From an archaeon (lineage in GTDB: Archaea > Nanobdellota > Nanobdellia > Pacearchaeales > GW2011-AR1), in the NCBI GenBank assembly GCA_009992215.1, contig JAACWB010000005.1, positions 16,676 to 80,675 of the forward strand: a stretch of 64,000 bases of DNA, in the 5' to 3' direction. Positions within the stretch are counted from its first letter, which is position 1, and each line of letters begins with the position of its first letter. The notes under the pieces are model-generated. The model was not told the DNA's origin. It worked only from the letters and a program-made list of their open reading frames with translations, and searched no databases. The position numbers were made by a program, and so were the translations under genes. This document shows positions 1 through 64,000 of the stretch, piece by piece.

Positions 1-979
1 CTAAAATGTTTGTTGAACCAAACCAGAATGCCAAACCTGAAATTGCTTGACCATTTACAAAGTGTCCTAGCCAAGTCGGGTGTCCTAGCCAATTTTCTAA
101 AAGTCCACCAAATAATTGTAAGTTTGCAATTAATGCCGCTGATAAAATTACTGGAATAACTGAAGCGTAGAAAAATGACAATGGCCATTTAACTCCGTAC
201 CCTCTTACTCTACCATAAGATAAAGGAATTTCAACTTTAAGAGATTGTGCCCAAACTACTGCTAAGAAAATTAAAACTGTTACAACTAATGCTGCTAGAG
301 CTGAAACGAATTCTATTGGGTACCTGCTAATAATTGATTGTAATAAAACTAAAATTTTACCTGAACAAGGGGTGTTTGCAAAATCAACTAAACAACTTTT
401 TCCTTGAACATCTACAAATTGGAATGCTGCTGTGAATAATCTCCACGAAACTCCTGCTGCAATAAATAAACTTACTCCTGAACCGAATCCCCATTTTTCA
501 CAGAGTTCATTCATGTAATAAATTGCAAGTCCACCAAGAATTAATTGGATTACAACAATTCCTGTGTAACCGGGCATTGCTTGAAGTCCATTCATTAAAA
601 CATAAACTAATGCTTCGAAAATAATAAAGAAGAAAACTAATAATTTTTGCAATCCTTGGAAGAATTTTTTACCTTCAACAGTTGATGTATCAATTTTAAT
701 AATTTCTGCACCAGTTAATAATTGTAAAATAATTGAGGCCATTACGATTGGACCAATACCAAGGGAAATTATTGAACCAAAATCTGTACCCATAATAATT
801 GCTAGATATTTGAATCTTTCAAGAGTGTTTGAAGCAAGGCCATATAAGGAGATATTTGCTAGAATAAAAAATGCTGCTAGAACAATTAAAGTCCATTTCA
901 ATTTAACGTTAAAACTAAGCTTTTTCTCTTCAGGCTTTGTTACCTCTGGAATAAAACTAAATATATCTCTTACTGCCAT
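1..979 (-). CDS. secY: Preprotein translocase subunit SecY (N-terminal part; C-terminus lies beyond the left window edge)
   Basis: Own translation from ATG at 979: MAVRDIFSFIPEVTKPEEKKLSFNVKLKWTLIVLAAFFILANISLYGL...FGSIISLGIGPIVMASIILQLLTGAEII, with the SecY TM2 signature GIGPIxxASIILQLL. The translated stretches (about the first 110 codons and the last 20 in-window) have no stop; the middle was not checked. Absent from the ORF track because it has no in-window stop. Confidence 0.85.
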   Translation of the reverse strand, partial: MAVRDIFSFIPEVTKPEEKKLSFNVKLKWTLIVLAAFFILANISLYGLASNTLERFKYLAIIMGTDFGSIISLGIGPIVMASIILQLLTGAEIIKIDTSTVEGKKFFQGLQKLLVFFFIIFEALVYVLMNGLQAMPGYTGIVVIQLILGGLAIYYMNELCEKWGFGSGVSLFIAAGVSWRLFTAAFQFVDVQGKSCLVDFANTPCSGKILVLLQSIISRYPIEFVSALAALVVTVLIFLAVVWAQSLKVEIPLSYGRVRGYGVKWPLSFFYASVIPVILSAALIANLQLFGGLLENWLGHPTWLGHFVNGQAISGLAFWFGSTNIL

Positions 980-1025
980 AACCAGTAAAAAGGATTTTAC
1001 TTTTTAAAGGTTACTCGTATGTTGA

Positions 1026-1625
1026 TTATTCGAAAAATTTGTTGAAAAAATCATCGAGGTTTCTTGTTTTAAGAGGCATTTGTGAATTTGTTAAAAAAAC
1101 TACTTTATTTGGGAAAATAGTATATTGTTCTCTCATCCTAGCCCAAGTATTTAATGAAATTTGTTTTATTGGTACTATCTTTCTTGCCGTCGTATTTTCT
1201 TTTATTTCAGAAATAGCATTCGATAAACACAATCCATTATACATCCCTCCAACAAAAATGTTTTTGTTTGAAAAATAATTTAATTCTTGTTTTTTGTAAG
1301 GGTCACCACAAGAACCATTTGTAAAAATTACTTTATCAAAGAAATGTTTCTCAACTAATTCTGAAGTTAATTTTGCGTAGTGACTTGGCTCTTCGTATAA
1401 AACGATAGACAAATTTTTTCTTTTTGAGTTGTAAATTTTATCTAAATTTGCAGAATACGTTTCAAATTCATCTACTTTTGACATATATTCTCCATTTAGT
1501 TTGCAAAAATAAGGATGAACAAGAACCAAGCAATTTTTTGAATTTGAATCTGTGCAATTTTCTTTTGCATGTTCTTCTAAGAGCGGAATATTTGAATAAT
1601 ATTCTTGTTTATTAAAAGGCAACAT
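1026..1625 (-). CDS. Hypothetical protein (199 aa) inserted between rpl15 and secY
   Basis: Complete ORF. TATA-like ATCTTTTATAACTT on the minus strand (1643-1656) about 20-30 nt upstream of the ATG. IFVGGMYNGLCLSNAI vaguely recalls isochorismatase-like hydrolases but is not diagnostic. Confidence 0.5.
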   Translation of the reverse strand: MLPFNKQEYYSNIPLLEEHAKENCTDSNSKNCLVLVHPYFCKLNGEYMSKVDEFETYSANLDKIYNSKRKNLSIVLYEEPSHYAKLTSELVEKHFFDKVIFTNGSCGDPYKKQELNYFSNKNIFVGGMYNGLCLSNAISEIKENTTARKIVPIKQISLNTWARMREQYTIFPNKVVFLTNSQMPLKTRNLDDFFNKFFE

Positions 1626-1707
1626 AAGATTGTCTTGGAATTAAGTTATAAAAGATTATTGGTGTTCAAAACAATAAAATATTAAAGCCCCAAATCCATA
1701 AACTAAT

Positions 1708-1965
1708 ATGATTAAAAAAATAGCGAATAACATTTATTTGAAATTACAAAATTTTTTTCAAATTTCAACACCTTGCACAACTTATGAATCGGATTTATTG
1801 ATAAAAACACTTGGAGGATTTCCAAGACAAGAAGATATTGATGGAATTAATTATTTAGTTTTAGGGAATACTTATTATATTCCACAATTTGGAGAAAAAA
1901 ATCAAAGTTATAAAATTATGAAAGAAGGTAAACTCATAGATTTAATTGACGAAAACAAAAAATAA
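1708..1965 (+). CDS. Hypothetical small protein (85 aa)
   Basis: ORF divergent from 1026-1625 and converging on the rpl15 stop with a 2-nt gap. No recognisable motif. Confidence 0.35.
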   Translation: MIKKIANNIYLKLQNFFQISTPCTTYESDLLIKTLGGFPRQEDIDGINYLVLGNTYYIPQFGEKNQSYKIMKEGKLIDLIDENKK

Positions 1966-1967
1966 AG

Positions 1968-2459
1968 TTATTCTTTCTTTTTCTTAGGGTGTTCAACCAA
2001 AGGAGTTATGATTTCTTTAACTTCTTTAACTGTCACACTTCCACCAGCAGCTTCAATCTTTTCTATTGCTACTTTTGATGCTTCAAGACAGTTTACAGTT
2101 AATTTTTCTTTTACTTCTCCAGTTCCTAAAATTTTATATTTAGGTAAATTAATTTCGTAACCGTCTTTAGTTTTTTTAGCATATTTGTCTAAGTGATTCA
2201 TCAAGTCGAATAAATTGATTCTAAGTCTTGTGTCTCTTTTTGTTCCACGAGAAGTTACTCCTTGTTTACCGAAGTAATCGTGTCCGTACAAATTTAAGAT
2301 TAAAGTTTTTTTATGATCTGCTCTCTTACCAGTACCACTCATACCAATTCCACCTTTGTGTCCTGATTTTTTTCTTTTCTTTCTAGCTCCTCCACCGTGA
2401 GTTCCCATTCCTCTTCCGTGCATTCTACTAGCTTTTTTTCTTTTTACTAATCTTGTCAT
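1968..2459 (-). CDS. rpl15: 50S ribosomal protein uL15
   Basis: Gly/Lys-rich N-terminus RMHGRGMGTHGGGARKKRKKSGHKGG. Canonical position after L30. Confidence 0.9.
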   Translation of the reverse strand: MTRLVKRKKASRMHGRGMGTHGGGARKKRKKSGHKGGIGMSGTGKRADHKKTLILNLYGHDYFGKQGVTSRGTKRDTRLRINLFDLMNHLDKYAKKTKDGYEINLPKYKILGTGEVKEKLTVNCLEASKVAIEKIEAAGGSVTVKEVKEIITPLVEHPKKKKE

Positions 2460-2460
2460 T

Positions 2461-2814
2461 TTATAACATCCTTAAAATTAATTCATTTATTTCTTTGTTT
2501 TCTCCCAAAATACCTTTTGGATAATGGAATTTAGTATTAGCTCCGCCTCTTGGAGGGTGTAATCTAAAGAAAGGTTTTAAATTTCCTTGAGTATCTTTTT
2601 TTCCTCTTTCTTTTACTAATTTTTCATAAGTTTCTTTTGAAATTTCACCGTATGAAATAAAGTTTCTCATTTTTTTAATCATTCCAAGTTGTGCTTCATT
2701 TGGATTTTCAAGAACAACACAAGCATATTTTTTTCTAAGTCTTAATCTTGATAAAGTTTCAACTACTTCTTTGTTCAAATTGATTTGTCCTCTAATTCTT
2801 ATTGCTGCTATCAT
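2461..2814 (-). CDS. rpl30: 50S ribosomal protein uL30
   Basis: MIAAIRIRGQINLNKEVVETLSRLRLRKK matches the L30 N-terminus. Synteny S5-L30-L15. Confidence 0.85.
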   Translation of the reverse strand: MIAAIRIRGQINLNKEVVETLSRLRLRKKYACVVLENPNEAQLGMIKKMRNFISYGEISKETYEKLVKERGKKDTQGNLKPFFRLHPPRGGANTKFHYPKGILGENKEINELILRML

Positions 2815-3650
2815 TTTCTATTTGTCTCCTTTAATGCTTCAATACAAGCTTTAGCCAAGTTGAAAGTTGTTCTAACTTTACCACTTGTTTTTGAATAAAC
2901 ATCTTTGATTCCTGCCATTTTTAAAATCTTTTGTAATTCTCTAGCACAAACTAAACCAGTACCTTGTGGAGCAGGAATTAATTCTACTGTAACACTTCCT
3001 GATTTTCCTTTTACAACGAATGGAACAGTGTGTTTTTCAGAACAGTTGCAATCAAAAGCTGCGCATCCTCTTGATACTTTAATTACACTTAATTTTGCTT
3101 TTCTTGTTGCTTTATCTCTTGCAGGCAGAGTTTCTCCTGATTTTCCAACACCAATTCCAACATGACCATTTTCGTCTCCAGCTACAGCCATTGCTGAAAA
3201 AGTTAAAACTCCTCCTTCTTGAGTAATTCTTTGAGTTTGTCTCCAGGCTCTTCTTTTTCCACCACCAAACTTACCTTTAGCTTGACCTTGTGCAATTAAA
3301 TCTACTTTTGGTGAAATTAATTTGTCAACAATTTCAGATTCAAGAATCTTTTGATCATTATCTAAAATTTCATCAATGCTTTTTATTTTTCCTGATTTAA
3401 CATCTTTACCTAATTTTGTTTTTGGTTCCCAAGCTAAAACAATTTCTTCAGTAGTTGGTTCGTATCTTCCTCTTCTTTGAGGAACTTTTTTTTCAACTTT
3501 TTCTTCAACTATTTCGTCGATTGATTCAATTTCTTCAACGGCATCTAATAATTCTTCAGTTACTTCTTTAACTTTCTCTGCTTTTTTTAGAGCTTTTTCA
3601 ACTGAAACTGTTCCGTGCGCTTTTGCTGTTTTTTTAATATCTTCTTTCAT
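2811..3650 (-). CDS. rps5: 30S ribosomal protein uS5 with an acidic N-terminal extension
   Basis: Core FSAMAVAGDENGHVGIGVGKSGETLPARDKATRKAK. About 70 aa of Glu/Lys-rich sequence precede it. Confidence 0.9.
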   Translation of the reverse strand: MKEDIKKTAKAHGTVSVEKALKKAEKVKEVTEELLDAVEEIESIDEIVEEKVEKKVPQRRGRYEPTTEEIVLAWEPKTKLGKDVKSGKIKSIDEILDNDQKILESEIVDKLISPKVDLIAQGQAKGKFGGGKRRAWRQTQRITQEGGVLTFSAMAVAGDENGHVGIGVGKSGETLPARDKATRKAKLSVIKVSRGCAAFDCNCSEKHTVPFVVKGKSGSVTVELIPAPQGTGLVCARELQKILKMAGIKDVYSKTSGKVRTTFNLAKACIEALKETNRK

Positions 3651-3651
3651 T

Positions 3652-4155
3652 TTATTCTTTATCTATACTTGATTTAATTTTGTCGAACGTTTTTGTAAAA
3701 TCTTCCTTTAAGTGTTCACCTTTGATTCTTTCTTCTTCAGGGAAAGCTTCCTCTTGACAAGCAATATCTAAACCTGAATCGATTGCTCCTTTAAGGAAAG
3801 CGAATAATTTTGTTTTATGTAAAACTCTTAACATTCCAAAGTCTACAATCGGATTTTCTAATTTTTGTTTTTGAATTTGTTTACCCATCAAATATCCAGT
3901 TAAGTATGAAGCTGTTAATGACTTTAAACTTCCTTTCATTTTTTCAGGCCAACCGAATTTTAACAATTTTTTTGATGTGATTCCAATTACAATTTTATCT
4001 TTTGCTTCGTCACTTACAACATATTGTGCAATTATTGAAGTGTTAGTTTTTCTAAAAACTAATCTTGGTTTTTCACTTTTCAGTAATTTTAATCTGTGTA
4101 AATAGTCAGTTTTACATTCTTTTCTTCTTCTTCTAATAGTTTTTTTCATTCTCAT
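3652..4155 (-). CDS. rpl18: 50S ribosomal protein uL18
   Basis: RRRRKECKTDYLHRLKLLKSEKPRLVFRKTNTSIIAQ; synteny. Confidence 0.9.
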   Translation of the reverse strand: MRMKKTIRRRRKECKTDYLHRLKLLKSEKPRLVFRKTNTSIIAQYVVSDEAKDKIVIGITSKKLLKFGWPEKMKGSLKSLTASYLTGYLMGKQIQKQKLENPIVDFGMLRVLHKTKLFAFLKGAIDSGLDIACQEEAFPEEERIKGEHLKEDFTKTFDKIKSSIDKE

Positions 4156-4559
4156 TTTCTAAGTCCCTCGATATAAAGTTTTAAATTTGCTTTACTTTTG
4201 AATGCTCTGTTTCTAATTCTTTTTCTAATTTCAGTAACTTCCTCACTTGAAAGTTTACCTTGCTTTTTTAATTCTGAAACAAAAGCTCTTAATTTTCTTG
4301 TTATAATAACATATTCTTGTTTTCTTTTATTAACCTTTAGTTTTACTTTTCCTGTTCCTCTTCTATTTTTTCTTGAAACATTTGTTTTTCTTCCTTTAAC
4401 ATCTTTAATTACAATAGCTCCTGCTGTTTGTAAATCTCTTAAATCTTGTTTTGTGATTGCTTCTTTTATTTCATTTACTCTTTCAGGCACAAAATTTATT
4501 TTTTCTTTTCCTACTTTGAAAGTTTTACTTGCTAATTCTTTTTTCTTTGATAAGTTCAT
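4152..4559 (-). CDS. rpl19e: 50S ribosomal protein eL19
   Basis: Lys/Arg-rich archaeal L19e pattern. 4-nt overlaps with both neighbours. Archaeal synteny L32e-L19e-L18. Confidence 0.9.
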   Translation of the reverse strand: MNLSKKKELASKTFKVGKEKINFVPERVNEIKEAITKQDLRDLQTAGAIVIKDVKGRKTNVSRKNRRGTGKVKLKVNKRKQEYVIITRKLRAFVSELKKQGKLSSEEVTEIRKRIRNRAFKSKANLKLYIEGLRK

Positions 4560-4957
4560 TCTTTCTTCTCCTTAGTTTTTAATGATTTCAAAAATGAATC
4601 AACGTTAATATTTTTTAATTCAATTTTTAATTCTTTAGCTTTTTTTGCAATTTCAATTTTTTTCTTTTGTCCAACTCTTGCAACAAAACCAATTTGTCCT
4701 TCTCCAACATTTTGTAGGTCTGCCACGTTGTTTATTACAACTGGTTCTTTCTCGTTAAGTAATCCACGAACTTTCTTGTCAGTAGAATAACCAATTGAAA
4801 CAACTGCTCCGTATCCACGTTTCTTTTCTCTTAATTTGTTGTGTCTACCTGTTGGTTTTCTCCACTTTGCTTTTTTTCCAATAGCATTCCCAAATTTTGA
4901 GTATCTTCTACATTCTCTTCGTAAAAATTTTACCATTTTTTTAAATCTCCTTTCCAT
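4556..4957 (-). CDS. rpl32e: 50S ribosomal protein eL32 (start may be the second ATG at 4936)
   Basis: KWRKPTGRHNKLREKKRGYGAVVSIGY. The ATG at 4936 would remove the overlap with rpl6. Confidence 0.85.
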   Translation of the reverse strand: MERRFKKMVKFLRRECRRYSKFGNAIGKKAKWRKPTGRHNKLREKKRGYGAVVSIGYSTDKKVRGLLNEKEPVVINNVADLQNVGEGQIGFVARVGQKKKIEIAKKAKELKIELKNINVDSFLKSLKTKEKKE

Positions 4958-5483
4958 TCTTTTTAATTATATAAATTCCATCTTGAAAGATTCTTTTATC
5001 TCTTCCTCGAATTTTTGTTGCTGCTTCAAATTTTGCAGAACAGTTTCCTGCAAGTTCTTTATTTACAGATTTTACAAAAATCATGTTTTTGTCAATTTCA
5101 ACATCTGTACCGGCAGTTAAATTAACAACTCTATCAACTTTTTCACCAAGGAAATTTTTTATGATTGCTTTGTTTCCTTCTTTCTTTACAGTGAAAGGGA
5201 AGTGTCCAAAACAAATTTTTAATTCATAAACAAATTTTTCTTGTACTCCTTTAATCATGTTTTCAATGTGAGCTGCGATTGTGTTCATTAATTTTTTTTC
5301 AGTTTTAGTTGATTTTTCATTTCCTAAAGTTAATTTGTTTCCAACTAAAGTTGCATTAACTCTACCAAACTTGAATCTTCTAGTAATTTCTCCTTCTTTT
5401 CCTTTTATTGTTAATGTGTCACCTTCTAAGTTAGCACTAACACCTTCGGGAATTTCAATTGTTACGTTTAAATCTTTTTTCAT
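4941..5483 (-). CDS. rpl6: 50S ribosomal protein uL6
   Basis: IEIPEGVSANLEGDTLTIKGKEGEITRRF; synteny S8-L6. Confidence 0.9.
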   Translation of the reverse strand: MKKDLNVTIEIPEGVSANLEGDTLTIKGKEGEITRRFKFGRVNATLVGNKLTLGNEKSTKTEKKLMNTIAAHIENMIKGVQEKFVYELKICFGHFPFTVKKEGNKAIIKNFLGEKVDRVVNLTAGTDVEIDKNMIFVKSVNKELAGNCSAKFEAATKIRGRDKRIFQDGIYIIKKNGKEI

Positions 5484-5484
5484 T

Positions 5485-5865
5485 TTAGTAAAAGTATGCT
5501 ACTAAGCAACCTCCAATTTGTTCTTCTTGTGCTTCTTTATGTGTCATTAAACCTTTGTTTGTTGAAAGAATCACAATACCTAAATTTCTTGCAGGAAGAT
5601 ATCTTCTCCTATATTTTTCAATTTGAGATTTGTCACAACTAAATCTTGGTTTAATTGCTTTACATTCAGTTAAATCTCCGATTGTTATTTCTAAAGTTTT
5701 TTCCTTTGAATCTATTTTATATTTTTTAATTGCTCCTTCTTGCTTCATAATTTTTAATACTTCGATTAACAAATTTGAAATTATTTTTACTTTTACAACT
5801 TCTTTGTTTGCTTTCTTAGCATTTCTTATCATGTTTAGTGCATCAGCAACTATATCGTGTGACAT
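5485..5865 (-). CDS. rps8: 30S ribosomal protein uS8
   Basis: DIVADALNMIRNAKKANKEVV and the C-terminal GGCLVAYFY. Confidence 0.9.
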   Translation of the reverse strand: MSHDIVADALNMIRNAKKANKEVVKVKIISNLLIEVLKIMKQEGAIKKYKIDSKEKTLEITIGDLTECKAIKPRFSCDKSQIEKYRRRYLPARNLGIVILSTNKGLMTHKEAQEEQIGGCLVAYFY

Positions 5866-5877
5866 TTTATTTTCCTC

Positions 5878-6108
5878 CTATGAATATTTTTTGAAACCAA
5901 TTTCTTCAGCTACTTCTCTGAAGCAGTGTCTACAAAGGTTAATTCCATATGATTTTATGTGGGCACCATATCTGCCGCATCTTTCACATTTCTTCGCTGC
6001 AATACCAATTTTTCTTTCTTTTGGTTTACAGTGTTTTAGGAATTTTTCCTTCACAGCTGGTTTTGCGTTTAATTGTTTAAAGTAGTTTTCCCAATTACTT
6101 GCTGTCAT
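5878..6108 (-). CDS. rps14: 30S ribosomal protein uS14 (zinc-binding type)
   Basis: [25 protein letters not shown] gives a CxxC...CxxC pattern. Located between L5 and S8. Confidence 0.85.
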
Positions 6109-6109
6109 T

Positions 6110-6619
6110 TTATATGAATTGTGTTTGGAAGTGTTCTTCCATGAATTTAATTATTTCTTCACGAGTTATAACTTGTCTTTTTGGGATTTTCCCTTGTTTT
6201 ATTTTTCTTAATCTTACTCTTCTTCCTGCTCTTTTGAAAACAATTGTTACATCAAAACCCATAATACCAATATCTCTTTGATATTCAACACCTGGAATTT
6301 CAATATATTCTTTTACACCGAATGAAAAATTATTTTCACTCACTTGTTTTCTTTTGATTGTGTTGTTAATTGCAAGTAAACATCTTTTTATCATGTCTTC
6401 AGGATTGTTTCTTATTGTTATTACTGAACCAATTTCTAAACCCGGTCTAACTCCTAGTGAAGGAATTCTTTTTCTTGATTTTGTTTTTGCTGGTTTACCT
6501 TCAGTTAAAAATTTTAATAATCTATGTCCTCTCTCTAAGTATTCTCCTGTTCCACCTATACTTAAAACAACTTTCTCAATTTTTATTTCCCTCATTGGAT
6601 TAATTTTTTGTTCTTTCAT
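6110..6619 (-). CDS. rpl5: 50S ribosomal protein uL5
   Basis: [20 protein letters not shown]; synteny. Confidence 0.9.
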
Positions 6620-6620
6620 T

Positions 6621-7265
6621 TTATTCTGTTACCATTAATTGTTTAATTAAAACTTTGAAACTTTGATCTTTTGTGGCTAGTTCAACCATTTGTTTATCTT
6701 CTAACATACTTGTAATAACACCTTTTGAACCAGCGTGCTTTCCCCCGATAATTAAAGCATTTGCTTTTTCTTTTAGAGGTAAAACTTTTGAAATTTCATT
6801 TTTTTCTAAGTCGATTAAAACTGAATCATTAACTTTGCAATCAACTGTTGATAAGTAGTTTCTACCGTCGTATAAGTTCAATTGTGTTTTCTTTCCTTTC
6901 ATTGATTTCTTTCCAATGATTTTTGAAACTTTGAATTTTGCTTCTTTATCAGTTATTTCATCAATTGCATATTTTCCTTTTTCATTTAGTACTAATCTAT
7001 ATGATTTTTTTTCTGGAATTATTGTTAAAGTGTCGAACAATTCAAGACTCTTTTTTTCATCATTAACTAATTTAGTTCCGATAACTAAGTTTTTTTCGTG
7101 AATTGCTAATTTTACTTCTTTTCTTGTTTGTGCCAATTTCATCATGTCTCTAAGTACAACTAAAATTGGAACACCATTTCCGTTTTTCTTTATTACAAAA
7201 GTTGTTCCTTTTCTTGGAATTGGCCAAGTTTTTGGTGCTGAATTTCTTTTTTGATGAGTTTTCAT
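6621..7265 (-). CDS. rps4e: 30S ribosomal protein eS4
   Basis: HQKRNSAPKTWPIPRKGTTFV; archaeal synteny L24-S4e-L5. Confidence 0.9.
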   Translation of the reverse strand: MKTHQKRNSAPKTWPIPRKGTTFVIKKNGNGVPILVVLRDMMKLAQTRKEVKLAIHEKNLVIGTKLVNDEKKSLELFDTLTIIPEKKSYRLVLNEKGKYAIDEITDKEAKFKVSKIIGKKSMKGKKTQLNLYDGRNYLSTVDCKVNDSVLIDLEKNEISKVLPLKEKANALIIGGKHAGSKGVITSMLEDKQMVELATKDQSFKVLIKQLMVTE

Positions 7266-7693
7266 TCTGTCTTTTCTCCTTCCTTATTTATTGGTTTAGT
7301 TTCCTTTTTAGGTGTTTTGGTTGTGATTGATTTGAATCTCTTTTTGTCGTCAAGATTCAATTCAATTATTTGTAAATTCGACGATCTTACAGGTACATCT
7401 ACCATTGAACCATCTTGTTTTTTTGTTTGAATTCCTTCAATATAAATTTTTTGTAATTTGATTAACACTTTCGTTACTTTACCTTCTTTGCCTTTGAATT
7501 TTCCTCGCATAATTTTAACTTTATCTCCTTTTCTAACTACAATATTTCTTGTAGAATATTTTTCTCTAAGAGCCTTGATTAAATTTACACTTAGGAATTT
7601 TCTTTTTTTGTGAATTGGTGCGTTAGCTAAATATTTTCTCTGTTTTCTTGGTTTACTACTTCCAACCCATTTGTTTGAATATGCTTTTTTCAT
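7262..7693 (-). CDS. rpl24: 50S ribosomal protein uL24
   Basis: KOW motif VRKGDKVKIMRGKFKGKEGKV. Confidence 0.9.
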   Translation of the reverse strand: MKKAYSNKWVGSSKPRKQRKYLANAPIHKKRKFLSVNLIKALREKYSTRNIVVRKGDKVKIMRGKFKGKEGKVTKVLIKLQKIYIEGIQTKKQDGSMVDVPVRSSNLQIIELNLDDKKRFKSITTKTPKKETKPINKEGEKTE

Positions 7694-7694
7694 T

Positions 7695-8096
7695 TTAATA
7701 CATCATTGAAGCGATTTTTGCTACTTGTGGCCATCGCTCTAAAACCTCCTTTGATACTGGTCCTTTAATTTGAGTTCCTTTTGGATTTCCTTTTTCATCT
7801 TTAAGTAAAGCTACTGCGTTGTCTTCGAAAGCTACTCTTTCTCCAGTTAGTCTTCTCCAAGATTTTTTTTGTCTAATTAAAATTGCGTCAAAAACTTTTC
7901 CTTTCATATCTGGATTTCCCTTCTTTACAGCTACTTTAACCCAGTCTCCAACTTTTGCACATTGTTGTTTTCCTTTTCTTCCTTTTCCTCTTTTAACTGA
8001 AACTATTCTTACAATTTTAGCTCCAGAATTATCTGCTGCAATCATTTTTGCACCGATGTTAATTCCTGCTGTTGTTCTTGAACTTACTGCTTTCAT
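7695..8096 (-). CDS. rpl14: 50S ribosomal protein uL14
   Basis: ADNSGAKIVRIVSVK...GDWVKVAVKKG; synteny. Confidence 0.95.
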   Translation of the reverse strand: MKAVSSRTTAGINIGAKMIAADNSGAKIVRIVSVKRGKGRKGKQQCAKVGDWVKVAVKKGNPDMKGKVFDAILIRQKKSWRRLTGERVAFEDNAVALLKDEKGNPKGTQIKGPVSKEVLERWPQVAKIASMMY

Positions 8097-8097
8097 T

Positions 8098-8454
8098 TTA
8101 TTTTTTTAATTCCTCCGCACTTTTCAATTTTTCAACAACCACGAAGTGAATAATTTTACTTAATGGTCTACATTCTCTGATTTTTATCAAATCTCCCAAG
8201 TTAACTTCTTTTTCCATACATACTGGAAGTCTTGCGTGCATCTTAGTTTTTGATTTTGTATATCTTTCGTATTTCTTTACATAGATCATTCTATCAAATT
8301 CAATTGCAATTCTTTTATCGTGTTTTGATACTACAGTTCCCTTGAAAGTTCTACCTCTAGTTTTCAAGTGCCCGTGAATTGGACAATCTTTGTCAGTGCA
8401 TACTACGTTTGTTTTTTCTTCTTTCATTTTTTTTGTTTCCTTTGTTTTTGTCAT
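8098..8454 (-). CDS. rps17: 30S ribosomal protein uS17 (start placed at the internal ATG at 8454)
   Basis: CPIHGHLKTRGRTFKGTVVSKHDKRIAIEFDRMIYVKKYERY. The longer track ORF (to 8568) overlaps the SUI1 gene by more than 100 nt. The ATG at 8454 sits 1 nt after the SUI1 stop. Confidence 0.85.
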   Translation of the reverse strand: MTKTKETKKMKEEKTNVVCTDKDCPIHGHLKTRGRTFKGTVVSKHDKRIAIEFDRMIYVKKYERYTKSKTKMHARLPVCMEKEVNLGDLIKIRECRPLSKIIHFVVVEKLKSAEELKK

Positions 8455-8455
8455 T

Positions 8456-8752
8456 TTATTCAATTGATTCTTCGTCAAACCCAAGTTTAACGAGGATTGA
8501 TTTTGTTCGTTTTGTGTGGTCTCCTTGTAATTCAATGATGTTATCCTTACTTGTTCCTCCGCAAGCAAGCTCGTTTTTTAGCTCCTTTGCGATTTTTTTA
8601 ACATCGATTGTGTTATCGAAACCTGTGATCACAGTAACAACCTTCCCGTATCTTTTTTTGTCTGTTGTTACCCTTATTCTTTGTGAACTTTTTGTGATTT
8701 GTTCACAAACACATGCTGGAGTTGGTAATCCGCATTTTGGACATATTTCCAT
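8456..8752 (-). CDS. Translation initiation factor SUI1/aIF1
   Basis: N-terminal Zn knuckle CPKCGLPTPACVCE, then RIRVTTDKKRYGKVVTVITGF...LKNELACGGT (SUI1 fold pattern). Confidence 0.85.
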   Translation of the reverse strand: MEICPKCGLPTPACVCEQITKSSQRIRVTTDKKRYGKVVTVITGFDNTIDVKKIAKELKNELACGGTSKDNIIELQGDHTKRTKSILVKLGFDEESIE

Positions 8753-8754
8753 AG

Positions 8755-8925
8755 TTAATTTATTGTGTGTAGCCTTGCGATGGCTTTTTTAATTTCTTTT
8801 GCTTTTGAACTTCCTTGGCCAGTTTTAGCTTTAGCCTTTACTAATTCCAATTTTAGTTCTTTTAATTTCTTTTCTTTTTCTTCCTTTTTCATGTCTTTAA
8901 TTTGTTTTGCTTTTAATATTGCCAT
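8755..8925 (-). CDS. rpl29: 50S ribosomal protein uL29 (56 aa, below the ORF-track cutoff)
   Basis: Own translation: MAILKAKQIKDMKKEEKEKKLKELKLELVKAKAKTGQGSSKAKEIKKAIARLHTIN. Fits the L29 pattern and the slot directly after rps3. Confidence 0.75.
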   Translation of the reverse strand: MAILKAKQIKDMKKEEKEKKLKELKLELVKAKAKTGQGSSKAKEIKKAIARLHTIN

Positions 8926-8926
8926 T

Positions 8927-9598
8927 TTATTTCTTTGCTATTTTTTTAGTTGATTTAATTGGTTTTTTAGCTTTCTCTTCGTTTTCTTTTAATTTTGCAA
9001 TTAAAGAATCTGCTAATTTAATTCTATCTTTTAATACTGCTTCTGGAGGCATGATTGAAACTTTTACACCAACAATTCCTGGTTTTGTTCCGGCAACTGC
9101 TTGTGCTTTATCAACTGCTTTTGATGAGTCACCTGTTTTCTTCAAGTAACCTTGAGCGAAACGCCATGTTTTTGCTCTCGATGAAGGTAATTTTCCACTT
9201 AATCTAATTTCACAACCAAGTGCTCCAGCTTTCATGATTTTTTGAAGAGCTTTGTAAGCTAATACTTTGAATTTCATTGGTCCAAATCTTTCAAGACCAA
9301 GTGCAATATCATCAGCTACTAATTGTGAATCAAATTCTGGTTTTTTAATTTCATCTATTTCAATATGAGGATTTTCTAATTTAAAATCTCTTTTTAACAT
9401 CATAGTTAATTCTTCAATTTTTTCTCCACCACGACCAATAACTAATCCTGGTTTATTTGTTGAAACAATAATTTTTTCACCAACAGGAGTGTATTCGATT
9501 CTTACTTTAGAAACTTTACCTTTTCCAATTTCTAATTTGATTCTTTCTCTTACTTCGAATTCATCTTTCTTGAATTTAACTGTATTTTTTTCTTCCAT
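8927..9598 (-). CDS. rps3: 30S ribosomal protein uS3
   Basis: KH-domain pattern VSTNKPGLVIGRGGEKIEELT; synteny L22-S3-L29. Confidence 0.9.
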   Translation of the reverse strand: MEEKNTVKFKKDEFEVRERIKLEIGKGKVSKVRIEYTPVGEKIIVSTNKPGLVIGRGGEKIEELTMMLKRDFKLENPHIEIDEIKKPEFDSQLVADDIALGLERFGPMKFKVLAYKALQKIMKAGALGCEIRLSGKLPSSRAKTWRFAQGYLKKTGDSSKAVDKAQAVAGTKPGIVGVKVSIMPPEAVLKDRIKLADSLIAKLKENEEKAKKPIKSTKKIAKK

Positions 9599-9599
9599 T

Positions 9600-10175
9600 T
9601 TATTGTTTTTTCTTTTCTTGTTTAATTAATTTTTTTTCTTTCGCAACAATTACGATGTGTGTTCTTTTCTTTCTTGCTCGTCCACCTTTTGCGTAAGTTG
9701 TTGTTCCTTTGTTTGCAATTGCTTCACAAATAACTGCTTCTTCTAAGTCGTGTTGGTTTGCGTTTCCTTGCAAGTTTCGAATTAAAACTATGAATTCTTT
9801 AGCTGCACGTTCAGGAAATCTTCCTGCCATAATTTTACCTTTTCTATGTGGAATTTCTCCTTTCATTGGTACGGCTTTTTTTAGTTTTGTTACTTCGATT
9901 AAATCATCAATTGCTTTTTGTATTTTTTTGTTTTTGATGAATTTGCAAATTGAAACTGCAGTTTTTGTTGAAACAGGCATTCCAAGGTTAACTGCCTTTA
10001 CTTCATTTCTCTTAACTTTTTTTATTTCAACTTTTTTCTTTTCAGCTTTTGTTTCTTTTTTTGTTTCAGTTTTTACAGGAGCTTTTTCAACAGCTTGTTT
10101 TGTTTCTTTTACAACTGGCGCTGTCTTTTTCTTTTCTGCTTTACTTGTTGGTTTTTCAGTATTTGTTCCTGCCAT
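9600..10175 (-). CDS. rpl22: 50S ribosomal protein uL22 with a Lys/Thr/Glu-rich N-terminal extension
   Basis: Core MPVSTKTAVSICKFIKNKKIQKAIDDLIEV...AGRFPERAAKEF. About 60 aa of low-complexity sequence precede it. Confidence 0.85.
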   Translation of the reverse strand: MAGTNTEKPTSKAEKKKTAPVVKETKQAVEKAPVKTETKKETKAEKKKVEIKKVKRNEVKAVNLGMPVSTKTAVSICKFIKNKKIQKAIDDLIEVTKLKKAVPMKGEIPHRKGKIMAGRFPERAAKEFIVLIRNLQGNANQHDLEEAVICEAIANKGTTTYAKGGRARKKRTHIVIVAKEKKLIKQEKKKQ

Positions 10176-10176
10176 T

Positions 10177-10557
10177 TTATTTCTTCTTCACCTTTTCATC
10201 TTTATTGTGTCTTGCTCTTACTCTTGTTGGTGCAAATTCACCAAACTTGTGACCAAGCATTTCCATTGTAATTTCTACTGGAACGAAATCTTTACCGTTG
10301 TAGATTTGTAATTTTATTCCAATTAATCCTGGAACGATTATCAATGTTCTATTGTGAGTTCTAACTGCTCTTTTTCCTTTAGCCAATTGATTGTTTGCTC
10401 TTTTTACAAAGTTTTCATGTTCTTGGAAATTTCTAAGTACAGTTCTTCTTTGTCTTGAACGTAGTAATTTAGCGAACTCTCTTACGTCTAAAGTTTTCAA
10501 CTCTTCTAGAGTTTTACCCTTGAACTTCAATTCTTTTTTCTTTACTTCCATTTCCAT
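10177..10557 (-). CDS. rps19: 30S ribosomal protein uS19
   Basis: IVPGLIGIKLQIYNGKDFVPVEITMEMLGHKFGEFAPTR. Confidence 0.9.
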   Translation of the reverse strand: MEMEVKKKELKFKGKTLEELKTLDVREFAKLLRSRQRRTVLRNFQEHENFVKRANNQLAKGKRAVRTHNRTLIIVPGLIGIKLQIYNGKDFVPVEITMEMLGHKFGEFAPTRVRARHNKDEKVKKK

Positions 10558-10558
10558 T

Positions 10559-11257
10559 TTATTTTCTCTTTCCTGTTTGTCTTGGCCTGATTAAACCTAC
10601 TCTTGCACCTGCCGGAGCATTTCTCTTTGCAATCTTACTCTTAGGGTTCTTTCCTCTACCTGAACCGAATGGGTGATCAATTGCGTTAACCTTTAGAGCA
10701 CTTGTTCTTGGCCATAATTTACTTTTTGTTTTCTTAATGAAATATTGTTTACCCGCTTTAACAATTGGTTTGTCTACTCTTCCTGCACCAGCAATAACTC
10801 CAACGATAGCTTTACAATCTCCGTTGAATTTCTTTTCCTTTTTTGAAGGCATGATTAAGTAAACATCATTACCCATTACTCTATTTACTACTGCTGTATT
10901 TCCACCTGCTTTAATGAATTTTCCTCCATCTCCAGGTCTTGATTCAACACAGTAAACTTTTGTCTTTACAGGCATATCTTTTAATTTTAAAATGTTACCG
11001 TTTTTAATTTCTTTGCCTTCGAAAGAAATTTTTTCTCCTTCAAACATGTTTTTGAAAGCTGGAATATAAAATGATCCTTTTTCTGAATTAACTTTTGCTA
11101 AAGGGCAAGTGTGTGCTCCTGAGTTGAAAAGTTTTGTAACTTCTCCAACACCAGTTAAGTTTGATGCGAATTGTAATTTGTATCTGAAAGCTTTCTTACT
11201 TACTCTATAAGTTGAACTTCCTTTTCCTCTAGCTTGTTGAATAATTCTCTTTCCCAT
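10559..11257 (-). CDS. rpl2: 50S ribosomal protein uL2
   Basis: NAIDHPFGSGRGKNPKSKIAKRNAPAGARVG. Confidence 0.95.
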   Translation of the reverse strand: MGKRIIQQARGKGSSTYRVSKKAFRYKLQFASNLTGVGEVTKLFNSGAHTCPLAKVNSEKGSFYIPAFKNMFEGEKISFEGKEIKNGNILKLKDMPVKTKVYCVESRPGDGGKFIKAGGNTAVVNRVMGNDVYLIMPSKKEKKFNGDCKAIVGVIAGAGRVDKPIVKAGKQYFIKKTKSKLWPRTSALKVNAIDHPFGSGRGKNPKSKIAKRNAPAGARVGLIRPRQTGKRK

Positions 11258-11258
11258 T

Positions 11259-11495
11259 TTACATTAATCCTAATTTAGTTGCAATGTCAATTGCCAAAGT
11301 GTCTCCTTTTAATTTAACATATACATATTTTTTGTTATTCTTAATTAAAGTTCTAATTTTTTCAACTTCTACTTCGAATAATTCTTTAATTTCATTTTTA
11401 ATTTGTTCTTTAGTTTCACGCATTCCTGTTTCGAATGTTAATGTGTTACTTGTTTCAATCATCATTACAGCTTTTTCTGTTAATACTGGCCTCAT
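11259..11495 (-). CDS. rpl23: 50S ribosomal protein uL23
   Basis: LTEKAVMMIETSNTLTFETGMRETKEQIKNEIKELFEVEVEKI. Confidence 0.9.
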   Translation of the reverse strand: MRPVLTEKAVMMIETSNTLTFETGMRETKEQIKNEIKELFEVEVEKIRTLIKNNKKYVYVKLKGDTLAIDIATKLGLM

Positions 11496-12289
11496 TTGAA
11501 TTTTTCTCCTAATTCTTTAATTGCAGTTTCTGTATAAAGAGTTAATCTTCCTACTCCACCGTTAGCTAAGTCATTTACTCCTAATTTTTGAGTAGTTTGA
11601 ACATCGAATGCAGTTGTTTTTATTTTTTCTTCATTTCCAACAACAAGTAGTAAACCTAGAGTTGATTTATATTTTCTTCCTCGAAGTTTTCCAAGTCCGC
11701 TTCTAATTGATTTCTTTTGAATTGCTACTTCATATAAGTTTTCACCTAAAATAGCTTTAAGACTTTGTAACATTTCTTTTGCTTTTAATTCAGTGAATTT
11801 TGATTCAACTACAAATGGAACATTTTCAATTTTTTGTCCATTTAATCTAGCATATCTTTTTGCAATCAAGTCGCCAATTGTTGTAGCTGTTAATGCTGAT
11901 TTTAAGGCTATAGTTAATTCTTTTTTGTTTATACTTGGTAATCCAATCATTGAAGCTACTTTTGGAGGATGTGCTCTTCTACCACCACGAGTGTTTGGTA
12001 CAGTTGCACCAACCCATTGGAATTGAGAACCTCTTCTTGACATTTGTTTACGTGGAATTCTTGACATTCCCCTACCATATTGTGATTTCCAAACTTTTCT
12101 ATGATGTTTTAACACACCGCTAGCTGAAGCTTGATTTCCTGCCATTGGCCCTGGACCGTATGGTTGTTTTACTTTTTTAGCTTCGATTATTTTTTGAATT
12201 AAATCTGTTCTAATTGATTCAGTAAAGCAATTTGGTAGAGCCAAATCCTTTACTTTTTTTCCTTGTACGTCTAATAATTTTGTTTTCAT
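11492..12289 (-). CDS. rpl4: 50S ribosomal protein uL4
   Basis: GRGMSRIPRKQMSRRGSQFQWVGATVPNTRGGRRAHPPK. Confidence 0.9.
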   Translation of the reverse strand: MKTKLLDVQGKKVKDLALPNCFTESIRTDLIQKIIEAKKVKQPYGPGPMAGNQASASGVLKHHRKVWKSQYGRGMSRIPRKQMSRRGSQFQWVGATVPNTRGGRRAHPPKVASMIGLPSINKKELTIALKSALTATTIGDLIAKRYARLNGQKIENVPFVVESKFTELKAKEMLQSLKAILGENLYEVAIQKKSIRSGLGKLRGRKYKSTLGLLLVVGNEEKIKTTAFDVQTTQKLGVNDLANGGVGRLTLYTETAIKELGEKFK

Positions 12290-12290
12290 T

Positions 12291-13229
12291 TTATCTTAAT
12301 TCAATTAATTCATGTTTTTTCTTTAATTGCTTTTTAGTTGGTCTAAGAGCTTGTGTTAAAACAATTTGTCTTTTTGCTGGCCCTTGAACTGAACCTTCTA
12401 AAATAATGTAATCAGTTTTAATGTCTCCGTAATTCTTGATTCCTTTGAATTTGTCTTCTGCTTTTCCTAAATCTAAAACTTTGTTATTGTAAACTACTCT
12501 TGTAAACATTCCTAATTGTCCTGCTTGAGGTACTCTAAAAGTAACTCTTGCTGGATGCCATGGTCCAAGTGAACCTGGTCTTCTTCGTCCTTTTTCTGAT
12601 TTTTGATTCTTTAATTGAATACCAAATCTTTTTACTGGACCTTGAAGTCCTTTTCCTTTAGTTACTCCTCGTAAATCTACTAATTGTCCTGATTCAAATA
12701 CATCAGCAACAGTAATTTCTTTTCCAATTTTTTCTTTTGCAAAAGCTAATTTATCTTCGTAAGTTCCGTTCAAACCTAATTCAGTAATGTCTGGAGTTTT
12801 TTTGAGTCCAGTCTTTTTTACTTGAGAATATGCAATGATTCTAACATCGTCGTATTCTTCAGGTTTAATTGAATCTAATTTCTTTTGAGTTTTTGGTAAT
12901 TTTACTAATTTTTTTAATTCCTTATCTAAACCTTCACCTAAAATTTCTGTTTTTACAATTCCGTCTTTGTATAAACGTACTGAGAAAATTTTCATTGATG
13001 GACATTCAAGAATTGTTACTGGAAAAACTTTCTTTTTTCCTTTAGTCATTGAGTGTTCAGTTGAATCATCAAGGTAAGCTGATTTCATTCCTGCCTTGTA
13101 TGCGATAAATCCCTTTAATGTTTTTTCAGATTTAATAGCATCCCAATTAATTGTTGGTAGAATTTTTGCTGCTCGCTTTCTTGGCCAGAATTGTAGGCTT
13201 CCTTTTCTTGGTGATTTTCTTGTTACCAT
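12291..13229 (-). CDS. rpl3: 50S ribosomal protein uL3 (first gene of the superoperon)
   Basis: RKGSLQFWPRKRA...GVTKGKGLQGPVKRFG...GQLGMFTRV. Confidence 0.95.
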   Translation of the reverse strand: MVTRKSPRKGSLQFWPRKRAAKILPTINWDAIKSEKTLKGFIAYKAGMKSAYLDDSTEHSMTKGKKKVFPVTILECPSMKIFSVRLYKDGIVKTEILGEGLDKELKKLVKLPKTQKKLDSIKPEEYDDVRIIAYSQVKKTGLKKTPDITELGLNGTYEDKLAFAKEKIGKEITVADVFESGQLVDLRGVTKGKGLQGPVKRFGIQLKNQKSEKGRRRPGSLGPWHPARVTFRVPQAGQLGMFTRVVYNNKVLDLGKAEDKFKGIKNYGDIKTDYIILEGSVQGPAKRQIVLTQALRPTKKQLKKKHELIELR

Positions 13230-13370
13230 TTTGTTTTAATATTGACATAATCACAAGTGAGAAATAAGTTCAACTGAGTTGAAGGATTATTTTTACACTC
13301 ATAGATTTCAGAGTCAATCCGTGTTTACAAGTAAACTAAAATTTAGTTTACAATAATTTAGATAAAATTA

Positions 13371-13387
13371 GGTTTATAAAAGTTTCG
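13371..13387 (-). promoter_or_regulatory. Candidate BRE/TATA promoter of the L3-L15 ribosomal operon
   Basis: Minus strand reads CGAAACTTTTATAAACC. A near-identical element lies upstream of rpl1 (24707-24724). It sits about 145 nt upstream of the rpl3 ATG, implying a long leader. Confidence 0.45.
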
Positions 13388-13460
13388 TACACAAAACTTT
13401 AGCTGGAAGCTTGAAGAAAAGAGAAAAAATAAAAAGTTGATTTTTTATTCATATATTATA

Positions 13461-13868
13461 ATGAAAAAATCAAACAATCTTGAAAAAGTTATTTTGCTGA
13501 ATTGGCGTGGAGCTGAAAATGCATATGAGATATACCCTGATGAATATTCCTTGCATCTCAACGAAAATTTGATGATGGAATATATTAAAGAAGAAATGAT
13601 GAAATGTGATTTTGATAATATGTTTTGGTGGATGATATCAAAACTTCCAAAACAAAAATCAGACGTATTTTCAAAAGAGTATTATGATCCAACGGAAGAA
13701 AAAGAACTTGATTTGGAATTACTTGATTATACTTTTGTCAACGTGAATCAAGAGTTATACAAGAAAATTCAAAATTCAGGAAAAGGGCTTTATACTAAAA
13801 ATATAGAATTTAGTGACAATGTCGTTAATCTTTCTTCTGTGATGAATAAACCGTATTATGTTAGATAA
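13461..13868 (+). CDS. Hypothetical protein (start moved to the first ATG, MKKSNNLEK...)
   Basis: The track ORF starts at a TTG (13437); the first ATG is at 13461. No recognisable domain. Confidence 0.45.
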   Translation: MKKSNNLEKVILLNWRGAENAYEIYPDEYSLHLNENLMMEYIKEEMMKCDFDNMFWWMISKLPKQKSDVFSKEYYDPTEEKELDLELLDYTFVNVNQELYKKIQNSGKGLYTKNIEFSDNVVNLSSVMNKPYYVR

Positions 13869-13888
13869 GTTTATTATCTATAAACCTT

Positions 13889-14335
13889 TTATTTTTTAAG
13901 GGTCTTTAATTCTAATTCTCCAATTGATTCTACTAATTTCTTATTTTCTCCTCTTGGAATTTTTTTATAAACTTCTTTTATTCTATTCCAAAAAGTTTTT
14001 CCCAAATCTAAATCCTGTTCAAAAGAATTTTCTTTCAACCAACTTTGCAAACGATCTAATTCGTAAACCTCGCTTGTAAACTGAAAATCATCAACTTTAT
14101 CCAAATTATGGCTGTATGTGAAGAAAACTAAATACATATTTTGGTGTTTGTAATCAAATTCTTTTTCATTAACAAGAACTAAATAGGTACGCCCATAATT
14201 CTGAAAAAATAATCCCTGATATTCATTTGAAATTTTTTTTGGTCTAAGCTCATGGATTTTTGCTCTTTTTAGATTATCAAAACCTTCACCACAAATATCA
14301 CAATAATGTTTAGTTTCAGTTTTTACCATTAACAA
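13889..14335 (-). CDS. Hypothetical protein with an N-terminal C2H-type zinc-finger-like motif
   Basis: YCDICGEGFDNLKRAKIHE gives CxxC-x12-H, but no second His at the canonical spacing. Confidence 0.45.
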   Translation of the reverse strand: MLMVKTETKHYCDICGEGFDNLKRAKIHELRPKKISNEYQGLFFQNYGRTYLVLVNEKEFDYKHQNMYLVFFTYSHNLDKVDDFQFTSEVYELDRLQSWLKENSFEQDLDLGKTFWNRIKEVYKKIPRGENKKLVESIGELELKTLKK

Positions 14336-14369
14336 ATCAAAGTTTTAATCTTTTTAAGAATTATTGTGT

Positions 14370-15071
14370 TCAAGCAGTAAAAGGATATTCTTTTTCTGAC
14401 TTAACATCATCAATGTTTGTTATTCTGACAATCTTTCCTTGTCTTTTTGCCATTTCTCTAATCTTTGCAAAATCTTTTTCATCAGTCTTTGGAAGAATTA
14501 TACTTTCAATTACAAAGTTGTGTTTTATTTCTGCTTTTTTAAAATCGTCTTTTTCAAATACGAACGATTTTCCAATTTCTTTGTCATTTGTGATTAATTT
14601 ACAGAAGTCTGCTTTTGGTTCTTCATCTCCTTTTCCTGGTTTACCTGACTTTGGAGCTTTGTCTTTAATTTTTAGAGTATTATTTTCATCAACATTGAAT
14701 GTTAATCCAAAAAAGGATTTTGGAAATTCGTTAAGTAAAGAAACTAATTCATCACCAGACATTTCTTTATTTATCATATATCTTTTAACTCCTTGAAATT
14801 GTTTTAAATCTTCAAAGTCTAATCTTGTCTTTAAATCAGAAGTGGAAACAATTGCTCCAGTTACTTTAGTTTTTGTGCTTCCTAGTTTTTTTGCCATCAT
14901 CAAAACTAATTCATTACCAAATTCTGAAGAAGTATTAATTGTGTATTTGTCTTTTGTTTTTTTTGCCTTAACTACACCTCTGTCCTTGAAAAGGCCTTTT
15001 GAAAATTTTTGAAATTGAATGTGTGTAAATTCATCCATATTTCCTTCAATTGCTTTTTTTATGAAATTCAT
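14370..15071 (-). CDS. Hypothetical protein (233 aa), Lys-rich, unassigned
   Basis: Complete ORF. TATA-like AAAAGTTTATAAGAC on the minus strand (15093-15107) about 25 nt upstream of the ATG, suggesting a leaderless transcript. Confidence 0.5.
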   Translation of the reverse strand: MNFIKKAIEGNMDEFTHIQFQKFSKGLFKDRGVVKAKKTKDKYTINTSSEFGNELVLMMAKKLGSTKTKVTGAIVSTSDLKTRLDFEDLKQFQGVKRYMINKEMSGDELVSLLNEFPKSFFGLTFNVDENNTLKIKDKAPKSGKPGKGDEEPKADFCKLITNDKEIGKSFVFEKDDFKKAEIKHNFVIESIILPKTDEKDFAKIREMAKRQGKIVRITNIDDVKSEKEYPFTA

Positions 15072-15175
15072 GTAATAGAGAAATTATTTTGTCTTATAAA
15101 CTTTTCTTGAATTTTTTTGCAAAAACATAAGTAACCTTTATTAAGAAAAAATTGTTTTATATAATAGGTGTAAAT

Positions 15176-16249
15176 ATGGCAATGGATAAAAGTTATTTGA
15201 GAAAGGTTACGTCTCTTGTAATTCTTGCAGTATTAATTGTTCTTTCTTATTTTTTACTTAAACCTATTTTAATGTCAATAATTACAGGAATTATCCTTGC
15301 ATTTATTTTCTTACCCGTATTTCAAAAAATAAATAAAAAAATTCCCTCAAGAAACGTCTCGGTTACCATAGTTTGTATTCTTTTAATTTTACTAATTGTA
15401 ATTCCTGTTTGGTTTTTGACACCAGTTTTACTTAATCAGTCAATTGAAATTTTCCTAGCTTCACAAAAAATTGATTTTGTGACTCCCCTACAAAATGCTT
15501 TTCCAAAATTATTTTCAATTGGAACATTTTCAAATGAAATCACTTCGGTAGTTTATAGTTTTATTACAAAAATTACTAATGGTGCAATGAATATGATTTC
15601 AAAGGTTCTTTTGAATTTTCCAACTTTATTTTTACAATTTCTTGTAACTTTTTTCACCTTTTTCTTTGTTCTTAGAGACAGCGAGAAATTTGTAGAGTAC
15701 ATTCAAAGTTTACTTCCTTTCCCAAAAGAAATTGAAACTAAATTGTTTAAGTCTTCTCGTGACATTACATTTTCCGTTTTATATGGTCAAGTAATTATTG
15801 GTATTTTGCAAGGTATTTTTGCTGGAATTTCCTTTTTCTTATTTGGTGTTGGAAATGCTTTGTTCTTGACATTACTTGCAATTATTGCTGGAATTTTCCC
15901 AATCATTGGTACAACTGTTGTTTGGATTCCTGTGGCTATTTATTTATTTGTTAACGGACAACTTTGGCCTGCAATAGGAGTTACATTCTTTGGATTAATT
16001 GCTTCCTTTTTTGAAAATGCCGTTAAACCGGTATTTGTTTCAAAGAGAACAAATGTTCACTCGAGTATAATTTTACTTGGAATGGTTGGAGGATTATTTA
16101 TGTTTGGAATTTTAGGTGTAATTTTAGGTCCACTTATCCTTGCTTATCTGTTAATTGTTCTTGAAATTTATAGAGACAAGAGAACTCCGAGTTATTTAAT
16201 ACAAAATCCAGAAGATCAAGAGATAGATATAAAAATGGGTTATTTCTAA
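15176..16249 (+). CDS. AI-2E family transporter (PerM/UPF0118-like membrane protein)
   Basis: Multi-TM protein with LTLLAIIAGIFPIIGTTVVWIPVAIYLF, typical of the AI-2E family. ATG at 15176 is preceded by AGGTG. Confidence 0.75.
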   Translation: MAMDKSYLRKVTSLVILAVLIVLSYFLLKPILMSIITGIILAFIFLPVFQKINKKIPSRNVSVTIVCILLILLIVIPVWFLTPVLLNQSIEIFLASQKIDFVTPLQNAFPKLFSIGTFSNEITSVVYSFITKITNGAMNMISKVLLNFPTLFLQFLVTFFTFFFVLRDSEKFVEYIQSLLPFPKEIETKLFKSSRDITFSVLYGQVIIGILQGIFAGISFFLFGVGNALFLTLLAIIAGIFPIIGTTVVWIPVAIYLFVNGQLWPAIGVTFFGLIASFFENAVKPVFVSKRTNVHSSIILLGMVGGLFMFGILGVILGPLILAYLLIVLEIYRDKRTPSYLIQNPEDQEIDIKMGYF

Positions 16250-16268
16250 GTATAATTAGAGGTGAAAA

Positions 16269-17744
16269 ATGCAATTAAAGATTAAGACATCCGAATGGGC
16301 TGCAGGAATTCCTGTTTCCATGTTGAATCACAAGACAGCACAAAAGTTAGGTGTTCATGCAGGGGACAGAATAACAATTAAAACTATTTCTAAAAATTCT
16401 AAACAAATGACAACAATTGTTGACACTGTTGATAAATTAGTTGGGGCAAACCATATTGCTGTTTCTGAAGAAGTAAAAAAAATATTATCTTTAAGAGAAG
16501 AACAGACTGTGGATGTTTCTTTTATGGATGCTCCTGAAAGTGTTAATTACATAAAGAAAAAATTAGTTGGAGAGGAATTGACTCATGATGAAGTAAAATC
16601 AATTATTGCAGATGTTGTAAATAATACGCTATCCGAACCAGAAGTTAGTGTTTTTGTTTCTGCAATGTATAAAAATGGTATGACTTTCAAAGAAACTGTT
16701 GCTTTAGTTGATGCCATTTTGTCTTCGGGAAAAACACTTTCTTTTAGAAATAAATATGTTGTTGACAAACATTGTATCGGGGGAATTGCTGGAAACAGAA
16801 CTACACCAATAGTTGTTTCAATTTGTGCAGCTGCTGGTCTTACTTTTCCTAAAACTTCTTCAAGGGCAATAACATCTGCTGCTGGAACTGCTGATTGTAT
16901 TGAAGTTTTGAGTCCCGTTGAATTTAGTATGGATGAATTAAAAAAAATAGTCCAAAAAACTGGGGCTTGTCTCACTTGGGGAGGAGCGCTTGGAATGGTT
17001 CCTGCCGATTCAAAAATAATTAAAGTTGAAAAAATGTTAAAGCTTGACCCTGCTGCACAACTTTTGGCTTCAATTATGTCAAAGAAACTCGCTGCTGGAA
17101 GTAAATATATTTTAATTGATATTCCTTATGGAAAAAAAGCAAAGGTTTCTTTAGCGAAAGGAAAAATGCTAAAGAGAAAATTTGAACAATTAGCAAGACA
17201 CTTCAAAGTCAAGATTAAAGTTATTTTGACAAAAGCTACAGAACCAATTGGGAATGGTGTTGGTCCTGCTCTTGAAATCCGTGATGTTATGAATGTTTTA
17301 AATCCAAAAAAAGAAGGACCTCAAGACTTAGAAAAAAAGGCAATTTATTTGGCTTCTGAAATTTTTGAGATGACTATTTCAAAAAAAGGAAAAGGAAAAG
17401 CTTTAGCAAGAGAGATGCTTGAAAGCGGAAAAGCGTGGAAAAAGTTTCAAGAAATAATAAAAGCACAGAATGGAAGAGTGAAAGAAATTATTCCTTCAAA
17501 AATTTCTCATACTGTTTGTTCTCCGAAAAAAGGAAAAATAAAAGATATTGATAATCATTTAATTAATTATCTTGCAAGAGTTGCGGGTTGTCCGATGGAT
17601 AAATATTCAGGAGTTTATTTGCATCACCACATCGGAGACAAAGTTAAACACAATGAACCATTACTTACAATTTATGCTGAATCTAAACCAAGACTTAAGG
17701 AAGCACTAAAGTATTATGAAAATAAAAAACCAATAAGGATTTGA
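16269..17744 (+). CDS. deoA: AMP phosphorylase (archaeal thymidine-phosphorylase-family DeoA)
   Basis: About 490 aa. N-terminal extra domain MQLKIKTSEWAAGIPVSMLNHKTAQKLGVHAGDRITIKT, then VDKHCIGGIAGNRTTPIVV (glycosyl-transferase family 3 core). This is the archaeal AMP phosphorylase architecture. Confidence 0.8.
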   Translation: MQLKIKTSEWAAGIPVSMLNHKTAQKLGVHAGDRITIKTISKNSKQMTTIVDTVDKLVGANHIAVSEEVKKILSLREEQTVDVSFMDAPESVNYIKKKLVGEELTHDEVKSIIADVVNNTLSEPEVSVFVSAMYKNGMTFKETVALVDAILSSGKTLSFRNKYVVDKHCIGGIAGNRTTPIVVSICAAAGLTFPKTSSRAITSAAGTADCIEVLSPVEFSMDELKKIVQKTGACLTWGGALGMVPADSKIIKVEKMLKLDPAAQLLASIMSKKLAAGSKYILIDIPYGKKAKVSLAKGKMLKRKFEQLARHFKVKIKVILTKATEPIGNGVGPALEIRDVMNVLNPKKEGPQDLEKKAIYLASEIFEMTISKKGKGKALAREMLESGKAWKKFQEIIKAQNGRVKEIIPSKISHTVCSPKKGKIKDIDNHLINYLARVAGCPMDKYSGVYLHHHIGDKVKHNEPLLTIYAESKPRLKEALKYYENKKPIRI

Positions 17745-17780
17745 GGTAATTTTTTTAAAGTAGCTTTCTTTTAATTTTAC

Positions 17781-18074
17781 ATGCGTAGATTAGATTACAA
17801 ACATCAATTAGTAGATTACTTCAAAAGAAATCTTGCAAAAAAGTATAATCATGATACTCTAAAGTTTGCATTGATTAGTCAAGGTTACTCGAGAGTTGCG
17901 GTTCTCCAAGCTTACGAAGAAGCAATAAAACAAATGAGTGAAGATGCTCCAGTTCTAAAAGAAAAACCAATTATTAGACATGAAATTTATGACATGAATA
18001 ATAAATTGATTCATCCTGAACCGATGGGGCATTGGGAGAAGTTCTGGCTTAGACTTAAGGGGAATAGGATATAG
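17781..18074 (+). CDS. Hypothetical protein (97 aa)
   Basis: ORF only; no motif recognised. Confidence 0.35.
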   Translation: MRRLDYKHQLVDYFKRNLAKKYNHDTLKFALISQGYSRVAVLQAYEEAIKQMSEDAPVLKEKPIIRHEIYDMNNKLIHPEPMGHWEKFWLRLKGNRI

Positions 18075-18155
18075 TTGGTAGTTTGAAATGAATAGCTAGA
18101 AGAATTTTTGAAGAAGAAATGTTTTGGGTTAAGGAAAAAAATAGATAAGTAATGT

Positions 18156-18455
18156 TTAGAAATTTTTATCAATAACTTTGTTTCTTAAATCAAATAAATT
18201 ATCAATTGTTTTTCTTATCTTGTTTGAAAATTTTGTTGGATGTGGAGAAAGATGAGGCAGATAATTATATTCAATGTCTCCTAGTGATTGCTCTGAATTA
18301 AGTAAGAAGGATAAATAATAAACAAGGTCTTCATCATCTTTTATTAACCTTATTGAATTTATTCCAGGGATATTATGTGATAAATTATATTTCACACCTT
18401 CATTTTTAGAATTCCAATAAATTCCAATTTTTCTAATTTCTTTTTCTTCAGACAT
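18156..18455 (-). CDS. Hypothetical protein (99 aa)
   Basis: ORF only; no motif recognised. Confidence 0.35.
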   Translation of the reverse strand: MSEEKEIRKIGIYWNSKNEGVKYNLSHNIPGINSIRLIKDDEDLVYYLSFLLNSEQSLGDIEYNYLPHLSPHPTKFSNKIRKTIDNLFDLRNKVIDKNF

Positions 18456-18543
18456 GATAATATGCTCAATTAATTATTTTTAATTATTTGTATTATGTGA
18501 ATAGACAACTTTTTAAACAAAAACCATTTCAAATTAATTGTAT

Positions 18544-18623
18544 GCCTCCATCGCATAGTGGTATTGCACCGGACTTGAGATCCGGGCCCTTTGGGCTCGC
18601 AGGTTCGATTCCTGCTGGGGGCG
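18544..18623 (+). tRNA. tRNA-Ser (anticodon TGA), class II with long variable arm, no encoded CCA
   Basis: Hand fold: acceptor GCCTCCA/TGGGGGC, D arm GCA-TAGTGGTAT-TGC, anticodon arm CCGGA-CTTGAGA-TCCGG, variable arm GCCCTTTGGGCTC, T arm GCAGG-TTCGATT-CCTGC, discriminator G. Confidence 0.85.
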
Positions 18624-18737
18624 CTAAAAGAAGGGTTCTTCGGAGCCCTTTTTTTATTTTATTTTCTTTTAGCTTTCCACTGGTCCTCGCTTCGCTGTGG
18701 TTTCTCATATTTTTCAAATATTCCAAAAGGGGGCGCT
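18617..18737 (+). repeat. Direct repeat GGGGGCGCT (tRNA-Ser 3' end) at 18617-18625 and 18729-18737
   Basis: Exact 9-mer copies 112 nt apart, each followed by a UUCG-capped hairpin and a T tract. Confidence 0.9.
18631..18657 (+). terminator. Hairpin plus T tract after tRNA-Ser
   Basis: AAGGGTTC-TTCG-GAGCCCTT followed by TTTTTTT. Confidence 0.6.
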
Positions 18738-18741
18738 GAAT

Positions 18742-18770
18742 AAGGAACTCTTCGGAGTTCCTTTTTCTTT
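18742..18770 (+). terminator. Second UUCG hairpin plus T tract after the duplicated tRNA-Ser 3' end
   Basis: AAGGAACTC-TTCG-GAGTTCCTT followed by a T-rich run. Confidence 0.55.
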
Positions 18771-18809
18771 TTACTTAAAACTTAAAAATATCTTATTCAT
18801 AATTATAGG

Positions 18810-19490
18810 ATGAGGCGATTTAGGAGAAAAGATTATTTTGCAATGTTTTTGCTTTTGAGTTTGGGAATTCTAATATTTTGGATGATAAAATCTTATATTT
18901 CACATAATTTTATTTATGATTTATTTCAGAATAATACTCTAGAAATTACTGAAGACATACAAAATTATGGAAACATTTCATATCTTGTTTTTGTCTTTTT
19001 AATTTTTCTTGAATGTATTTTTGCTCCGTTTCCGCCACTTATTTTATACATTGCGGGAGGAACTCTTTTTGGAGGACTCTTTGGGGGATTTCTTGCTTTA
19101 ATTGGAAATTTCTTGGGTGCGGCGGTTGCATTTAAAATTTCATACTATTATGGAAAAGAAAAAATTTTACCTAGAATCCCAAAAAAAATAAGAGAGAAAT
19201 TTGATAAATATTCAAAAAAATATGGTCCAGCTTCTGTTTTTTTCTTAAGAATTAATCCCCTTACTTCTTCAGATATTTTTAGTTATCTTGCTGGATTAAC
19301 GAATATGAGTTTTTGGAAATTTTTAGCTGGAACAACTCTTGGTCTTTTACCAATTGTGTTTTTACAAACTTACTTGGGAGAAACAATTCAACAACATCCG
19401 CTTGTAACAAAAATTTCAATTATTGTCGGAGCACTTTACGTTTTAGTTTTCTTTGTAATTTACTTTTGGATTAGAAAGAAGAGAAAATAA
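18810..19490 (+). CDS. DedA/TVP38-TMEM64 family membrane protein
   Basis: FAPFPPLILYIAGGTLFGGLFGGFLALIGNFLGAAVAFKISYYYGKE matches the SNARE-associated/DedA core. Confidence 0.75.
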   Translation: MRRFRRKDYFAMFLLLSLGILIFWMIKSYISHNFIYDLFQNNTLEITEDIQNYGNISYLVFVFLIFLECIFAPFPPLILYIAGGTLFGGLFGGFLALIGNFLGAAVAFKISYYYGKEKILPRIPKKIREKFDKYSKKYGPASVFFLRINPLTSSDIFSYLAGLTNMSFWKFLAGTTLGLLPIVFLQTYLGETIQQHPLVTKISIIVGALYVLVFFVIYFWIRKKRK

Positions 19491-19537
19491 TATTTGATTA
19501 CAATAATGTTTATTAAGAAAGTTGAATTTTAGTATAA

Positions 19538-19900
19538 ATGAAAAATACATTAACAAATACTTTTGGTCTTAAATTAAATAAAAATCAATCGTTTGGAGAT
19601 TTGAAACATGATTTTATGAAGGTCTTTGAATTATACGATGCGGCAGATAAAACAATTTTTTATGGTAATTTGAATTTAAAAGAAGAAGAAAATAGAAAAC
19701 AATATTTAATTGAAATAAAAAATGAAGGAGCGATTTTTGCAGATTTGAATTCTAATAATAATTTAAAATACTCTACAGGAGATAATCTTTCTGGTTTAAT
19801 AAAATTGGTTGGATTTGATTGGGATTCTAAAATATTTGAAGAATTAAATGACAAATTTTATGATTTAGTAAAAAAATATAATCCTTTTAATTTAGATTAA
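19538..19900 (+). CDS. Hypothetical protein (120 aa)
   Basis: ORF only. Confidence 0.35.
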   Translation: MKNTLTNTFGLKLNKNQSFGDLKHDFMKVFELYDAADKTIFYGNLNLKEEENRKQYLIEIKNEGAIFADLNSNNNLKYSTGDNLSGLIKLVGFDWDSKIFEELNDKFYDLVKKYNPFNLD

Positions 19901-21850
19901 TTAACTAAAATTCTCTTTATATTCTGTTTCAACTAAATCTAATACTCTCTCATCTGGACTTAATAATTCTACGTGGTCTGTTTTGAAACGAAGCCCACGA
20001 TAAATTTTTTGCAAAAATTCACGACGAGCTTTGTCTTTATAGAATGCCCAATAATATCCTGGTTTTGTTTTCATTAATATTTTCCAGAAGGGGTCACTAA
20101 CGTTTGGATTTGGATATTTTGTAAAAACAATTGATTTACATTCTTTTCCTGGAAAGTCAACTCCCCTTGAATCTCTTGTTGAAAACAAGATGTCTCTTTT
20201 TCCTTCTTTGAATTCCTTAATTAAATTTCCTTCGTTGTCTTCGGTTTGCATTTCTCTTAACTTTTCACGAGATATTAAATTTTTCAGGGAATATTCTTTT
20301 AGTTCATCTTCACTTGGAATATCTAAAAAAGCATTAACGTGAACAAGTGTTGGTCTCTTTGCTAGTCCAACTGATTCGTCTAAGGCTTTTAGGTAATCCT
20401 CACGAGAAAATGTTTTATCTGAAAAATTAGAGTATTTACAATCCATTTCAGTCCCTGTTCTTTTTATTTCAATTGTTCCTTGGTCTTTTGTTTCTGCCTC
20501 GATAATTTCAAAATCTTCTAAACCAAAAATTGTTAAGAGAACTTCTTTTGAATGGAGTGTCCCAGACATTAAAACTAAAACGTTATTTTTATCAACAAAT
20601 TCTTTTAGTTTTTTTGCCAAGTTAATTGTTACAATTGAAATAGAAAAAATATTTTCTTTTTTTGTTACGGTTACATAACTTTCATTTAGAAATTCTTTAA
20701 ACATTTTTGCCGTTTCTAAAACGTCGAATAAATAACTTTCATCGTCAATATCTTTTAGCCAATCTTCTTTTAAGAAAATTTTTAAAATGTCATAAAGAGC
20801 TGTGAACTTTAAATCTAGAATCTCTCCAGATGTTCCTGCCTTTAAAATTTTTTCATCTTTTTTTAGATATTTGATTAATTCTAAAACTTCTTCAATCTTG
20901 TCTTCGTCGCCTTCACCTGAACCTAGTGCTTGAATCAATGAAGAGAGTAACCTTTCAATATTAATTGATCTTTGATTTGACAAGCTGTCTAAAAATTCAT
21001 CACATTCATCAATTATTTCAATTTCTGTTTTTGGTTTTCTGTTTAGTGCAGTTTCTAATTTGTATTTTAATGAATTAAAAACTATTACATCTGAATCTAT
21101 GTATGAATTGAACTGTTCATAAAATGGGCAACCTGGTTTTCTTTTGTATTGAATGTATTCTGTGTCTCCTAATCCTAAATAACGACGCTGTTTTGCATCT
21201 TTAAGAGATTTTAAATCAAATTTATCTGGGTAAACTGGACTCCAATATGGACAAACTGGCGCAACTGACAAACGTTTTACATCAGAAATCTTTGAAAAAT
21301 TTCTAACATCAACATTTTTGTTTTGTCTAATATATTCTTTTAATTTATTCCAGTTTCCTTCCCTGATTTCTATTTTACACGGAAGTTCTTTATTGTCTGC
21401 AGAAAAATCATTTCCATAAGAATCTTCAAACTCTTCTTTTTTTCCTGCAAAAATATCATATAGGCTAGAATTTATTTCTTTTTTTATTCTTGGGATTGCT
21501 TCTTTATTATCTTCTAAAAATTTACAAGGATGATTTTTTCGTCCAGTTATAATTGAAATTTTTAATTTTTCTTTATTGTCTTTTAACAAAAATTTATTTC
21601 CTTCATAGTCTCGTTTATATTGTGCTTGCAAATTTTTTCCGGGTACAACAATTGAAGCTTTTCCTAATTCTCTTGCTAAGTTTAGGGCGATTGCTGACTT
21701 TCCAGTCCCACAAACACCATGAATAAAAATTATTTTTTTTCCTTCTTTTATTTTTCCTAAAACTTCTTCTACCACATCGGCTTGGCTTTTGCCATTAGAA
21801 AAACAAAGTGGTGTAAGAAATTTCTCTTTATCATATAAATTCCATTCCAT
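19901..21850 (-). CDS. XPD/Rad3/DinG-like superfamily 2 helicase
   Basis: Walker A HGVCGTGKSAIAL; DExD-like IIDECDEFLD; C-terminal SRGVDFPGKECKSIVFTKYPNPNVSDPF (Helicase_C_2-like). Four Cys lie between Walker A and B (HPCK, LPCK, VCPYW, GCPFY), where XPD carries its 4Fe-4S domain. Confidence 0.7.
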   Translation of the reverse strand: MEWNLYDKEKFLTPLCFSNGKSQADVVEEVLGKIKEGKKIIFIHGVCGTGKSAIALNLARELGKASIVVPGKNLQAQYKRDYEGNKFLLKDNKEKLKISIITGRKNHPCKFLEDNKEAIPRIKKEINSSLYDIFAGKKEEFEDSYGNDFSADNKELPCKIEIREGNWNKLKEYIRQNKNVDVRNFSKISDVKRLSVAPVCPYWSPVYPDKFDLKSLKDAKQRRYLGLGDTEYIQYKRKPGCPFYEQFNSYIDSDVIVFNSLKYKLETALNRKPKTEIEIIDECDEFLDSLSNQRSINIERLLSSLIQALGSGEGDEDKIEEVLELIKYLKKDEKILKAGTSGEILDLKFTALYDILKIFLKEDWLKDIDDESYLFDVLETAKMFKEFLNESYVTVTKKENIFSISIVTINLAKKLKEFVDKNNVLVLMSGTLHSKEVLLTIFGLEDFEIIEAETKDQGTIEIKRTGTEMDCKYSNFSDKTFSREDYLKALDESVGLAKRPTLVHVNAFLDIPSEDELKEYSLKNLISREKLREMQTEDNEGNLIKEFKEGKRDILFSTRDSRGVDFPGKECKSIVFTKYPNPNVSDPFWKILMKTKPGYYWAFYKDKARREFLQKIYRGLRFKTDHVELLSPDERVLDLVETEYKENFS

Positions 21851-21903
21851 AACAAAAGTAAAAAATAATTTATTATAAAGATTTAGGATTAGTTAGAAGT
21901 TAA

Positions 21904-22272
21904 TTAAAACGGAAGAGGCTCATTGGCTTCATCTATCTCTTCTTGAGTCATTGGCCAGCGAATTAATTTTTTATACATAGGGTCTCCATCTGGCAGAGGT
22001 TCATCTTTGAAATACAAAAATCCTTTTCCATCGAAAGGACAAAATAATCCATAACCATTTAATAGTGCATCTGATCCATCATCAACTTTTTTGTTTGTTT
22101 TGACTAATGCATATGGTTGCCCATATAAAATTTTTCTTTCAACAACCACTCCCTCCCACGTGCTTTCATTAAAAGATACATTAACTGAATCTCCTTTTTG
22201 AAAATTTCTTCTAACAAAATGAGACTCAAAAACTCCTTCATCCGGAATAGCCACAATTTCAAATAATCCCAT
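21904..22272 (-). CDS. Hypothetical protein (122 aa) directly upstream of the helicase
   Basis: ORF only. Confidence 0.4.
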   Translation of the reverse strand: MGLFEIVAIPDEGVFESHFVRRNFQKGDSVNVSFNESTWEGVVVERKILYGQPYALVKTNKKVDDGSDALLNGYGLFCPFDGKGFLYFKDEPLPDGDPMYKKLIRWPMTQEEIDEANEPLPF

Positions 22273-22320
22273 AAAAAATAATTCTTACTTGAGTTTATAA
22301 GAATTTATATTCAATTTTTG

Positions 22321-22626
22321 TTAATCTTTCAAAAGATATTTTTTGATTGCCCAAAGGATTAAAGATACAATTGATAGCGTTAAAAACCATTTGAAATAAG
22401 TTGAGCCAATCACAGTTAAAAACATTAATATCAAAAATATTATGGCCAAATATTTCCACGAATCCACATTTCCAAATGTTTTGAAAATCCAGATTGCTAA
22501 AAGAGTAAATGCCAAGAATAAAATTAAAATCCAAGCATCATTTTCTATTGGTAAAAATAAAGATAAAAAGACTAGACCAAAAGCAAAATACTTGTATAAA
22601 TCTATATTCATAAAATGAATATTCAA
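22321..22626 (-). CDS. Small membrane protein (about 3 TM)
   Basis: Hydrophobic segments throughout. Preferred over the overlapping 22295-22534 frame. Confidence 0.4.
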   Translation of the reverse strand: MNIHFMNIDLYKYFAFGLVFLSLFLPIENDAWILILFLAFTLLAIWIFKTFGNVDSWKYLAIIFLILMFLTVIGSTYFKWFLTLSIVSLILWAIKKYLLKD

Positions 22627-22660
22627 TAATTATTTATATTTTTATGCATCGGAGAAAAAG

Positions 22661-22691
22661 CTAAACTTCTGTTCTAACTAGAGAAGTTTAG
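22661..22691 (-). terminator. Hairpin terminator downstream of the L1-P0-P1 operon
   Basis: CTAAACTTCT-(11 nt)-AGAAGTTTAG, a 10-bp stem. On the minus strand a T-rich run (CTTTTTCTCC) follows it, about 35 nt after the P1 stop. Confidence 0.55.
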
Positions 22692-22724
22692 GGATTGACC
22701 CTTCGGAAAAATAATTTAACAAAA

Positions 22725-23012
22725 TTATCCGAATAATGAGGCCAATCCTTCTGCTGCAGCTTCTTTCTTTTCTTCTTTAGGTGCTTCTTCCTTTGGTGCT
22801 GCTGCTGGAGCCGCTGCCGCTGGAGCCGCTGAAACTAAACTAGCATTTGCTAATTCAGAAGCAATGTCTACACCGTTCAAGCTTGCAACTAATGACTTAA
22901 TTTTTGAATCGTCAACAGTTGCACCTGTAGCTGCAATTACAGCTTTCAAGCTGTCTTCTGTAACTTCTTTTTCAAGTTTGTGCAACAAAAGTGCCGCATA
23001 TATGTATTCCAT
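22725..23012 (-). CDS. rpl12: 50S ribosomal stalk protein P1 (aL12)
   Basis: MEYIYAALLLHKLEKEVTEDSLKAVIAATG..., Ala/Pro hinge, and C-terminal EEKKEAAAEGLASLFG. Confidence 0.9.
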   Translation of the reverse strand: MEYIYAALLLHKLEKEVTEDSLKAVIAATGATVDDSKIKSLVASLNGVDIASELANASLVSAAPAAAAPAAAPKEEAPKEEKKEAAAEGLASLFG

Positions 23013-23041
23013 GTTTTTCCTCCGTGGTTTAATTTTGAATA

Positions 23042-23920
23042 TTAAAAGAATGAAGCTGCAAAGTCTGCCTTTGGTTCTTCTTTCTTCTCTTCTTGTTTAA
23101 TTTCTTCAACTGGTGCTTCTTTGACAATCACTTCGTCTGGTTCACCAGTAATAACTTTAACTAATCTTCTTTCTTGTCTTGCTGCTTTACCAATCATAAC
23201 TTTAACAGTTTCATTAGTTAAGTAGCCAATTTCAACTGCAAAAGGTAATGCTCTAGCATAAGCGTCAAGTAATGAAGCAAGTGTTCCTTCTGTATCAATT
23301 TTAATATCTACATAAATTGTATTTGTTTGTGAATCATAAGCTGAAAGTGGTTTAAAACCAATTGTGAAAGGTAAAATGTTTAATTTTCCTAACATGTCAG
23401 CAGCATTTTGTTTTATTGGTTCTCCAGATTTTGCAACAATTTTTGGTGCTTTAATTTCAATTTTTCCACCTTGAATCATAATTTGAATTCCAAGTGCACC
23501 TAATTCTGAAATTGCTGGACCAGGAGTTAAATCAGTTGGACCTGCTGGAACTTCGATATCAAAAGGAGCAATTTGCCCAGTCTTTGCTTTTGCTGCACTT
23601 TTATTTTTTAATAATTCAGCTGCTAATTCATATGAATCTAAGTTTGAAAATAAAACAGCAACTGCTCCATCAATTTGATCTTTTAATCCCAAAGCTTCTT
23701 TTTTACCAGCTTGTTCTACAGCTCTAAAAAATAAATTTCTTTTTGGAACTTTAACAATTGCTTTTCCTCTTAACTTTTTTGAAATTGATTGAAATTGTGA
23801 ACCTGGAATACTTCCTATGTCAGCTACTAAAATTGTTTTATGTGAAGAAATTAATTCAATTAATTCTTTTACTGCATTCAATTTTTTCTTTGGAATGTTT
23901 TCAACAACTTGTTTTGCCAT
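23042..23920 (-). CDS. rpl10: 50S ribosomal protein uL10 (P0)
   Basis: Synteny L1-P0-P1. Acidic C-terminal tail ending DFAASFF, the stalk consensus. Confidence 0.9.
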   Translation of the reverse strand: MAKQVVENIPKKKLNAVKELIELISSHKTILVADIGSIPGSQFQSISKKLRGKAIVKVPKRNLFFRAVEQAGKKEALGLKDQIDGAVAVLFSNLDSYELAAELLKNKSAAKAKTGQIAPFDIEVPAGPTDLTPGPAISELGALGIQIMIQGGKIEIKAPKIVAKSGEPIKQNAADMLGKLNILPFTIGFKPLSAYDSQTNTIYVDIKIDTEGTLASLLDAYARALPFAVEIGYLTNETVKVMIGKAARQERRLVKVITGEPDEVIVKEAPVEEIKQEEKKEEPKADFAASFF

Positions 23921-23921
23921 T

Positions 23922-24551
23922 TTATCTTACGTGAATTTTAATTGGTTTAGTCATAGTGAATTTAACTTCGATATTTTTTATGTTTTCTTTATCTCTAGGT
24001 AAATTCTTTAATAACTCAATATAAATTGCATTAATGTTTTCCATTATGTCTTCGTCTTTCATTGATTGTTTACCTACTGGAACCTTAACTGATGATTCTT
24101 TAACTCTAATTTTTACTGAAGTGTTAATTTTATCTTTTAATTCAGAAATTGTTTTTTCATCTGCGTTAAGAATAATTCCTAATTGTGGAGAAGGCATTTT
24201 TCCTGCTGGACCTAAAACTCTACCAAAAACAGTTGCTACTTTTGGCATTATTTTACCTTGAGCAATAAAGAAGTCATATTTGTCAACTAATTTCTTTAAT
24301 GCTTTTTTATCATTATATTTATTGAATTCGTTTAAAGTAATTGTATCAATTAATTCTGAATCAGCTTCCAAAAATGCAGCAACTTTTTTGTCCTTTGCTT
24401 TGTGTGGAACATTTACAAATAAATTAATTGGGTTTTTCTTTACTGAATATTTTTGTAAATTAATAATTAAGTCTACAGTTTGGTCAAACTTTCGTTCTTT
24501 ACCTTCTCTTAGAGTTTCTAATGCTTTTTTTATTTGTTCGTCGTATTCCAT
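23922..24551 (-). CDS. rpl1: 50S ribosomal protein uL1 (start at the first ATG, MEYDEQIKKALE)
   Basis: FDQTVDLIINLQ...FFIAQGKIMPKVATVFGRVLGPAGKMP. The track ORF begins at a TTG at 24575. Confidence 0.9.
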   Translation of the reverse strand: MEYDEQIKKALETLREGKERKFDQTVDLIINLQKYSVKKNPINLFVNVPHKAKDKKVAAFLEADSELIDTITLNEFNKYNDKKALKKLVDKYDFFIAQGKIMPKVATVFGRVLGPAGKMPSPQLGIILNADEKTISELKDKINTSVKIRVKESSVKVPVGKQSMKDEDIMENINAIYIELLKNLPRDKENIKNIEVKFTMTKPIKIHVR

Positions 24552-24706
24552 CGTATTTTTACTCCCAATCCGCAATTTCCTTTAAACAGTTACCTTCGAA
24601 ATAAGGGAAATTGGAATGTGTTCGCCTCCTACGCGTAAGCTCATGAAACAAGAATTGTCTGTTTCATCAGTTGTAGTTTATGGCTATGATTATTTTGGGA
24701 TACTTT

Positions 24707-24724
24707 GGTTTATAAAAGTTTCCG
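24707..24724 (-). promoter_or_regulatory. Candidate BRE/TATA promoter of the L1 operon
   Basis: Minus strand reads CGGAAACTTTTATAAACC. It shares 16 identical nt with the element at 13371-13387. Confidence 0.45.
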
Positions 24725-24733
24725 TGATTAGTT

Positions 24734-25483
24734 TTATGAATAATTTATTGAAAAAACATGCTTGGTTAAAATATTTGCTAATTCTTTTGAATCAAAACAG
24801 GCACTCACTCCTTTAATTTTAACTAATTCATTTAATTTTTTATATTGTTCTATTACTTTTTTAAAATCAGTTCCATCTTTTTGGTATGAATAAGAAAGAG
24901 CGTCTAAAGGAGATTTATGTCCTGAAATAAAATCTCCAAACCAAAAAGCATAAGCCTCATTGGATTCATTACTAACTGATTCAGGCAACATCCAAAAAAT
25001 ATTACTATAACTAAAATCTTTTTTCATATTTATTCCCACATCTCTTTCTAAAAATTCATGAAATATTATGTGGCCATATTCATGAGAAATTATTAACTTA
25101 AAATTTTCTTCTGGAGAGATTCTTTTTTCAAGACCTTTTTCATTTAAAACTGTTCCAGGTTCCTGAAGATTTCCAACATAAAAATTTGTTAAGGGATGCC
25201 AAACTCCTTTTTTATCTCTTGTTGTAGCTCCTTGTGCTTCAATATTCCAAGAATAATAAATATTTCTTTTATCTAATTTAATTGGAGTCTTTTTGTTTAT
25301 TTTTTTGATAATTTCATTGTTAATTTCTTCTCCTCTTCCTTCAACTAAAGTTGAATTATCAAACCTTTCCTTTATTAAATATTGAATTAATTTTCTATCT
25401 TTCTCCATATCTTCTGAAAATTTAATTGGTTTCGGAGGATAAATTGAATTTTCTAAATTTAATTTATATTTTGATTTTGTCAT
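24734..25483 (-). CDS. Putative zinc metalloprotease-like protein (HExxH)
   Basis: Single HEYGH motif (LIISHEYGHIIFHEF). No further family assignment possible. Confidence 0.45.
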   Translation of the reverse strand: MTKSKYKLNLENSIYPPKPIKFSEDMEKDRKLIQYLIKERFDNSTLVEGRGEEINNEIIKKINKKTPIKLDKRNIYYSWNIEAQGATTRDKKGVWHPLTNFYVGNLQEPGTVLNEKGLEKRISPEENFKLIISHEYGHIIFHEFLERDVGINMKKDFSYSNIFWMLPESVSNESNEAYAFWFGDFISGHKSPLDALSYSYQKDGTDFKKVIEQYKKLNELVKIKGVSACFDSKELANILTKHVFSINYS

Positions 25484-25500
25484 AACTTTTACATGGTAAC

Positions 25501-25513
25501 AACTTTTATAAAG
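25501..25513 (+). promoter_or_regulatory. Candidate TATA box for the structured RNA gene
   Basis: AACTTTTATAAAG about 25-30 nt upstream of 25534. Same AACTTTTATAAA core as the r-protein promoters. Confidence 0.45.
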
Positions 25514-25533
25514 TTACTTATACTAAATTAGTT

Positions 25534-25930
25534 ACAAGTCAAGGAGCTAACTTTCGAGAGTCTGGCATTAAATTGTCGAGTGTTTGAAATGTGAACATTG
25601 ATTCTTGAGGAAGGTCCGCGCACCCCGAGTTTCCGTTATGGACTCTTAGGACAAAATCATCGAGGAAATCTCGAGCGTTGTGAAGCGCAGCTCTGGTACA
25701 GAAACGACACAGCTCATTTGGAGTTATGACTCTTGCGATGAACGGCGAAGAATGAGATTTGATGAAACGAGCATCTTGATTGGTGCAAGGGTAACAGTTA
25801 GTTTATAGTAAGTGATTGTTAGTTTTTAGCAAACACAGAAAAAATTAATGAAGTACGCCCGCTTAGTTGGATGTTAGCACATTTGGTCTGAATACAGCAA
25901 ATGACAGAACGTGGCCTAACCTTGACTTGT
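25534..25930 (+). ncRNA. rnpB: Structured ncRNA, probably RNase P RNA (core about 25543-25882; maximal span closed by an 11-bp terminal helix)
   Basis: ORF-free and visibly GC-richer than its flanks. CR-I-like GAGGAAGGTCCGCGCACCCC at about 25607-25626; GGTACAGAAACG; GGTGCAAGGGTAACAG; CR-V-like ACAGAA...CCCGCTTAG at about 25825-25865. AGCTAAC (25545-25551) pairs with GTTAGC (25873-25878). ACAAGTCAAGG (25534-25544) pairs with CCTTGACTTGT (25920-25930). I could not recover a clean P4 pairing by eye. Confidence 0.5.
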
Positions 25931-26037
25931 ATTTCTTTTCCACGTTCTTACAAAACGACCGGCAAATCAGGGATTTACCCATCGGACATAAAAGCTCACT
26001 TCATTCGGTTTCATGTCAGTGGACTACCTTGACTTGT
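25920..26037 (+). repeat. Direct repeat CCTTGACTTGT at 25920-25930 and 26027-26037; inverted copy at 25534-25544
   Basis: Exact 11-mers 107 nt apart. Extended similarity GGCCTAACCTTGACTTGT versus GGACTACCTTGACTTGT. Confidence 0.9.
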
Positions 26038-26047
26038 TTATTTTTAA

Positions 26048-26371
26048 TTAAAGAAAATTTTCTTCAAAATATAGTTTAGAATAATTTGGATGTCCTTCTT
26101 TCAAATCGTCTAAAAAACCCCACATGGATTTTGTTTGCATCCTACGATAACACCAAATTTCAGGGTTTATTTTTTCTTTCATTGGGTGCTCTGCATAAGG
26201 AATATTCGACCAATTTTTTTTATCTATTTCAATATATCCTCTTCCGTTTGTAACAATTCCTTCTATTAATTCATCAAGAGAACGCTCTTGTAAAAAAAAT
26301 TTTCCTTTTTTGTCTTCATATATTTTTCCAAGTACGGAATTTCCTGTTTCTTTACCTGCTGGAATTATCAT
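26048..26371 (-). CDS. Hypothetical protein (107 aa)
   Basis: ORF only. Confidence 0.4.
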   Translation of the reverse strand: MIIPAGKETGNSVLGKIYEDKKGKFFLQERSLDELIEGIVTNGRGYIEIDKKNWSNIPYAEHPMKEKINPEIWCYRRMQTKSMWGFLDDLKEGHPNYSKLYFEENFL

Positions 26372-26426
26372 AGTTGAAAAATAATATATTAGTTTTTAAC
26401 TATTTCTATTTAATAAAAAAGAAAAA

Positions 26427-26498
26427 TGGGAAGAGAGGGAGTCGAACCCTCGACTCCATGATCTTCAGTCATGTGCTCTCCCGCTGAGCTACCTTCCC
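26427..26498 (-). tRNA. tRNA-Phe (anticodon GAA)
   Basis: Minus strand: GGGAAGG-TA-GCTC-AGCGGGAGA-GAGC-A-CATGA-CTGAAGA-TCATG-GAGTC-GAGGG-TTCGACT-CCCTC-TCTTCCC-A. Confidence 0.9.
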
Positions 26499-26599
26499 AT
26501 GTTATATAATAGAACAGTTTTCTTTTTTAAAGTTTGTTAATTCCTTTTATCAGAACTTTTATAAATAAGTGTGAATATAATTTATTATTGAGGTTGATT

Positions 26600-26896
26600 A
26601 TGGTATCTAAAAAAACTGTAAAAAAAGAAAGTGAAGGTTTGAAGGAAAATTCAAACTATGGACTTATTTCTTATATTTTGGCTATTGTTGCAATTGTAGA
26701 AGCAATTATTTCACCTATGGCCGGGATTATTTTAGGAATTATTGGGCTTAGTTTTTCTGTTAAAGAAAAAAGTAAACTTGCTTTGAAATCAAAAAAACTT
26801 AATATTATTGCAATTGTTTTAGGAGTGTTATTATTTGTTGCTATTTTAGCTTCATCTGTTTTACTTCCTTCAAGCATTTATGGAGGAACACAATGA
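26600..26896 (+). CDS. Small membrane protein (2-3 TM; start at MVSKK, preceded by GAGGT)
   Basis: TATA-like GAACTTTTATAAATAAG at 26551-26567. Its stop overlaps the next ATG (ATGA). Confidence 0.45.
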   Translation: MVSKKTVKKESEGLKENSNYGLISYILAIVAIVEAIISPMAGIILGIIGLSFSVKEKSKLALKSKKLNIIAIVLGVLLFVAILASSVLLPSSIYGGTQ

Positions 26897-27435
26897 AATC
26901 TAAACAAGGTGCAATGGAGATGAGTGTTGGAACAATTGTTACAATTGTTTTACTTATGAGTGTTTTAGTTTTAGGTTTATTTTTGGTAAAAAATATTTTT
27001 TCAAGTGCGAAGGGTGCAGTTGATTTAACTGATCAACAATTAACAAAAGAAATTCAAAAACTTTTCAGTGAAGATTCAAAAGTTGTTATTTATCCTACTA
27101 CAAGATATGTTGAAATAAAAGCAGGAAAAAGCGAAGATGTTGCAATTGGAATTAAGAACACTGGAAAAACAAGTAGTTCAGCAACAAGTTTTTCTTATAC
27201 TGTTACTGCTGGAGAAAATGATTGTGGAATAAGTCCGCAGGAACAATTAAGTTGGATTAGACTTGGAAAAGAAAAAACAAATATTCCTATTGCAATTGGA
27301 GACACTGAAGGATTAAGAGTAAGATTACAAATTCCTGAAGGGACTCCTTTATGTTTAGCTAGTTTTGATGTTACTGTCCAAGCTGGAGGATCAAGTTATG
27401 ACAGAGATTACTTTGATATTCAAGTAACTGCATAA
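26893..27435 (+). CDS. Archaeal type IV pilin-like protein (class III signal peptide)
   Basis: N-terminus MKSKQGAMEMSVGTIVTIVLLMSVLVLGLFLV: short charged leader, G/A cleavage context, conserved Glu, then a hydrophobic helix. Confidence 0.6.
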   Translation: MKSKQGAMEMSVGTIVTIVLLMSVLVLGLFLVKNIFSSAKGAVDLTDQQLTKEIQKLFSEDSKVVIYPTTRYVEIKAGKSEDVAIGIKNTGKTSSSATSFSYTVTAGENDCGISPQEQLSWIRLGKEKTNIPIAIGDTEGLRVRLQIPEGTPLCLASFDVTVQAGGSSYDRDYFDIQVTA

Positions 27436-27473
27436 TCCCTAATTTTTTAAATAAAAGAAGTTTAGAATTCTTG

Positions 27474-28811
27474 ATGAGTTTAGAAATATATAATACATTT
27501 AGTAAAAAGAAAGAAATCTTTAAACCAATTAATGAAAACGAAGTTAGAATGTATGTTTGTGGTCCAACGGTTAATGGAGTTCCTCATTTGGGTCATGCAA
27601 GAATGCAAATAGTTTTTGATGTATTTAGGAAATATTTGAAATTCTTAAATTACAAGGTAAAATTTGTTTCTAATGTAACTGATATTGAAGACAAAATAAT
27701 TTCTAAGGCAAAAGAAGAAGGAATTAGTATTGAAGAATTGACAAGAAAAAATTTGAAGGAACACATGGAAGATTACAAAGCAATTGGGATTTTAGAACCA
27801 GATGTTCAACCAAAGGCAACAGAGTATGTCCCAGAAATGATTGATTTAATTAAAAGGTTGGAAGAAAAAGGTTACACTTACATAATTCCGGAAGACGGAG
27901 TTTATTATAATGTTAGTAAGTTTCCTGATTATGGAAAATTGTCGGGTATTGATTTAACTGAACTTAGAAGTTCTCGTGAATTAAAGGATTTGACAAAGGG
28001 ACAAGAAAAAAGAGATTCAAAAGATTTTGTTTTGTGGAAATTTTCTAAAGCTGATGAACCAAGTTGGGATTCTCCTTGGGGCAAAGGGCGACCTGGTTGG
28101 CATATTGAATGTAGCGCAATGAATCATGCGATTTTAGGACTTCCAATAGATATTCATGCAGGAGGACAAGATTTGATTTTTCCCCACCACGAAGATGAAA
28201 TTGCTCAAGCAGAAGCAGGCTATGGAGAAAAATTTTGTAATTATTGGATGCATAACGGAATGGTTAATATTGAAAAAGTAAAAATGTCAAAGTCACTTGG
28301 AAATTTTACTACTATAAAAGATTTATTGAAAGAGTATCCTGGCGAAGTTATTAGATATTTTATAATTTCTGTTCATTATAGAAAACCTGTTGACTTTTCA
28401 AAAGAAAAACTTGACGAAGCTAAAATTTCTTATGAAAGACTGAAAAGATTGGTTTTGGATTTAGAGGATGATAAAAAAATAAATGAAAAATATTTGGAAG
28501 AATTTAAGGAAAACATGAATGAAGATTTGAATACTGCAGGGGGACTTCAAATTTTATGGAAAATTGTTCGTGACGATAAAGCAGAAGGTAGAGTAAACAC
28601 AATAAAAGAAATAGATAAAGTTTTTTCACTTAATTTATTTCAGAGAAAAGAAATTGAACTTCCAATTGCTGTTTCAGAATTATTAGATGAAAGAAAAAAA
28701 GTAAGAGAAGAAAAAAATTGGGCTTTAGCGGATGAACTTCGAGATAAAATAAAAGAATTAGGATTTTTGGTTAAAGATTCAAAAGAAGGTCAAGAAGTTT
28801 TGAAATTATAA
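27474..28811 (+). CDS. cysS: Cysteine--tRNA ligase
   Basis: HLGHAR (HIGH motif), KMSKSLGN (KMSKS motif), and WHIECSAM. Confidence 0.95.
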   Translation: MSLEIYNTFSKKKEIFKPINENEVRMYVCGPTVNGVPHLGHARMQIVFDVFRKYLKFLNYKVKFVSNVTDIEDKIISKAKEEGISIEELTRKNLKEHMEDYKAIGILEPDVQPKATEYVPEMIDLIKRLEEKGYTYIIPEDGVYYNVSKFPDYGKLSGIDLTELRSSRELKDLTKGQEKRDSKDFVLWKFSKADEPSWDSPWGKGRPGWHIECSAMNHAILGLPIDIHAGGQDLIFPHHEDEIAQAEAGYGEKFCNYWMHNGMVNIEKVKMSKSLGNFTTIKDLLKEYPGEVIRYFIISVHYRKPVDFSKEKLDEAKISYERLKRLVLDLEDDKKINEKYLEEFKENMNEDLNTAGGLQILWKIVRDDKAEGRVNTIKEIDKVFSLNLFQRKEIELPIAVSELLDERKKVREEKNWALADELRDKIKELGFLVKDSKEGQEVLKL

Positions 28812-28887
28812 CAATAAATATTTAGAAGATAAAATTTAAGCAATAATTATATAAATAAAAATAAATTGTTTAATATAGAGGTGAAAA

Positions 28888-30372
28888 ATGAAAAAATATC
28901 CTAAACAAATTCAGGAAATGTATGATTCTTTAAATGAAAAACAGCGAAGATATACAAATTTGGAATTAGCTAATCCAAAGAATGGAGAATATATGCTTGC
29001 AGTTTATCACCTTATTCCAGGTGGAGATTTAAACATGTTACAAGCCGCTGCTGAAGTTGCTGCTGAATCTTCTACGGGTACAAATTTTACAGTAAAAACT
29101 GAAACTGATTTTTCACATGAGATGAATGCCTTAACTTACAAAGTTGATTTGAAAAATAATTTAGTTTGGATGGCTTTTCCTTGGAGACTTTTTGATAGAG
29201 GAGGAAATATCCAAAATATTTTAACATATATCGTTGGAAATGTCCTTGGAATGAAAGAAATTAATGCATTAAAACTTCTTGATCTTTGGTTTCCACCTTC
29301 AATGCTTGAACAATATGATGGGCCAAGTTATACGCTTGAAGATATGAAAAAATATCTTGGAATATCAAAGAAGAAAGATAGACCTGTACTTGGAACAATT
29401 ATTAAACCAAAAATGGGATTAACGTCTTCAGAATATGCAGAAGTATGTTATGACTTTTGGAAAGGCGGAGGAGATTTTGTAAAAAATGATGAGCCTCAAG
29501 CTAATCAAGATTTTTGCCCTTATGACAAAATGGTCAAATATGTAAAAGAAGCAATGGACAAAGCCGTTAAAGAAACAGGGAACAAAAAAGTTCACTCATT
29601 TAATGTTTCGGCTTCTGATTATGATACTATGATTGAAAGATGTGAGATGATTCGTGCTGCCGGATTTGAACCTGGAAGTTATGCATTTTTAATTGATGGA
29701 CTTACTGCTGGATGGATGGCAGTTCAAACTCTAAGACGTAAATATCCTGATGTGTTTATTCATTTTCATAGAGCAATGCATGGTGCATTTACTCGTCCTG
29801 AAAATCCAATTGGATTTAGTGTTTTAATTCTTTCAAAGTTTGCAAGACTTGCAGGAGTAAGTGGTATTCATACAGGAACTGCAGGGGTTGGAAAAATGAA
29901 AGGAAATGCAAACGATGATATAATTCCCGCACATAATATTTTGTCTCTTATCGGAGAGGGATATTTCTTTGAACAATCATGGGCAAGAGTACCAAAAACT
30001 GACAAAGATGTTATACGATTAGCAAAGGAAGACCATCTTCACCACGTGATTTTGAGTGATGATTCATGGAGAGGAATGAAAAAGTGTGCGCCTATAATTT
30101 CTGGTGGCCTTAATCCAACTAAATTAAAGCCGTTTATTGATTTGATGAAGAGTACTGACTTTATTACTACAATGGGTGCTGGAGTTCATGCTCATCCTGA
30201 TGGTACTCAAGCTGGTGCAAAAGCATTAGTTCAAGCGATGGAAGCATATAACAAAAATATTTCCATAGATGTTTATGCAAAGACACATCCTGAACTAAAA
30301 AAGGCGATTGAATTTTTTACAAAACCAAAGAAAGAAGTTAAAGCGGAAGAATCTGTTGAGAAAGCAGCTTGA
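28888..30372 (+). CDS. rbcL: RuBisCO large subunit, form II/III-like
   Basis: GTIIKPKMGL; GGGDFVKNDEPQANQDFCP (form II-type KNDE, carbamyl-Lys and metal ligands intact); HFHRAMHGA; SGIHTGTAGVGKMKG. Confidence 0.9.
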   Translation: MKKYPKQIQEMYDSLNEKQRRYTNLELANPKNGEYMLAVYHLIPGGDLNMLQAAAEVAAESSTGTNFTVKTETDFSHEMNALTYKVDLKNNLVWMAFPWRLFDRGGNIQNILTYIVGNVLGMKEINALKLLDLWFPPSMLEQYDGPSYTLEDMKKYLGISKKKDRPVLGTIIKPKMGLTSSEYAEVCYDFWKGGGDFVKNDEPQANQDFCPYDKMVKYVKEAMDKAVKETGNKKVHSFNVSASDYDTMIERCEMIRAAGFEPGSYAFLIDGLTAGWMAVQTLRRKYPDVFIHFHRAMHGAFTRPENPIGFSVLILSKFARLAGVSGIHTGTAGVGKMKGNANDDIIPAHNILSLIGEGYFFEQSWARVPKTDKDVIRLAKEDHLHHVILSDDSWRGMKKCAPIISGGLNPTKLKPFIDLMKSTDFITTMGAGVHAHPDGTQAGAKALVQAMEAYNKNISIDVYAKTHPELKKAIEFFTKPKKEVKAEESVEKAA

Positions 30373-30381
30373 TATTTTAAA

Positions 30382-30840
30382 ATGATATTTCAAAATAAAA
30401 AATATCGTTCGGGAGTTTTTTTTGTTGTTTACAAAATTGAAAAAGGTAAACCTATATTTTTGATTCAAAAAAGAAAACTTCATTGGAAAGGTTATGAATT
30501 TCCAAAGGCAGGAATTGAAAAAGGAGAAAGACCAATTAATACAGTTAGAAGAGAAGTTTTTGAAGAAACTGGTTTAGCGATAAAAAAAATAAAGAATCAT
30601 CATAAGAGAGGAAAATATTTTTATAAAAAAATCTTTGAAGATAGACCAAAAATTATTGGACAAACTTGGAAACTTTATTCGGTTGAAGTTTTGGATGGTA
30701 AAATAAAAATTGATGAGAAAGAACATTATTCTGCACAGTGGTTAGATTACAAAGAGGCTAGAAAAAAAATTAGTTTTGAAAACCAAAAAGAGTGTTTAGA
30801 TATTGTTTACAATTGGTTAATGAAAAAGCTTAAATATTAA
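30382..30840 (+). CDS. NUDIX hydrolase
   Basis: Nudix box GIEKGERPINTVRREVFEETGL. Starts 9 nt after the rbcL stop. Confidence 0.8.
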   Translation: MIFQNKKYRSGVFFVVYKIEKGKPIFLIQKRKLHWKGYEFPKAGIEKGERPINTVRREVFEETGLAIKKIKNHHKRGKYFYKKIFEDRPKIIGQTWKLYSVEVLDGKIKIDEKEHYSAQWLDYKEARKKISFENQKECLDIVYNWLMKKLKY

Positions 30841-30858
30841 TTAATACCAATAAATATC

Positions 30859-31101
30859 ATGACAGAACAGATTAATTTGAGGCTTTCAGATGAAATTATT
30901 TCAAGAGCGAAAAAATTCGCAGAGAAAAATGGTTTTAGTAATATTCAGGAACTCATTAAAGAAACCCTAAGAGAAAAATTATTTGAGAAAGAAAATATTG
31001 GGGGAATTTTTACCTATTCTGCCTCTGAAAAGTCACTTTCAAAATATTGGATGACTAAAGAGGAGGACAGTGCATGGAATCATTTGCAAAAGGAGATGTA
31101 G
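30859..31101 (+). CDS. Putative antitoxin (small, ribbon-helix-helix-like) of the MazF pair
   Basis: 80 aa, overlaps the toxin ORF by 28 nt. N-terminus INLRLSDEIISRAKKFAEKNG is RHH-like. Confidence 0.5.
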   Translation: MTEQINLRLSDEIISRAKKFAEKNGFSNIQELIKETLREKLFEKENIGGIFTYSASEKSLSKYWMTKEEDSAWNHLQKEM

Positions 31102-31412
31102 TCTTGTTTCCTTTTCCATTTACAAACTTAACAAATAGAAAATTAAGGCCTTCACTTGTTTTATCTGACGAAATGGATGAAGACATTATTTTATGTCAAA
31201 TAACTTCAAAATATACCCGAAAAGATAAATTCTCAATTTTACTTAATAAAAATGAAACATTAAATGGGAGTTTGATGATTGACAGCCTTATTAGAACTAA
31301 TATGTTATTTACTGCTTCAAAAAATCAAATTGTAAAAAAAGTCTGTAAACTTGACAAAGATAAATATAACTTGGTTGTTGAGAAGATTTATCAAATAATC
31401 AAAGTTCTTTGA
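31074..31412 (+). CDS. mazF: PemK/MazF family toxin (mRNA interferase)
   Basis: GDVVLFPFPFTNLTNRKLRPSLVLSDE...IILCQITSK matches the PemK N-terminal SH3-like core. Confidence 0.75.
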   Translation: MESFAKGDVVLFPFPFTNLTNRKLRPSLVLSDEMDEDIILCQITSKYTRKDKFSILLNKNETLNGSLMIDSLIRTNMLFTASKNQIVKKVCKLDKDKYNLVVEKIYQIIKVL

Positions 31413-31457
31413 TAGTTTAATGAAAGCCCTTAAAAAATAAAGAATCTTGTTTTTATT

Positions 31458-32834
31458 ATGAATTTTGGAGAAGAAATTAGAGAGGAAGAGAATTTGGTAA
31501 AGACTGTTTTTAGAAAATTTAAGACAAAAGATTTTTCTGGTACGACTGGTCAAGCGATGAAAAATTCAACTTATCAATTAACTCAAAACATAATTTTTAA
31601 ATTTGGAAGTTTGGCGTTTACAATTATTATTGCTAGATTACTTCTTCCGGATAGGATGGGGTTATATAATTTGGCTCTTGCAACAATTGTTTTGTTTTCT
31701 AGTTTTAGTGACCTTGGAATTAGTTCGGCGTTAATTACTTTTGGTGCGAAAATGGTTGGACTCAAAAGACAAGGAAAAGCTAAAGGATATTTGAAAAAAT
31801 TATTCAAATGGAAACTAAGGTTAGTGTTTATTACATCAGGAATATTAATCGCTTCTGCTTATTTTATTAGTGAATATTATTATCAAAAGCCAATTTTTTA
31901 TGCACTGTTGGTTGGTGCACTCTATATACCAATTGTTGGATTAATTGGATTTATTGAACAAATATTTAAAGTTGAAGAAAACTTTAGAGTTCCTTTGTAT
32001 AAAGAAATCCTTTTTCAAATTTCAAGATTAATTATTGTTCCTGCGGGAATTTTGTTTTTCTTAAAATTTGGACTCTCAGAGAGAGGAATGGTTTTTATGA
32101 CCCTCCTTTTATTTGTGTCAGCTTATGCTGTAACTTTGTTATTCCTTGCCATTAAAGGTAGAAAGCAAATTAGATTTTTAGATGCTAAAACTGAAGAGCT
32201 TGAATTTGGTGAAATTGTTGATTTGAAAAAATTTATTTATCCTTTAACTGCGACGGCGATGGCTGGATTATTTTTTGGGTACATTGATACTTTGATGCTT
32301 GGGCATTTTGTTAGTGGGAGTTTTATTGCTTATTATGGTGCAGCGTTTAGTCTTGTTGGAGGAGCAAGTGCAATTATTGGTTTTATTTCTCTCGCGGTTT
32401 TACCAATTTTTGCAAAGAAGAATGGAAAAGCTCTTGAGGGAATTTTTAGAAAAAGTCGGGATATGACAATTTTTCTTTCTTTACTTGCTGGAGTTTTCAC
32501 TTATTTTGTTGCTTATTACGTTGTTAAATTTGCATATGGAGTAGAATATTTGAATACTGTTCCAATTCTTAAATATTTTAGTATACTTGTTGTTTTACTT
32601 CCGATAATTGGAATTTATGAAGGATATTTTACTACGCAAAAGAAAACTAAAAAACTGGCAACCCTTCTTGTTACTAGTGCTATTTTAAATATTATTTTTA
32701 ACGTTTTTGGAATACTTTACGGACTCAAAGTTGCTGGAGAAATGGGTGCTGTATTTGGTGCTGTATTTGCAACAATTCTTAGCAGATTTATTTATTTGGT
32801 TGGACTCGTGAGGTTTAGACGTAAGGGCGTGTAA
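31458..32834 (+). CDS. Oligosaccharide flippase (Wzx/MOP superfamily)
   Basis: 458 aa, about 12-14 TM, in a polysaccharide-biosynthesis context. Confidence 0.7.
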   Translation: MNFGEEIREEENLVKTVFRKFKTKDFSGTTGQAMKNSTYQLTQNIIFKFGSLAFTIIIARLLLPDRMGLYNLALATIVLFSSFSDLGISSALITFGAKMVGLKRQGKAKGYLKKLFKWKLRLVFITSGILIASAYFISEYYYQKPIFYALLVGALYIPIVGLIGFIEQIFKVEENFRVPLYKEILFQISRLIIVPAGILFFLKFGLSERGMVFMTLLLFVSAYAVTLLFLAIKGRKQIRFLDAKTEELEFGEIVDLKKFIYPLTATAMAGLFFGYIDTLMLGHFVSGSFIAYYGAAFSLVGGASAIIGFISLAVLPIFAKKNGKALEGIFRKSRDMTIFLSLLAGVFTYFVAYYVVKFAYGVEYLNTVPILKYFSILVVLLPIIGIYEGYFTTQKKTKKLATLLVTSAILNIIFNVFGILYGLKVAGEMGAVFGAVFATILSRFIYLVGLVRFRRKGV

Positions 32835-32837
32835 AAG

Positions 32838-33503
32838 TTATTTAGATAAGGGATTATTTTTTGATAGGAAGAAAAATCCATTTCCCTTCTCATAATGTGC
32901 CCAATTATCTTTCATGCCATTTACTAAATAAGAAAACCTATCTACTTTCCAATTTTCACTTTCAAATTTATTCTCCCACCATTCTCTTGGTTCTCTTAAA
33001 ACATGAGTTACATCATCTTCATATTGTGGGACAATATATTTTTTTCCATCACCAAGGGGAACAACAACAAATATATTTTCCGCTTTTTCTTTAGCATCTC
33101 TCAAAACTTTTTCAAGTTGATTTTCTGACAAATGTTCAAAGACATCTTTGGCAACAATCCATTTAAATTTAAAATTATAAGGAATTTTTCCATCTTCCAT
33201 TAATGAACAATATTCCTTTACTTCTTTATCAACATTATCAATTGCGTACTTTGATATATCACAACCCCAAGCATCAATATCTAAAATTCTAAAAGCTTTT
33301 GTCACAAAGCCTTTTGCACATCCATAATCCAAAATTTTGTCCCCTTCTCTTAAATTTAGTTCTTTAATAATTTTGTGTGCAAATTTTATTGTTCTCTCTG
33401 GCATCCAATGATAATCTTGATATCCCGATTTTCCTGAAGATATTCCTCTTTCAAAATATTCTTCATCATACTCTTCTGGATTAACCCTTTTATTCTTTGT
33501 CAT
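32838..33503 (-). CDS. Class I SAM-dependent methyltransferase
   Basis: Motif I ILDYGCAKG. Starts 1 nt after the stop of the radical SAM gene. Confidence 0.7.
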   Translation of the reverse strand: MTKNKRVNPEEYDEEYFERGISSGKSGYQDYHWMPERTIKFAHKIIKELNLREGDKILDYGCAKGFVTKAFRILDIDAWGCDISKYAIDNVDKEVKEYCSLMEDGKIPYNFKFKWIVAKDVFEHLSENQLEKVLRDAKEKAENIFVVVPLGDGKKYIVPQYEDDVTHVLREPREWWENKFESENWKVDRFSYLVNGMKDNWAHYEKGNGFFFLSKNNPLSK

Positions 33504-33504
33504 T

Positions 33505-34497
33505 TTATATAAAATTTTTGTGAATTATTTCTCCACTATTAAAATTTTTAATTTTTCCATCTAAGATATTTTCCAAAAGATTGTTTTGCCTTTCAAACAC
33601 GCAATTTGGACAAGAAACTTTTGGATTTACCAAAGAATAGACTGGTTTCTCATATAGTTTTCCTATGTCTTTTGCTGAAGAAATTATAAATTCTTTTTTG
33701 AATTGTTGATTTTCATGGTCATTTAAAACTAAAGAATCACAAGGATAAACATTTCCATCACAATACAAAACAGGATGGAAAAAGCCAAGATAACAATTTT
33801 TTGGAGAAGATGGAACTTTGTATTGATGAAAAAGAGGTTGACCTAACTCTTCGACCAATTTATTTACTTTTATATGATCTTCTTCTAACTTATCCCCTGG
33901 CTGAGCACAATCTGGAAGAACCCTTACATATTTTATATTATTTTTTATTGCTAAATCTTTTATCTCTTCTAAAGACTCTTTTGTTGTTAATGGGTTTGTT
34001 ACATAACTAAATCCAATAATTGGATTTTTTGCTTTAGGAATAATCACCTTCCCCCCATTTTCCAAAGAATTTATAGATATTCTTATCCAAGAAAAATTTT
34101 CATAAAATTCATCTGGAAATTTTTTAAGGAGCGTCCCATTAGTAATCATGCCTATTTCTAAATTTTTTGAACTAAGATAATTTATTAGAGGTTCAAATTC
34201 TTTATATATCATAGGTTCTCCCCCGCCACTTAATATTATAGATTTTAATCCTTTCTTAGATAATTCATCTACAACGGGTTTAATTTCTCCTTCTAAACTT
34301 AGGTTCTCATGATTCTCCCTATCTTTAACCGAGCAAAAATTACATCTTAAATTACAATTACTTGTTGGCATAATATGCATAACTATTGGAGTTGCAATTC
34401 CTGTTTCTTGAAATTTCTTCATGGCTTCTGGGTGATACAATAACTTCTCTCCCGTTGAAGTGAAAACTCTTTCTTTATCGGATAGATTGTGTTTCAT
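33505..34497 (-). CDS. Radical SAM protein with a Cys-rich (SPASM/twitch-like) C-terminus
   Basis: CNLRCNFCS (CxxxCxxC); ILSGGGEP; C-terminal NCYLGFFHPVLYCDGNVYPCD and SCPNCVFE. Confidence 0.8.
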   Translation of the reverse strand: MKHNLSDKERVFTSTGEKLLYHPEAMKKFQETGIATPIVMHIMPTSNCNLRCNFCSVKDRENHENLSLEGEIKPVVDELSKKGLKSIILSGGGEPMIYKEFEPLINYLSSKNLEIGMITNGTLLKKFPDEFYENFSWIRISINSLENGGKVIIPKAKNPIIGFSYVTNPLTTKESLEEIKDLAIKNNIKYVRVLPDCAQPGDKLEEDHIKVNKLVEELGQPLFHQYKVPSSPKNCYLGFFHPVLYCDGNVYPCDSLVLNDHENQQFKKEFIISSAKDIGKLYEKPVYSLVNPKVSCPNCVFERQNNLLENILDGKIKNFNSGEIIHKNFI

Positions 34498-34571
34498 GAA
34501 AAAGGAACAATTAATTCCTTTATATTGTTTATTATAATCAAATTAATAAAAGAAAAATTCATTAAATCCAT

Positions 34572-35432
34572 ATGAAACGAGGAATCTCCGCTATAATGAT
34601 TTTATACAATGATGGAGAAATAGTCAGAAAGGCTTTGGAAAGCATAAAGGATATTGCAAATGAAATCCTGATTGTTCACGATGGCCAATGTAAAAATAAT
34701 ACTTTAGAGATTTGTAAAGAATATACCGAAAAAATATTTATTCGGGAACATAAAGGCTGTTGTGAATTTCATCAAGCTTTTTTATATAGAAAAAGCCAAT
34801 ATGAATGGATACTAAAAATTGATGCAGACGAATATCTTCCAGAAGATTTACAAAAAAATATTAAAAAATTAATAAAAGATAAAAATATAGATGGATATTC
34901 TTTTCTTTGGCCTTATTGGGAGAAAGGCGTATATTTAACAAAAAAATGGCCAAGAAAAATGAATCTTTACAGAAAATCAAAAATATCTTATCTTGGTTTT
35001 CCAAATTGGGGAGAACCAAAAGTCAGGGGAAAAATTGCCCTTTCTAACTTCAGGCTCGGACATCATCACCATAGTGGAGATCCTACTAAATGGAAAACAT
35101 TCATAAATAAGGATATAAAATGGATTACTTTTTTACAAGCGGAAAATTATTTAAAGAAATTTAATGAATTTGATAACTTTCAATATCATGAAAATGAATT
35201 TCCAAAATATGTGCAAATAAGAAATAAATATCCTTTATTAACGTCCCCTTTATTTTCTATTGTTGCTTTATTGGGTTCTCTTGCTTCGATAAATTCAAAA
35301 GATATCAAAGTTATTTTAAAATCAGCTATACTCAATTTTGTTAGGTATTTTTATTTAGGATACTATTTATATAAATTAAAAAATAATAAAAACTTTGTCC
35401 CTTCAAAAACATCTTGTTCGATTAATCATTAA
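34572..35432 (+). CDS. Glycosyltransferase family 2-like
   Basis: ISAIMILYNDGE...ILIVHDGQCKNNT...KIDADEY (DxD-type). Confidence 0.65.
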   Translation: MKRGISAIMILYNDGEIVRKALESIKDIANEILIVHDGQCKNNTLEICKEYTEKIFIREHKGCCEFHQAFLYRKSQYEWILKIDADEYLPEDLQKNIKKLIKDKNIDGYSFLWPYWEKGVYLTKKWPRKMNLYRKSKISYLGFPNWGEPKVRGKIALSNFRLGHHHHSGDPTKWKTFINKDIKWITFLQAENYLKKFNEFDNFQYHENEFPKYVQIRNKYPLLTSPLFSIVALLGSLASINSKDIKVILKSAILNFVRYFYLGYYLYKLKNNKNFVPSKTSCSINH

Positions 35433-35488
35433 AAACACTTATTGTGTAAACTAAAAATCTTTATAACCTCCCAACCTCTAAAATTTTA

Positions 35489-36442
35489 ATGATTTGCCCC
35501 ATATGCGAAAATACAAAAATATATTTGAAAGGAAAAGATTTCCCTGGATTTATTGAAAACAATAAATTCGATATCTTTGAATGCGACAAATGCAATACCT
35601 CATTTATAGACCCAACAAAAATTGATAAAAAAGTTTACGATATAATTTATAATAATAAAAAATCTCCTGGATATGATAGATATCTCAATTATCTCGAAAG
35701 AATAAAAAAAGAAAAAAATCCCTTAAAATTTTTAGCAAATCAAGAACCTTCATATTTTCCAATATATGATTTTATAAAAAATATAAAAAAAGAGTTAGAT
35801 ATTTTGGAAATCGGATGCGGATATGGATATACCTCTTATGCCCTATCTAAATTTAAACATAATATTACCGCAATAGATTTATCTAAAAATGCTATAGAAT
35901 TGGCAAAAAAACATTTTAAAAATATAAAATTTCTAAATGTGGACATATTGAAAATTAAACATCAAAAAAAATATGATTTAATCATTGCTACAGAATTAAT
36001 AGAACACTTAGAAGATGTTCCTTCCTTTATAAAAAAATGTTCCACTTTGTTAAAAAACAAGGGATATATAATTTTAAGCACCCCAAACAAGGATTTTTGG
36101 AAAAATAAAATATGGCAAACTGACCTTCCCCCAGTACATGCCACTTGGCTATCAAAAAAAACTTTTTACACTTTGGCAAAAAATAATAATTTAAGAGTTA
36201 AATTCACTTCCTTTAATCAATATTATGGTAGAGAAATTGATAAATTTCTCTCAATCTTTATCAAAACCAAAAATCCCAACTCTATATTAAAAAATAATGG
36301 GGATCCAATTTATATTAATAAAAAAAGTTCAAAAATTTTAAAAGAGATACTATTGTTTTTCCCTTTGAGATTTCTATTAAAAAAGATTGCAAATTTAATA
36401 AAAAAAGAAGATCAAATCCTCGGAATAATACTAAAAAAATAA
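35489..36442 (+). CDS. SAM-dependent methyltransferase with an N-terminal zinc ribbon
   Basis: CPICEN...CDKCNT, then motif I ILEIGCGYGY and IATELIEHLED. Confidence 0.75.
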   Translation: MICPICENTKIYLKGKDFPGFIENNKFDIFECDKCNTSFIDPTKIDKKVYDIIYNNKKSPGYDRYLNYLERIKKEKNPLKFLANQEPSYFPIYDFIKNIKKELDILEIGCGYGYTSYALSKFKHNITAIDLSKNAIELAKKHFKNIKFLNVDILKIKHQKKYDLIIATELIEHLEDVPSFIKKCSTLLKNKGYIILSTPNKDFWKNKIWQTDLPPVHATWLSKKTFYTLAKNNNLRVKFTSFNQYYGREIDKFLSIFIKTKNPNSILKNNGDPIYINKKSSKILKEILLFFPLRFLLKKIANLIKKEDQILGIILKK

Positions 36443-37057
36443 TTAATCCTTTCTTATCTCCATTACCAAAGTTTGATTAAAAAAACTTTTATTTTTGAAT
36501 GGAAAATAATTTGCCCACCTAAATTCGGGAAAATCTGTAACGTATGAAATCCTATTTATCTTCACCCCAAAGGGAATTACTTTACTAAAAGATTTTAATG
36601 TCCAATGGTGCAAATGTGGCGTCAATTCAATTGGGGGATTTTCTAATTTTGGAAAAAGTTTGTAAAGAAAAAAATTAAGATTTGGAATTGAAATAATACA
36701 TTTATCAGTATGTTTAAATGCTTGATTAAGAATTTCTTTTGGATTTTCTAAATGTTCAATTACATCTGCAAAAATTATATAATCAAATTTTTCTTTGAAA
36801 GGAAAATTATTTTTTCCAGGACTAACCTTTACATAATTAAAATTTTTATGTTTTAATTTAGAATCTTCAATTAAATCACAACCTGTAACCAAAGCATTAC
36901 TTTTTTCAATTAATATTTTTGATAAATCTCCTTGCCAACAACCAAAATCTAAAACCTTCTTATTTTTTTCTAACATCTCTGCAATTTTATAATATTTAGG
37001 CAAAGGTTTAGTGTTATCAATTAATTTTCTTCTAATGTTTCTTAATAATTTTTTCAT
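36443..37057 (-). CDS. Class I SAM-dependent methyltransferase
   Basis: VLDFGCWQGD and IIFADVIEHLENP. Confidence 0.7.
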   Translation of the reverse strand: MKKLLRNIRRKLIDNTKPLPKYYKIAEMLEKNKKVLDFGCWQGDLSKILIEKSNALVTGCDLIEDSKLKHKNFNYVKVSPGKNNFPFKEKFDYIIFADVIEHLENPKEILNQAFKHTDKCIISIPNLNFFLYKLFPKLENPPIELTPHLHHWTLKSFSKVIPFGVKINRISYVTDFPEFRWANYFPFKNKSFFNQTLVMEIRKD

Positions 37058-37737
37058 TCTTTTCTCCGATATTTTTGTTTTCCACTAAAAAAAGCTTTTA
37101 GAAAATATTTTCCATAAGATAAAGGATATCTAAAGCACATTAAGATTGCTTTAAACCACTTCGGGTTTTTAATTCCCCACACTCTAAATAAAGTCCCATT
37201 TATACTCCCATTTTGTTTTCTTTTTTCTATACTGAAACTTCCTTTATAGAAAGGATGAGAATGTAAAAAAAGTGTATTTACTGGAAGAACTTTACCAATT
37301 TTTTTTAATTTCAACCAAATATCAATATCCTCTCCTCCAGTAAAAAAAGTTTTTTCATCAAACATTCCGACTTTTTTTAAAGCAGATTTTCTGAACGCGG
37401 TAAATTTTCCGTCTGGAACATGGGGATAAAATAATTCTTTTGTATCTTCTTGTAATATTTTAGAATATGTCATAACCACTTTTTCCTCTTTAAAAGGTTT
37501 AACCAATTTTTTTATCGAATCTTTTTCAAGAGGAATACAATCTTGGTGGATAGTAATAAGAATTTCTCCCCTAGATTTTTTTATTCCTTCATTGTATGCA
37601 TTTGCTAAACCCTTTGTTCCTTCAATTTCAATTATTTCAATTGCCTTCGCATTTTCCTTAATATATTCTTTTAATCTATCAAATATTTCTTTATTTGGTT
37701 TATATTTTGGAATTATTATTGATATTTTCTTCATCAT
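37054..37737 (-). CDS. Glycosyltransferase family 2
   Basis: KISIIIPKYKPN...ILITIHQDCIP...GGEDIDIW. Start set at MMKKIS. Confidence 0.75.
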   Translation of the reverse strand: MMKKISIIIPKYKPNKEIFDRLKEYIKENAKAIEIIEIEGTKGLANAYNEGIKKSRGEILITIHQDCIPLEKDSIKKLVKPFKEEKVVMTYSKILQEDTKELFYPHVPDGKFTAFRKSALKKVGMFDEKTFFTGGEDIDIWLKLKKIGKVLPVNTLFLHSHPFYKGSFSIEKRKQNGSINGTLFRVWGIKNPKWFKAILMCFRYPLSYGKYFLKAFFSGKQKYRRKE

Positions 37738-38507
37738 AAAATCTCCCCACACAATAATGTTTTTTTATTATTTACTATCTTAATTACTTCTTCAAGTAAT
37801 TTAATTCCCTTAATTCCTTCAAAATCAGAATGAAAATATAAATTCACATATTCTTTTTTCATTTCTTTTTCATATATATTTAAAATTTCTTCTTTATTTT
37901 TACCATCATTCAATAATTCTTCAATAGTTTTGTTAAACGAAAGGGGAATTATCTTCAAGCCATACTCAAAATAAACTTTATTTTTTGGTCCAGAAATTGA
38001 AATATACTCAAACCCTTCTTTTTTTAAGATATTAATAATTTTACTATTATATTTCCATGTCGGTGGGGCAAATCCAATTGGATTTTTGTTAAAAATTTTA
38101 AAATAAGCTTTTTTCATTTTTAATATTTCTTTTGTGTGATTAATATTTTCAAAATTCTTTGACCACAATAAATGGCTCCAACAATGAGGTTCCACTTCAT
38201 GCCCCCTAATTTTTATATCTTTTAAAATTCTTGAATATTTGTTTCCCAATTTTCTATTCAAAAAAAGAATTTCAATTAATTGCCTTTTATTATATCTGGA
38301 AAAAATTTTTGAATCAGTTTTCGAAATTTTATTTTTTTTTCTATATTTTAAAATTTGAAAAAGATTTGCTTCTTTACCCATGTTTACAAAAAAAGTTGCT
38401 TTAATACCATAATTATCAAAAAGATTTAATAAATTTGGTACTCCTTTCACCAATCCATAATACCCGTCCACATGTATTGAAATACTAAAAGTCATCTTCT
38501 TCTCCAA
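37734..38507 (-). CDS. Polysaccharide deacetylase (CE4-like)
   Basis: FSISIHVDGYYG...ATFFVNMG...GHEVEPHCWSH, the NodB-type His/Asp pattern. Confidence 0.6.
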   Translation of the reverse strand: MEKKMTFSISIHVDGYYGLVKGVPNLLNLFDNYGIKATFFVNMGKEANLFQILKYRKKNKISKTDSKIFSRYNKRQLIEILFLNRKLGNKYSRILKDIKIRGHEVEPHCWSHLLWSKNFENINHTKEILKMKKAYFKIFNKNPIGFAPPTWKYNSKIINILKKEGFEYISISGPKNKVYFEYGLKIIPLSFNKTIEELLNDGKNKEEILNIYEKEMKKEYVNLYFHSDFEGIKGIKLLEEVIKIVNNKKTLLCGEIL

Positions 38508-39124
38508 ATTTTCACAAATTTAGCCCAATATCTTTTCAGTTTAGGAGATCTTTTGCAAAGGAGTTCAACATTTCCCATTTGCAAAGCAGCTTTAATGTCT
38601 TCTATGTTTTTTGATTTTGAATCTATTAGGGTGATTCCATTTCCTATCTCAAAAAGAAAATGTGCGTCACTTCCAGCGATTCCAGGTTTTTTTATTTTAT
38701 TTGCTAACATTTTTGCCATTTCATTTCCTGAATTTCCCACTCTAGAATTAAAAATTTCAATCAAATCTATAGAGTTTAATACTTCATCAGTCAAAATATG
38801 ATGTATAGAGGGATGAGGAATTACTGCAATGCCTTTTTGTTTTTTTATCTCTTTTATTACTTCAAAAAATTTTTTTGTCTCAATTTTTTTTGTCAAAAAA
38901 AGACCAATTATATCTCCATATTCTGTGTCAATTTCCTCTCCACAAATGACAATTAACTCCTTGGATAAATTTTTTAGTTTTTCTCCCCCAAGAAATTCCT
39001 CGTGATCAGTAATTGCTAAAATATCTATTTTTTCTTTTTTAGCTTTTTTTAGAATTTTATTTATTTTTGATTTTGAATCAAATGAAAATTCTGAATGTAC
39101 ATGTAAATCTGCTCTTAATTTCAT
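38492..39124 (-). CDS. PHP-domain metal-dependent phosphoesterase
   Basis: ADLHVHSEFSFDS...LAITDHE...IPHP...GSDAH. Confidence 0.75.
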   Translation of the reverse strand: MKLRADLHVHSEFSFDSKSKINKILKKAKKEKIDILAITDHEEFLGGEKLKNLSKELIVICGEEIDTEYGDIIGLFLTKKIETKKFFEVIKEIKKQKGIAVIPHPSIHHILTDEVLNSIDLIEIFNSRVGNSGNEMAKMLANKIKKPGIAGSDAHFLFEIGNGITLIDSKSKNIEDIKAALQMGNVELLCKRSPKLKRYWAKFVKIWRRR

Positions 39125-40239
39125 TTTTTAAAAAAATATTTCCAAATTGTTGAAAATATCCTAATCAAAGTAGGTAGAGGGTCATTAAAAAGATATTGTA
39201 TGTCTTTACCAATTGATCTATCTAATAAATCCCTTTTCCATTCTTTTTTTGCAAGTGATTTTTTTTTACTTGTTTTTATCCGAAGTGTATCTTCAGGTAG
39301 AATCCATTGAAATTTCTTTCCCAAAGGATATTTTTTGTTTTTTATTTTCTTACCTTTTATCAAATCAAAGGGAATTTTTCCAAAATTTAATCCACAAAAA
39401 ATAGATAAATCATAAGACCCCCAAAATTTTGCATTCATTTCTATAAAATAATATTTCCTTTTTTCCTGATTATAAATATACTCGAGCATAACTGGTCCTG
39501 TCCAATTCAATTTTTTTAAAAAACCTTTTGAAATTTTTTCTAATGTTTTATCATAAATACTCTCTGCACATGAACTTACTCCCCCTGATTCTGGGTATTG
39601 CCTAATCCTTTTATGTTGAAAAGTTTGTAGACAAGTTCCTTTGTAACAAAATGCAAAAAATCCTCTCCCTTCTCCAGAAATATGTTCTTGAACAATTTGT
39701 GTTCCAAAACTTAATCTATTAGATAAAAATTTTTTTAATTCTTTATTAGAACTTGCGTATTCTACTTTTTTTCCTTTTTCTTCTAAAGCGGACTTTATTA
39801 CAAAATTTTTCCCTTTAATTTTTTCAACATCAGAAACTCTTTTTATTATCCATGTTTTTGGGTACAACATTTTGAATTTATTTAATACTTTTTTAAGATA
39901 ATCTTTTCTTGAAATGGAATTAATCAAATGAAAATCAGATAAAATTATCTTTGAATTATTTTCAATTTCTTTCTTTATTTTAGAACATTCTTTATTGGTA
40001 AAATATCCAACGGGTAAAACCAAAGAGACATCATTTTTATTTAAAAAATTTAATAATTTATTTTGAAAATTTTTACGAGTATATTTAAATGATTTTTTTG
40101 AATATTTTGAAAATCGGGTTGGACTAAAACCTTCTGAACAAGTTGCAATACGCAATCCTTCTTTTCCCAAGCCCCTAACTATAGACAACGCATGTTTGTA
40201 ACGAGAATCGGTAACTAAAATATCATAATGTCTTTTCAT
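39121..40239 (-). CDS. ATP-grasp domain protein
   Basis: Carbamoyl-phosphate-synthase-like ATP-grasp pattern: FVIKSALEEKGKKV...IVQEHISGEGRGFFAF...GPVMLEYIY...YFIEMNAKFWGS. Confidence 0.65.
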   Translation of the reverse strand: MKRHYDILVTDSRYKHALSIVRGLGKEGLRIATCSEGFSPTRFSKYSKKSFKYTRKNFQNKLLNFLNKNDVSLVLPVGYFTNKECSKIKKEIENNSKIILSDFHLINSISRKDYLKKVLNKFKMLYPKTWIIKRVSDVEKIKGKNFVIKSALEEKGKKVEYASSNKELKKFLSNRLSFGTQIVQEHISGEGRGFFAFCYKGTCLQTFQHKRIRQYPESGGVSSCAESIYDKTLEKISKGFLKKLNWTGPVMLEYIYNQEKRKYYFIEMNAKFWGSYDLSIFCGLNFGKIPFDLIKGKKIKNKKYPLGKKFQWILPEDTLRIKTSKKKSLAKKEWKRDLLDRSIGKDIQYLFNDPLPTLIRIFSTIWKYFFKK

Positions 40240-40790
40240 TTTAACAGATTTTCAAAACCATTTAGGTTATTTAAAATTATGTGGTCTTTATTTATTTCCT
40301 CGAGTAAATTTTTATTTTTAGTTAAATCTCCAGAGAGAATATTAATTTTTTCATCAATTTCTTCAATTTCTTTTTTATGTTCTTTTAGAGAAGAATTAAT
40401 ATACATATCTATATCACTTTCTTTTGTTTCGAGATTTTTTGCATATGAACCAAATAAAACGATTACTAAATCAGAAGGTAATTCATTATCAAGAATTTTT
40501 TTATTTATTTCATTTATAATTTTTCTTATCTTGGGTTTTTCTATTATTTTCATCAGCTTGTATATCTCAACAAACTTTGAGTAAATTTTTCCTTCAAGTG
40601 AATCTTTGATAAAATAAATTTTACTTTTTCCTATCTCTTTTTTATCAACGATATTTTCTGATTCTAGAGAAATCAAGGTCCTACGTATGTTAGTTTGATT
40701 AACTCTTAAGATTCTTTCTAATTCTCTTTGATGTAATTCTTTTTTTCTTAGAAGAATAAAAATTTCTTCTTTGATGCTTTTTTGTTTCAT
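40236..40790 (-). CDS. Winged-helix DNA-binding domain fused to a Pol-beta-type nucleotidyltransferase (MNT-like)
   Basis: N-terminus ELERILRVNQTNIRRTLISLESENIV; NTase motif VLFGSYAKNLETKESDIDMYI. Confidence 0.7.
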   Translation of the reverse strand: MKQKSIKEEIFILLRKKELHQRELERILRVNQTNIRRTLISLESENIVDKKEIGKSKIYFIKDSLEGKIYSKFVEIYKLMKIIEKPKIRKIINEINKKILDNELPSDLVIVLFGSYAKNLETKESDIDMYINSSLKEHKKEIEEIDEKINILSGDLTKNKNLLEEINKDHIILNNLNGFENLLK

Positions 40791-40828
40791 ATGATGCTAA
40801 AATAAATCAAACTTATAAACTTTTTCTT

Positions 40829-41926
40829 TTAATTTTTTATTGCGTTCTCATAAATTTTTCTTAATTTTTTATTTCGTTCTTTAATAGAAAATTTTCCATC
40901 TTTAATCATTTTTATACATTCTTTTGACATTTTATCTCGGATGTTTTTATTTTCTATTAATCTTGATGTATTTTCTACTAATTTTTCAATAACTTTTTCT
41001 TCAGCCTCTTCAATTTTATTAAAAGAAAGTTTTTTTGTAACATCAAAAATTATTCCTGTTTTTTCATTTTCGATTATTTCGTTACGAGACTTTGTCCAAG
41101 TTGTGTTTATGGTGATTATTGGTAGTCCAAAAGCCATTGCTTCTAAGAGGGAAAACCCAAAAGTATCTAATGAGCCCGGATACAAAAATAAATCTGAATT
41201 TTCTAATAATTTGCATACTTCTTTATGAGGCATTAAATCATAAATTTTAATTTTAGAATATTTTTTCTTTAAAACATCTGAAACATTTGAAATGACAATT
41301 CCCGTAATTCCATATTTTTGTCTTAATCTTTCCAAAACTTCTAGGGCAATTAATCCTCCCTTAATATCAAAATATCTTGCAACAAAAATTATTTTTAATT
41401 TTTTATTCTTCGGTTTTTTTAAATTTTTGATTTCTGGTACTGCGGGGTAAACAACTTCAACTTTGTTTTTTATTTCTGGATATATCTTTAGAATATCTTC
41501 TTTGATTGATTCTGCCCAAGGAAGAATTTTCTTACAATTTTTTCTTAATAAAATTTTTCTTATTTTATTTTGTCCTTTTTTTTTGTCCCAGCCAGATATT
41601 GCAAAAGAAGGAGTCATTTCAATGTCTGCAACCCAAGGCTTATCCTTATTCTTACTTAGACAATGTGCGCAATGAATTAAATCATAATTTCCTTTTGGAC
41701 TTAAGTGAGCATTTGGGATATTCAAATTTAATTTATCTGAATATCTACGAATGTTTCGTTTTAAAAAATTAGAAAACCAAAAAAATCTTTTGCTTGTAAT
41801 TACCCCTTTTTGTTTTTCCACATTTTGGTAAACTATCCCCTCGGGAACATCTTGAATTAAATATTTGTAATAAGGGCTATCTGGAAATTTCCAAGGGTAT
41901 TGAAGATAAACTTTTATTTTATTCAT
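40829..41926 (-). CDS. Glycosyltransferase family 4 (GT-B)
   Basis: C-terminal FLYPGSLDTFGFSLLEAMAFGLPIITINT...TGIIF, the EX7E-type GT4 signature. Confidence 0.75.
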   Translation of the reverse strand: MNKIKVYLQYPWKFPDSPYYKYLIQDVPEGIVYQNVEKQKGVITSKRFFWFSNFLKRNIRRYSDKLNLNIPNAHLSPKGNYDLIHCAHCLSKNKDKPWVADIEMTPSFAISGWDKKKGQNKIRKILLRKNCKKILPWAESIKEDILKIYPEIKNKVEVVYPAVPEIKNLKKPKNKKLKIIFVARYFDIKGGLIALEVLERLRQKYGITGIVISNVSDVLKKKYSKIKIYDLMPHKEVCKLLENSDLFLYPGSLDTFGFSLLEAMAFGLPIITINTTWTKSRNEIIENEKTGIIFDVTKKLSFNKIEEAEEKVIEKLVENTSRLIENKNIRDKMSKECIKMIKDGKFSIKERNKKLRKIYENAIKN

Positions 41927-41927
41927 T

Positions 41928-42455
41928 TTATTTTTTTACAACTAATTCAAACTGAATTTCTGCAGCAGGAAAAATCCATGCAAAAAACCTACAATAAATT
42001 TTATGACTTAAATTTAGAAGAGGATTAAATAACCAATTTAATTTTGATGAATTTCCAACTCCAAAATTGATTTTCACTTTTTTTACTTGAAACATATCTT
42101 TATTTGCGCTGACCTCATGAGAATAATTTCCTTTTTGAAAATATCCAAAAGTGAAAGGAGTAAAAAATCTAACGTGAGTTGGATCATTATATTGCCCCCA
42201 AGATGAATAAAATGGAACCTTTATTTTTATTATCGCTTCGTCTTTACAAATACGATAAATTTCATGCATGAGAGGAATGAAATTGTTTACATGTTCAAAA
42301 ACATGATTTGCAATAATTTCACTTACTGAATTATCTTTAAACATTACTAATGGTTCTTCTAAATTAATTACTTTGTCTGGATTAACTTCTTTTGAAATAT
42401 CACAATTTACATACCCTTTTTTATAATCATTTCCGCAACCTAAATGTAATTTCAT
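41928..42455 (-). CDS. Methyltransferase (type 11-like)
   Basis: MKLHLGCGNDYKKGYVNCD...IIANHVFEHV. Confidence 0.6.
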   Translation of the reverse strand: MKLHLGCGNDYKKGYVNCDISKEVNPDKVINLEEPLVMFKDNSVSEIIANHVFEHVNNFIPLMHEIYRICKDEAIIKIKVPFYSSWGQYNDPTHVRFFTPFTFGYFQKGNYSHEVSANKDMFQVKKVKINFGVGNSSKLNWLFNPLLNLSHKIYCRFFAWIFPAAEIQFELVVKK

Positions 42456-43582
42456 TTCTTCAAAACCTCAACAATTTTTTTACTAACTCCTTTTTCTCCG
42501 TAGGGGTTTTTATGATTTTTTATTTTAAAATTTGGAGATAAGTATTCGTCTATTTTTTCTTTTGTCTTTTCTAAATTAAATTTTGATAAGAACTGATAAT
42601 TTGTTTCTAATCCCTCTGGCCTCTCTGTTGTATTTCTCATTATTATACAAGGTTTCTTAAACACAAGTGATTCTTCTTGCATTGACCCTCCATCACAGAA
42701 AACAAGAGCTGACTTTTCAAAGTGATGTAAAAATGTTGGATAATCTAAAGGAGACAACAGTTCAATATTTTTATTTTTTTGTATTCTCTCAAGCAAATTG
42801 AATCTTGATAAAACCCTCTTAGTATTTTCATGCAATGGCCAATACACTGGAATTTTAAAATATTCTATTAATTCTATAATCTTTTTCATTCTATCAAGAT
42901 TTTTTAAATTTTCATACCTATGAATAGAAATCAACACAAATTTTTTGTGTTTGAAATTAGAAACTTTATTTCTTTTTGAGATTTTTTTTGCTAAGTTTAC
43001 TGAATCTATAATTGTGTTTCCTGTATGAATTACTTTTCCTTTAACAAAATTAATACTTTTCTCGAGATTTTGCTTTGCCACTAACGATGGCACCAATGAA
43101 ATGTCTGTAAATAATCCAACAACCCTTCTTGTAAACTCTTCTGGCATTGGCTCTTTGATTGACCCACTTCTAAGTCCTCCTTCTAAATGAACGTTTTTCC
43201 AACTTTTCTTAAATGGATTTAGTACTATACTTGAGGCCCCTAATGCCATTGCAGTATTCATAGTATCTCCATGATAAAGAACATACTTTAAATTTAATTT
43301 CTTTATTAATTTCCTTATTGCAAACATTGTTTTTACATTCCAAAAAAATACTCTTAAATTAATTTTTGACCAAAATTTTAAATTCTTTTTTGTTTCTTTG
43401 CTCATAAAAAAATCAGGATTTTTTATTTCGAATAAATCGCAATAATTATTAATTGAGTGTTGTCCAGTGTGTATAAAATAATAAGGAATTCCTTGTTTTT
43501 TTAATTCAAGCATTACCGGAGCACATTTAATTAATTCAGCATTTGTCCCAAGGATTATTGCTATTTTTGAATTCTTTTGCAT
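42452..43582 (-). CDS. wecB: UDP-N-acetylglucosamine 2-epimerase
   Basis: IAIILGTNAELIKCAPV...HTGQH...HGDT...HLEGGLRS, the epimerase_2 pattern. Confidence 0.8.
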   Translation of the reverse strand: MQKNSKIAIILGTNAELIKCAPVMLELKKQGIPYYFIHTGQHSINNYCDLFEIKNPDFFMSKETKKNLKFWSKINLRVFFWNVKTMFAIRKLIKKLNLKYVLYHGDTMNTAMALGASSIVLNPFKKSWKNVHLEGGLRSGSIKEPMPEEFTRRVVGLFTDISLVPSLVAKQNLEKSINFVKGKVIHTGNTIIDSVNLAKKISKRNKVSNFKHKKFVLISIHRYENLKNLDRMKKIIELIEYFKIPVYWPLHENTKRVLSRFNLLERIQKNKNIELLSPLDYPTFLHHFEKSALVFCDGGSMQEESLVFKKPCIIMRNTTERPEGLETNYQFLSKFNLEKTKEKIDEYLSPNFKIKNHKNPYGEKGVSKKIVEVLKK

Positions 43583-43624
43583 TGTAAAATTTTTAAGAAA
43601 ATTGTTTATTTAAAGATATGGATA

Positions 43625-46261
43625 TTAATTTTTAATGAATTGTAAATCGTCTAATTCACCATATTCTCCATCAACAGCTTTGAATTCTTCGTGTGTTAAA
43701 ATATTATCCATTTCTTCAGTGTGAACTTTGTATATTTTAATTGGGCCACTGAATCCGCCATAATAAAATGTAAGGGGGTATTGACTTTCTTCGTGCACTA
43801 ATTCTAATTCAGAATATCTGTTTTCAGGGTCATTCATGACATATAATTGTGCTATCAAAGAATCCTGTGTTTTTTCAGAAAAGTACATTAGGGCCCCCTC
43901 AGAATCAATTTTTTGACCTCCAGCAGAACTGTACACATTAGGATAAATATGAACTGTTCCTTCTATTCCTTCATTGAACTCATAATACTTATCCATTGTT
44001 GAAAGTTTCTTTAGAGGAATTCTATATTGTTTATTATTATATCCAAAAACACCAATTGGTTGTGAATAAACTCCATCCTTTGACTTAGTTAAAATAACTC
44101 CTAAAATTGCTGCTTTTCCTTTTGGTAAGAAAATATCTGTTCCATTTTCTTTGTAACGAATGTCTGAATCAATATAAGTTCCACCTTGATAAATCCTAAT
44201 TGTTTCTGTTCTTGTTTCTTGAGTTTGTGATATATCTGAAACAAAAGTTGGTAGCCAAGAAGCTCTGTCTGAAATTTCTAAGTCGTCAGCAATTGAAGAA
44301 AATGCAGAATATTTTCCAATGTCTGTTGGATCAATTAACAAATAAGAAATATTTTGTGTTTTCATGAATGACTTTGCTGTTTCAGGATATGGTGTAGTTA
44401 AAACATAACGTCCAACCAAGTGATCCCAATATCCATTGAAGTGTCCACCATCAGTTAGTGTTGGCCTTTCTCCGCCTGTTTGAACCCAATAACCATAATC
44501 CCACCAATGTAGGAAAATTGCATTTTGTTGTGTATTTGCTCTAACCCAAGACATTGCATTTTGCCAATCTGTATTATATGAAGGTGTTTGAACTTTTGCT
44601 TGATATACGTCTGACTTGTAAAACCCAACTGAAACGAAGATTAACATTACTGTTACAAATAAAACTAAAATAATTGAAAATGTCTTTAGTAAATCATCTT
44701 TATTTTTTCTTCCCCATTTAGCTGTTTCAAAAATTGCAATTGGCACCATCATTGAAATAAAAGGAACAATTGCAAAGAAAACTCTAATTGCTGAACGAAC
44801 GGAAAGTAACATTGGAATCATCCATGCTGCGATAAATACCCAACGCATGTCAACTGTCCAATCTGATTTACGATAAATGTAAACTGAAGAAATTGCAATA
44901 GCTAAAAATGAAAGGAAAAATAATGCCTTTGAGATAAAATTTTCTCCATTAAAAATTGAAGTGTCTGAAGTTCTTGAAGCCAAAATTCCTATAATAAAAA
45001 ATGCAAATGAAGCCGTGAATAAATAACGATATTTTTTATTTCTAATTCCATTGGCCAATTTTCCTCCAACAATAAAACATCCAATTAAGAAAGTGTAAAA
45101 TACTGTCTTTCCGACTTGACCTATTAATTCGGTTAAATATGGTTGTTTATTTTCTGCAACTGTTAATCCAACTCTTCCTGTTCCAAAAGGATATAGAAGA
45201 GAATTTAGTAAACTACCAATCATGTGAAAAACATTTCCTACAACTATTTGATAAAATATTCCTCCAATAAGAGTTACTAAAATAAATGAACTAATTTCTT
45301 TTTTTTCTTGAATTATTTTTGGTGTTAATTTTGACTTTAAGATAATTGTTTCAATTAAAGAATATCCCAATACAAATAAAGTTAAAATTCCTGCCAAGTT
45401 TAACATGTATGACTTTAATATATTCAAAATACTATAACCAAATAAAGGTGTAAAAATTAATACTCCAAAAACCCATGTCCCGTAAAACAAAGTCCTATTC
45501 CAAAGTGATTTGTTATCTTTTATGAACCAGATTACAATATAAGCTAAAGGAAAAATCATGAATAAAAATTTTGCTCCTCCTCCCCATGCAGCTATTGCAA
45601 AGATTGTCATGAATCCTGCAATTAACCCATACAGGCCGGATTTAACATAAGTTTTCTTTTTTTTCTCCAAGTAAACCATTCCCCAAGCAAAAGAAATTAA
45701 TGCTAAGAAAAATGCAAACATCCCTATTGCCTCGTGGTCTGAAAAACCTGCAAGTGTACGATATAAGTACGGAGGGATTATTGTTAAAATAAAAGAAGAA
45801 ATTGTTGCAATCCATTTATTTTTTGTTATTAATAGAACTAAAAAGAAAAATACGATTAAACCCAATGCAAAGAATATTACTGGATTTAGTACGTTTGCAA
45901 ATCTAATTGTTGAATCTGGAGAGATTACTGAAATTATTTTATGTAAAAATAGTGTTGATTGTGGAAGAATTTCATCTGTCCACGTTGAATTTAATGCTTG
46001 ATAACGCATTGTGTCTACTGCTGGCAGAACGCCATTATTGTCATGGAGGGTTTCAGAAACTCGTAGAAAATAGTAAGGGTCTAAAGCTAGAGGAGTATAA
46101 TCTCCTGTTGTTTTATCAATTAAATTTGGTAAGTCTTGTGTTCTTATATTTATTCCAATAAAAAGTGTTGCTAAAAATAAAATTACTACAATTATGTTTT
46201 GTACTCTTTTATCTTTAAGAAATTCTAAAGCAGGTTTTATAGTCTCCTTAAATTTGTTCAT
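43625..46261 (-). CDS. aglB: Archaeal oligosaccharyltransferase AglB (STT3 family)
   Basis: 13-TM-type N-terminal half, catalytic HWWDYGYWVQ (WWDYG), large C-terminal soluble domain. Confidence 0.9.
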   Translation of the reverse strand: MNKFKETIKPALEFLKDKRVQNIIVVILFLATLFIGINIRTQDLPNLIDKTTGDYTPLALDPYYFLRVSETLHDNNGVLPAVDTMRYQALNSTWTDEILPQSTLFLHKIISVISPDSTIRFANVLNPVIFFALGLIVFFFLVLLITKNKWIATISSFILTIIPPYLYRTLAGFSDHEAIGMFAFFLALISFAWGMVYLEKKKKTYVKSGLYGLIAGFMTIFAIAAWGGGAKFLFMIFPLAYIVIWFIKDNKSLWNRTLFYGTWVFGVLIFTPLFGYSILNILKSYMLNLAGILTLFVLGYSLIETIILKSKLTPKIIQEKKEISSFILVTLIGGIFYQIVVGNVFHMIGSLLNSLLYPFGTGRVGLTVAENKQPYLTELIGQVGKTVFYTFLIGCFIVGGKLANGIRNKKYRYLFTASFAFFIIGILASRTSDTSIFNGENFISKALFFLSFLAIAISSVYIYRKSDWTVDMRWVFIAAWMIPMLLSVRSAIRVFFAIVPFISMMVPIAIFETAKWGRKNKDDLLKTFSIILVLFVTVMLIFVSVGFYKSDVYQAKVQTPSYNTDWQNAMSWVRANTQQNAIFLHWWDYGYWVQTGGERPTLTDGGHFNGYWDHLVGRYVLTTPYPETAKSFMKTQNISYLLIDPTDIGKYSAFSSIADDLEISDRASWLPTFVSDISQTQETRTETIRIYQGGTYIDSDIRYKENGTDIFLPKGKAAILGVILTKSKDGVYSQPIGVFGYNNKQYRIPLKKLSTMDKYYEFNEGIEGTVHIYPNVYSSAGGQKIDSEGALMYFSEKTQDSLIAQLYVMNDPENRYSELELVHEESQYPLTFYYGGFSGPIKIYKVHTEEMDNILTHEEFKAVDGEYGELDDLQFIKN

Positions 46262-46285
46262 AAGTTTCTTAGTAGAAATTTGTTT

Positions 46286-46750
46286 TTAAAGTTTACTTGG
46301 AACTTCCCTAAATTTTTTACTTACAATTAAGTCATAAAATATTGAAACTTTTGTTGGAGGATGAAAATTTCTAAATTTTTCTATATAATCTAAAATTAAA
46401 TGAAAAACAATTCCAAGTCCAACAAAATAAAATCCTTCCCAAAGCAGTCCAAGAAAAAAAGAAATTATAATTGTTTCAACTCCATGAAAAATGAATATTC
46501 CGGAGGTATAATTTCTTCTTTCGTTTTTGTTAAGAATATTAAAAAATTTAGAATTTTTTCTAAATAGTTTATATGCACTCATTAAATTATAATTTTTATA
46601 TTTGTAAATATAATACAAATAGTGGTCAAAATCTATCAAGAAAGTTGATAAGAAAAAAATGAAGAGATAAATTAAATTTAATTCTGGAAAGAGTAAATAA
46701 ATTAATCCACTAAAAATTAATCCCGCTAGAAAATGTGTTTTTGGTAACAT
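46286..46750 (-). CDS. Membrane protein, possibly a YdjM/DUF457-like metal-dependent hydrolase
   Basis: MLPKTHFLAGL... start, plus His/Asp in TM segments (IDFDHY, FHGVE, FHLILD). Confidence 0.35.
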   Translation of the reverse strand: MLPKTHFLAGLIFSGLIYLLFPELNLIYLFIFFLSTFLIDFDHYLYYIYKYKNYNLMSAYKLFRKNSKFFNILNKNERRNYTSGIFIFHGVETIIISFFLGLLWEGFYFVGLGIVFHLILDYIEKFRNFHPPTKVSIFYDLIVSKKFREVPSKL

Positions 46751-46751
46751 T

Positions 46752-48278
46752 TTAATTCTTGAATTGTCTTACCAAGTCCCCAAATGCTGGTCTTGTTATG
46801 AAAACACCAACGGAGATACCAATAATTGTTGTTATTGCAAATCCTTTCAATAAACCTGCTCCTGCCCACATTAAAGGAAGAAGAGAAACTAATGTTGTAA
46901 AATATGCTCCCATAATAATTGTAAATGCTCTCTTTAATCTTTGTTTCAAACTAAGAGTTATTGTATTTGTTGATTCATCCATAATTACAATTAAATCATC
47001 AACTCCAGTACCAATCGTTGCCAATATTCCTGCAATACCTGGTAAATCTAAATTCCATTTAATTAACGCTGCAATTCCAAGAACGATTATTACTTCTGAA
47101 ACTGTTGTTACAATTAAGGCCATTGATGACCTCCAGCTTCTGTATCTAATGAAAATAATTAATGAAACAACCAAAACTGCAATTAAACCTACAAATAAAA
47201 TCGAATTGATGAATTCGTCTCCTAATGTCGGTGAAATTGTGTCTAATTTAACAACTTCTAATTTGTAAGGTAGACTCCCAGTCATTAAAATTGTTTGAAG
47301 CTTTTTCATTTGTGCTTTTGCATCTTCATAAGCTTCTTCTTGTGAAGGTCCTGTTCCTGAACCTGAAATAGAAATTTGAGTTGTTACTCTTCCTTTCAAA
47401 CTTTCTCCAATCAGTAAACTGTCAACTAATTGATCATCTAAAACTAAATCTAATTTTTGTGATAAGTAATTTCCTTGTGCAGTTACATTAACTTCTAATT
47501 TATCAGTCATTTCTGCGTGTCTCTCAGCTGCAGCTCCACTTAAAGTTACAGCAAAAGAAAACCTACAAACATATCCGTCTCCCCCTTCGCTACATCCTTC
47601 AATTCTTGCATTTTGAGCGTCACGTCCAACTGAAGCGATATCTCTATTTCCTCCAATAAAAACTGTTTCATTCCCAATTTTAGCTTCAAATTTACCTTGT
47701 TCAGAAATTAATTTTTTCAAATCTTTTGGTGTTGCTCCTGCAATTTCAATTAACATAAAATTATTTCCACTCAAATCTGAAACAGGCATAACTTTCAAAT
47801 CTGTTAAACCAAATGCGTTTAATCTGTTTGAAGTAATATCAACTAAATCATTAATTTGGTCCGTTGTTAAAGTCATATTTTCTGCTTTGATTAATGCTCT
47901 TGAACCACCGGACAAATCTAATCCTAATTCAAGATTTGTTTTTTTCAAATTTCTAACTGTTACATCTGGAAATTCCGAGGCATAAAAAATAAATTCATTA
48001 TTGTCTGCAACTATTGTTGTTTTTTCTTCACCATTCAAATATTTTGTTTGGAGTATTTGGGAAAATGAAATTAAATCAGTTACTTCCTTTCCATCTACTG
48101 AAGTAATAACCATTCCTTGACGTAAACCTTGATCATAAAGTGAATTGTTTGCGCTTTCAATAGAACTAACAACAACCCCTGTTTGCATAAATTTTAGAGG
48201 TAAGCCAAAAATTGCAATTAGTGAAAAAGCTAAAAATATAATTAATAACCAAATTTTGAAAGTTAATTTTATTTTCAT
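46752..48278 (-). CDS. secD: Protein-export membrane protein SecD with an N-terminal PDZ-like insertion
   Basis: LGLDLSGGSRA start of the SecD head; C-terminal 6-TM block GILATIGTGVDDLIVIMDE. Residues about 35-100 show GLRQGMVITSVDGKEVTDLISF (PDZ-like). Confidence 0.85.
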   Translation of the reverse strand: MKIKLTFKIWLLIIFLAFSLIAIFGLPLKFMQTGVVVSSIESANNSLYDQGLRQGMVITSVDGKEVTDLISFSQILQTKYLNGEEKTTIVADNNEFIFYASEFPDVTVRNLKKTNLELGLDLSGGSRALIKAENMTLTTDQINDLVDITSNRLNAFGLTDLKVMPVSDLSGNNFMLIEIAGATPKDLKKLISEQGKFEAKIGNETVFIGGNRDIASVGRDAQNARIEGCSEGGDGYVCRFSFAVTLSGAAAERHAEMTDKLEVNVTAQGNYLSQKLDLVLDDQLVDSLLIGESLKGRVTTQISISGSGTGPSQEEAYEDAKAQMKKLQTILMTGSLPYKLEVVKLDTISPTLGDEFINSILFVGLIAVLVVSLIIFIRYRSWRSSMALIVTTVSEVIIVLGIAALIKWNLDLPGIAGILATIGTGVDDLIVIMDESTNTITLSLKQRLKRAFTIIMGAYFTTLVSLLPLMWAGAGLLKGFAITTIIGISVGVFITRPAFGDLVRQFKN

Positions 48279-49147
48279 TTTTTAGCCTCCACATACCATT
48301 TCAATATTGAAACATTTGTTACCCAAGTGTTTAGTAAATCAAAAGCTAAACCAATTACTAAGATTGTGAAAATTTGAGTTAATACAATTGAGAAAGACCT
48401 AACAACAAAAAGTGCAACTAAAAATGCGAAAAAGGATGTTAATGTCATTGTCATACCTGTTTTCATTGAACCAAAGATTCTGCTATTTAATGAACCTTCA
48501 CTTCTTTTTAGCATTCTTGTAGTAAGTAAAATATCTGTATCTACTGAATAACCAATAAGCATAAGGAATGCTACAATTCCTGCAGTTGACATCTTCATTC
48601 CAAAAAGATTGAATGTTACTAGTGTCATTAAAATATCTGCAAAAGCGGAAATAATTACTGCTGTTGAAGGAACAACTGTTTTGAAAAGTATGAAAACAAC
48701 AATTGCCATAAATGCAAATGCTATTAATATAGCTAAAAGTAATTGTTTGTAAAATGCTTCACTTAAAATTGAACCTGTGAATTCAAAATCTGAATTCTCT
48801 CCTTCAACTAAAGAATAACCAACATATTCTTCAACTATATTTTTTGCTGAATCTCCATCAAGAGTCGTCTCTATTATTACTGCTTTTTGTTCTCCGGTTG
48901 TTATTTCATAAATTTCTCTTACATTTAAGTCGGGTAATTTATCAGCTAAGGAATTTTGCAAATCTAAAACATCAATTTTATCATAAACTGTTATTGAAGT
49001 TCCACCTGTCAAGGAAATATCTTTTTTTACAAAATCCCCTGTTGTTGAATTAAAATAAATTAAGTAACCTATTGAAAAAAGTAGTAAAACTAACGGAAGT
49101 AGTAATAATTTCTTGTAATTTCTATCGTGCCAATTACGGTTTTCCAT
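48275..49147 (-). CDS. secF: Protein-export membrane protein SecF
   Basis: AGIVAFLMLIGYSVDTDILLTTRMLKR. 4-nt overlap with secD. First ATG at 49147 (the track starts at a TTG at 49153). Confidence 0.85.
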   Translation of the reverse strand: MENRNWHDRNYKKLLLLPLVLLLFSIGYLIYFNSTTGDFVKKDISLTGGTSITVYDKIDVLDLQNSLADKLPDLNVREIYEITTGEQKAVIIETTLDGDSAKNIVEEYVGYSLVEGENSDFEFTGSILSEAFYKQLLLAILIAFAFMAIVVFILFKTVVPSTAVIISAFADILMTLVTFNLFGMKMSTAGIVAFLMLIGYSVDTDILLTTRMLKRSEGSLNSRIFGSMKTGMTMTLTSFFAFLVALFVVRSFSIVLTQIFTILVIGLAFDLLNTWVTNVSILKWYVEAKK

Positions 49148-49212
49148 TATCAAAAGAAAAACTCTCTATATATAAAGGTTATTGGATTAGAAATTATTCT
49201 CATTTTTTAATT

Positions 49213-49336
49213 AATAAAAAAGAAAATGAAACGCTCAAATTTCTTTCTTTGAAATTTGGCAAAAACAAGCTTAGACTTCGCTTAAATCTTGTTTTGACGA
49301 CTTGTCGTCTTTTAATGAATAAAAAAGAAAATGAAA
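49213..49336 (-). repeat. Direct repeat AATAAAAAAGAAAATGAAA at 49213-49231 and 49318-49336 (5S trailer)
   Basis: Exact 19-mers 105 nt apart. Extends to 27 nt with one mismatch when the flanks are included. Confidence 0.9.
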
Positions 49337-49446
49337 GACGACTTGAACAGTTCGCGTCTTGCGGGACACTACCATGGACAACGTAGGAAGCTTAACTTCT
49401 GTGTTCGGAAAGGGAACAGGTGTTTCCAACCTACTATGGCCGTCTT
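49335..49446 (-). rRNA. rrf: 5S ribosomal RNA
   Basis: Minus strand: AAGACGGCCATAGTAGGTTGGAAACACCTGTTCCCTTTCCGAACACAGAAGTTAAGCTTCCTACGTTGTCCATGGTAGTGTCCCGCAAGACGCGAACTGTTCAAGTCGTCTT. Contains the CCGAAC...GAAGTTAAGC core, and the ends pair (helix I). Confidence 0.85.
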
Positions 49447-49466
49447 CAAATTTAGAGAAGCAATTG

Positions 49467-49490
49467 GGTTTATAAAGTTTTTTATAGGGG
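49467..49490. promoter_or_regulatory. Divergent TATA pair for 5S rRNA (minus) and tRNA-Leu (plus)
   Basis: GGGTTTATAAAGTT (minus reads AACTTTATAAACCC, about 27 nt from the 5S 5' end). TTTTTTATAGGGG lies about 26 nt upstream of tRNA-Leu. Confidence 0.45.
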
Positions 49491-49509
49491 TAATTTCTGT
49501 AAATATTAT

Positions 49510-49592
49510 GCAGGAGTGCCAGAGTGGTCAAATGGGCTAGATTAAGGATCTAGTGGTGTATTCCTACGCAGGTTCGAATCCTGTCTCTTGCA
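49510..49592 (+). tRNA. tRNA-Leu, anticodon read as AAG (class II)
   Basis: GCAGGAG-TG-CCAG-AGTGGTCAA-ATGG-G-CTAGA-TTAAGGA-TCTAG-(14-nt variable)-GCAGG-TTCGAAT-CCTGT-CTCTTGC-A. Confidence 0.8.
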
Positions 49593-49667
49593 TTATTTGT
49601 CTGGGTAACTCGGCTCGCAAGCTTAATTGCAGTTAAGTTACTCTAGACAATGAAAGCAATTAAACAT

Positions 49668-49743
49668 GCCTGGGTAACTCAGTCTGGATTAGAGTGCCAC
49701 CCTCCTAAGGTGGAAGTCGCAGGTTCAAATCCTGCCTCGGGCG
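49668..49743 (+). tRNA. tRNA-Arg (anticodon CCT)
   Basis: GCCTGGG-TA-ACTC-AGTCTGGATTA-GAGT-G-CCACC-CTCCTAA-GGTGG-AAGTC-GCAGG-TTCAAAT-CCTGC-CTCGGGC-G. Confidence 0.9.
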
Positions 49744-49850
49744 TTTTAATTTGAACCAAGACGTCGCAGGCTAACAACTTTGAAATTTTAATAAATGAAT
49801 ATAATGAATTTAAGAAATTTCACAAGTTGATAGTAAAATCCTGCCTCGGG
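49727..49850 (+). repeat. Direct repeat AAATCCTGCCTCGGG (tRNA-Arg 3' end) at 49727-49741 and 49836-49850
   Basis: Exact 15-mers 109 nt apart. Confidence 0.9.
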
Positions 49851-49854
49851 AGTT

Positions 49855-50328
49855 TTATGCTATAAAGGTTAAGATTATTGCAACATAAAAAAGAGTTATC
49901 AGCTGTGTTGTTATAAAATATTTTGCTGAAATTTCATAATTATTCTTTAATTTGAAAGTTACATAAATAAAAATTATCCATTCTAAAAATAATACATGAA
50001 AATAAATAAAAAATTGATTAAAAAAAGTTATTGCAAGTGTTCTAACTCCTGCGATAATAACAAAAGACAAAACCATGTTGAATAAAAATATAGAAAAATA
50101 TTCTTTTCTTCTTTCTATTGCCCCAATTCTAATTTTTCTTGTTAATTTTTTTGAAAATTCTGAAAAGACAAAACCAAAACTAAGCCCAATAAACCAAGAG
50201 ATATATGGCTTAATATATGTAAAAATTGTCTCGAAGATGTTAAAATAATATAACTCAAAAAAAGTTATAATTCCCATTAAAAAAAATAAAGAAAATTCCA
50301 ATAAAAAGAAATTTTTCTTTTCACTCAT
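49855..50328 (-). CDS. Hypothetical polytopic membrane protein (157 aa)
   Basis: Four to five hydrophobic segments; no motif recognised. Confidence 0.4.
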   Translation of the reverse strand: MSEKKNFFLLEFSLFFLMGIITFFELYYFNIFETIFTYIKPYISWFIGLSFGFVFSEFSKKLTRKIRIGAIERRKEYFSIFLFNMVLSFVIIAGVRTLAITFFNQFFIYFHVLFLEWIIFIYVTFKLKNNYEISAKYFITTQLITLFYVAIILTFIA

Positions 50329-50411
50329 TGAAAGAATAGGAAAATTAAATTTAATAACTTATTTACTAAATCGTAAGATTTATTAAACCAAAATGTAAAA
50401 TATACTTGTAA

Positions 50412-50482
50412 GCGTGGATAGTTCAGTGGCAGAATCTCTGGCTTCCAACCAGATGACCTGGGTTCGAATCCCAGTCCGCGCA
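50412..50482 (+). tRNA. tRNA-Gly (anticodon TCC)
   Basis: GCGTGGA-TA-GTTC-AGTGGCA-GAAT-C-TCTGG-CTTCCAA-CCAGA-TGAC-CTGGG-TTCGAAT-CCCAG-TCCGCGC-A. Confidence 0.9.
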
Positions 50483-50609
50483 TATTCTTACTGGTCTTCG
50501 AACGAGACGTCATATTTTGGGTCGATTGGAAAACGACTCATCCAAAATATTCCATCAAGCCAATTATTCTTTCAGAAAAATCGACTTATCCCAAGTCCGC
50601 GCATATTCT
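50473..50609 (+). repeat. Direct repeat AGTCCGCGCATATTCT (tRNA-Gly 3' end plus 6 nt of trailer) at 50473-50488 and 50594-50609
   Basis: Exact 16-mers 121 nt apart. Confidence 0.9.
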
Positions 50610-50643
50610 AAATTTTTATTAATCTAAACTAGTTCTTGTAATA

Positions 50644-50904
50644 ATGAAAGAGAAAATTTCTAAAACTGAAGCAAAAGAGAAGATTAAAGAATTTTTTGAT
50701 AAAATTAAATCAAAGAGTCCAAAAGAAGTTTTGAAAATAAAAAAATTATCCATGAAAAATAGAATTCCATTGGGTATAAATAAAAAACTTTTTTGTTCTG
50801 ATTGCTTTGAACCCTACTTGGGAAATGAAAAAATTAGAATAACCAAAGGATTCAAAACAGTTACTTGTGAAAAATGTGGAAAAGTTAAAAAAATTAAATT
50901 ATAA
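50644..50904 (+). CDS. rnp4: RNase P protein component 4 (Rpp21/Rpr2-like)
   Basis: Helical Lys-rich N-terminus, then zinc ribbon FCSDCFEPYLGNEKIRITKGFKTVTCEKCGKVKKI. Confidence 0.65.
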   Translation: MKEKISKTEAKEKIKEFFDKIKSKSPKEVLKIKKLSMKNRIPLGINKKLFCSDCFEPYLGNEKIRITKGFKTVTCEKCGKVKKIKL

Positions 50905-50949
50905 AATATTCGTAATAATTTAAATAAAGTAAAAAAGCAAATACAATTT

Positions 50950-51120
50950 ATGATCACACAAATTAGGCTTTTTGGATTTATCAGCTTTTTTTTATTATTG
51001 ACAACAATAACTATGGGTATCCTTCTACATAAAGGTAAAATTAATTTTAAAATTCACCTTCTCTTTGCCCTGACAACATTACTCGTTACAATAATTCATT
51101 TCATATTGTATTATTTTTAG
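50950..51120 (+). CDS. Possible small membrane protein (56 aa, below the ORF-track cutoff)
   Basis: Own translation: MITQIRLFGFISFFLLLTTITMGILLHKGKINFKIHLLFALTTLLVTIIHFILYYF. Two hydrophobic helices. Confidence 0.3.
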   Translation: MITQIRLFGFISFFLLLTTITMGILLHKGKINFKIHLLFALTTLLVTIIHFILYYF

Positions 51121-51121
51121 A

Positions 51122-51802
51122 ATGAAAATAAACGCGACAATAAATTATTTGAAAAAGAAGAAAAAGATTTTATTTTTGACAACTTCTAATAGATGGGAAA
51201 AGGGAAGAGAAAAACCAAAGAGTACTGAACTTGCATTACTTCTTGCAAAAAAACTTGGAAAAAAAGTGAGGGTAATTGATGTATCAAAGATAAAAATTTA
51301 TCCTTGCGAGGGAAATGTTTCTTCAAAGAAAGGAAATTATTGTGGAGTTAAAGGAGCATTACTAAAAGACAAGAGAAAAAATCCAAGTCAAAATCACAGA
51401 TGTTGGGCATCAATAAATAACAAAGATGATGAACTTTGGAAAATCACAAAAAAATTATTTGATTCTGACGTTATTTTATTTTTTGGTTCTGTTCGTTGGG
51501 GAAATATGGATTCTATTTATCAAAGATTAATTGAGAGACTTACATTTATTGAAAATAGACATTCAACGCTTAAAGGAGAAAATATTCTCAAGGGAAAAGA
51601 AGTTGGAGTTATTGCTATTGGGCACAACTGGAACGGAGAAAATGTGATTAAAACACAAAAAAAAGTGTTAAAATTTTTCGGATTTGATACTCCAAAAGAA
51701 TTATCTTGGAATTGGCAATACACAGAAAATGAAAATGATGAGAGTCAAGAAAATTATAAAAAAGCTTATTTGAAATTTGAAAAAGAATTAAATTCTAAGT
51801 GA
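51122..51802 (+). CDS. Flavodoxin-like fold protein (NAD(P)H-dependent FMN reductase family, tentative)
   Basis: KKILFLTTSNRWEK...DVILFFGSVRWGNMDSIYQRLIERL resembles the FMN_red/flavodoxin_2 layout. Confidence 0.4.
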   Translation: MKINATINYLKKKKKILFLTTSNRWEKGREKPKSTELALLLAKKLGKKVRVIDVSKIKIYPCEGNVSSKKGNYCGVKGALLKDKRKNPSQNHRCWASINNKDDELWKITKKLFDSDVILFFGSVRWGNMDSIYQRLIERLTFIENRHSTLKGENILKGKEVGVIAIGHNWNGENVIKTQKKVLKFFGFDTPKELSWNWQYTENENDESQENYKKAYLKFEKELNSK

Positions 51803-52526
51803 ATTTATTGAGTACATCCATATATTTTTTGTTTAATCCTCCTAAACGAAATATCACTACTTTTTTGAATCCCTTGTTTTTTACAAATTCTAAATCTTTT
51901 TCCAAATTTTTTGGAGAAAGTATTGGCTCATTTCCCAAAATTCCAATTGCGATTGTTCCGAGGGAAATTGAGTAATTGTCTTTGTTACTTATTTTATTCA
52001 AATTTCTTTTAATTATTTTATTTACTTTTAGTTTCATCATACTTGAATACCACATAATACTTCGTTCATAATCTATATTATAATTAAGTCCTAGAAGTTT
52101 CATGAAATTTGAAATAAATGCAAAAGGATATTCTGCAGTTGTTACTCTTTCTTTATTCTTTTCTAAAAAATTCTTTATTAATTTTTTATTTTTTCTGAAG
52201 GAGAAAATATTTTTGAAATACATTTTCCATCTTGATTTAAGTGGAAGCTCCAAATCAATTAAAAGAGGATTTTTTATTTTATCTAATTCTGTGAATAACT
52301 CTATCAAATCTTTTTTGTTTGCAAAAGGGGAAATCCAATAAGAATTTTTTACAACTGGCCAATATGCAATATCTAAATCTTTTTTGTATTTTCTTGCAAG
52401 AGATTCATATTTTTTGAATTCTTTTATGGATTTACTTGCAATGAATATTTTAGTTGGAAATTTGACTAATTTTAATTTAGATAAATTTTCTTCATTTGGA
52501 AATTCTTCATAAAATTCTATTTTCAT
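51795..52526 (-). CDS. Hypothetical protein (243 aa)
   Basis: ORF with a 4-nt overlap to the upstream hydrolase gene. Confidence 0.4.
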   Translation of the reverse strand: MKIEFYEEFPNEENLSKLKLVKFPTKIFIASKSIKEFKKYESLARKYKKDLDIAYWPVVKNSYWISPFANKKDLIELFTELDKIKNPLLIDLELPLKSRWKMYFKNIFSFRKNKKLIKNFLEKNKERVTTAEYPFAFISNFMKLLGLNYNIDYERSIMWYSSMMKLKVNKIIKRNLNKISNKDNYSISLGTIAIGILGNEPILSPKNLEKDLEFVKNKGFKKVVIFRLGGLNKKYMDVLNKFT

Positions 52527-53080
52527 TCTTCAAAAAACCTCTTTATTTTTTTAAAAATTTGTTTATCTTCTTGTATAGTGAAATGAAAAAAGTTCCAAAT
52601 AGTTCTAGGATTTTCTCCTTTTCCAGATTTTCCCGGAACTAAAATATCAAAAGGACAATAAAAATTAATTATTTTATTTTTACCTAATCTTTTTGATTTT
52701 ATTTTATTCAATAATTTTGAATCTTTAGATAATTGTTTTAATCCTTTCAAATTTTTAGAATAAAATTTAGTAATATATGTTCCATTTAAGGGGGAACAAA
52801 CTGTTGCTATTTTGTTTATTTTTTTTGAATTTTCAAATTTTGAATAATATTCTGCAATAATTCCCCCTGCGCTTATTCCAATAAGGTTAACAGTTTCTTT
52901 TGATTCCGTATTTTTTATTATAAATTTGTCTAGATCCTTTGCAATTTCTTCGATTGTTTGTGTTAAACTAGAATTATATTCAAAACATAAAACAGGTGTT
53001 CTCAAAATTTGCTTTGCTATTCTGGATTGAGCAATATAACCTTTAAACCCATAAATAAAAATAGTCTTTTTCATAAACAA
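52523..53080 (-). CDS. Alpha/beta hydrolase (lipase/esterase-like)
   Basis: Nucleophile elbow NLIGISAGG (GxSxG). Confidence 0.55.
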   Translation of the reverse strand: MFMKKTIFIYGFKGYIAQSRIAKQILRTPVLCFEYNSSLTQTIEEIAKDLDKFIIKNTESKETVNLIGISAGGIIAEYYSKFENSKKINKIATVCSPLNGTYITKFYSKNLKGLKQLSKDSKLLNKIKSKRLGKNKIINFYCPFDILVPGKSGKGENPRTIWNFFHFTIQEDKQIFKKIKRFFEE

Positions 53081-53098
53081 CCAAATAAAAAAATATAT

Positions 53099-53296
53099 TT
53101 AAGCTTTCTTGAAGTTAGAAACTAATTCAATTGTGTCTGCTTGACCAAGGAATTGTTTTCTACAACAGTATCTTTCAACACCTAATTCTTCTAAAACCTT
53201 TTTTTTGTCTTCACCATCAGCTACTCTACGCTTGTATTCTTCCCACAAGTGTCCGATTGGCTTTCCGCATGAAAAACATCTAACTGGAATTATCAT
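53099..53296 (-). CDS. rpoN: DNA-directed RNA polymerase subunit N (Rpo10)
   Basis: MIIPVRCFSCGKPIGHLWEEY...RYCCRKQFL. Confidence 0.9.
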   Translation of the reverse strand: MIIPVRCFSCGKPIGHLWEEYKRRVADGEDKKKVLEELGVERYCCRKQFLGQADTIELVSNFKKA

Positions 53297-53429
53297 ATTA
53301 ATATTCGCATCTTTTGGTTTTTAAAGGTTACGATTAAAATTAATTGTATATTTTCTAAGAAGATAAATGTTTAAAAAGTAAAAAGTTTTTTTGACTAAAG
53401 TAAAGGAGAATCGCCTAGCGAAAAAGAGG

Positions 53430-53597
53430 ATGACAAGAAAATGCATTTATTGTAACCAAGCAGTTTCTGATGATAGTGTAATAGACTTTTGTGATTCTTG
53501 TGGTATTCGTGTTTGGGGAGACAAAATGTTTAGAACAATCAAAGAAAGTATGGAAGGAGCAAGAGCAAACGGTACACTTTGTAATTCAGAATTATAG
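53430..53597 (+). CDS. Small zinc-ribbon protein (55 aa from the first ATG)
   Basis: CIYCNQ...CDSCG. The ATG at 53430 is preceded by AAAGAGG; the track starts at a TTG at 53391. Confidence 0.45.
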   Translation: MTRKCIYCNQAVSDDSVIDFCDSCGIRVWGDKMFRTIKESMEGARANGTLCNSEL

Positions 53598-53674
53598 AGA
53601 GTAACTAATTCTAAAATTGATATCTCTTGTCTAGAAGGACAAGGTTTTTAAAGGGAAATTTTCTCAACTAGATT

Positions 53675-53944
53675 ATGGTAAGAAGAAAAGAAATAAGGAC
53701 TAGAGGAAAATTTTCCTTTTCGAGGTATTTTCAAAGATTCAAAGAAGGAGATAATGTAGCAGTTGTTAGAGAAGTTTCTCTAGTTGCAAGTTTCCCAAAA
53801 AGATTACAAGGTCGAACTGGAGTAGTTATTGGAAAACGAGGAAAATCATACATTGTTAAAATTAAAGATCAAGCAAAACCGAAGGATTATTTGATTGCAC
53901 CAGTACATTTAAAAAAGATAAAACAAATTGAGAAAGTACAATGA
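53675..53944 (+). CDS. rpl21e: 50S ribosomal protein eL21
   Basis: RTRGKFSFSRYFQRFKEGDNVAVV...LQGRTGVVIGKRGKSYIV. Confidence 0.9.
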   Translation: MVRRKEIRTRGKFSFSRYFQRFKEGDNVAVVREVSLVASFPKRLQGRTGVVIGKRGKSYIVKIKDQAKPKDYLIAPVHLKKIKQIEKVQ

Positions 53945-54237
53945 TTAAAGGAAATAAAGCACTAAGTATGGCAGAAGCACAAGAATATATTAGTGAAAAT
54001 AATCCTGAAATTAATGCATTTGTAAAAAATTTTACAAAATTAACATTCGAGCAAGGAAAGGAAATGAGAGAAAAATTACTTTCACTTGATTTAATTAAAC
54101 TAAACGAAAAACACATTTCAAAAATAATTGATGTGCTACCAGAAGACAAAGACGAATTGAATAAGGTTTTGTCTGATGTAAACTTTGACGAAAATGAGAT
54201 TAATAACATATTATCAACAATTAAAGAATTCAAATAG
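53941..54237 (+). CDS. rpoF: RNA polymerase subunit F (Rpo4)
   Basis: Conserved archaeal synteny L21e-RpoF-DUF655, size, helical pattern, and a 4-nt overlap with rpl21e. Confidence 0.6.
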   Translation: MIKGNKALSMAEAQEYISENNPEINAFVKNFTKLTFEQGKEMREKLLSLDLIKLNEKHISKIIDVLPEDKDELNKVLSDVNFDENEINNILSTIKEFK

Positions 54238-54242
54238 AGAAA

Positions 54243-54776
54243 ATGAGAGAAGACAATGCAATTATACTAGAATATTTACCAAACGGTTATCCGTTGGAAA
54301 AGAAAATGATGCCAATAGCTCAAGCTATCGGAGAAAATAATTTCACTCTTCTAGAATTAGTTCCTAGGAGAGGAGTACCACTCGAGATTGGAGAGAAAGT
54401 CTACATTGGAGAAGGTAAACGAGATAAAGTTTATTATATCCTTGGAAGACTTAAGAGAGAAAAGTTAACAGAATCTGCTAAAGTTCAACTTCAAGAGACA
54501 ATTAAAGAAGCTGTGAAATTGAATGAAGCAAAATTCGTTAAGTTTTTTAATGAAGCTCCCGCAATCAATAAGAGACTGCATCAAATTGAACTTTTGCCTG
54601 GCCTAGGTAAAAAACATATGCAGGAAATAATCAAGCAAAGAGAAGAGAAGGAATTTGAATCTTTTGCTGAGATGAAAAAAAGGGTTCCGAATCTACCTGA
54701 TCCTGAAAAGGCAGTAGAGAAAAGAATCTTTCAAGAACTAACAAACATAGAAAGGTACAACCTTTTCACACAATAA
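54243..54776 (+). CDS. DUF655 family protein (OB fold plus helix-hairpin-helix)
   Basis: EDNAIILEYLPNGYP...IELLPGLGKKHMQEIIKQRE. Confidence 0.7.
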   Translation: MREDNAIILEYLPNGYPLEKKMMPIAQAIGENNFTLLELVPRRGVPLEIGEKVYIGEGKRDKVYYILGRLKREKLTESAKVQLQETIKEAVKLNEAKFVKFFNEAPAINKRLHQIELLPGLGKKHMQEIIKQREEKEFESFAEMKKRVPNLPDPEKAVEKRIFQELTNIERYNLFTQ

Positions 54777-54777
54777 A

Positions 54778-55236
54778 ATGGCACAAGAAAGCAGAGAAAA
54801 CAGAGTAGTAAGAATCTTATCAAAAGATATTGAAGGTAAAATGAAATTATATCCTGGATTAACAAAAATCAAGGGAGTTTCATGGGCACTTTCAAATGCA
54901 GTTTGTCAAATTTTAAATTTAGACAAAGCAATGAAGATTGGTCAATTAACTGAAGAACAAATTAAAAAAGTTGAAGCTTTTTTGAAAAATCCTGAAGTTC
55001 CTGAATATATTTTGAATAGAAGAAATGATTTTGAATCTGGAATCAATAAACATTTAATTGGTACTGATTTAGAATTAACTGTTGAATTTGATATTAAAAG
55101 ACTTAAGAAAATTAAATCTTACAGAGGATACAGACATATGGCTGGACTTCCAATGAGAGGTCAAAGAACTAAGTCAAACTTCAGAAGATTTAGAAGAAAA
55201 GGTGCTGGAATTAAGAAGAAAGGAGAAAAGAAATAA
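54778..55236 (+). CDS. rps13: 30S ribosomal protein uS13
   Basis: RILSKDIEGKMKLYPGLTKIKGV...YRGYRHMAGLPMRGQRTKSN. Confidence 0.9.
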   Translation: MAQESRENRVVRILSKDIEGKMKLYPGLTKIKGVSWALSNAVCQILNLDKAMKIGQLTEEQIKKVEAFLKNPEVPEYILNRRNDFESGINKHLIGTDLELTVEFDIKRLKKIKSYRGYRHMAGLPMRGQRTKSNFRRFRRKGAGIKKKGEKK

Positions 55237-55244
55237 AATAGAAA

Positions 55245-55739
55245 ATGAAGAGAAGACATAAAATTTATTCAAGACCAAAAAGACCTTTTGACAAGGCTAG
55301 AATCGAAGAAGAAGTAGTTATTGTTAAGGAATATGGTTTGAAAAATAAAAGAGAAATTTGGAAAGCAGAAGCGAAAATTCGTTCAATGAGACAAAAGGCA
55401 AAGAAATTAATTACTGCCTCAGCTGAAGAACAAGAAGCATTATTTGCAAGATTGAAAAAAATTGGAATGAATGTTAATACAATTGCTGATATTTTAGGAT
55501 TAGACAAAACAGATTATTTGAATAGAAGACTTCAAACAATTGTTGCAGTAAAAGGACTTGCTACAACTCCAAAAACAGCAAGACAAATGATTACTCATAA
55601 AAAAATACTAGTGAATGGAAATGTTGTTGATACACCTTCATATATTGTTCCAGTTGAATTTGAAAGTACAATTGAAATTAAACAAAAAACTAAAAAACCA
55701 GTTTCAGAAAAGAAAGAAGAAACTGTAGAACAAGAATAA
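55245..55739 (+). CDS. rps4: 30S ribosomal protein uS4
   Basis: YSRPKRPFDKARIEEE...YGLKNKREIWK...RLQTIV (S4 domain). Confidence 0.9.
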   Translation: MKRRHKIYSRPKRPFDKARIEEEVVIVKEYGLKNKREIWKAEAKIRSMRQKAKKLITASAEEQEALFARLKKIGMNVNTIADILGLDKTDYLNRRLQTIVAVKGLATTPKTARQMITHKKILVNGNVVDTPSYIVPVEFESTIEIKQKTKKPVSEKKEETVEQE

Positions 55740-55740
55740 A

Positions 55741-56241
55741 ATGACAAAGAAAGAAATTATTGACGAAGAAAAAATTGAACTTCCAGAAATGGAAGAGGAT
55801 ACTGATGAAGAACTTGAAGTTAAAGAAGAATTTAAAGTTGAAGGTCCAAAGAAAGTTACTGTTTGTAAAGAATCAGAAGCTGTAATTAACATTTATACTT
55901 CTTTTAACAACACAATTGTTCATGTAACTGACATGAGTGGAAAAACAATTTCAAAAGTTACTGGTGGAATGGTTACAAAACATAATCGTCTTAAAGCTAA
56001 CCCAACAATTGCTATGTTTATTTCAAAAAGAATTGCTGAAGAAGTTAAAGATTTAGGAATCAAATCATTTTACGTTAGAATTAGAGCAAAAACAAGAAAT
56101 CCTGCTCCAGGACCTGGTGCACATACAATTGTTAAATCATTAACAAGAGAAGGATTTAAGATTTTGAATATTTTAGACACAACTAGAAATCCTAGAGGTG
56201 GACCTAAGAAGAAAGGTGGACGTAGAGGTCGTAGACCATAA
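55741..56241 (+). CDS. rps11: 30S ribosomal protein uS11 with an acidic N-terminal extension
   Basis: INIYTSFNNTIVHVTDMSGKTISKVTGGM...PGPGAHTIVKSL. About 40 aa of Glu/Asp-rich sequence precede it. Confidence 0.9.
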   Translation: MTKKEIIDEEKIELPEMEEDTDEELEVKEEFKVEGPKKVTVCKESEAVINIYTSFNNTIVHVTDMSGKTISKVTGGMVTKHNRLKANPTIAMFISKRIAEEVKDLGIKSFYVRIRAKTRNPAPGPGAHTIVKSLTREGFKILNILDTTRNPRGGPKKKGGRRGRRP

Positions 56242-56284
56242 GTCTTAAAAATTAAATTAGATAACTAAAAATATATATTAGAAA

Positions 56285-56992
56285 ATGCAAATTATAAAAA
56301 AATCAGACGAAAAATTGGTATTTACTGCACAAGTGACTGAAAGTTTAGCTAATTCAATTAGAAGAAGTGTTGGTTTAATTCCAGTTATGGCAATTGATGA
56401 ATTAGAAATTGCAAAAAACGATTCTGCTTTATACGATGAAACATTAGCTCACAGAGTTGGGCTTGTTCCTTTGAAAATGTCTAAAGATATCAAAGAAGAT
56501 ACTGTTTTGAAATTAAAATTGAACAAGAAAGGTCCAGGATATGTTTATTCAAAAGATCTTAATGGTGATTGCGACGTTGTTTATTCAGAAATTCCTTTAA
56601 CTTTGCTTAAGGAAGGTCAAGAAGTTAAAATTACTGCTATAACTAAAGTTGGTTATGGAAAGGATCATGCTAAATTTGCTCCAGGATTATTAGTTTATAG
56701 AAACGCTTGTGAAATCACATTACCAAAAAAACATAAAGAAATTATTTCAAAAACATTTCCAGAAAATACAATTAAGGAAAAAGGCGAAAATATTATTATA
56801 AAAGACGACAAGGAAAAATCATTGATTGATTTTTGCGAGGGACTTTGTAAGAAAGATGATGACAATTGTGAAGTGAAAGACACAAGTGAATTGGTTTTTA
56901 CAATTGAATCTTTTGGTCAAATTAGTGCAAGTGAAATTTTCAAGCAAGCAATTGAGGGTTTGAAAAAAGAATTGAAATCTTTGAAATTGTAA
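56285..56992 (+). CDS. rpoD: DNA-directed RNA polymerase subunit D (Rpo3)
   Basis: SLANSIRRSVGLIPVMAIDELEIAKNDSALYDETLAHRVGLVPL; synteny S13-S4-S11-RpoD. Confidence 0.85.
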   Translation: MQIIKKSDEKLVFTAQVTESLANSIRRSVGLIPVMAIDELEIAKNDSALYDETLAHRVGLVPLKMSKDIKEDTVLKLKLNKKGPGYVYSKDLNGDCDVVYSEIPLTLLKEGQEVKITAITKVGYGKDHAKFAPGLLVYRNACEITLPKKHKEIISKTFPENTIKEKGENIIIKDDKEKSLIDFCEGLCKKDDDNCEVKDTSELVFTIESFGQISASEIFKQAIEGLKKELKSLKL

Positions 56993-57063
56993 GAAGGTTT
57001 TTTTATTTAAATTCTAAATTTTTTTATATAAATTAATATAAACGAAGATTATTTTTTTTATTT

Positions 57064-57540
57064 ATGAGAATTTTGTCAAGAGAAGAAGCAAATTTTTTTA
57101 TTAAAGAGTGTATTTCTGTTGCAAAGAAAGCAACTTGCTCTCGTTTTAAATGTGGAAGTATAATTGTTAAGGACGGAAAAATAATAGGAAGTGGTTTTAA
57201 TTCTCCGCCAAAGGACCTAGAGAGTCAAAGAAGGTGTTTTAATTCTAAGGCTGATTATGATGTGAAAGTTACGGATAAAACTTGTTGTGTTCACGCTGAA
57301 CAAAGGGCGATGTTTGATTCTCTACGAAGGAACCCTAAAAAAATTAAAGGAAGTACCTTATATTTTGTTAGAATTAATGAAGAAGGTGAAGTTCTTTTTG
57401 CGGGAAAACCTTATTGTACTATTTGTTCAAAGATGGCACTTGACATTGGAATAAAAGAGTTTGTTTTATTTCACGAAGACAAAGCAATAGCTTATGAAGT
57501 GGAAGAATATAATAATTTTAGTTATGGGTATTTCAGTTAA
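57064..57540 (+). CDS. dCMP deaminase (cytidine/deoxycytidylate deaminase family)
   Basis: Zinc motifs CVHAEQRA (HAE) and PYCTICSKM (PCxxC). Confidence 0.85.
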   Translation: MRILSREEANFFIKECISVAKKATCSRFKCGSIIVKDGKIIGSGFNSPPKDLESQRRCFNSKADYDVKVTDKTCCVHAEQRAMFDSLRRNPKKIKGSTLYFVRINEEGEVLFAGKPYCTICSKMALDIGIKEFVLFHEDKAIAYEVEEYNNFSYGYFS

Positions 57541-57588
57541 TTTTACAAAAAAATTTGGCAGGGTTTTTCAGAAAATTTTGCAAAAAAA

Positions 57589-57610
57589 AGGACAACTGTT
57601 AAGCTGTCCT
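57589..57610. terminator. Bidirectional hairpin between convergent genes
   Basis: AGGACA-(10 nt)-TGTCCT, flanked by an A tract (57582-57588) and a T tract (57611-57617). Confidence 0.45.
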
Positions 57611-57626
57611 TTTTTTAATTTGTTAA

Positions 57627-58064
57627 TTATTTTATTACCCAAATAAAATCCATCTGGGTAAAGTAAATTATTATCCAAAGAAAAAGTGTGTAGATTACTG
57701 AAAAATATAATCCTTTTATCACGCCTTCTTTTTTGTCAACTTCCCGATAAGTTTTTACTGAACCAACAATAAAAACTGCAAGAAGCGTTAATGCAATTCC
57801 CCGGCATAAATCAACATTTTTAATTCCAAGGTCATTAATCCATGCAAGGAACCACAGCAAACCAGAATAAATCCAAATTGCATGCAAATTTTTCTTGTTA
57901 CTAAAAAAGGATTTTAATGAGTAAAGAATAAATCCCCCTAACATTAATTTTGAAAGAAGACTTATTTCACGAGGAATTTCTTTTGAGCTATTCAAGAAGA
58001 TATATACCAAAGCGAAAGCTCCAAGAATAACAAAAAATTTGTCAATGATTTTTTCTGTTTTCAT
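57627..58064 (-). CDS. Hypothetical 4-TM membrane protein
   Basis: ORF with four hydrophobic segments. Last gene of the tightly packed minus-strand block. Confidence 0.45.
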   Translation of the reverse strand: MKTEKIIDKFFVILGAFALVYIFLNSSKEIPREISLLSKLMLGGFILYSLKSFFSNKKNLHAIWIYSGLLWFLAWINDLGIKNVDLCRGIALTLLAVFIVGSVKTYREVDKKEGVIKGLYFSVIYTLFLWIIIYFTQMDFIWVIK

Positions 58065-58067
58065 TTA

Positions 58068-58559
58068 TTATTTTTTAGATTTGTTAATTAATTGCTCTAA
58101 CCAGTTTTTCAGAAAATTGAATTCTGGATTTCTTTCAAGATTGTTTAAAACAAATTCATGACGATGAATCAATTCCTCAAAAGGAATTTCTTCTCCTTTA
58201 TTGTAAGATGCTTTAATTGAATCCAAAACTAGCCGAGCATAATGGTTTGACATTTTTTCTACTTCTTTTTCTAAATCGGTTTCTTTGGAATAGTTTACAG
58301 AAGGAAGATTTAGTTGAAACAAAAAACTTTCTGAATATAAATAACATTTATATCTACTTTGAATAAAATATTCCGAATTTCCTTCAGAAGGATTTTTGTA
58401 TTTTTCTATTAAATCAAAAATTCTATCTAAAGAAAGAGGAGGAATATTTTTCTGTCCGTTATTTGTTTTAACTTCAAGTGAATTTTCTAATACCCTTTCA
58501 AATAAATCAATCATTAAAGGGGCTGAACCAATTCTTTCATTTAATATTTTGTTTGGCAT
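58068..58559 (-). CDS. Hypothetical soluble protein (163 aa)
   Basis: ORF; 1-nt gap to the upstream gene. Confidence 0.45.
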   Translation of the reverse strand: MPNKILNERIGSAPLMIDLFERVLENSLEVKTNNGQKNIPPLSLDRIFDLIEKYKNPSEGNSEYFIQSRYKCYLYSESFLFQLNLPSVNYSKETDLEKEVEKMSNHYARLVLDSIKASYNKGEEIPFEELIHRHEFVLNNLERNPEFNFLKNWLEQLINKSKK

Positions 58560-58560
58560 T

Positions 58561-59196
58561 TTATTTAATTTTAAAAAGTTGAATATTTAATCCAGCAGAA
58601 AGAGAAAGAACACCAAAATCAATTTTGTCTTTGAATTTATTTTCACCTTCGATTATGTAATAATCATAATCTAGTAGTATGAACAATTCAAATGGCTGGC
58701 AACAAAAATTTGCTCCGATTCCGATTCCAAGTAATGAACCTGCACCTTTTGATTCGGTAAACAATTCTTTATTTGATGGGACTTCTCTTGCTTTTGTATA
58801 TCCCCCTCTTAAAGAAAGGAAAGGATAGACTTCAGAGAGAACAGGTTTTTTTGAAACTATTTTTGATTCAAGCCCATATGTATTGAAAGATAAATCAAAA
58901 GTTTCTTCGCTGAATCCATATTCTTCTTCAAGCCAAAGATAATCTGTTACATAAGAAAAATTATAGAACGCGAATATTTCTAAATTGTCAAGTCTTACAC
59001 CGCCCCTTAAACTCAAAGTTGCTGGATACAATTCATACTGTTCGGCTAATTTTCCAGAGAGTATTTTAGAAGAACCAAATTCTCCTCCCACAACAAAAGA
59101 TAATTTTGTTGTGTCTTTTAATTCAGTATTAAAACACTGAGAAAAAGAAGGGAGGGAGAACATAATAACAATTGAAATTAAAATTAATTTTTTCAT
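58561..59196 (-). CDS. Secreted beta-rich protein, small beta-barrel/porin-like (tentative)
   Basis: Signal peptide MKKLILISIVIMFSLPSFSQ. Alternating hydrophobic pattern, Gly/aromatic-rich, ending LSAGLNIQLFKIK. Confidence 0.5.
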   Translation of the reverse strand: MKKLILISIVIMFSLPSFSQCFNTELKDTTKLSFVVGGEFGSSKILSGKLAEQYELYPATLSLRGGVRLDNLEIFAFYNFSYVTDYLWLEEEYGFSEETFDLSFNTYGLESKIVSKKPVLSEVYPFLSLRGGYTKAREVPSNKELFTESKGAGSLLGIGIGANFCCQPFELFILLDYDYYIIEGENKFKDKIDFGVLSLSAGLNIQLFKIK

Positions 59197-59198
59197 AA

Positions 59199-60272
59199 TT
59201 ATTTGTTTTTTATAAGAACTCTTGCTTGCGTGGCATATGTTGAAATTATTCGTCCAGGATTATAGAATATCTTTTCTTTAGGAAAAGAAACATCTACTGA
59301 ATTGTTTGAGAGATTGATTAATCGTGCCAAATATTTCCCTTTTAATTTTATTTCTTTAAAATTGTTTTGTGTTTTATTAAAAAAATATTCTACCAATTCT
59401 TCATCACTTGCATTTTCAAAAAATTCTTCCTCTTTCTTTTCTTGTTTTCTTTTAAAATAATATCTTATTTCTGCAATAATAAAAGAAATTGCATAAGAAA
59501 ATAATGTCCATAAATAAAATTGTAATAAGTATTCATTTGGAATTTTACTTCCAAGAGGACTAATTTTTTGTAAAAGATATAATGCAATAAAGAAAAGAGG
59601 TATCAGTAAAATAGAAAAAACAGTGAAAGATTTAATTATCTTTTCTGAATTAGAGAGAATAACTAAAAACACTATTCCTACAAATATCAAGGAAAATTCT
59701 ATTGTTATTACAAATACTTCAATTGTAATTGAATTTGATAAATAGAAAAAGAAAGATACAATCAAAATTGATATTCCCTCAAACAAATAAAAGAATTTTT
59801 TTCTTCTGAATAATGGGCGACTCTCCCATACGCTGTTTAAAGAAAAATTGTACCAAAAGCCTTTATTGAATCCTAAAGACAGAACAAACACAAGGAAAAA
59901 CGAAAGCCACAGTTCAGAATATTTCCAGTTAGAGGAAAAGGGTTTATCTACAACAGAATAACCGTCTTTTTCATTGTAATAAAATTTTGTGATTACTCCT
60001 TGTGAAATTATTCTTGAAGGAAAAAAAGATTGAATAAAAGTTGTATCAGTTTCTTTTTTCTCCAAGTAACCAATTTTAAACAAACGCACTGTTTCATATT
60101 TGTCTAAACAGAAGGGGTAAATTTCAAGAGTATCAAGGGTTTCTGTTTTAATTGTTTTTCTCACAAGAACCATATTTTTTTGACATAATGTGTCAAATAA
60201 GATTATGTCTTCTTGACTGAAAACCAAAAATCCTGAAACCAATAAATAAATTAAAATAATTAGTTTTTTCAT
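59199..60272 (-). CDS. Hypothetical membrane protein: signal peptide, extracytoplasmic domain, about 6 TM, charged C-terminal domain
   Basis: MKKLIILIYLLVSGFLVFSQ, hydrophobic core at residues about 125-265, then KRKQEKKEEEFFENASDEE. Confidence 0.5.
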   Translation of the reverse strand: MKKLIILIYLLVSGFLVFSQEDIILFDTLCQKNMVLVRKTIKTETLDTLEIYPFCLDKYETVRLFKIGYLEKKETDTTFIQSFFPSRIISQGVITKFYYNEKDGYSVVDKPFSSNWKYSELWLSFFLVFVLSLGFNKGFWYNFSLNSVWESRPLFRRKKFFYLFEGISILIVSFFFYLSNSITIEVFVITIEFSLIFVGIVFLVILSNSEKIIKSFTVFSILLIPLFFIALYLLQKISPLGSKIPNEYLLQFYLWTLFSYAISFIIAEIRYYFKRKQEKKEEEFFENASDEELVEYFFNKTQNNFKEIKLKGKYLARLINLSNNSVDVSFPKEKIFYNPGRIISTYATQARVLIKNK

Positions 60273-60294
60273 AACGATAAAAGTTTTTAGTTAG

Positions 60295-60765
60295 TTATTT
60301 TAATTTTATTTGAACCACTTCCAAATCAATTATATTCTCTGAGGGTCCAGATTTTTCAATAATAAAATAATATTCACTTTGTTTTTCATTCCATTCTTTT
60401 TCAAATTGAGTGGAAGTTTTTTTCCATTCTCTTTCAAAGTTAAATATCGCCATTAATTTGTCTATTGTTGGCGCAGATTCTGAATCTGAATATTTATCTA
60501 TTTTTAATTTAACTTGAAAAAGGGTGGGACTTTTTTCATATTTATTTTCTTTAATCATAGAAATAAATCCTCTACGAGGAACAAGCAATTTTACTTCTTT
60601 TGGAACATCTTTACTTTCAAATATATTTACATAATCTGAAAAAGAAATGATCCCTTCAAAAGAACTAATGTGTTTTTTGAAATTTTCTTCTGTTGCTTGA
60701 ATTAAGCCTTCATGTACTTTTCTTGCAAAATACAAAACGGTCAAGTAATAATTTGTTGTTTTCAT
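60295..60765 (-). CDS. Hypothetical soluble protein (156 aa)
   Basis: ORF only. Confidence 0.45.
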   Translation of the reverse strand: MKTTNYYLTVLYFARKVHEGLIQATEENFKKHISSFEGIISFSDYVNIFESKDVPKEVKLLVPRRGFISMIKENKYEKSPTLFQVKLKIDKYSDSESAPTIDKLMAIFNFEREWKKTSTQFEKEWNEKQSEYYFIIEKSGPSENIIDLEVVQIKLK

Positions 60766-60794
60766 AATTTTAGATTTATTTTAGTTAATGTTAA

Positions 60795-61250
60795 TTAATT
60801 TAAATTTATTGATAATCCTAATTTTATCTCGGGATAATTTCCAATTTTGTTAAAACAGTATCTTGGTAGAATTAAAATTCTCGTTCTGTTATTTATCGGC
60901 ATCCCTATTTTGATATAGGTTGCATTCGATAATTCTCCTCCACCAATTCCAAATTTTATTCCTGGTTCAAGAAGCAAATTTGAAGAAGTGATATATTCAT
61001 AACCCAGCCCAAACATAAAATTATCAAAATTTTTGTAATGCTCGTAAGAAAAATTTAAGACAAAATCTTTTGCCCAATAAACAAAATAATTTTTTGTTTT
61101 AAATTCTCTTAATGTTATTGAGAGATTTGTTTCATAATCTGTTATGAATTGAGGGATATTTGTTGTTAAGTCCAATCTTTTAATAGATTGAGAATTTGAA
61201 GTTATGTTTATTCCTAGAACAAACATGAAAATTAAAATTGCTTTTTTCAT
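60795..61250 (-). CDS. Secreted beta-rich protein (tentative small beta-barrel)
   Basis: Signal peptide MKKAILIFMFVLGINITSNSQ; ends EIKLGLSINLN. Confidence 0.5.
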   Translation of the reverse strand: MKKAILIFMFVLGINITSNSQSIKRLDLTTNIPQFITDYETNLSITLREFKTKNYFVYWAKDFVLNFSYEHYKNFDNFMFGLGYEYITSSNLLLEPGIKFGIGGGELSNATYIKIGMPINNRTRILILPRYCFNKIGNYPEIKLGLSINLN

Positions 61251-61280
61251 TAAATTTTGTTTTTAGTTAATATTAATTTA

Positions 61281-62081
61281 TTATTCATTTTTAATTTCTG
61301 AACATTCAAAATATTTATTATACTCTTTGAAAATTAAATTATTTGATTTTTTAGAAATTTCACAGGCATTTTCTAATCTTTCTTTTGTTGTTTCACTTGT
61401 TTTTCCCCAATAAATTGAAGCTCGCAAAACATTTGATTTATCTTCCATAACCCCTTCAAATGAGCAATTTCCACCAAACCAGGGAGTTTGTATACGATAA
61501 AAATCTTCCCCTGATATTGGATGAGAATGAATTGCAATTAATTGATTTTCAAATTTGTAAATAAAATATCCAGAGGAATCAATTATTTCCAATTTGTATG
61601 CTTTTTCAAATTTTATTTTTAACCCAAAATTATTTGCAATTACTGTGTCTTTTGTCGAGGTTAAATATACTCCATAATTTATTTCTCCTTGTTTATGAAC
61701 TAAATCGTCATCATGAGTATACGGACAAATGTAGAGGGTTGAATCATAATATTTGAAAGCCCATCTTCCTGAATTTTTCATGTGACTTCCCAAAACTTCA
61801 CTTGTTAATCCTCCAATTTTATTCCAATCTCCATTACATCCTTCAATTAATTCTTCATGTTTATGATTCTTGTCAATTAAAACATAATAGGACCAAACAG
61901 AAGAACTTTGTATTGAAAAAGGTGTTTTCATTCCATCTGAAGTTTCTATTCTATATTCATGATTTCCCACTTCAACTGTAAACTTTGAAATATCTGAAAA
62001 ATCGTAATCAAACAATTCCAAAATTTCTTCACAAGAAAAAAATAATAAAGTTGAAATTAAAATTAAAAATAATTTTTTCAT
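61281..62081 (-). CDS. Putative lipoprotein (266 aa)
   Basis: MKKLFLILISTLLFFSCEE, a lipobox-like L-F-F-S-C. Confidence 0.5.
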   Translation of the reverse strand: MKKLFLILISTLLFFSCEEILELFDYDFSDISKFTVEVGNHEYRIETSDGMKTPFSIQSSSVWSYYVLIDKNHKHEELIEGCNGDWNKIGGLTSEVLGSHMKNSGRWAFKYYDSTLYICPYTHDDDLVHKQGEINYGVYLTSTKDTVIANNFGLKIKFEKAYKLEIIDSSGYFIYKFENQLIAIHSHPISGEDFYRIQTPWFGGNCSFEGVMEDKSNVLRASIYWGKTSETTKERLENACEISKKSNNLIFKEYNKYFECSEIKNE

Positions 62082-62154
62082 TGTTATTTTTTTAGTTAGT
62101 TAATGTTAATTGAGTTTATTTTGTTACAATTTAATGTATAATTATTTTCAAAAG

Positions 62155-62184
62155 AAAAAAGCTTCTCTAGAAGAGAAGCTTTTG
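62155..62184 (-). terminator. Hairpin terminator after thyA
   Basis: A tract, GCTTCTC-TAGAA-GAGAAGC, T tract. Lies 6 nt beyond the thyA stop. Confidence 0.55.
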
Positions 62185-62189
62185 ATTAA

Positions 62190-62984
62190 TTAAACTGATA
62201 TCTCTCCTTTAATATTTGGATGAGGATTATATCCTTCCAATTGAAAATCATCAAATTCGAATGAAAAAATATCTTTTTTATTCGGATTGATTTTTAGTAT
62301 CGGCAACTCTCTTGGTTCTCTTGACAATTGCAATTTTACTTGTTCGTAATGATTTTTGTAAATATGTGCATCACCCAAAGTATGAATAAATTCGTATGGC
62401 TCCAGTCCTGTAGCTTGTGCAATCATCTTTAATAAAATAGCATACGAAGCTATGTTAAACGGAACTCCTAAAAATATATCGGCACTTCGCTGGTATAATT
62501 GACAAGATAGTTTTCCATCAGCAACATAGAATTGAAAAAGAATGTGACATGGAGGAAGTGCCATATTTTTTATATCAGCAACATTCCACGCACTTACAAT
62601 ATGCCGACGTGAATCAGGATTATTTTTAATTGAGTGAATAATTTCAGAAATTTGGTCTATATGTTGTCCATTTGGTGCTGGCCATGAACGCCATTGATAT
62701 CCATAAATATTTCCAAGGTCTCCGTCTTCATTTGCCCACTCATCCCAAATCTTTACACCATGATCATTTAGATACTTAATATTTGTATCTCCTTTCAAGA
62801 ACCAAAGAAGTTCATAAATTATTGATTTTAAGTGTAGCTTTTTTGTTGTGAGTAAGGGAAACCCGTTTTGTAAATTAAAACGCATTTGATAACCAAAAGT
62901 ACTTTTTGTTCCAGTTCCTGTTCTATCACTTTTTTCTATGCCATTTTTCATGACATGGTCAAGCAAGCCTAAGTATTGTTTCAT
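62190..62984 (-). CDS. thyA: Thymidylate synthase ThyA
   Basis: [36 protein letters not shown]...[12 protein letters not shown]...[14 protein letters not shown], the classical ThyA motifs. Confidence 0.95.
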
Positions 62985-63053
62985 AAGATTTTTGTTTACA
63001 AAAATCTAGCTGGAATCTAGAAGCTGGAAGCTTGAAGTCCAGGCTAGACTTGG

Positions 63054-63263
63054 TTAAAAATTATTTTTATTTATTCTTTCATTTAGTGCTTCTTTGAAGT
63101 CTGGATGAATCTCTTGTGAATTTATACATTCTTCTAGTTCTTCTTTATTTTCACATAAAGAGATTTCGTTTAAAATTAGTACAAATTCATCGTCATCAAT
63201 CATTCCTTTTTCTCTTAATTTTGAATAATTGACTAAATTTTCAAAAAAGTTTTCTTTTTTCAT
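63054..63263 (-). CDS. Hypothetical small acidic protein (69 aa)
   Basis: ORF only. Confidence 0.35.
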   Translation of the reverse strand: MKKENFFENLVNYSKLREKGMIDDDEFVLILNEISLCENKEELEECINSQEIHPDFKEALNERINKNNF

Positions 63264-63280
63264 AATTTTAATTTTAAAAA

Positions 63281-63304
63281 AACTTCTCCAGTTAAGGAGA
63301 AGTT
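63281..63304 (-). terminator. Hairpin between the lipoprotein gene and the 69-aa ORF
   Basis: AACTTCTCC-AGTTAA-GGAGAAGTT with flanking A and T tracts. Confidence 0.5.
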
Positions 63305-63324
63305 TTTGGTTAAATTAAATTGAT

Positions 63325-64000
63325 TTATTTAGAAACGATTTTTTTATTAAGAAGAGCCTTTATTTTTCTTGCCGCTTCTGACTGTTCGCGATTCAACCAA
63401 GGTTCGTATTGATTGTTATACATCCAGTAATCTTTGCCATCAGTTACGAAAAATCTTGGCCCTTCGTTTAAGTAAATTGTATCTGAATTAAGAGCAAATT
63501 CTTTAAAATATTCAAGACTGCTGTTTAGGGGATATTTAACTTTTCCCTTTAGTAAAACATATGGATCTAATTCAGACGCTTCAATCCAGGGCATTAATCC
63601 TGCCTTTGAATAAAACTCTTTTTTTCCTTCAATCGTAAATTTTTTCGTGAAAAATTTAATCCCTTTTGTTTCTATATATCCATTTCTTGTTTGGATTTTC
63701 TTTCCCTCCAAGGTTCCAGGCAAAGATTTGTTAAGAGATAATTTGTATGATTTTTCTTTGTACACATAGGTTATTTTTTCACCAGCTGGAATCACCGATG
63801 AAATTATCTCTTTTGGGGAATTTTCCTTGTTTACAAAAATACAGCTGTCAACATAATTCTTATCAACAACAATTCCAACAATGGAATTAATAGCTGCATC
63901 TGTTTCAATCTTTGCCTTTTCGGCCGCTTCTTTTTGTTTTTTCTTACCACAACTTAATGTGAACAATAAAGAAACAATTACTAAATAAAATAATACTTTT
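63325..64000 (-). CDS. Putative lipoprotein (N-terminal Met lies beyond the right window edge)
   Basis: The frame stays open upstream of the track start: ...KVLFYLVIVSLLFTLSCGKKKQ, a signal peptide plus lipobox. The track start at 63966 is a TTG inside the signal peptide. Confidence 0.5.
   Translation of the reverse strand, partial: KVLFYLVIVSLLFTLSCGKKKQKEAAEKAKIETDAAINSIVGIVVDKNYVDSCIFVNKENSPKEIISSVIPAGEKITYVYKEKSYKLSLNKSLPGTLEGKKIQTRNGYIETKGIKFFTKKFTIEGKKEFYSKAGLMPWIEASELDPYVLLKGKVKYPLNSSLEYFKEFALNSDTIYLNEGPRFFVTDGKDYWMYNNQYEPWLNREQSEAARKIKALLNKKIVSK

Follow-up and report, generated by a model that had tools for sequence, protein, structure and literature searches.

Duplicated ends of stable-RNA genes in Pacearchaeota/Woesearchaeota-type archaea: the apparent footprint of a small mobile module

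Five of the seven stable-RNA genes in a 64,000-nt stretch of archaeal DNA (referred to as the window) are followed by a second copy of their own 3' terminus, with a repeat spacing of 105-121 nt. An earlier note, made from the sequence alone, had counted five such genes with the same architecture and the number is right, the set being tRNA-Ser, tRNA-Arg, tRNA-Gly, 5S rRNA and RNase P RNA; no 3' duplicate is present at the tRNA-Leu and tRNA-Phe genes of the window. The pattern resembles a footprint of some small, previously undescribed mobile module, able to enter essential RNA genes and leave them unbroken. The reading preferred here, to which a probability of about one half is given, is that small (23-153 nt) non-autonomous modules, rich in hairpins and devoid of ORFs, were inserted with duplication of the terminus of the stable-RNA gene. 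Besides the duplication, the genes of the window and of its relatives display fixed boundaries, empty sites, antisense segments matched to the host gene, scaffold modules shared between genes and decay of the second repeat.

The window has a G+C content of about 30%. Among its products are ribosomal proteins, CysRS, an AMP-phosphorylase-like enzyme and a form III RuBisCO; the SecF encoded here shares 60-74% identity with proteins of metagenome-assembled genomes (MAGs) labelled, as deposited, Pacearchaeota, Woesearchaeota or Nanoarchaeota. No transposase, integrase, reverse transcriptase or cas1 was found among the 20 larger ORFs of the window that were scanned.

The duplication is best described at the tRNA-Ser(UGA) gene (18544-18623, + strand; ARAGORN, Rfam tRNA 57.4 bits), which has no encoded CCA. 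Here GGGGGCGCT was reported at 18617-18625 and again at 18729-18737, 112 nt apart, and was read as acceptor 3' strand, discriminator and 2 trailer nt; both the coordinates and the reading are borne out, the acceptor part being the final 6 nt of that strand. The duplicated 3' end is real as well, although its extent had been underestimated: the repeat extends over 57 nt from its start in the T loop (ATTCC) and aligns 18608-18664 with 18720-18776 at 70% identity and the same spacing. Copy 1 (+ strand) comprises the end of the T loop, the T-stem 3' strand, the acceptor 3' strand, the discriminator, hairpin 1 and a T tract; copy 2 (+ strand) is composed of ATTCC, AAAA in place of the TGCT of the T-stem strand, GGGGGCGCT, hairpin 2 and a T tract.

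Hairpin 1 (AAGGGTTC/TTCG/GAGCCCTT, 18631-18650, + strand) has 8 pairs and hairpin 2 (AAGGAACTC/TTCG/GAGTTCCTT, 18742-18763, + strand) has 9 Watson-Crick pairs, a T tract following each of them. These UUCG hairpins lie where the earlier note had placed them and their pairing is kept, although one G-U in hairpin 1 means that not all of it is Watson-Crick; the two stems differ by one double (compensatory) substitution, one paired indel and one wobble. As judged from sequence, both have the form of a bacterial-type intrinsic terminator, a G+C-rich hairpin followed by a T tract, and in a terminator scan they are the strongest terminator-like sites in 20 kb; hairpin terminators as such are not enriched in this genome (7 found vs 8.6 expected). 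In archaeal termination a T tract is sufficient. The relative L093 has the full tRNA-Ser architecture, with other hairpin sequences in both positions and two nested modules. Since both hairpins of the window are still paired and those of L093 are unrelated to them, some constraint on the hairpin after tRNA-Ser, or its repeated creation, appears likely; the tRNA-Ser of L088 has no hairpin.

The tRNA-Ser insert starts with an antisense segment, TCTTTTAGCTTTCCA (18665-18679, + strand), which in the RNA fold pairs with 18616-18631, that is with the tRNA 3' end and trailer, in a stem that encloses hairpin 1 and its T tract; the stem contains three G-U pairs and the segment three C-to-T changes. The insert body follows (18680-18719, + strand) and holds sequence blocks in common with the tRNA-Gly insert: ACTGGTCCTCG (18679-18689), which begins 1 nt ahead of the body, TCATATTTT (18705-18713), which lies within it, and AAATATTCCA (18716-18725), which extends 6 nt beyond it, all on the + strand. 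ACTGGTCYTCG has 2 matches in 64 kb and AAATATTCCA 2 matches, in both cases in the tRNA-Ser and tRNA-Gly inserts. The three common blocks already described are thus real, and their collinear chain (7+9+10 exact nt) is reached in 0/3000 dinucleotide shuffles; plain local alignment gave a weaker result, the Ser and Gly inserts being only marginally similar (p=0.033), and no similarity was found among the remaining pairs of window inserts.

The RNase P RNA gene (archaeal type, 25534-25930, + strand; Rfam RF00373, 83.6 bits for a gathering score of 84, E 1.4e-23) sits in a 565-nt gap free of ORFs and was spotted through a repeat of spacing 107; its limits are set by the P1 strands ACAAGTCAAGG and CCTTGACTTGT. 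The terminal duplication (25919-26045, + strand) consists of the P1 3' strand and the T tract, at 25919-25938 and 26026-26045, and the insert opens with CCACGTTCT (25940-25948), reverse-complementary to AGAACGTGG (25906-25914). At the 5S rRNA gene (duplication at 49197-49342, - strand) a 35-nt repeat, 49302-49336 / 49197-49231, has 89% identity and a spacing of 105; read along the gene strand, the insert opens with AAAGACGAC (+ strand 49304-49312), the pairing partner of GTCGTCTTT (+ strand 49334-49342) at the 5S 3' end. In the folds of both RNAs the gene sequence and its antisense form a perfect 9-bp stem, whose loop is repeat copy 1; at these two genes the match of the antisense insert start to its own host is unambiguous.

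At tRNA-Arg, the 3'-type duplication (49727-49857, + strand) has a 22-nt repeat, 49727-49748 / 49836-49857, with 95% identity and spacing 109, and its insert starts with ATTTGAACC (49749-49757), the antisense of the T arm GGTTCAAAT. The tRNA-Arg(CCU) gene also shows a 5'-type duplication (49597-49679, + strand), where TGTCTGGGTAACTC (49597-49610) and TGCCTGGGTAACTC (49666-49679) flank a 55-nt insert containing the antisense copy AGTTACTCTAGACA. Finally, the 3'-type duplication of tRNA-Gly(UCC) (50470-50609, + strand) has a 19-nt repeat, 50470-50488 / 50591-50609, with 95% identity and spacing 121; its insert starts with ACTGGTCTTCGAAC (50490-50503), antisense of GTTCGAATCCCAGT. The earlier note had not included the 57-nt length of the Ser repeat, the pairing of an antisense segment with the end of the gene, the case of RNase P RNA or the lineage-wide range.

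Relatives were sampled as 80 Pacearchaeota/Woesearchaeota MAG loci retrieved via SecF, from two genomic neighbourhoods per genome, in which ARAGORN identified 158 tRNAs. A duplicate was scored when the last 14 nt of a tRNA recurred with no more than 2 mismatches within 300 nt downstream; because of this limit on mismatches, old duplications are missed. A downstream duplicate was found at 36/158 tRNAs; the same 14-mer was found upstream in 0/158 and as reverse complement in 0/158. The mirror-image 5' type, with the first 14 nt of the tRNA recurring upstream, accounts for 8/158. A second, independent sample of 120 metagenome contigs, retrieved with an RNase P RNA motif, contained 71 tRNAs, 7 of them with a duplicate, all tRNA-Phe, and again none in the controls. 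A separate metagenome scan, made with the protein adjoining the RNase P RNA, found no relatives. Overall, the independent MAGs and metagenome contigs that show the pattern number more than 40.

The boundaries of the repeats follow landmarks of the RNA. In 31 of the 36 cases the repeat starts within the 7-nt T loop, most commonly at C56, and in 33 of 36 it ends 1-6 nt beyond the discriminator; this position is the outer limit in tRNAs, its place being taken by the T tract at 5S, RNase P RNA and tRNA-Ser. Every repeat takes in at least 1 nt past the discriminator and therefore the template is not simply a tRNase Z-trimmed tRNA. Repeat length varies between 15 and 57 nt (median 19.5 nt in the 36 cases, with a median period of 92 nt), inserts measure 23-153 nt, and at three sites (L037, L048 and L066) the repeat-insert unit forms tandem arrays. 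Against the 36 short events, no long element or distant second copy was seen within +/-6 kb.

Sites lacking the insert are found at several genes. An empty tRNA-Ser site exists in L088, where gene order is that of the window (AMP phosphorylase, 97-aa ORF, tRNA-Ser, VTT protein) and the identical tRNA is followed directly by TTTTTTCTTTT (T6CT4), with no second copy. At the Leu-Arg junction, tRNA-Leu and tRNA-Arg are 0-11 nt apart in L011, L016 and L074, while nine other genomes have an insert and a second copy. The 5S insert occurs only in the gene of the window, 49/50 5S genes being empty. In a second RNase P RNA lineage, 1-2 extra copies of the last ~20 nt and T tract are present in L094, L102 (= L163), L171 and L188, and the site is empty in L146, L177, L189 and L201.

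The second copies have different fates. In L016 the copy is fossilised, since it retains CTTGGGCG where the tRNA now has CCCGGGCG, and in L010 it has been lost; displaced copies such as that of L016 keep older states of the tRNA and are useful for dating. Conversely, the orthologous tRNA-Gly inserts of L042, L049 and L063 have perfect repeats in spite of tRNA 3' ends that differ between the genomes, and thus re-insertion, conversion or selection is needed to explain them.

The inserts have a common anatomy, in the order X, repeat 1, short variable linker, X', often X'', scaffold hairpins and repeat 2, where X denotes the part of the gene immediately inside the repeat, X' its reverse complement and X'' a sense copy. 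The linker ahead of X' measures 2-12 nt. X' complements gene sequence just inside or across the repeat boundary, which in tRNAs corresponds to the T arm (examples are GGATTCGAACC and GATGAGAACC, the latter with two central mismatches); in the first 40 nt downstream, the exact antisense match to the T arm has a mean length of 6.4 nt at tRNAs with a repeat vs 4.4 nt at those without (p=2e-9). The antisense heptamer varies with the host: AATCGAA is found at 5/7 hosts with TTCGATT vs 0/35 others; ATTCGAA occurs at TTCGAAT hosts only and never at TTCAAAT hosts; ATTTGAA accompanies TTCAAAT hosts and also, in 5 cases, TTCGAAT hosts, where it is a variant still compatible with G-U pairing. An antisense heptamer is also present at some tRNAs scored as having no repeat. 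X' and X'' form near-loopless palindromes, such as GACGAC-AA-GTCGTC at 5S, GGGAATCGAAC-AGGTTCGATTAC at tRNA-Phe and GAACCTGC-TC-GCAGGTT at tRNA-Arg, and the scaffold hairpins that follow X'' are not derived from the host. Indeed, host 7-mers cover the inserts at 2-2.7x expectation and are located at the insert start, and over 80% of the length of each insert has no host origin. In 5'-type inserts the arrangement is mirrored, with the antisense segment proximal to the gene and a TATA-like promoter upstream of the distal copy.

Searches for known kinds of sequence in the inserts were negative. They contain no ORF and no terminal inverted repeats, the longest terminal inverted match being 4.3 nt vs 4.1 nt in shuffled sequence (n=29). 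Rfam 15 gave no match in them at gathering score in the window and none at E<=1, on either strand, at five loci; two module cores had 0 matches in 2.9 million viral contigs; comparison with other sequence of the window yielded noise only, and BLAST found no similarity to the tRNA-Arg intron. No account of duplicated RNA-gene ends with small inserts was present in the literature searched.

In about 1.6 Mb searched, related module copies lie exclusively beside stable-RNA genes and, at tRNAs, in the orientation of the tRNA. Family A (...CTCACCTGC-TTC-GCAGGTTTCCC..GGGATGAC...) is found at tRNA-Arg and tRNA-Leu, and family B (GATKNGAASCC-loop-GGGTTT, then two hairpins) at the Leu, Arg, Gly and Phe genes. 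Scaffold hairpins beside different tRNA genes in different genomes are 90-100% identical. The B2 module of the tRNA-Leu insert of L049 has 92% identity over 64 nt with the tRNA-Gly inserts of L071 and L045, and this Leu (L049)/Gly (L071) pair is, by reading of the sequences, more alike than the tRNA-Leu inserts of L042 and L049. The 3' part of B1 is identical in 27/27 nt between tRNA-Gly of L042 and tRNA-Arg of L045; since the genes called tRNA-Glu by ARAGORN in L042 and L063 are intron-containing tRNA-Gly, part of the B1 sharing is orthologous. Within a subfamily the right junction is fixed in the T loop (...GCGACCCA|CGAATCC, ...CTCGCGTGA|GAATCC) and the left junction varies. The consensus structure of family B is a single shared helix with almost no covariation. 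No pair of near-identical module copies was seen within one genome (~12 kb examined per genome), and an enrichment test for hairpins with a CTTGT loop, whose criterion was too strict, returned 7 matches.

Empty sites, repeats that match locally, boundaries defined by RNA structure, shared scaffolds and the restriction to RNA-gene ends together suggest an insertion that duplicates the terminus. In Pacearchaeota/Woesearchaeota-type archaea, modules would enter stable-RNA genes at a loop close to the gene end; duplication of the terminal segment on insertion would keep an intact gene beside the insert and leave the second copy beyond it as the footprint. The tRNA-Ser duplication would be an old, partly decayed member, originally reaching from the T loop through the hairpin and T tract (57 nt) and diverged since then. 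Among the three options offered in the earlier note, a small non-autonomous element appears to fit the sequences best: the element finds support in the empty sites, the locally matching repeats and the shared modules, while its further description as an att-like scar, of the kind left by an integrase, is not upheld. On the other side of the balance, only the start of the insert is host-derived and the inserts of the window, except Ser/Gly, are mutually dissimilar; the lack of an enzyme gene in the scanned ORFs and of near-identical pairs within a genome was counted there too. We know of no autonomous partner of the modules.

Insertion probably took place by fold-back or template-switch synthesis. 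A strand, either DNA or cDNA, would fold back on the terminal hairpin region of the gene, generating the near-loopless X'/X'' palindrome; the folded strand would then copy the module and, by microhomology within the loop, return to the gene, in a form of copy-choice synthesis. A near-loopless palindrome of host origin and a variable linker are the products to be expected from such synthesis, as a right junction fixed in the universally conserved T loop is expected from re-entry guided by microhomology. An RNA-templated version is plausible, because the clade is reportedly rich in retroelement reverse transcriptases, those of diversity-generating retroelements (DGR) being prevalent in Pacearchaeota and Woesearchaeota (PMC6349945). 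A more specific proposal, which can be put forward only tentatively, is that the modules represent a new class of archaeal mobile elements, RNA or DNA, of ~100 nt that find the ends of RNA genes by base pairing with the terminal hairpin region of the gene itself and are written in by fold-back or template-switch synthesis with duplication of the terminus; the antisense segment would be the guide or primer, and a reverse transcriptase could be involved. Such elements could colonise essential single-copy RNA genes of minimal DPANN genomes without harm.

The same palindromes might have arisen with no mobile element at all, as scars of repair or replication at breaks or stalled forks in heavily transcribed, hairpin-rich RNA genes: microhomology-mediated, snap-back or template-switching repair would duplicate the gene end in tandem and add filler copied from a template. 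The near-loopless palindromes of host antisense and sense sequence at 5S and tRNA-Phe, the enrichment of inserts in host 7-mers and the variable linkers are in agreement with this origin, as is the second RNase P lineage, where the junction has an AAGG microhomology and one hairpin is made of sense and antisense pieces of the gene end. Polymerase-theta-type snap-back joining and DUP-TRP/INV-DUP rearrangements likewise combine a direct duplication with an inverted adjacent copy, variable junction linkers and microhomology; they differ from the present cases, which are confined to RNA-gene ends and carry non-local scaffolds conserved across loci and species. Pure repair scarring accounts for the palindromes, but not for the conserved scaffolds; with the near-identity of hairpins between different tRNA genes of different genomes, the large share of each insert that is not host-derived and the recurrence of the same boundaries in dozens of species, it is rather unlikely as the whole explanation.

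Selection for a functional module, such as a back-up terminator or processing domain, a small RNA encoded in the trailer or leader, or a tRNA-like fold, is less probable still; the second copy would then have to match the gene end. It would explain why the hairpin after tRNA-Ser keeps its pairing in spite of differing sequences, in the window copies and in the two copies of L093, why the fold-back stems persist with G-U pairs, and why perfect repeats are retained in the orthologous tRNA-Gly inserts. The occurrence of ATTTGAA at TTCGAAT hosts, with ATTCGAA never at TTCAAAT hosts, could be taken in the same sense, but this G-U asymmetry is equally expected from a C-to-T mutation bias. Transcription cuts both ways: at several tRNAs copy 1 has no T tract and the insert should therefore be co-transcribed, whereas 5S, RNase P RNA and Ser copy 1 have a T tract of their own and thus most transcripts should stop before the insert. 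The tandem terminator modules suggested previously are an apt description of Ser, 5S and RNase P RNA, whose repeat takes in the T tract, but not of the tRNA cases in which copy 2 abuts the next tRNA, nor do they agree with the decay and loss of second copies; a trailer-encoded small RNA would be possible at tRNAs whose copy 1 lacks a T tract, but no insert has an Rfam match. Moreover, empty sites are common and evidently viable, repeat 2 decays, is lost or, as in L016, fossilises, and the single common helix of family B shows almost no covariation.

A direct repeat that spans a tRNA from the T loop to a point shortly after its 3' end is the classical signature of tRNA-integrating elements, and this is what the tRNA cases show. 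The inserts could then be attL/attR deletion remnants of plasmids or viruses with a tyrosine integrase whose crossover lies in the T loop, and the tandem arrays do look like repeated integration; regeneration of the gene is a further likeness to tyrosine-recombinase systems. A classical att scar does not fit, because of the insert size (23-153 nt, with no ORF), the lack of any long element next to 36 short events, the 5S and RNase P RNA hosts, the 5' mirror type and the occurrence of one module at different tRNAs with repeats that match, and are always derived, locally. The host-antisense segment is a further difference from tyrosine-recombinase integration; no integrase was found among the scanned ORFs of the window and no kilobase remains between the repeats, the targets are not limited to tRNA/tmRNA, and the two module cores are missing from the viral contigs. 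Such remnants are consequently very improbable. As for chance similarity or an assembly artefact, short repeats are plentiful in AT-rich sequence, including other repeat families of the window, but with empty controls in the 158 tRNAs, a lineage-wide pattern and a tRNA-Ser locus that is 100% identical across contigs of four independent samples and assemblers, both are excluded.

Insertion of small modules with duplication of the gene end resembles other known systems in part. Casposons and CRISPR spacer integration (Cas1-type) share with it a long target duplication (15-27 nt or more) over the 3' end of an RNA gene and, at some sites, repeat-insert-repeat arrays; casposons have a fixed duplication of ~14-15 bp, whereas here the length is variable and set by RNA-gene landmarks, and the inserts are far smaller, have no terminal inverted repeats and are accompanied by no cas1 among the 20 ORFs scanned. 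Miniature inverted-repeat elements (MITEs) are distinguished by the same absence of terminal inverted repeats, by the variable repeats of 15-57 nt and by copies that lie beside stable-RNA genes and are not dispersed. Target-primed retroposition (non-LTR elements, SINEs), together with retroelements targeted to RNA genes, is similar in its target duplications of variable length, non-autonomous elements, RNA-gene targets and compact genome; unlike it, the modules have no A-rich tail, no known partner reverse transcriptase and an archaeal host. Archaeal tRNA introns of the bulge-helix-bulge type are also small structured inserts at a tRNA loop, with a segment complementary to the exon and kin at different tRNAs, but here the first gene copy is complete and splicing unneeded, and terminal duplication is not a feature of such introns.

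Other readings of the inserts were considered, and most were rejected. For bulge-helix-bulge splicing between the copies, no convincing motif could be drawn by hand at several junctions, and TTCGAA, the palindrome of the T loop, forms a bulge-free helix of 6 bp. A hammerhead or box C/D reading of GATGAGAACC...GGTTTCG fails on misfitting core positions, and GATTYGAACC variants have no boxes. The insert and copy 2 taken together, as a degenerate tandem tRNA or cloverleaf, had no match to the tRNA model on either strand at E<=1, and the period is unchanged at 5S and RNase P RNA even though these genes are longer. Finally, the Ser repeat is not the template/variable repeat pair of a DGR: its mismatches (~14 by column count) are not adenine-specific, since adenines account for ~7 of them when copy 2 is taken as the reference and for 3 when it is copy 1, and no reverse transcriptase is among the ORFs scanned.

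Second copies of the kind described here are pseudo-tRNA fragments, which can mislead tRNA annotation as well as att-site and prophage finders. The host-derived fold-back palindromes record the chemistry of insertion and could point to an unrecognised template-switching polymerase or reverse transcriptase activity in DPANN archaea. No loci of a genome are more conserved, or less tolerant, than the stable-RNA genes; if the preferred reading is true, repeated insertion into them with regeneration of the gene end would give selfish DNA a new safe-harbour strategy in the streamlined genomes of symbionts, comparable in its logic to that of tRNA-integrating phages and Pol III-targeted retrotransposons, but achieved here with about 100 nt and no known enzyme.

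The duplication of stable-RNA gene ends has a mirror image at the 5' side of tRNAs, where the first 14-23 nt of the gene recur 50-107 nt upstream; this arrangement is found in the window (49597-49679) and in seven loci of related MAGs (L013, L023, L028, L042, L049, L066 and L074). A TATA-like promoter, TTTATAAAACTTTTTATA, precedes the distal copy, the second copy of the tRNA start on the far side of the insert, by ~25-30 nt; with the promoter in this position, transcripts of the tRNA should carry the insert as a long 5' leader.

In the direct repeat at tRNA-Ser(UGA), the T-stem bases TGCT of copy 1 (18613-18616) are replaced by AAAA in copy 2 (18725-18728), while the 5 and 9 nt flanking the swap are identical between the copies, an odd block substitution; with AAAA in these positions, the T stem of the pseudo-copy would no longer pair. 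Two more direct-repeat pairs with a spacing of ~108-111 nt, D5 (36890-37031) and D17 (8787-8914), are AT-rich and do not coincide with known RNA genes, and may be due to chance.

The archaeal RNase P RNA gene (25534-25930, plus strand) is contained in a 565-nt gap without ORFs, with tRNA-Phe nearby, and this proximity of RNase P RNA and tRNA-Phe is seen again in the metagenome loci; the gene was overlooked by the default Rfam scan, since its score of 83.6 bits is just below the gathering score of 84. In one metagenome locus, L188 (minus strand), three copies of the RNase P RNA 3' end are present at ~1822-2050 in that orientation, separated by two hairpin inserts that differ from each other, and one hairpin is made up of fragments of the gene end in both sense and antisense orientation (ATTCCC..TTAC / TTGGGAT); this layout resembles a small repeat-spacer array.

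Among the proteins, the window encodes both an AMP-phosphorylase-like glycosyltransferase-family-3 ORF (16269-17744) and a form III-like RuBisCO large subunit (28888-30372); AMP phosphorylase and form III RuBisCO belong to the archaeal nucleotide-salvage (AMP) pathway. A Pfam search (E<=0.001) gave nothing for four ORFs of 249-372 aa (39121-40239, 59199-60272, 61281-62081 and 24734-25483), and a metagenome scan with the 249-aa ORF adjoining the RNase P RNA gene retrieved no relatives.

A Pacearchaeota-like SecF is also encoded on five contigs (L008, L048, L056, L058 and L060) whose MAGs bear the deposited names Bacteroidales, Spirochaetes, Patescibacteria, 'bacterium' and Pirellulales, with the neighbouring 5S gene also present on L008 and L048; these contigs are probably mis-binned.

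ARAGORN assigned L042 2021-2110 and L063 5721-5810 to tRNA-Glu(TTC), but from their sequence these genes are tRNA-Gly(UCC) interrupted by a short intron 3' of the anticodon, which explains the mis-call. An anticodon-loop intron of ~43 nt is found in tRNA-Arg(CCU) of the relatives L010, L042 and L045, whereas the gene has no intron in the window (49667-49744) and in L009; the presence of the intron in L010 and its absence from L009, a near relative, indicate that it is a recent gain or loss within the clade.

Follow-up and report, generated by a model that had tools for sequence, protein, structure and literature searches.

Duplicated 3′ end of an archaeal RNase P RNA gene, an instance of a pattern that recurs at stable-RNA genes across its lineage

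Template switching of the FoSTeS/MMBIR type produces duplications with an embedded inverted segment, and Cas1-Cas2 can integrate spacers non-canonically. The 3′ end of a stable-RNA gene is a classic site of integration, which leaves a partial copy of the gene as a direct repeat; the att repeats, about 44 bp long, flank elements of 9 to 23 kb that carry integrases (PMC9897764). At a tRNA-Pro gene, a casposase makes a 15-bp duplication that overlaps with the 3′ end (PMC5137440). The locus described here lies in a 64,000-nucleotide stretch of archaeal DNA, which we call the window, and it resembles the att copies of tRNA and tmRNA genes in that the 3′ part of a stable-RNA gene is directly repeated downstream with the repeat slightly overrunning the gene. 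It differs from them in that repeats of this type flank 23 to 137 nt without genes, and in that they are found at 5′ ends and at RNase P RNA and 5S genes as well. The window repeat belongs to a class of duplications that affects the ends of stable-RNA genes throughout its lineage. Such terminal duplications are apparently undescribed, as targeted full-text searches on tRNA-end duplication or RNase P RNA in DPANN archaea gave no description of them. The genes neighboring the duplicated gene are rpL1, rpL10, CysRS and a RuBisCO-like ORF, and these, together with an rpL1-based scan of species-representative genomes, place the host among the Pacearchaeota/Woesearchaeota-type DPANN archaea.

The RNase P RNA gene and its parts

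Positions 25534 to 25930 of the window (+ strand) are an archaeal RNase P RNA gene of 397 nt. The sequence-only reading had held this assignment uncertain, and it is borne out by the family match, by orthologues and by covariation. In a permissive Rfam scan over 25400 to 26150, the model RF00373 (RNaseP_arch) aligned on the + strand over its full length (model positions 1-288) with 83.6 bits and an E-value of 1.5e-23, a search of the kind that the reading had itself proposed. The score is 0.4 bit under the gathering score of 84 bits, and at the gathering threshold Rfam reports for the whole window only five tRNAs and one 5S rRNA, and the RNase P RNA is absent from that list. The match falls short by this small margin because RF00373 misplaces the 5′ strands of P1 and P2; the orthologue in related locus L045 reaches 131.9 bits on the same model. 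An nhmmer search with the window RNA found orthologues adjoining rpL1 in ten loci, and orthologues are present in 36 related contigs. The 37 RNase P RNA genes counted below are those of the window, the ten rpL1 loci and 26 metagenome genes with sufficient downstream sequence, the last found by a scan with the CR-V string. An exact search of metagenomes with the RNase P 3′ end of the window genome gave zero matches. The features of the gene are as follows.

25504-25513, + strand: TATA-like box TTTTATAAAG, a putative promoter element centered about 26 nt before 25534
25534-25544, + strand: P1 5′ strand ACAAGTCAAGG, partner 25920-25930; both bases have changed in 6 of the 11 pairs, and 94% of cells are paired
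25546-25551, + strand: P2 5′ strand GCTAAC, partner GTTAGC at 25873-25878; 100% paired, with three compensatory pairs
25556-25606, + strand: extended P3, an outer stem (25556-25562 with 25600-25606) around hairpins 25564-25577 and 25580-25598
25607-25621, + strand: CR-I and P4 5′ strand GAGGAAGGTCCGCGC, invariant in 11 of 11 aligned sequences
25797-25849, + strand: window-specific insertion of 53 nt; alignment columns 265-317, gaps in 10 of the 10 other sequences
25904-25919, + strand: CR-V ACAGAACGTGGCCTAA, including the P4 3′ strand; aligned to model ACAGAAGGgGGcUUA and near-invariant across the alignment
25920-25930, + strand: P1 3′ strand CCTTGACTTGT, the first copy and functional 3′ end, directly after CR-V as in all orthologues

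The helices were written down on an alignment of 11 RNase P RNAs (the window and 10 orthologues), in which 97.3% of cells form standard pairs and 24 of 41 pairs have changed on both sides in a compensatory manner. None of 500 shuffles was paired as well, and helices slid along the alignment were 27 to 46% paired, as against 97%. Comparative folding with orthologous loci, also proposed by the sequence-only reading, thus backs P1, P2, P3 and P4 with covariation across the 11 sequences, and the terminal helices P1, P2 and P3 stand in the canonical order. In P3, 14 of 16 pairs, counted over the outer stem and the two inner hairpins, have changed on both sides. The hallmark of RF00373 is a CR-I (GAGGAAAGUCC-like) and a CR-V (ACAGAA..GGCyUA) that together form P4, and both are found in the window RNA, at 25607-25621 and 25904-25919. 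P4 pairs 25612-25620 with 25910-25917 in 8 bp with a bulged U, is 98.9% paired in the 11 sequences and contains one compensatory G-C/C-G swap, which is specific to the window and L010.

The reading had reported that P4 could not be drawn cleanly, a difficulty that disappears once the right landmark is used. It had taken as CR-V the ACAGAA at 25835-25840, which sits in the 53-nt insertion found only in the window, together with a 15-nt imperfect repeat, and the true CR-V at 25904-25919 pairs with CR-I without difficulty. Its TATA box upstream of 25534 is present as TTTTATAAAG, and orthologues have TTTATAAA at the same distance. Its inner helix is P2, the 3′ side of which lies 41 nt ahead of the first copy of the P1 3′ strand, and these 41 nt are the normal hairpin and CR-V. 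The sequence CCCGCTTA is part of a conserved stretch ahead of the P2 3′ strand, which we label CR-IV-like here.

When compared with archaeal RNase P RNA of the type A-like RF00373 model, the window RNA has every core element: CR-I GAGGAAGGUCC and CR-V ACAGAACGUGGCCUAA make P4 with its bulged U, the order P1-P2-P3 is as expected, the blocks ACAGAAACGACAC and AUGAAACG are present, and the full model length is aligned. These two blocks belong to the specificity domain (CR-II/III region), align to RF00373 with high posterior probability and are conserved among the six aligned orthologues that have them. The window RNA departs from the model in its P3, which is branched and consists of three helices, in its 53-nt insertion, which is absent from 10 relatives, and in the partial copy of its own 3′ end downstream of the gene. 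It is an ordinary, slightly divergent new member of a known family with lineage-specific insertions, and its position just below the Rfam cut-off illustrates that DPANN RNase P RNAs can escape standard annotation.

The second copy of the 3′ end and the 107-nt unit

As the sequence-only reading had noticed, the P1 5′ strand ACAAGTCAAGG has its exact reverse complement, CCTTGACTTGT, in two places, 25920-25930 and 26027-26037, which are 107 nt apart, and the extended contexts GGCCTAACCTTGACTTGT and GGACTACCTTGACTTGT are as it gave them. Between about 12 and 29 terminal bases of the gene recur in this way. The 64-kb window contains no further exact copy of the 11-mer, and by chance it would be met a second time within 300 nt of the same strand with a probability of about 7e-5. 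The 564-nt intergenic region that includes the unit is identical in six independent assemblies (JGI, ENA and Logan), so the repeat is not an assembly artefact. Downstream of the functional 3′ end the following features are found.

25931-25939, + strand: T-rich stretch ATTTCTTTT after the mature 3′ end, weakly terminator-like, a putative termination site
25940-25948, + strand: inverted copy CCACGTTCT, complementary in 9 of 9 positions to the P4 3′ strand region AGAACGTGG at 25906-25914
25949-26018, + strand: insert of about 70 nt with about 43% G+C, against 20 to 27% in the flanks
26019-26037, + strand: second copy of the 3′ end, GTGGACTA-CCTTGACTTGT, exact over its last 12 nt and with one mismatch and one indel further 5′
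26038-26047, + strand: T-run TTATTTTTAA, probably the original terminator, abutting the stop codon of a convergent ORF
26048-26371, − strand: orphan ORF of 107 aa, convergent with the RNase P RNA gene

P1 is closed by the first copy of CCTTGACTTGT, at 25920-25930. The suggestion that the 5′ end of the RNA has two alternative distal partners is literally true of the sequence, and nothing indicates that the second is used. The second copy sits past the T-rich stretch, no ACAGAA stands ahead of it, and because that conserved motif does not precede it the copy is unable to replace the native 3′ domain; it appears to go unused by the active ribozyme. At the site of the T-rich stretch 8 of the 10 orthologues have four to six T, L040 has three, and L045 has none.

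The stems that had been reported around the first copy are present, AGAACGTGG and CCACGTTCT forming a perfect 9-bp inverted repeat that includes the window-specific C, and GACAT/ATGTC being found as well. Inverted matches of at least 7 nt occur at 2 of 7 duplicated RNase P loci, as against 0 of 29 unduplicated ones. Within the insert, GCAAATCAGGG (25962-25972) agrees with the P1 5′ strand at 8 of its 11 positions and is able to base-pair with the second copy. The + strand of the unit folds no more stably than its shuffles (z = -0.86), and the − strand folds somewhat better than its shuffles (z = -2.3; 5 of 200). We agree with the sequence-only reading that the unit has no credible ORF, the only ones there being of 43 to 70 aa and overlapping the RNA. 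Nothing similar to the insert occurs in the other units, elsewhere in the window, in 55 related loci or among phage records, and exact-match scans of viral contigs with two insert fragments, one of them a 29-mer, gave no match. No Rfam family matched the units, at E-values up to 10 for the window and up to 1 for four other loci. The 107-aa ORF belongs to no Pfam family, and a genome search gave no relatives of it.

Recurrence at stable-RNA genes in the window and in related genomes

The spacing of 107 nt was said to match those of the tRNA and 5S duplications, and this is correct, though the wider pattern thus glimpsed was left uninterpreted. The 3′ end of tRNA-Arg recurs at +109 nt and that of tRNA-Gly at +121 nt; that of tRNA-Ser recurs about 115 nt downstream, with a UUCG hairpin and a T-run after each copy; and the 3′ flank of the 5S gene recurs at +105 nt, the 5S end being found also at +41 nt within a palindrome. 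The tRNA-Phe and tRNA-Leu genes of the window have no such copy. The five window units, aligned with one another in both orientations, showed no similarity. A direct copy, an inverted copy and a second direct copy follow one another at the RNase P RNA gene (AGAACGTGG, then CCACGTTCT, then the second copy), at the 5S gene (GTCGTC, then GACGAC-AAGTCGTC) and upstream of tRNA-Arg.

The window and 55 related loci, together 818 kb, contain 68 tRNAs. At 12 of the 68, a 10-mer or longer from the last 24 nt occurs again within 400 nt downstream, and at 9 of the 68 the first 24 nt are repeated within 300 nt upstream, just after the promoter; the 10-mer controls on the same 68 tRNAs (tail upstream, head downstream and reverse complement) were all zero. 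Head and tail copies are found on the same tRNA genes in 6 cases where 1.6 are expected (Fisher p = 5e-4). A 3′ repeat is present at 8 of the 37 RNase P RNA genes. The 3′ repeats of RNase P RNA and tRNA genes lie 43 to 250 nt downstream overall, with RNase P spacings of 58 to 132 nt. Several of the counted events are orthologous and so not independent, and the counts cover one lineage, the metagenome contigs without an RNase P RNA match holding only 6 tRNAs. Inverted copies and internal direct copies around tRNAs were not enriched over controls, no tRNA-end copy lay more than 400 nt from its gene in 57 sequences (the window and 56 loci), and BLAST of ten units against the 818 kb returned orthologous units only. 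Tandem arrays occur at the RNase P RNA genes of L020, in which the spacers are identical, and of L180, in which two units of about 125 nt stand in tandem and the insert of 236 nt represents a double unit.

The repeated block measures 10 to 33 nt. It starts in the T-loop for tails, in the D-loop for heads and, for RNase P RNA, no earlier than where the P4 3′ strand begins, and it ends 0 to 10 nt past the mature 3′ end or 2 to 5 nt ahead of the 5′ end. Since the repeats overrun mature ends, they are copies of DNA or of the primary transcript, and not of mature RNA. The inserts of single events are 23 to 137 nt long, and their sequences are unrelated between loci; the apparently youngest events combine a repeat of 22 to 33 nt with an insert of 29 to 39 nt. 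Repeat-flanked inserts are found also in the rpL1 5′ UTR. In the four loci that were checked the outer head copy is at promoter distance, so that the transcript would begin with a spare head and a leader of 23 to 63 nt would precede the real tRNA. In some loci, among them the L045 RNase P RNA gene and the window tRNA-Gly, no T-run stands after the inner copy and the only good one comes after the outer tail copy, from which it follows that at these loci the insert is transcribed as a trailer. The ACAGAA is replaced by CATAAA, GTGTAA or TCAG in 5 of 8 RNase P second copies, and the five that visibly do not have it (window, L020, L045, L075 and L109) therefore cannot serve to rebuild the catalytic core.

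The outer copies are identical to the gene ends, and the inserts between them have diverged to 50 to 78% identity. Lineage variants are shared by both copies, as in GGGGGCG or GGAGGCG of tRNA-Ser and CTGAC or CCAAC of RNase P RNA, and the window's own ...CTTGT is found in both of its RNase P copies. Several lineages keep a hairpin immediately ahead of the second RNase P copy, its sequence differing between them. The distribution is patchy: L112 has the repeat and L096 does not, though their RNase P RNAs are 96% identical and their downstream genes differ, and among L015, L018 and L030 the 5′ and 3′ events are independent. At L075 the RNase P repeat is perfect over 33 of 33 nt. Scaffold gaps of 100 N lie at or beside three such sites in other assemblies, two of which are verified repeats, and this is as expected for real local repeats.

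Origin of the duplications and comparison with known systems

We lean, with modest confidence, toward the reading that the second copy is the scar of a duplicative insertion at the DNA level inside the transcription unit, and we infer a mechanism acting on DNA. The duplicate takes in the P1 3′ strand together with a portion of the P4 3′ strand and the beginning of the T-run, and it could have been made either by a staggered-break insertion with a long target-site duplication, in a Cas1-like or casposase-like manner, or by a replication template switch. Such events would recur at both ends of stable-RNA genes in a Pacearchaeota/Woesearchaeota-like lineage, and only those sparing one intact gene copy would survive. 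Survival of this kind would account for a block that always spans from an internal loop to just past the mature end, and for a promoter or strong T-run beside the outer copy in several loci. The 107 nt would be a trailer, transcribed on read-through only and outside the active ribozyme. The repeat boundaries and the patchy distribution fit recurrent duplicative insertion, as do the promoter and terminator positions in several loci, and the patchiness among close relatives and the perfect event at L075 point to ongoing turnover. Also in its favor are the recurrence against controls of zero, the absence of ACAGAA from five RNase P second copies, the unremarkable + strand fold of the unit, its lack of an Rfam match and the scaffold gaps at such sites. 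Several observations go against insertion: outer copies track the gene ends while the inserts diverge, which requires gene conversion or selection; heads and tails co-occur; the hairpin before the second RNase P copy is kept across lineages; the insert, at about 43% G+C, differs from the 20 to 27% of the genome's spacers; and no enzyme, donor sequence or consistent duplication length was found.

Most of these observations speak for a selected RNA element. A spare 5′ head, a spare 3′ tail or both would then be maintained in precursors, pairing with each other or competing with the native strand, and might serve as a nested terminal helix for protection or processing, as a back-up terminator, or as a switch that inactivates read-through RNase P RNA. 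Beyond the co-evolution of copies with gene ends between diverging inserts and the elevated G+C of the inserts, the co-occurring heads and tails, as copies of acceptor-stem strands, could form a 7-bp acceptor-like helix; units are kept at orthologous positions in genomes in which L1 matches that of the window at only 66 to 72%; the hairpins, both before the second copy and after the two tRNA-Ser copies of the window, keep their pairing with different sequences; and the anti-P4 9-mer matches the window-specific base. We consider this rather unlikely all the same, because within the lineage about 78% of the RNase P genes and over 80% of the tRNA genes, including those of the closest relatives, have no unit, and because the units vary in length and sequence with no common structure, the RNase P unit folding like shuffled sequence. 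The RNase P RNA also has no head copy, and its second tail, behind the T-rich stretch, no ACAGAA. Gene conversion between neighboring repeats could mimic co-evolution, and it could account for copy identity and variant tracking, though not obviously for the co-occurrence, the hairpins and the G+C. An integrated virus, plasmid or casposon-like element in the RNase P 3′ end, later deleted almost wholly so that the copies are remnants of attL/attR type, has the known preference of such integration for the 3′ ends of stable-RNA genes (PMC9897764) and the casposase precedent at tRNA-Pro (PMC5137440) in its favor. The region downstream is moreover rearranged in the window, L045 and L020, the loci with the repeat in the genome collection: relatives have RNase P and then tRNA-Phe on the same strand, and in these three tRNA-Phe has the opposite orientation and is separated from RNase P by an unrelated ORF, which in the window is an orphan. 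The window copies, however, enclose 95 nt with no ORF and no mobile element; no integrase, terminal inverted repeats or element body was seen, and single inserts measure 23 to 137 nt; the units share no sequence, no phage record matched the window insert, and no viral contig matched its two fragments exactly; no distant tRNA-end copy was found in any scanned locus; and att sites would not give the 5′-end duplications after promoters or the repeats flanking inserts in the rpL1 5′ UTR. A classical att remnant is accordingly judged improbable, and less likely than duplicative insertion. Least probable is a small RNA gene of its own in the 107-nt unit, on one strand or the other, that shares its end with the RNase P RNA by chance. 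Its elevated G+C and the fold of its − strand, which starts with the same 11 nt as the RNase P RNA, would suit such a gene; against this, no promoter-like box stands at the right distance on either strand, Rfam gives no match, the + strand fold is not significant, the insert is not conserved in relatives, and the units of other genomes are unrelated. The piece does not constitute an RNA family of its own, and it is not a gene.

Other candidates were set aside. A CRISPR-like array is contradicted by there being only two copies in the window, no array in the 64 kb, and identical spacers in L020. A multicopy, MITE-like family of inserts does not agree with the dissimilarity of the five window units and with BLAST matches confined to orthologous units. 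Unit lengths and collinearity contradict a decayed tandem copy of the whole gene, and kb-scale integrated elements would not agree with the absence of distant tRNA-end copies. Inspection of the unit boundaries for C/D-box, K-turn and bulge-helix-bulge motifs gave no fit. A hairpin shared by some tRNA-Ser/Thr units (CGAGCrAUU..UGGUAGAG..CUCGUrCG..GGGAG), from which a covariance model was built, had seven instances, none at RNase P and some in 5′ UTRs of rpL1 and nusG-like genes; the idea that it is an L1-binding site was dropped, as the conserved rpL1 leader is a different element.

Short-range duplication of gene termini thus affects about 15 to 25% of the sampled genes, is strand-specific, occurs at both ends and involves copies that co-evolve with their genes. 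If it is purely mutational, then an unusual insertion or repair process acts on highly structured, highly transcribed genes of reduced genomes, and this would also account for scaffold breaks and possible mis-annotation at such loci. If the duplication is selected, the precursors of archaeal stable RNAs would have a new level of organization; it is conceivable, if doubtful, that a sizeable fraction of Pacearchaeota-like tRNA, RNase P RNA and 5S precursors begin with, end with or have at both ends a spare terminus that selection keeps identical to the real one and that governs termination, protects the ends or serves the quality control of read-through RNAs. The RNase P 3′ repeat would then do work in the cell and would not be a scar. 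In a related reading, the duplications may be footprints of an unrecognized integrase-like activity, Cas1-like and with a long staggered cut, directed at the termini of structured-RNA genes.

Among the known systems, integration by the Cas1 family and by casposons is similar in that a stable-RNA gene ends up with a long duplication across its 3′ end or its T-loop region, and the repeat and insert sizes of the youngest events fall within the range of CRISPR repeats and spacers. Unlike in casposon integration, the duplication of 10 to 33 nt is not fixed in length, terminal inverted repeats are absent and the insert ends share nothing; and integration of the Cas1 type leaves the head duplications at 5′ ends unexplained, as well as the tandem units of L020 with their identical spacers. 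No cas1 gene or CRISPR array was seen, the array search having covered the 64-kb window. Template switching of the FoSTeS/MMBIR type does not explain most of each insert, which has no detectable local template, and inverted matches are limited to a minority of RNase P events. It is matched, though, by the succession of direct copy, short inverted copy and direct copy at the RNase P RNA gene, the 5S gene and tRNA-Arg, and as a pattern read from the DNA this layout suggests that template switching may have been involved.

Internal variation and surroundings of the RNase P RNA gene

Two tracts set within the RNase P RNA gene of the window (+ strand) vary among related loci:
25797-25849: 53-nt insertion
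25708-25746: specificity-domain element of about 40 nt

The 53-nt insertion is absent from all 10 orthologues in A3, our 11-sequence alignment of RNase P RNAs, and within it lies the decoy ACAGAA that the sequence-only reading had mistaken for CR-V. Also in it are the two 15-nt copies of an imperfect direct repeat, GTTAGTTTATAGTAA and GTTAGTTTTTAGCAA, spaced 21 nt. Two forms of the RNA occur in the lineage, with or without the specificity-domain element (A3 columns 176-214), which is carried by the window, L009, L036, L040, L042, and L045 and is missing from L010, L020, L028, L031, and L044.

In relatives (L010, L036, L042, and L044, compared with window 26048-26545), tRNA-Phe is found directly 3' of the RNase P RNA and shares its strand. 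The window, L045, and L020 have tRNA-Phe inverted together with its promoter, and an ORF placed between it and the RNase P RNA; in the genome collection, the RNase P 3' repeat, a second copy of the 3' end of the gene downstream, is carried by exactly these three loci. The intervening ORF of the window is a 107-aa orphan: it belongs to no Pfam family, and species-representative genomes yielded no relatives. Further along the window, a 494-aa ORF (28888-30372) adjoins CysRS (27471-28811), and judged by eye from the translation alone it resembles the large subunit of a form III RuBisCO.

Copied ends of tRNA and 5S rRNA genes

The regions concerned are as follows:
18616-18775: tRNA-Ser 3' end and its copy
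49197-49345 (- strand): 5S rRNA flank and its repeat
49333-49447 (- strand): 5S rRNA
49598-49666: upstream copy of the tRNA-Arg head
49667-49744: tRNA-Arg
49727-49857: tRNA-Arg 3' end and its copy

The tRNA-Ser 3' end, GGGGGCGCT, is present again about 115 nt downstream, and each of the two copies is followed by a UUCG-tetraloop hairpin and a T-run; the pairing of these hairpins is preserved with different sequences (AAGGGTTC/GAGCCCTT versus AAGGAACTC/GAGTTCCTT). In the case of tRNA-Arg both ends are copied. Its first 13 nt recur 69 nt upstream, where they make up a hairpin together with an inverted copy of themselves that lies between tRNA-Leu and tRNA-Arg. On the downstream side, at a distance of 109 nt, there is a 22-nt copy of its 3' end, which is closed by a T-stem-like helix enclosing a 16-bp hairpin (fold z -3.6). 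The 5S rRNA end, CAAGTCGTC, is found again 41 nt downstream within a 14-nt palindrome (49296-49309), and the 35-nt T-rich 5S flank (49302-49336) is repeated at 49197-49231.

Scaffold gaps of 100 N in public MAGs fall at or beside stable-RNA gene-end sites of this kind in three loci, two of them verified repeats, which suggests that these repeats disrupt short-read assemblies and may be under-counted.

100-N gaps at or beside stable-RNA gene ends
L009:10366-10465, within a tRNA-Ser D-loop
L020:4693-4792, within the RNase P tail array
L028:6198-6297, immediately 3' of the RNase P gene

Hairpin elements in tRNA trailers and 5' UTRs

A conserved hairpin motif, GAGCrAUUwCG-UGGUA-GAG...CUC-GUr-CG...GGGAG, whose stem covaries, is found in different genomes in tRNA-Ser/Thr trailers and in rpL1 and nusG-like 5' UTRs. 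It matches no Rfam family and has only 7 instances across 818 kb (the window and 55 related loci), including:
L029:269-337
L038:1930-1997
L056:1196-1264 (- strand)
L045:11575-11657 (- strand)
L051:7777-7846

A conserved 5'-UTR element ahead of rpL1 is common to about 50 related loci (L009-L062; window 24552-24700, - strand), with the layout CCGAUUGAACCAUAUCG, hairpin, CGCAUAAUUUGGGAGG, or the variant AACUACAUCG...GUAGGAGG; it had no Rfam match in L029, the single locus scanned. Several loci, including the window (24580-24625), place an additional hairpin between this element and the start codon, which in some loci is bordered by a direct repeat (TGGGAGATTA twice in L049, AGGATAA twice in L020). 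The conserved element itself is presumably an L1 autoregulatory site.

Follow-up and report, generated by a model that had tools for sequence, protein, structure and literature searches.

This locus raises the question of how an intact tRNA gene comes to be flanked by fragments of itself. Within the window, the 64,000-nt stretch of archaeal DNA analysed here, the gene for tRNA-Arg(CCT) lies between a copy of its own 5′ end and an interrupted copy of its own 3′ end. An earlier note, made from the sequence alone, attributed this order to an element that carried its own tRNA-Arg copy and recombined into an ancestral tRNA-Arg or, alternatively, to a decayed paralogue with a T-loop insertion. All strings named in that note are present in the window, and the locus comprises the following features (evidence in parentheses):

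49509–49593, plus strand: tRNA-Leu(AAG), the upstream neighbour (ARAGORN; Rfam, 54.2 bits; sequence).
49598–49611, plus strand: copy 0, the displaced tRNA-Arg 5′ end, TGTCTGGGTAACTC, positions −1 to 13, 13/14 nt (repeat search, relatives, shuffle test).
49612–49666, plus strand: 5′ insertion module, 55 nt, containing an inverted copy of the 5′ fragment (repeat search; fold).
49668–49743, plus strand: tRNA-Arg(CCT), an intact, intron-less, functional gene (ARAGORN; Rfam, 61.6 bits, full-length model).
49749–49757, plus strand: segment A, ATTTGAACC, an inverted copy of T-arm bases 52–60 (inverted repeat pair, 9/9).
49760–49770, plus strand: segment S2′, GACGTCGCAGG, a direct copy of tRNA positions 43–53 (variable loop and 5′ strand of the T-stem), 10/11 (repeat search).
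49771–49835, plus strand: 65-nt hairpin insert, standing in place of TTC in the T-loop of the 3′ duplicate (inverted repeat; fold; homologues).
49836–49857, plus strand: copy R, the displaced 3′ end, AAATCCTGCCTCGGGAGTTTTA, tRNA positions 57–73 plus 6 nt of trailer, 21/22 (C72 to A; repeat search; shuffle test).

On the 5′ side, CTGGGTAACTC occurs at 49601–49611 and, 69 nt further on as the earlier note had reported, at 49670–49680 inside the gene. The match extends to TG[T/C]CTGGGTAACTC (49598–49611 versus 49667–49680). Copy 0 starts 5 nt past tRNA-Leu, and because tRNA-Arg begins at that very site in five relatives (L073, L010, L036, L015, and L012), copy 0, judged from these relatives, occupies the ancestral start position of tRNA-Arg. 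The 5′ module contains GTTACTCTAGACA (49637–49649), an inverted copy of the tRNA-Arg 5′ fragment that had been missed before, and copy 0 and the module together are predicted to form a long hairpin (49597–49650) with a ΔG of −25 kcal/mol and a z-score of −5.6 (0/200 shuffles equally stable). The module has no homologue in the other loci compared. A TATA-like box is located ~27 nt upstream of tRNA-Leu, and for this reason tRNA-Leu and tRNA-Arg are probably co-transcribed.

On the 3′ side, the repeat AAATCCTGCCTCGGG (49727–49741 and 49836–49850) extends to 22 nt (49727–49748 and 49836–49857) with one mismatch, and reaches 6 nt beyond the tRNA end (GTTTTA). Copy R therefore overlaps the stop codon (49855–49857) of the open reading frame at 49855–50328, a contact that had been recognized, though as mere abutment. 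The T-stem copy GTCGCAGG is present at 49716–49723 and again at 49763–49770, 4 nt from the 49759–49766 first given for it, and extends to GA[A/C]GTCGCAGG (10/11). Segment A, likewise missed before, is the exact reverse complement of T-arm GGTTCAAAT (49722–49730). The insert between S2′ and copy R forms an imperfect 65-nt hairpin, the core of which is the 8-bp stem TGAAATTT/AAATTTCA (49781–49788 and 49815–49822) already seen in the earlier note; folded with the T-stem formed by S2′ and R, it has a predicted ΔG of −21 kcal/mol and a z-score of −4.8. The 3′ fragment is, in sum, a partial duplicate (positions 44–73) carrying a 65-nt T-loop insertion, and the proposal of a decayed paralogue was right to that extent.

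The arrangement is not a product of chance. When the 150-nt flanks were shuffled 20,000 times with dinucleotide composition preserved, the 15-mer match downstream of tRNA-Arg was reached 0 times and the 11-mer match upstream 27 times, and the fragment strings occur at no further site of the 64-kb window. The order of 5′ fragment, intact gene, and interrupted 3′ fragment, as first described, is non-random and reflects insertion events. Two T-arm-like matches elsewhere in the window (29659–29674 and 30506–30519), both within open reading frames, were set aside as chance.

Other RNA genes of the window have the same structure:

50468–50609, plus strand: tRNA-Gly(TCC) (gene 50412–50482), with ATCCCAGTCCGCGCATATTCT (50468–50488) recurring as ATCCCAAGTCCGCGCATATTCT (50588–50609) across a spacer of ~100 nt (repeat comparison).
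49205–49336, minus strand: 3′ end of 5S rRNA (gene 49333–49447), same structure, from R1 to R2 (Rfam; repeat search).
18617–18737, plus strand: tRNA-Ser(TGA) (gene 18544–18624), a weaker case, with GGGGGCGCT plus a hairpin plus a T-run terminator and a repeat 112 nt downstream (18729–18737; sequence).

At the 5S gene, the order is R1 (TTTC plus terminator, 49310–49336), an inverted copy AAGACGAC, a direct copy AAGTCGTC, an insert of ~63 nt, and R2 (49205–49231), which matches R1 at 26/27 positions. The end-duplication structure extends past tRNA genes, since the window 5S rRNA shares it.

To place the locus in its lineage, we surveyed 192 tRNA genes of related Pacearchaeota/Woesearchaeota-like genomes; the protein collection contains no closer relative of the window organism, the next SecF after the identical one being 75% identical, and four additional contigs contributed little. 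The 3′ end (at least 10 nt) recurs within 250 nt downstream of 39/190 tRNA genes (20%, versus 2.1% in non-cognate controls), and the 5′ end recurs upstream of 10/183 (5%, versus 0.1% in the control); the opposite polarity never rises above the control rate. Repeat distances are 25–190 nt downstream for 3′ ends and 36–91 nt upstream for 5′ ends. Terminal repeats measure 22 nt at the window tRNA-Arg and 14–27 nt in relatives, with family-specific lengths (14–15, 17–18, or 19–20 nt), and in several relatives a T-run terminator follows the distal copy instead of the tRNA itself. What had been treated as an event at a single locus is lineage-wide and stereotyped, affects 5S as well, and involves an inverted copy and hairpin inserts common to different tRNAs.

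These loci show the module to be a stereotyped DNA structure. Its order is intact gene end plus short linker, A, S2′, hairpin insert, R, and old trailer, where A is an inverted and S2′ a direct copy of the gene segment at the junction, R is a direct copy of the terminal segment, and the family-specific hairpin insert sits within the T-loop (or D-loop) of the duplicate. Host-derived A and S2′ are enriched, with 12/33 and 11/33 modules, respectively, at p<0.05 versus ~1.7 expected, and A always lies immediately 5′ of S2′. Segment A follows the host T-loop sequence in the L012 homologue (TTCGAAT with ATTCGAAAC), and S2′ follows the host T-stem in L057 (GTCGAAGG); pairing between A and the host T-loop tolerates G-U but not A-C. 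Each family has its own junction position in the T-loop (55/56, 56/57, or 59/60). A simple local tandem duplication of tRNA-Arg by slippage or unequal crossing-over, followed by decay, would require neither insertion nor a special mechanism, and tandem units are indeed present in L039, L036, L047, and L085, where arrays could grow or shrink by unequal recombination between repeats. However, the spacer sequence is unlike the missing tRNA parts, repeat boundaries fall at mature gene ends and loop positions, and decay leaves the inverted copies and the shared insert families unexplained, such that we give this already disfavoured account almost no credence.

Comparison of syntenic loci, which the earlier note had recommended, bears out insertion. 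A conserved trailer directly follows tRNA-Leu in L026 and L058 (empty sites) and follows the distal copy in L019, L034, L071, and L067 (filled sites, with three different insert families); judged by the position of this trailer, related species hold both empty and filled sites. The inserts themselves group into families, whose 35-nt cores stay nearly identical from species to species and between tRNA isotypes. In particular, GGTTTCGTTCGAAACTGAAATTTCGGACGACGGAG, the core of family 1, recurs almost unchanged 3′ of tRNA-Arg, tRNA-Gly, tRNA-Leu, and another tRNA, in host species whose SecF proteins are each only ~65–70% identical to that of the window. Family 1 has 15 copies 1–22 nt past a tRNA 3′ end, all in the same orientation, and one copy 11 nt ahead of the 5′ end of a tRNA-Leu, in the opposite orientation and with a host-derived stem taken from D-arm sequence; this mirror-image copy argues for a DNA-level process. 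Homologues of the window 65-nt insert are located 3′ of tRNA-Arg in L012 (80% over 98 nt) and in L057, which places this insert, among the loci compared, only 3′ of tRNA-Arg, in three species, with no second copy in the 64-kb window, and makes this particular insert only putatively mobile.

Insertions of different ages can be distinguished. Tandem arrays (repeat, module, repeat, module, repeat) are present in L109, L039, L036, L047, and L059, and L057 offers an age series, in which the 20-nt repeat of the inner module is still perfect, whereas none survives at the outer module, which is of the window type. In both the window and L012, the distal copy agrees with the acceptor strand of its own tRNA, and these strands differ between the two. 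Such agreement calls either for separate, recent insertions or for gene conversion or selection acting on the copies, and this second alternative would be a hint of function. The compensatory changes seen in helix P2 of the inserts show that a hairpin is under selection, possibly as RNA instead of single-stranded DNA. For family 1, variable loop lengths limited RNAalifold on MAFFT alignments to the T-arm, P1, and part of P2, and a covariance model did better. A metagenome scan with the family 1 pattern gave ~10 real matches out of 120, the pattern being too loose.

Insertion at the ancestral gene ends, as placed by the relatives and the old trailer, is the part of the earlier proposal that stood; an element with its own tRNA-Arg copy did not, since the copies are separated by only 55 nt (5′ side) and 92 nt (3′ side), with no open reading frame or integrase between them. 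A related account would make the loci remnants of classical integrative elements (viruses or plasmids), inserted by a tyrosine integrase at the T-loop and later almost wholly deleted to leave fused attL/attR arms. The repeat does span the T-loop to the 3′ end, as expected of T-loop-targeting integrases, which, as Williams reportedly described in 2002, give a repeat from the T-loop to the tRNA 3′ end; S2′ may correspond to a core-type binding site of the element. Integration moreover has as its standard signature an intact tRNA at one end with a partial copy at the opposite end (PMC9897764). Against this, none of the 192 tRNA loci (flanks up to 4 kb; window searched in full) has a tRNA-end repeat at kilobase distance or an integrase between copies, and dozens of independent near-total deletions, to 25–190 nt, would be needed. 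Such integrases would also not be expected to produce the 5′ duplications, the 5S case, or the mirror-image family 1 copy, and the distal copy, its T-loop interrupted, is unusable as an attachment site. The family 1 core pattern, the query used, has 0 matches among IMG/VR viral contigs, in which viruses of this lineage are poorly sampled. We regard this origin as improbable.

A role at the RNA level would leave the fragments where they are and explain them differently, as alternative exons or parts of a tRNA with non-canonical introns or a split or permuted gene, or as a leader or trailer that guides pre-tRNA processing or folding (e.g. an antisense regulator of T-loop folding). DPANN archaea have, according to PMC3239211 and PMC5829648, many non-canonical tRNA introns and splicing endonucleases of broad specificity, and the tracking of the host T-loop by segment A, with G-U accepted but not A-C, the tracking of the host acceptor strand by distal copies, and the T-run terminators after distal copies in several relatives are consistent with such a role. 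ARAGORN, in intron-tolerant and low-threshold modes over 49450–49950, returned only the intact tRNA-Arg and tRNA-Leu, with no second tRNA-Arg and no intron-containing gene using the fragments. Rfam 15 covariance models, run on the window and 21 related loci, returned only tRNA and 5S at gathering score and nothing credible over the modules at E up to 10, with ribozymes, C/D RNAs, and H/ACA RNAs all absent. Against an RNA-level role, no in-register bulge-helix-bulge (BHB) able to splice copy 1 to copy 2 was found by a scanner that, as a positive control, recovered the canonical tRNA-Gly introns of L074 and L062; BHB-like motifs occur at the insert/R junction in 5/33 modules versus 4.1 expected, none of them in the window. 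Specifically, removal of the 65-nt insert (49771–49835) would give GCAGG followed by (TA)AAATCCTGC, a T-loop without T54, T55, and C56, and copy R has A72 facing G1. In addition, the mirror-image 5′ copy would be transcribed as the antisense strand, and the empty sites in relatives show that the module is dispensable. An RNA-level role is, in our estimation, highly improbable.

Candidate agents of DNA breakage are present in relatives. At least 10 related loci carry LAGLIDADG homing-endonuclease genes in this tRNA/5S cluster, and in L210 an insert of ~715 nt with a LAGLIDADG gene lies 3′ of 5S, between 14-nt copies of the 5S 3′ end, a genuine mobile gene leaving the same signature. No transposase, integrase, or homing-endonuclease gene was found adjoining the modules of the window, nor was any linked to them. 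Derivation of the window 5S module by deletion from the LAGLIDADG cassette of L012 or L210 was considered and rejected, the similarity being limited to T-rich runs.

The duplications could also be repair scars that involve no mobile element. Breaks at RNA-gene ends, made by the homing endonucleases of the cluster or by transcription-replication conflicts, would be mended by microhomology-mediated or template-switching synthesis, leaving filler DNA together with flank copies in direct and inverted orientation, and an event would survive only where the gene stayed intact. The inverted-then-direct motif at the junction resembles the footprint of snap-back synthesis or hairpin opening, 5S has the same structure, homing-endonuclease genes recur in the cluster, and the 5′ module of the window is unique, like filler DNA. 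Filler would not, however, group into families whose 35-nt core hardly varies between species or isotypes, nor carry compensatory helix changes, and the position of the T-loop junction is specific to each family. We consider repair without a mobile element unlikely.

On balance we favour, with modest confidence, insertion of small hairpin modules directed at stable-RNA gene ends, each leaving the gene intact and its terminal segment duplicated. The two tRNA-Arg fragments would be the original gene ends, displaced by short non-coding modules inserted on the 5′ side (55 nt) and on the 3′ side (92 nt). With each insertion the terminal segment of the gene would be duplicated, the intact gene staying inside and the old end being pushed out. 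The outer fragments comprise positions −1 to 13 and 43–73 only, with the D-loop and anticodon arm confined, at this locus, to the intact gene. We infer that the inserts are small mobile DNA of ~25–65 nt or more, similar to MITEs (miniature inverted-repeat transposable elements), that either enter existing partial duplicates of the ends of highly conserved stable-RNA genes or generate such duplicates themselves. Break and repair, through fold-back or template switching, would yield the host-derived copies, inverted and direct, as by-products, and the displaced fragments would be inert, locked in stable hairpins. Candidate enzymes are the free-standing LAGLIDADG homing endonucleases of the cluster, a T-loop-targeting integrase, and a single-strand (HUH) transposase. 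The sequence of the module ends is not conserved, and terminal inverted repeats and a short target duplication of fixed length are both absent, so no known transposition chemistry fits.

More tentatively, Pacearchaeota-like DPANN archaea may harbour undescribed miniature mobile DNA modules that home to stable-RNA ends (tRNA 3′ and 5′ ends, 5S), regenerate the gene end and displace the old one, and possibly supply raw material for non-canonical introns of the T-loop and D-loop, for tRNA fragments, and for split tRNA genes in archaea. We found no description of the end-duplication structure in the literature searched, and small DNA insertions of this kind, targeting stable-RNA gene ends, do not appear to have been described so far. 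Archaeal tRNA genes are found disrupted by introns in unusual places, split, or scattered as fragments; the leading idea invokes integration of mobile elements followed by recombination, and few intermediates are known. This lineage shows many states together: sites still empty, recent insertions whose repeats are perfect, others that are stacked and decaying, tandem arrays, T-loops and D-loops of gene-end duplicates occupied by hairpin inserts, and homing-endonuclease genes in the cluster. If the modules are mobile, they would represent a new type of element, directed at gene ends, that leaves its essential target unharmed. The repeats may account for some contigs ending at or near the tRNA/5S cluster, and tRNA finders and annotators should expect tRNA-end fragments beside genuine genes in DPANN genomes.

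The inserts are neither BHB introns nor integrated elements of kilobase size, nor do they belong to a known Rfam RNA family, and each known system resembles them in part. The fragments left by integrative elements (attL/attR, T-loop class; Thermococcaceae, PMC9897764) share an intact tRNA gene with a nearby direct repeat of its 3′ portion, a repeat from the T-loop to the gene end, a non-functional displaced copy, and insertion of foreign DNA as the cause. In contrast, their copies are 9–23 kb apart, versus 25–190 nt here without integrase or cargo, and here 5′ ends and 5S are hit too, the junction has an inverted copy, and the distal T-loop has a hairpin insert. With BHB introns and split or tri-split tRNAs, the loci share a short structured insert in the T-loop or D-loop and a DPANN background known for disrupted tRNA genes, and with Caldiarchaeum, for which a mobile-element model is cited in PMC4390854, they share tRNA fragments adjoining tRNA genes. 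BHB introns differ in that the interrupted copy here lies outside the intact gene, BHB motifs are not above chance, and splicing gives no canonical T-loop. Split and tri-split tRNAs differ in that there is no complementary leader/trailer pair, the 5′ fragment of the window pairing with its own downstream inverted copy, and the outer fragments of the window do not supply all tRNA parts. Free-standing LAGLIDADG cassettes occupy the same tRNA/5S cluster in relatives, and the one 3′ of 5S in L210 lies between 14-nt duplicates of the 5S 3′ end that have the polarity of the short modules, whereas the window modules have no open reading frame and no sequence similarity to the cassette.

Casposons use a Cas1-type integrase, target tRNA 3′ ends, and generate a 14–15-bp target-site duplication. 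The modules share with casposons (see PMC4779613) insertion at the tRNA 3′ end, duplication of its last 14–20 nt, and the possibility of tandem arrays. They differ in that the modules lack terminal inverted repeats and Cas1 or polymerase genes, the window module has no open reading frame, the repeat length is family-specific and not fixed, and a simple staggered cut would not explain S2′ and A. MITE-like derivatives of IS200/IS605 are similar in being non-coding and tens of nucleotides long, with two hairpins that carry compensatory changes, in lacking terminal inverted repeats and a short target duplication, and in being present in several copies per genome and in several species; the modules differ from them in lying strictly at stable-RNA gene ends, always inside a partial gene-end duplicate.

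Analysis of the sequence surrounding tRNA-Arg(CCT) confirms that the gene is flanked by displaced copies of its own 5′ and 3′ ends. The gene lies in a tRNA/5S cluster with the following features:

46752-48278, minus strand, SecD
48275-49153, minus strand, SecF
49333-49447, minus strand, 5S rRNA
49509-49593, plus strand, tRNA-Leu(AAG)
49668-49743, plus strand, tRNA-Arg(CCT)
49855-50328, minus strand, 157-aa membrane ORF
50412-50482, plus strand, tRNA-Gly(TCC)

All of the sequence strings named in the earlier note are present in the window, and the matches extend further. In particular, the 5′ match extends to 13/14 nt (49598-49611 versus 49667-49680), and the 3′ match extends to 21/22 nt (49836-49857 versus 49727-49748), continuing 6 nt beyond the tRNA end and covering the stop codon of the membrane ORF. 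The T-stem copy is likewise present, 4 nt from the coordinate first assigned to it, and extends to 10/11 nt (49760-49770 versus 49713-49723). Two inverted copies had been overlooked: ATTTGAACC (49749-49757), which is exactly reverse-complementary to bases 52-60 of the T-arm, and GTTACTCTAGACA (49637-49649), an inverted copy of the 5′ fragment. The fragments are distinguishable from chance: in dinucleotide-preserving shuffles of the flanks, a 15-mer was reached in 0/20,000 and an 11-mer in 27/20,000. Each fragment lies in an unusually stable hairpin, the 5′ fragment in 49594-49667 (ΔG −25 kcal/mol, z −5.6) and the 3′ fragment in 49763-49845 (ΔG −21 kcal/mol, z −4.8), where copied T-stem strands close a 65-nt insert. 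The upstream copy starts 5 nt after tRNA-Leu, the position at which tRNA-Arg starts in relatives.

The window is AT-rich (G+C about 29%) and derives from a DPANN archaeon (Pacearchaeota/Woesearchaeota/Nanoarchaeota group). Genes near the cluster encode an STT3/AglB-type oligosaccharyl transferase, SecD and SecF; RpoN, L21e, S13 and S4 are also encoded on contigs sharing these neighbourhood genes. The best SecF matches, from Pacearchaeota/Woesearchaeota/Nanoarchaeota-group MAGs, are 61-74% identical (species-representative genomes), and no relative in the protein collection searched is closer than 75% SecF identity. The identical region is present on six metagenome contigs from other samples. 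The SecF-adjacent Leu-Arg(CCT)-Gly cluster is kept in 80 related species-level genomes; its orientation relative to SecF differs between species (loci L007-L086), indicating that it has been repeatedly inverted. In the same loci, tRNA-Arg and tRNA-Gly are separated by about 40 nt to about 1 kb. The SecF-linked tRNA-Leu has anticodon AAG in the window and most relatives (L008-L085), and CAA or TAG in others; tRNA-Leu(AAG) has anticodon loop TTAAGGA and a perfect 5-bp stem. An A34 tRNA-Leu is unusual among archaea. Many tRNA-Arg(CCT) orthologues (e.g. those at L012, L020, L053 and L056) are interrupted by a canonical intron of 13-52 nt in the anticodon loop, absent from the window's gene, and several of these were missed by ARAGORN or miscalled as tRNA-Trp(CCA), Thr or Ser. 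Two independent assemblies (Logan contigs L003 and L006) end at position 49783, inside the 65-nt hairpin insert, another contig (L005) breaks within tRNA-Leu, and three contigs of relatives (L207-L209) stop within some 220 nt upstream of SecF, either at the cluster or shortly before it; repeats and hairpins may fragment assemblies here.

The flanks of each tRNA were searched for copies of that tRNA, masking all others, with non-cognate comparisons as control; the sequence covered was the full 64 kb of the window and, per locus, as much as 4 kb on each side of SecF.

Census of tRNA-end repeats
Last 22 nt repeated within 250 nt downstream, at least 10 nt exact: 39/190 (20.5%); control 2.1%
Last 22 nt repeated within 250 nt downstream, at least 14 nt: 27/190; control 3/1056
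Upstream repeat of the first 22 nt: 10/183 (5.5%); control 0.1%
Wrong polarity, 3′ end repeated upstream: 3.8%; control 3.8%
Wrong polarity, 5′ end repeated downstream: 0%; control 0.7%

Downstream copies are found at distances of 25-190 nt and upstream copies at 36-91 nt, with none at kilobase distance in the sequence covered. On their outer side the repeats stop where the mature gene does (at position 1 or −1; at the discriminator base or the nucleotide after it), and upstream copies are at a normal transcription-start distance from a TATA-like box. Within the window, 3′-end repeats recur about 105-120 nt downstream of tRNA-Gly (21-nt repeat, 50468-50609) and tRNA-Ser (9-nt repeat plus a duplicated terminator hairpin, 18617-18737); tRNA-Phe (26426-26499) has no such repeat. 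The 5S rRNA 3′ end and its T-rich terminator are repeated over 27 nt (26/27) about 105 nt downstream (49205-49336, minus strand), with an internal layout matching the tRNA modules: between the two repeats, the 5S 3′ end is copied in inverted (AAGACGAC) and direct (AAGTCGTC) form, and a two-hairpin insert of about 63 nt is present. An 86-aa ORF (50644-50904) immediately beyond the tRNA-Gly module, without a Pfam match, carries two CxxC pairs at its C-terminus in a zinc-ribbon pattern; going by the cysteines alone, we would guess that it might be an Rpr2/RPP21-like RNase P subunit.

Modules are built in a common order. Closest to the gene is a short linker. Next come A, in which the gene segment bordering the junction is copied in inverted orientation, and S2′, in which that segment is copied directly. 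A hairpin insert separates these from R, which directly copies the terminal segment and often includes a few trailer nucleotides; the old trailer lies outermost. Significant A is present in 12/33 modules and S2′ in 11/33, with about 1.7 expected; A always directly precedes S2′, and the two therefore form a host-derived stem. Insert families are common to different tRNAs and species, and the T-loop junction is family-specific (55/56, 56/57 or 59/60). One of them, family 1, is marked by two helices and a 35-nt core that is almost invariant; its first helix (P2) shows compensatory changes (TCG/CGA to TTG/CAA and TCA/TGA; CG/CG to UU/AA). At one locus (L155 601-701), a family 1 core whose first segment is ATGATGAGAACC lies about 40 nt after tRNA-Gln(CTG), with no recognisable distal copy of the tRNA-Gln end after it. 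Homologues of the window's 3′ module follow tRNA-Arg in two relatives, L012 (80% over 98 nt) and L057, where it is the outer of two stacked modules.

A hidden extra tRNA was rejected, since the intron-tolerant modes of ARAGORN yielded nothing more at the locus. A bulge-helix-bulge (BHB) intron or split tRNA was rejected as well: no in-register motif able to join copy 1 to copy 2 was found by a scanner that recovered true canonical introns, and motifs at the insert/R junction are not enriched (5/33, versus 4.1 expected in shuffles). If the 65-nt insert were removed, the T-loop would lack TTC, and in copy R, A72 opposes G1. The modules also match no described RNA family in Rfam 15, and the family 1 core has no match in IMG/VR.

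Both empty and filled sites exist among relatives, and the evidence points to insertion, at the DNA level. The conserved tRNA-Leu trailer directly follows the gene in L026 and L058, and follows copy R in L019, L034, L071 and L067, with three different families inserted; at tRNA-Gly, L070 has a filled site and L063 an empty one. Of the two modules stacked in L057, the inner has a perfect 20-nt repeat and the outer has lost its own, indicating that new insertions arise beside the functional gene while old copies decay. Relatives also contain tandem arrays of modules. In three of these (L109 6557-6830, L059 60-258, and L211 upstream of tRNA-Gly), there are two or three rounds of tRNA 3′ end followed by an identical module, resembling a small repeat-spacer array with identical spacers. 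A family 1 covariance model, run on 86 sequences, recovered 17 real copies. Of these, 15 have the same orientation as a tRNA whose 3′ end they follow by 1-22 nt; one (L065 206-284) is oppositely oriented and precedes the 5′ end of a tRNA-Leu by 11 nt, and the host-derived stem of this copy is made of D-arm sequence. A DNA process would be expected to produce such a mirror image at the opposite gene end; transcription from the tRNA promoter would yield RNA with the antisense strand of this copy.

Insertion and absence events at RNA-gene ends are recurrent and polar, retain the intact gene, are accompanied by direct and inverted host-derived copies, and carry family-specific hairpin inserts common to several tRNA isotypes. 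The inserts are inferred to be miniature mobile DNA sequences, and the host-derived copies to be by-products of break repair (fold-back or template switching). The evidence for mobility comes from insert families in relatives, not from the inserts of the window itself. The window and L012 differ in the tRNA acceptor strand, and in each of them copy R matches the local strand; this would take either separate recent insertions in the two, or gene conversion or selection acting between the copies.

Free-standing LAGLIDADG homing-endonuclease genes recur in the cluster of relatives (L210 842-1672 and 2223-2876; L012 3014-3884; L071 1421-2248) and offer a lead on mechanism. They lie between tRNA-Arg and tRNA-Gly in L210, L071, L020, L053 and L031, the same type being present in the clusters of L027 and L147, and adjoin 5S in L210, L012 (a pseudogene), L035 and L020. 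One type ends exactly at the tRNA-Gly 5′ end; another, located after 5S, has degenerated in L012, the relative sharing the window's 3′ module. In L210, 14-nt copies of the 5S 3′ end flank the roughly 715-nt cassette that comes after 5S, which is the module signature at larger scale. No sequence link was found between the window's modules and these cassettes.

The proposal in the earlier note that an element recombined into tRNA-Arg holds as to insertion; the element is tiny and non-coding, and the locus is one instance of a lineage-wide class rather than a single-locus event. A classical integrated element was rejected: known archaeal integrated elements place 9-23 kb between 44-bp repeats (PMC9897764), whereas the copies in the window are only 55 and 92 nt apart, without an ORF. 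There is a fair chance that the modules are a distinct class of miniature elements targeting gene ends. We place the window's case, as a variant, among the known insertions that have tRNA genes as their targets and leave behind partial copies of them.
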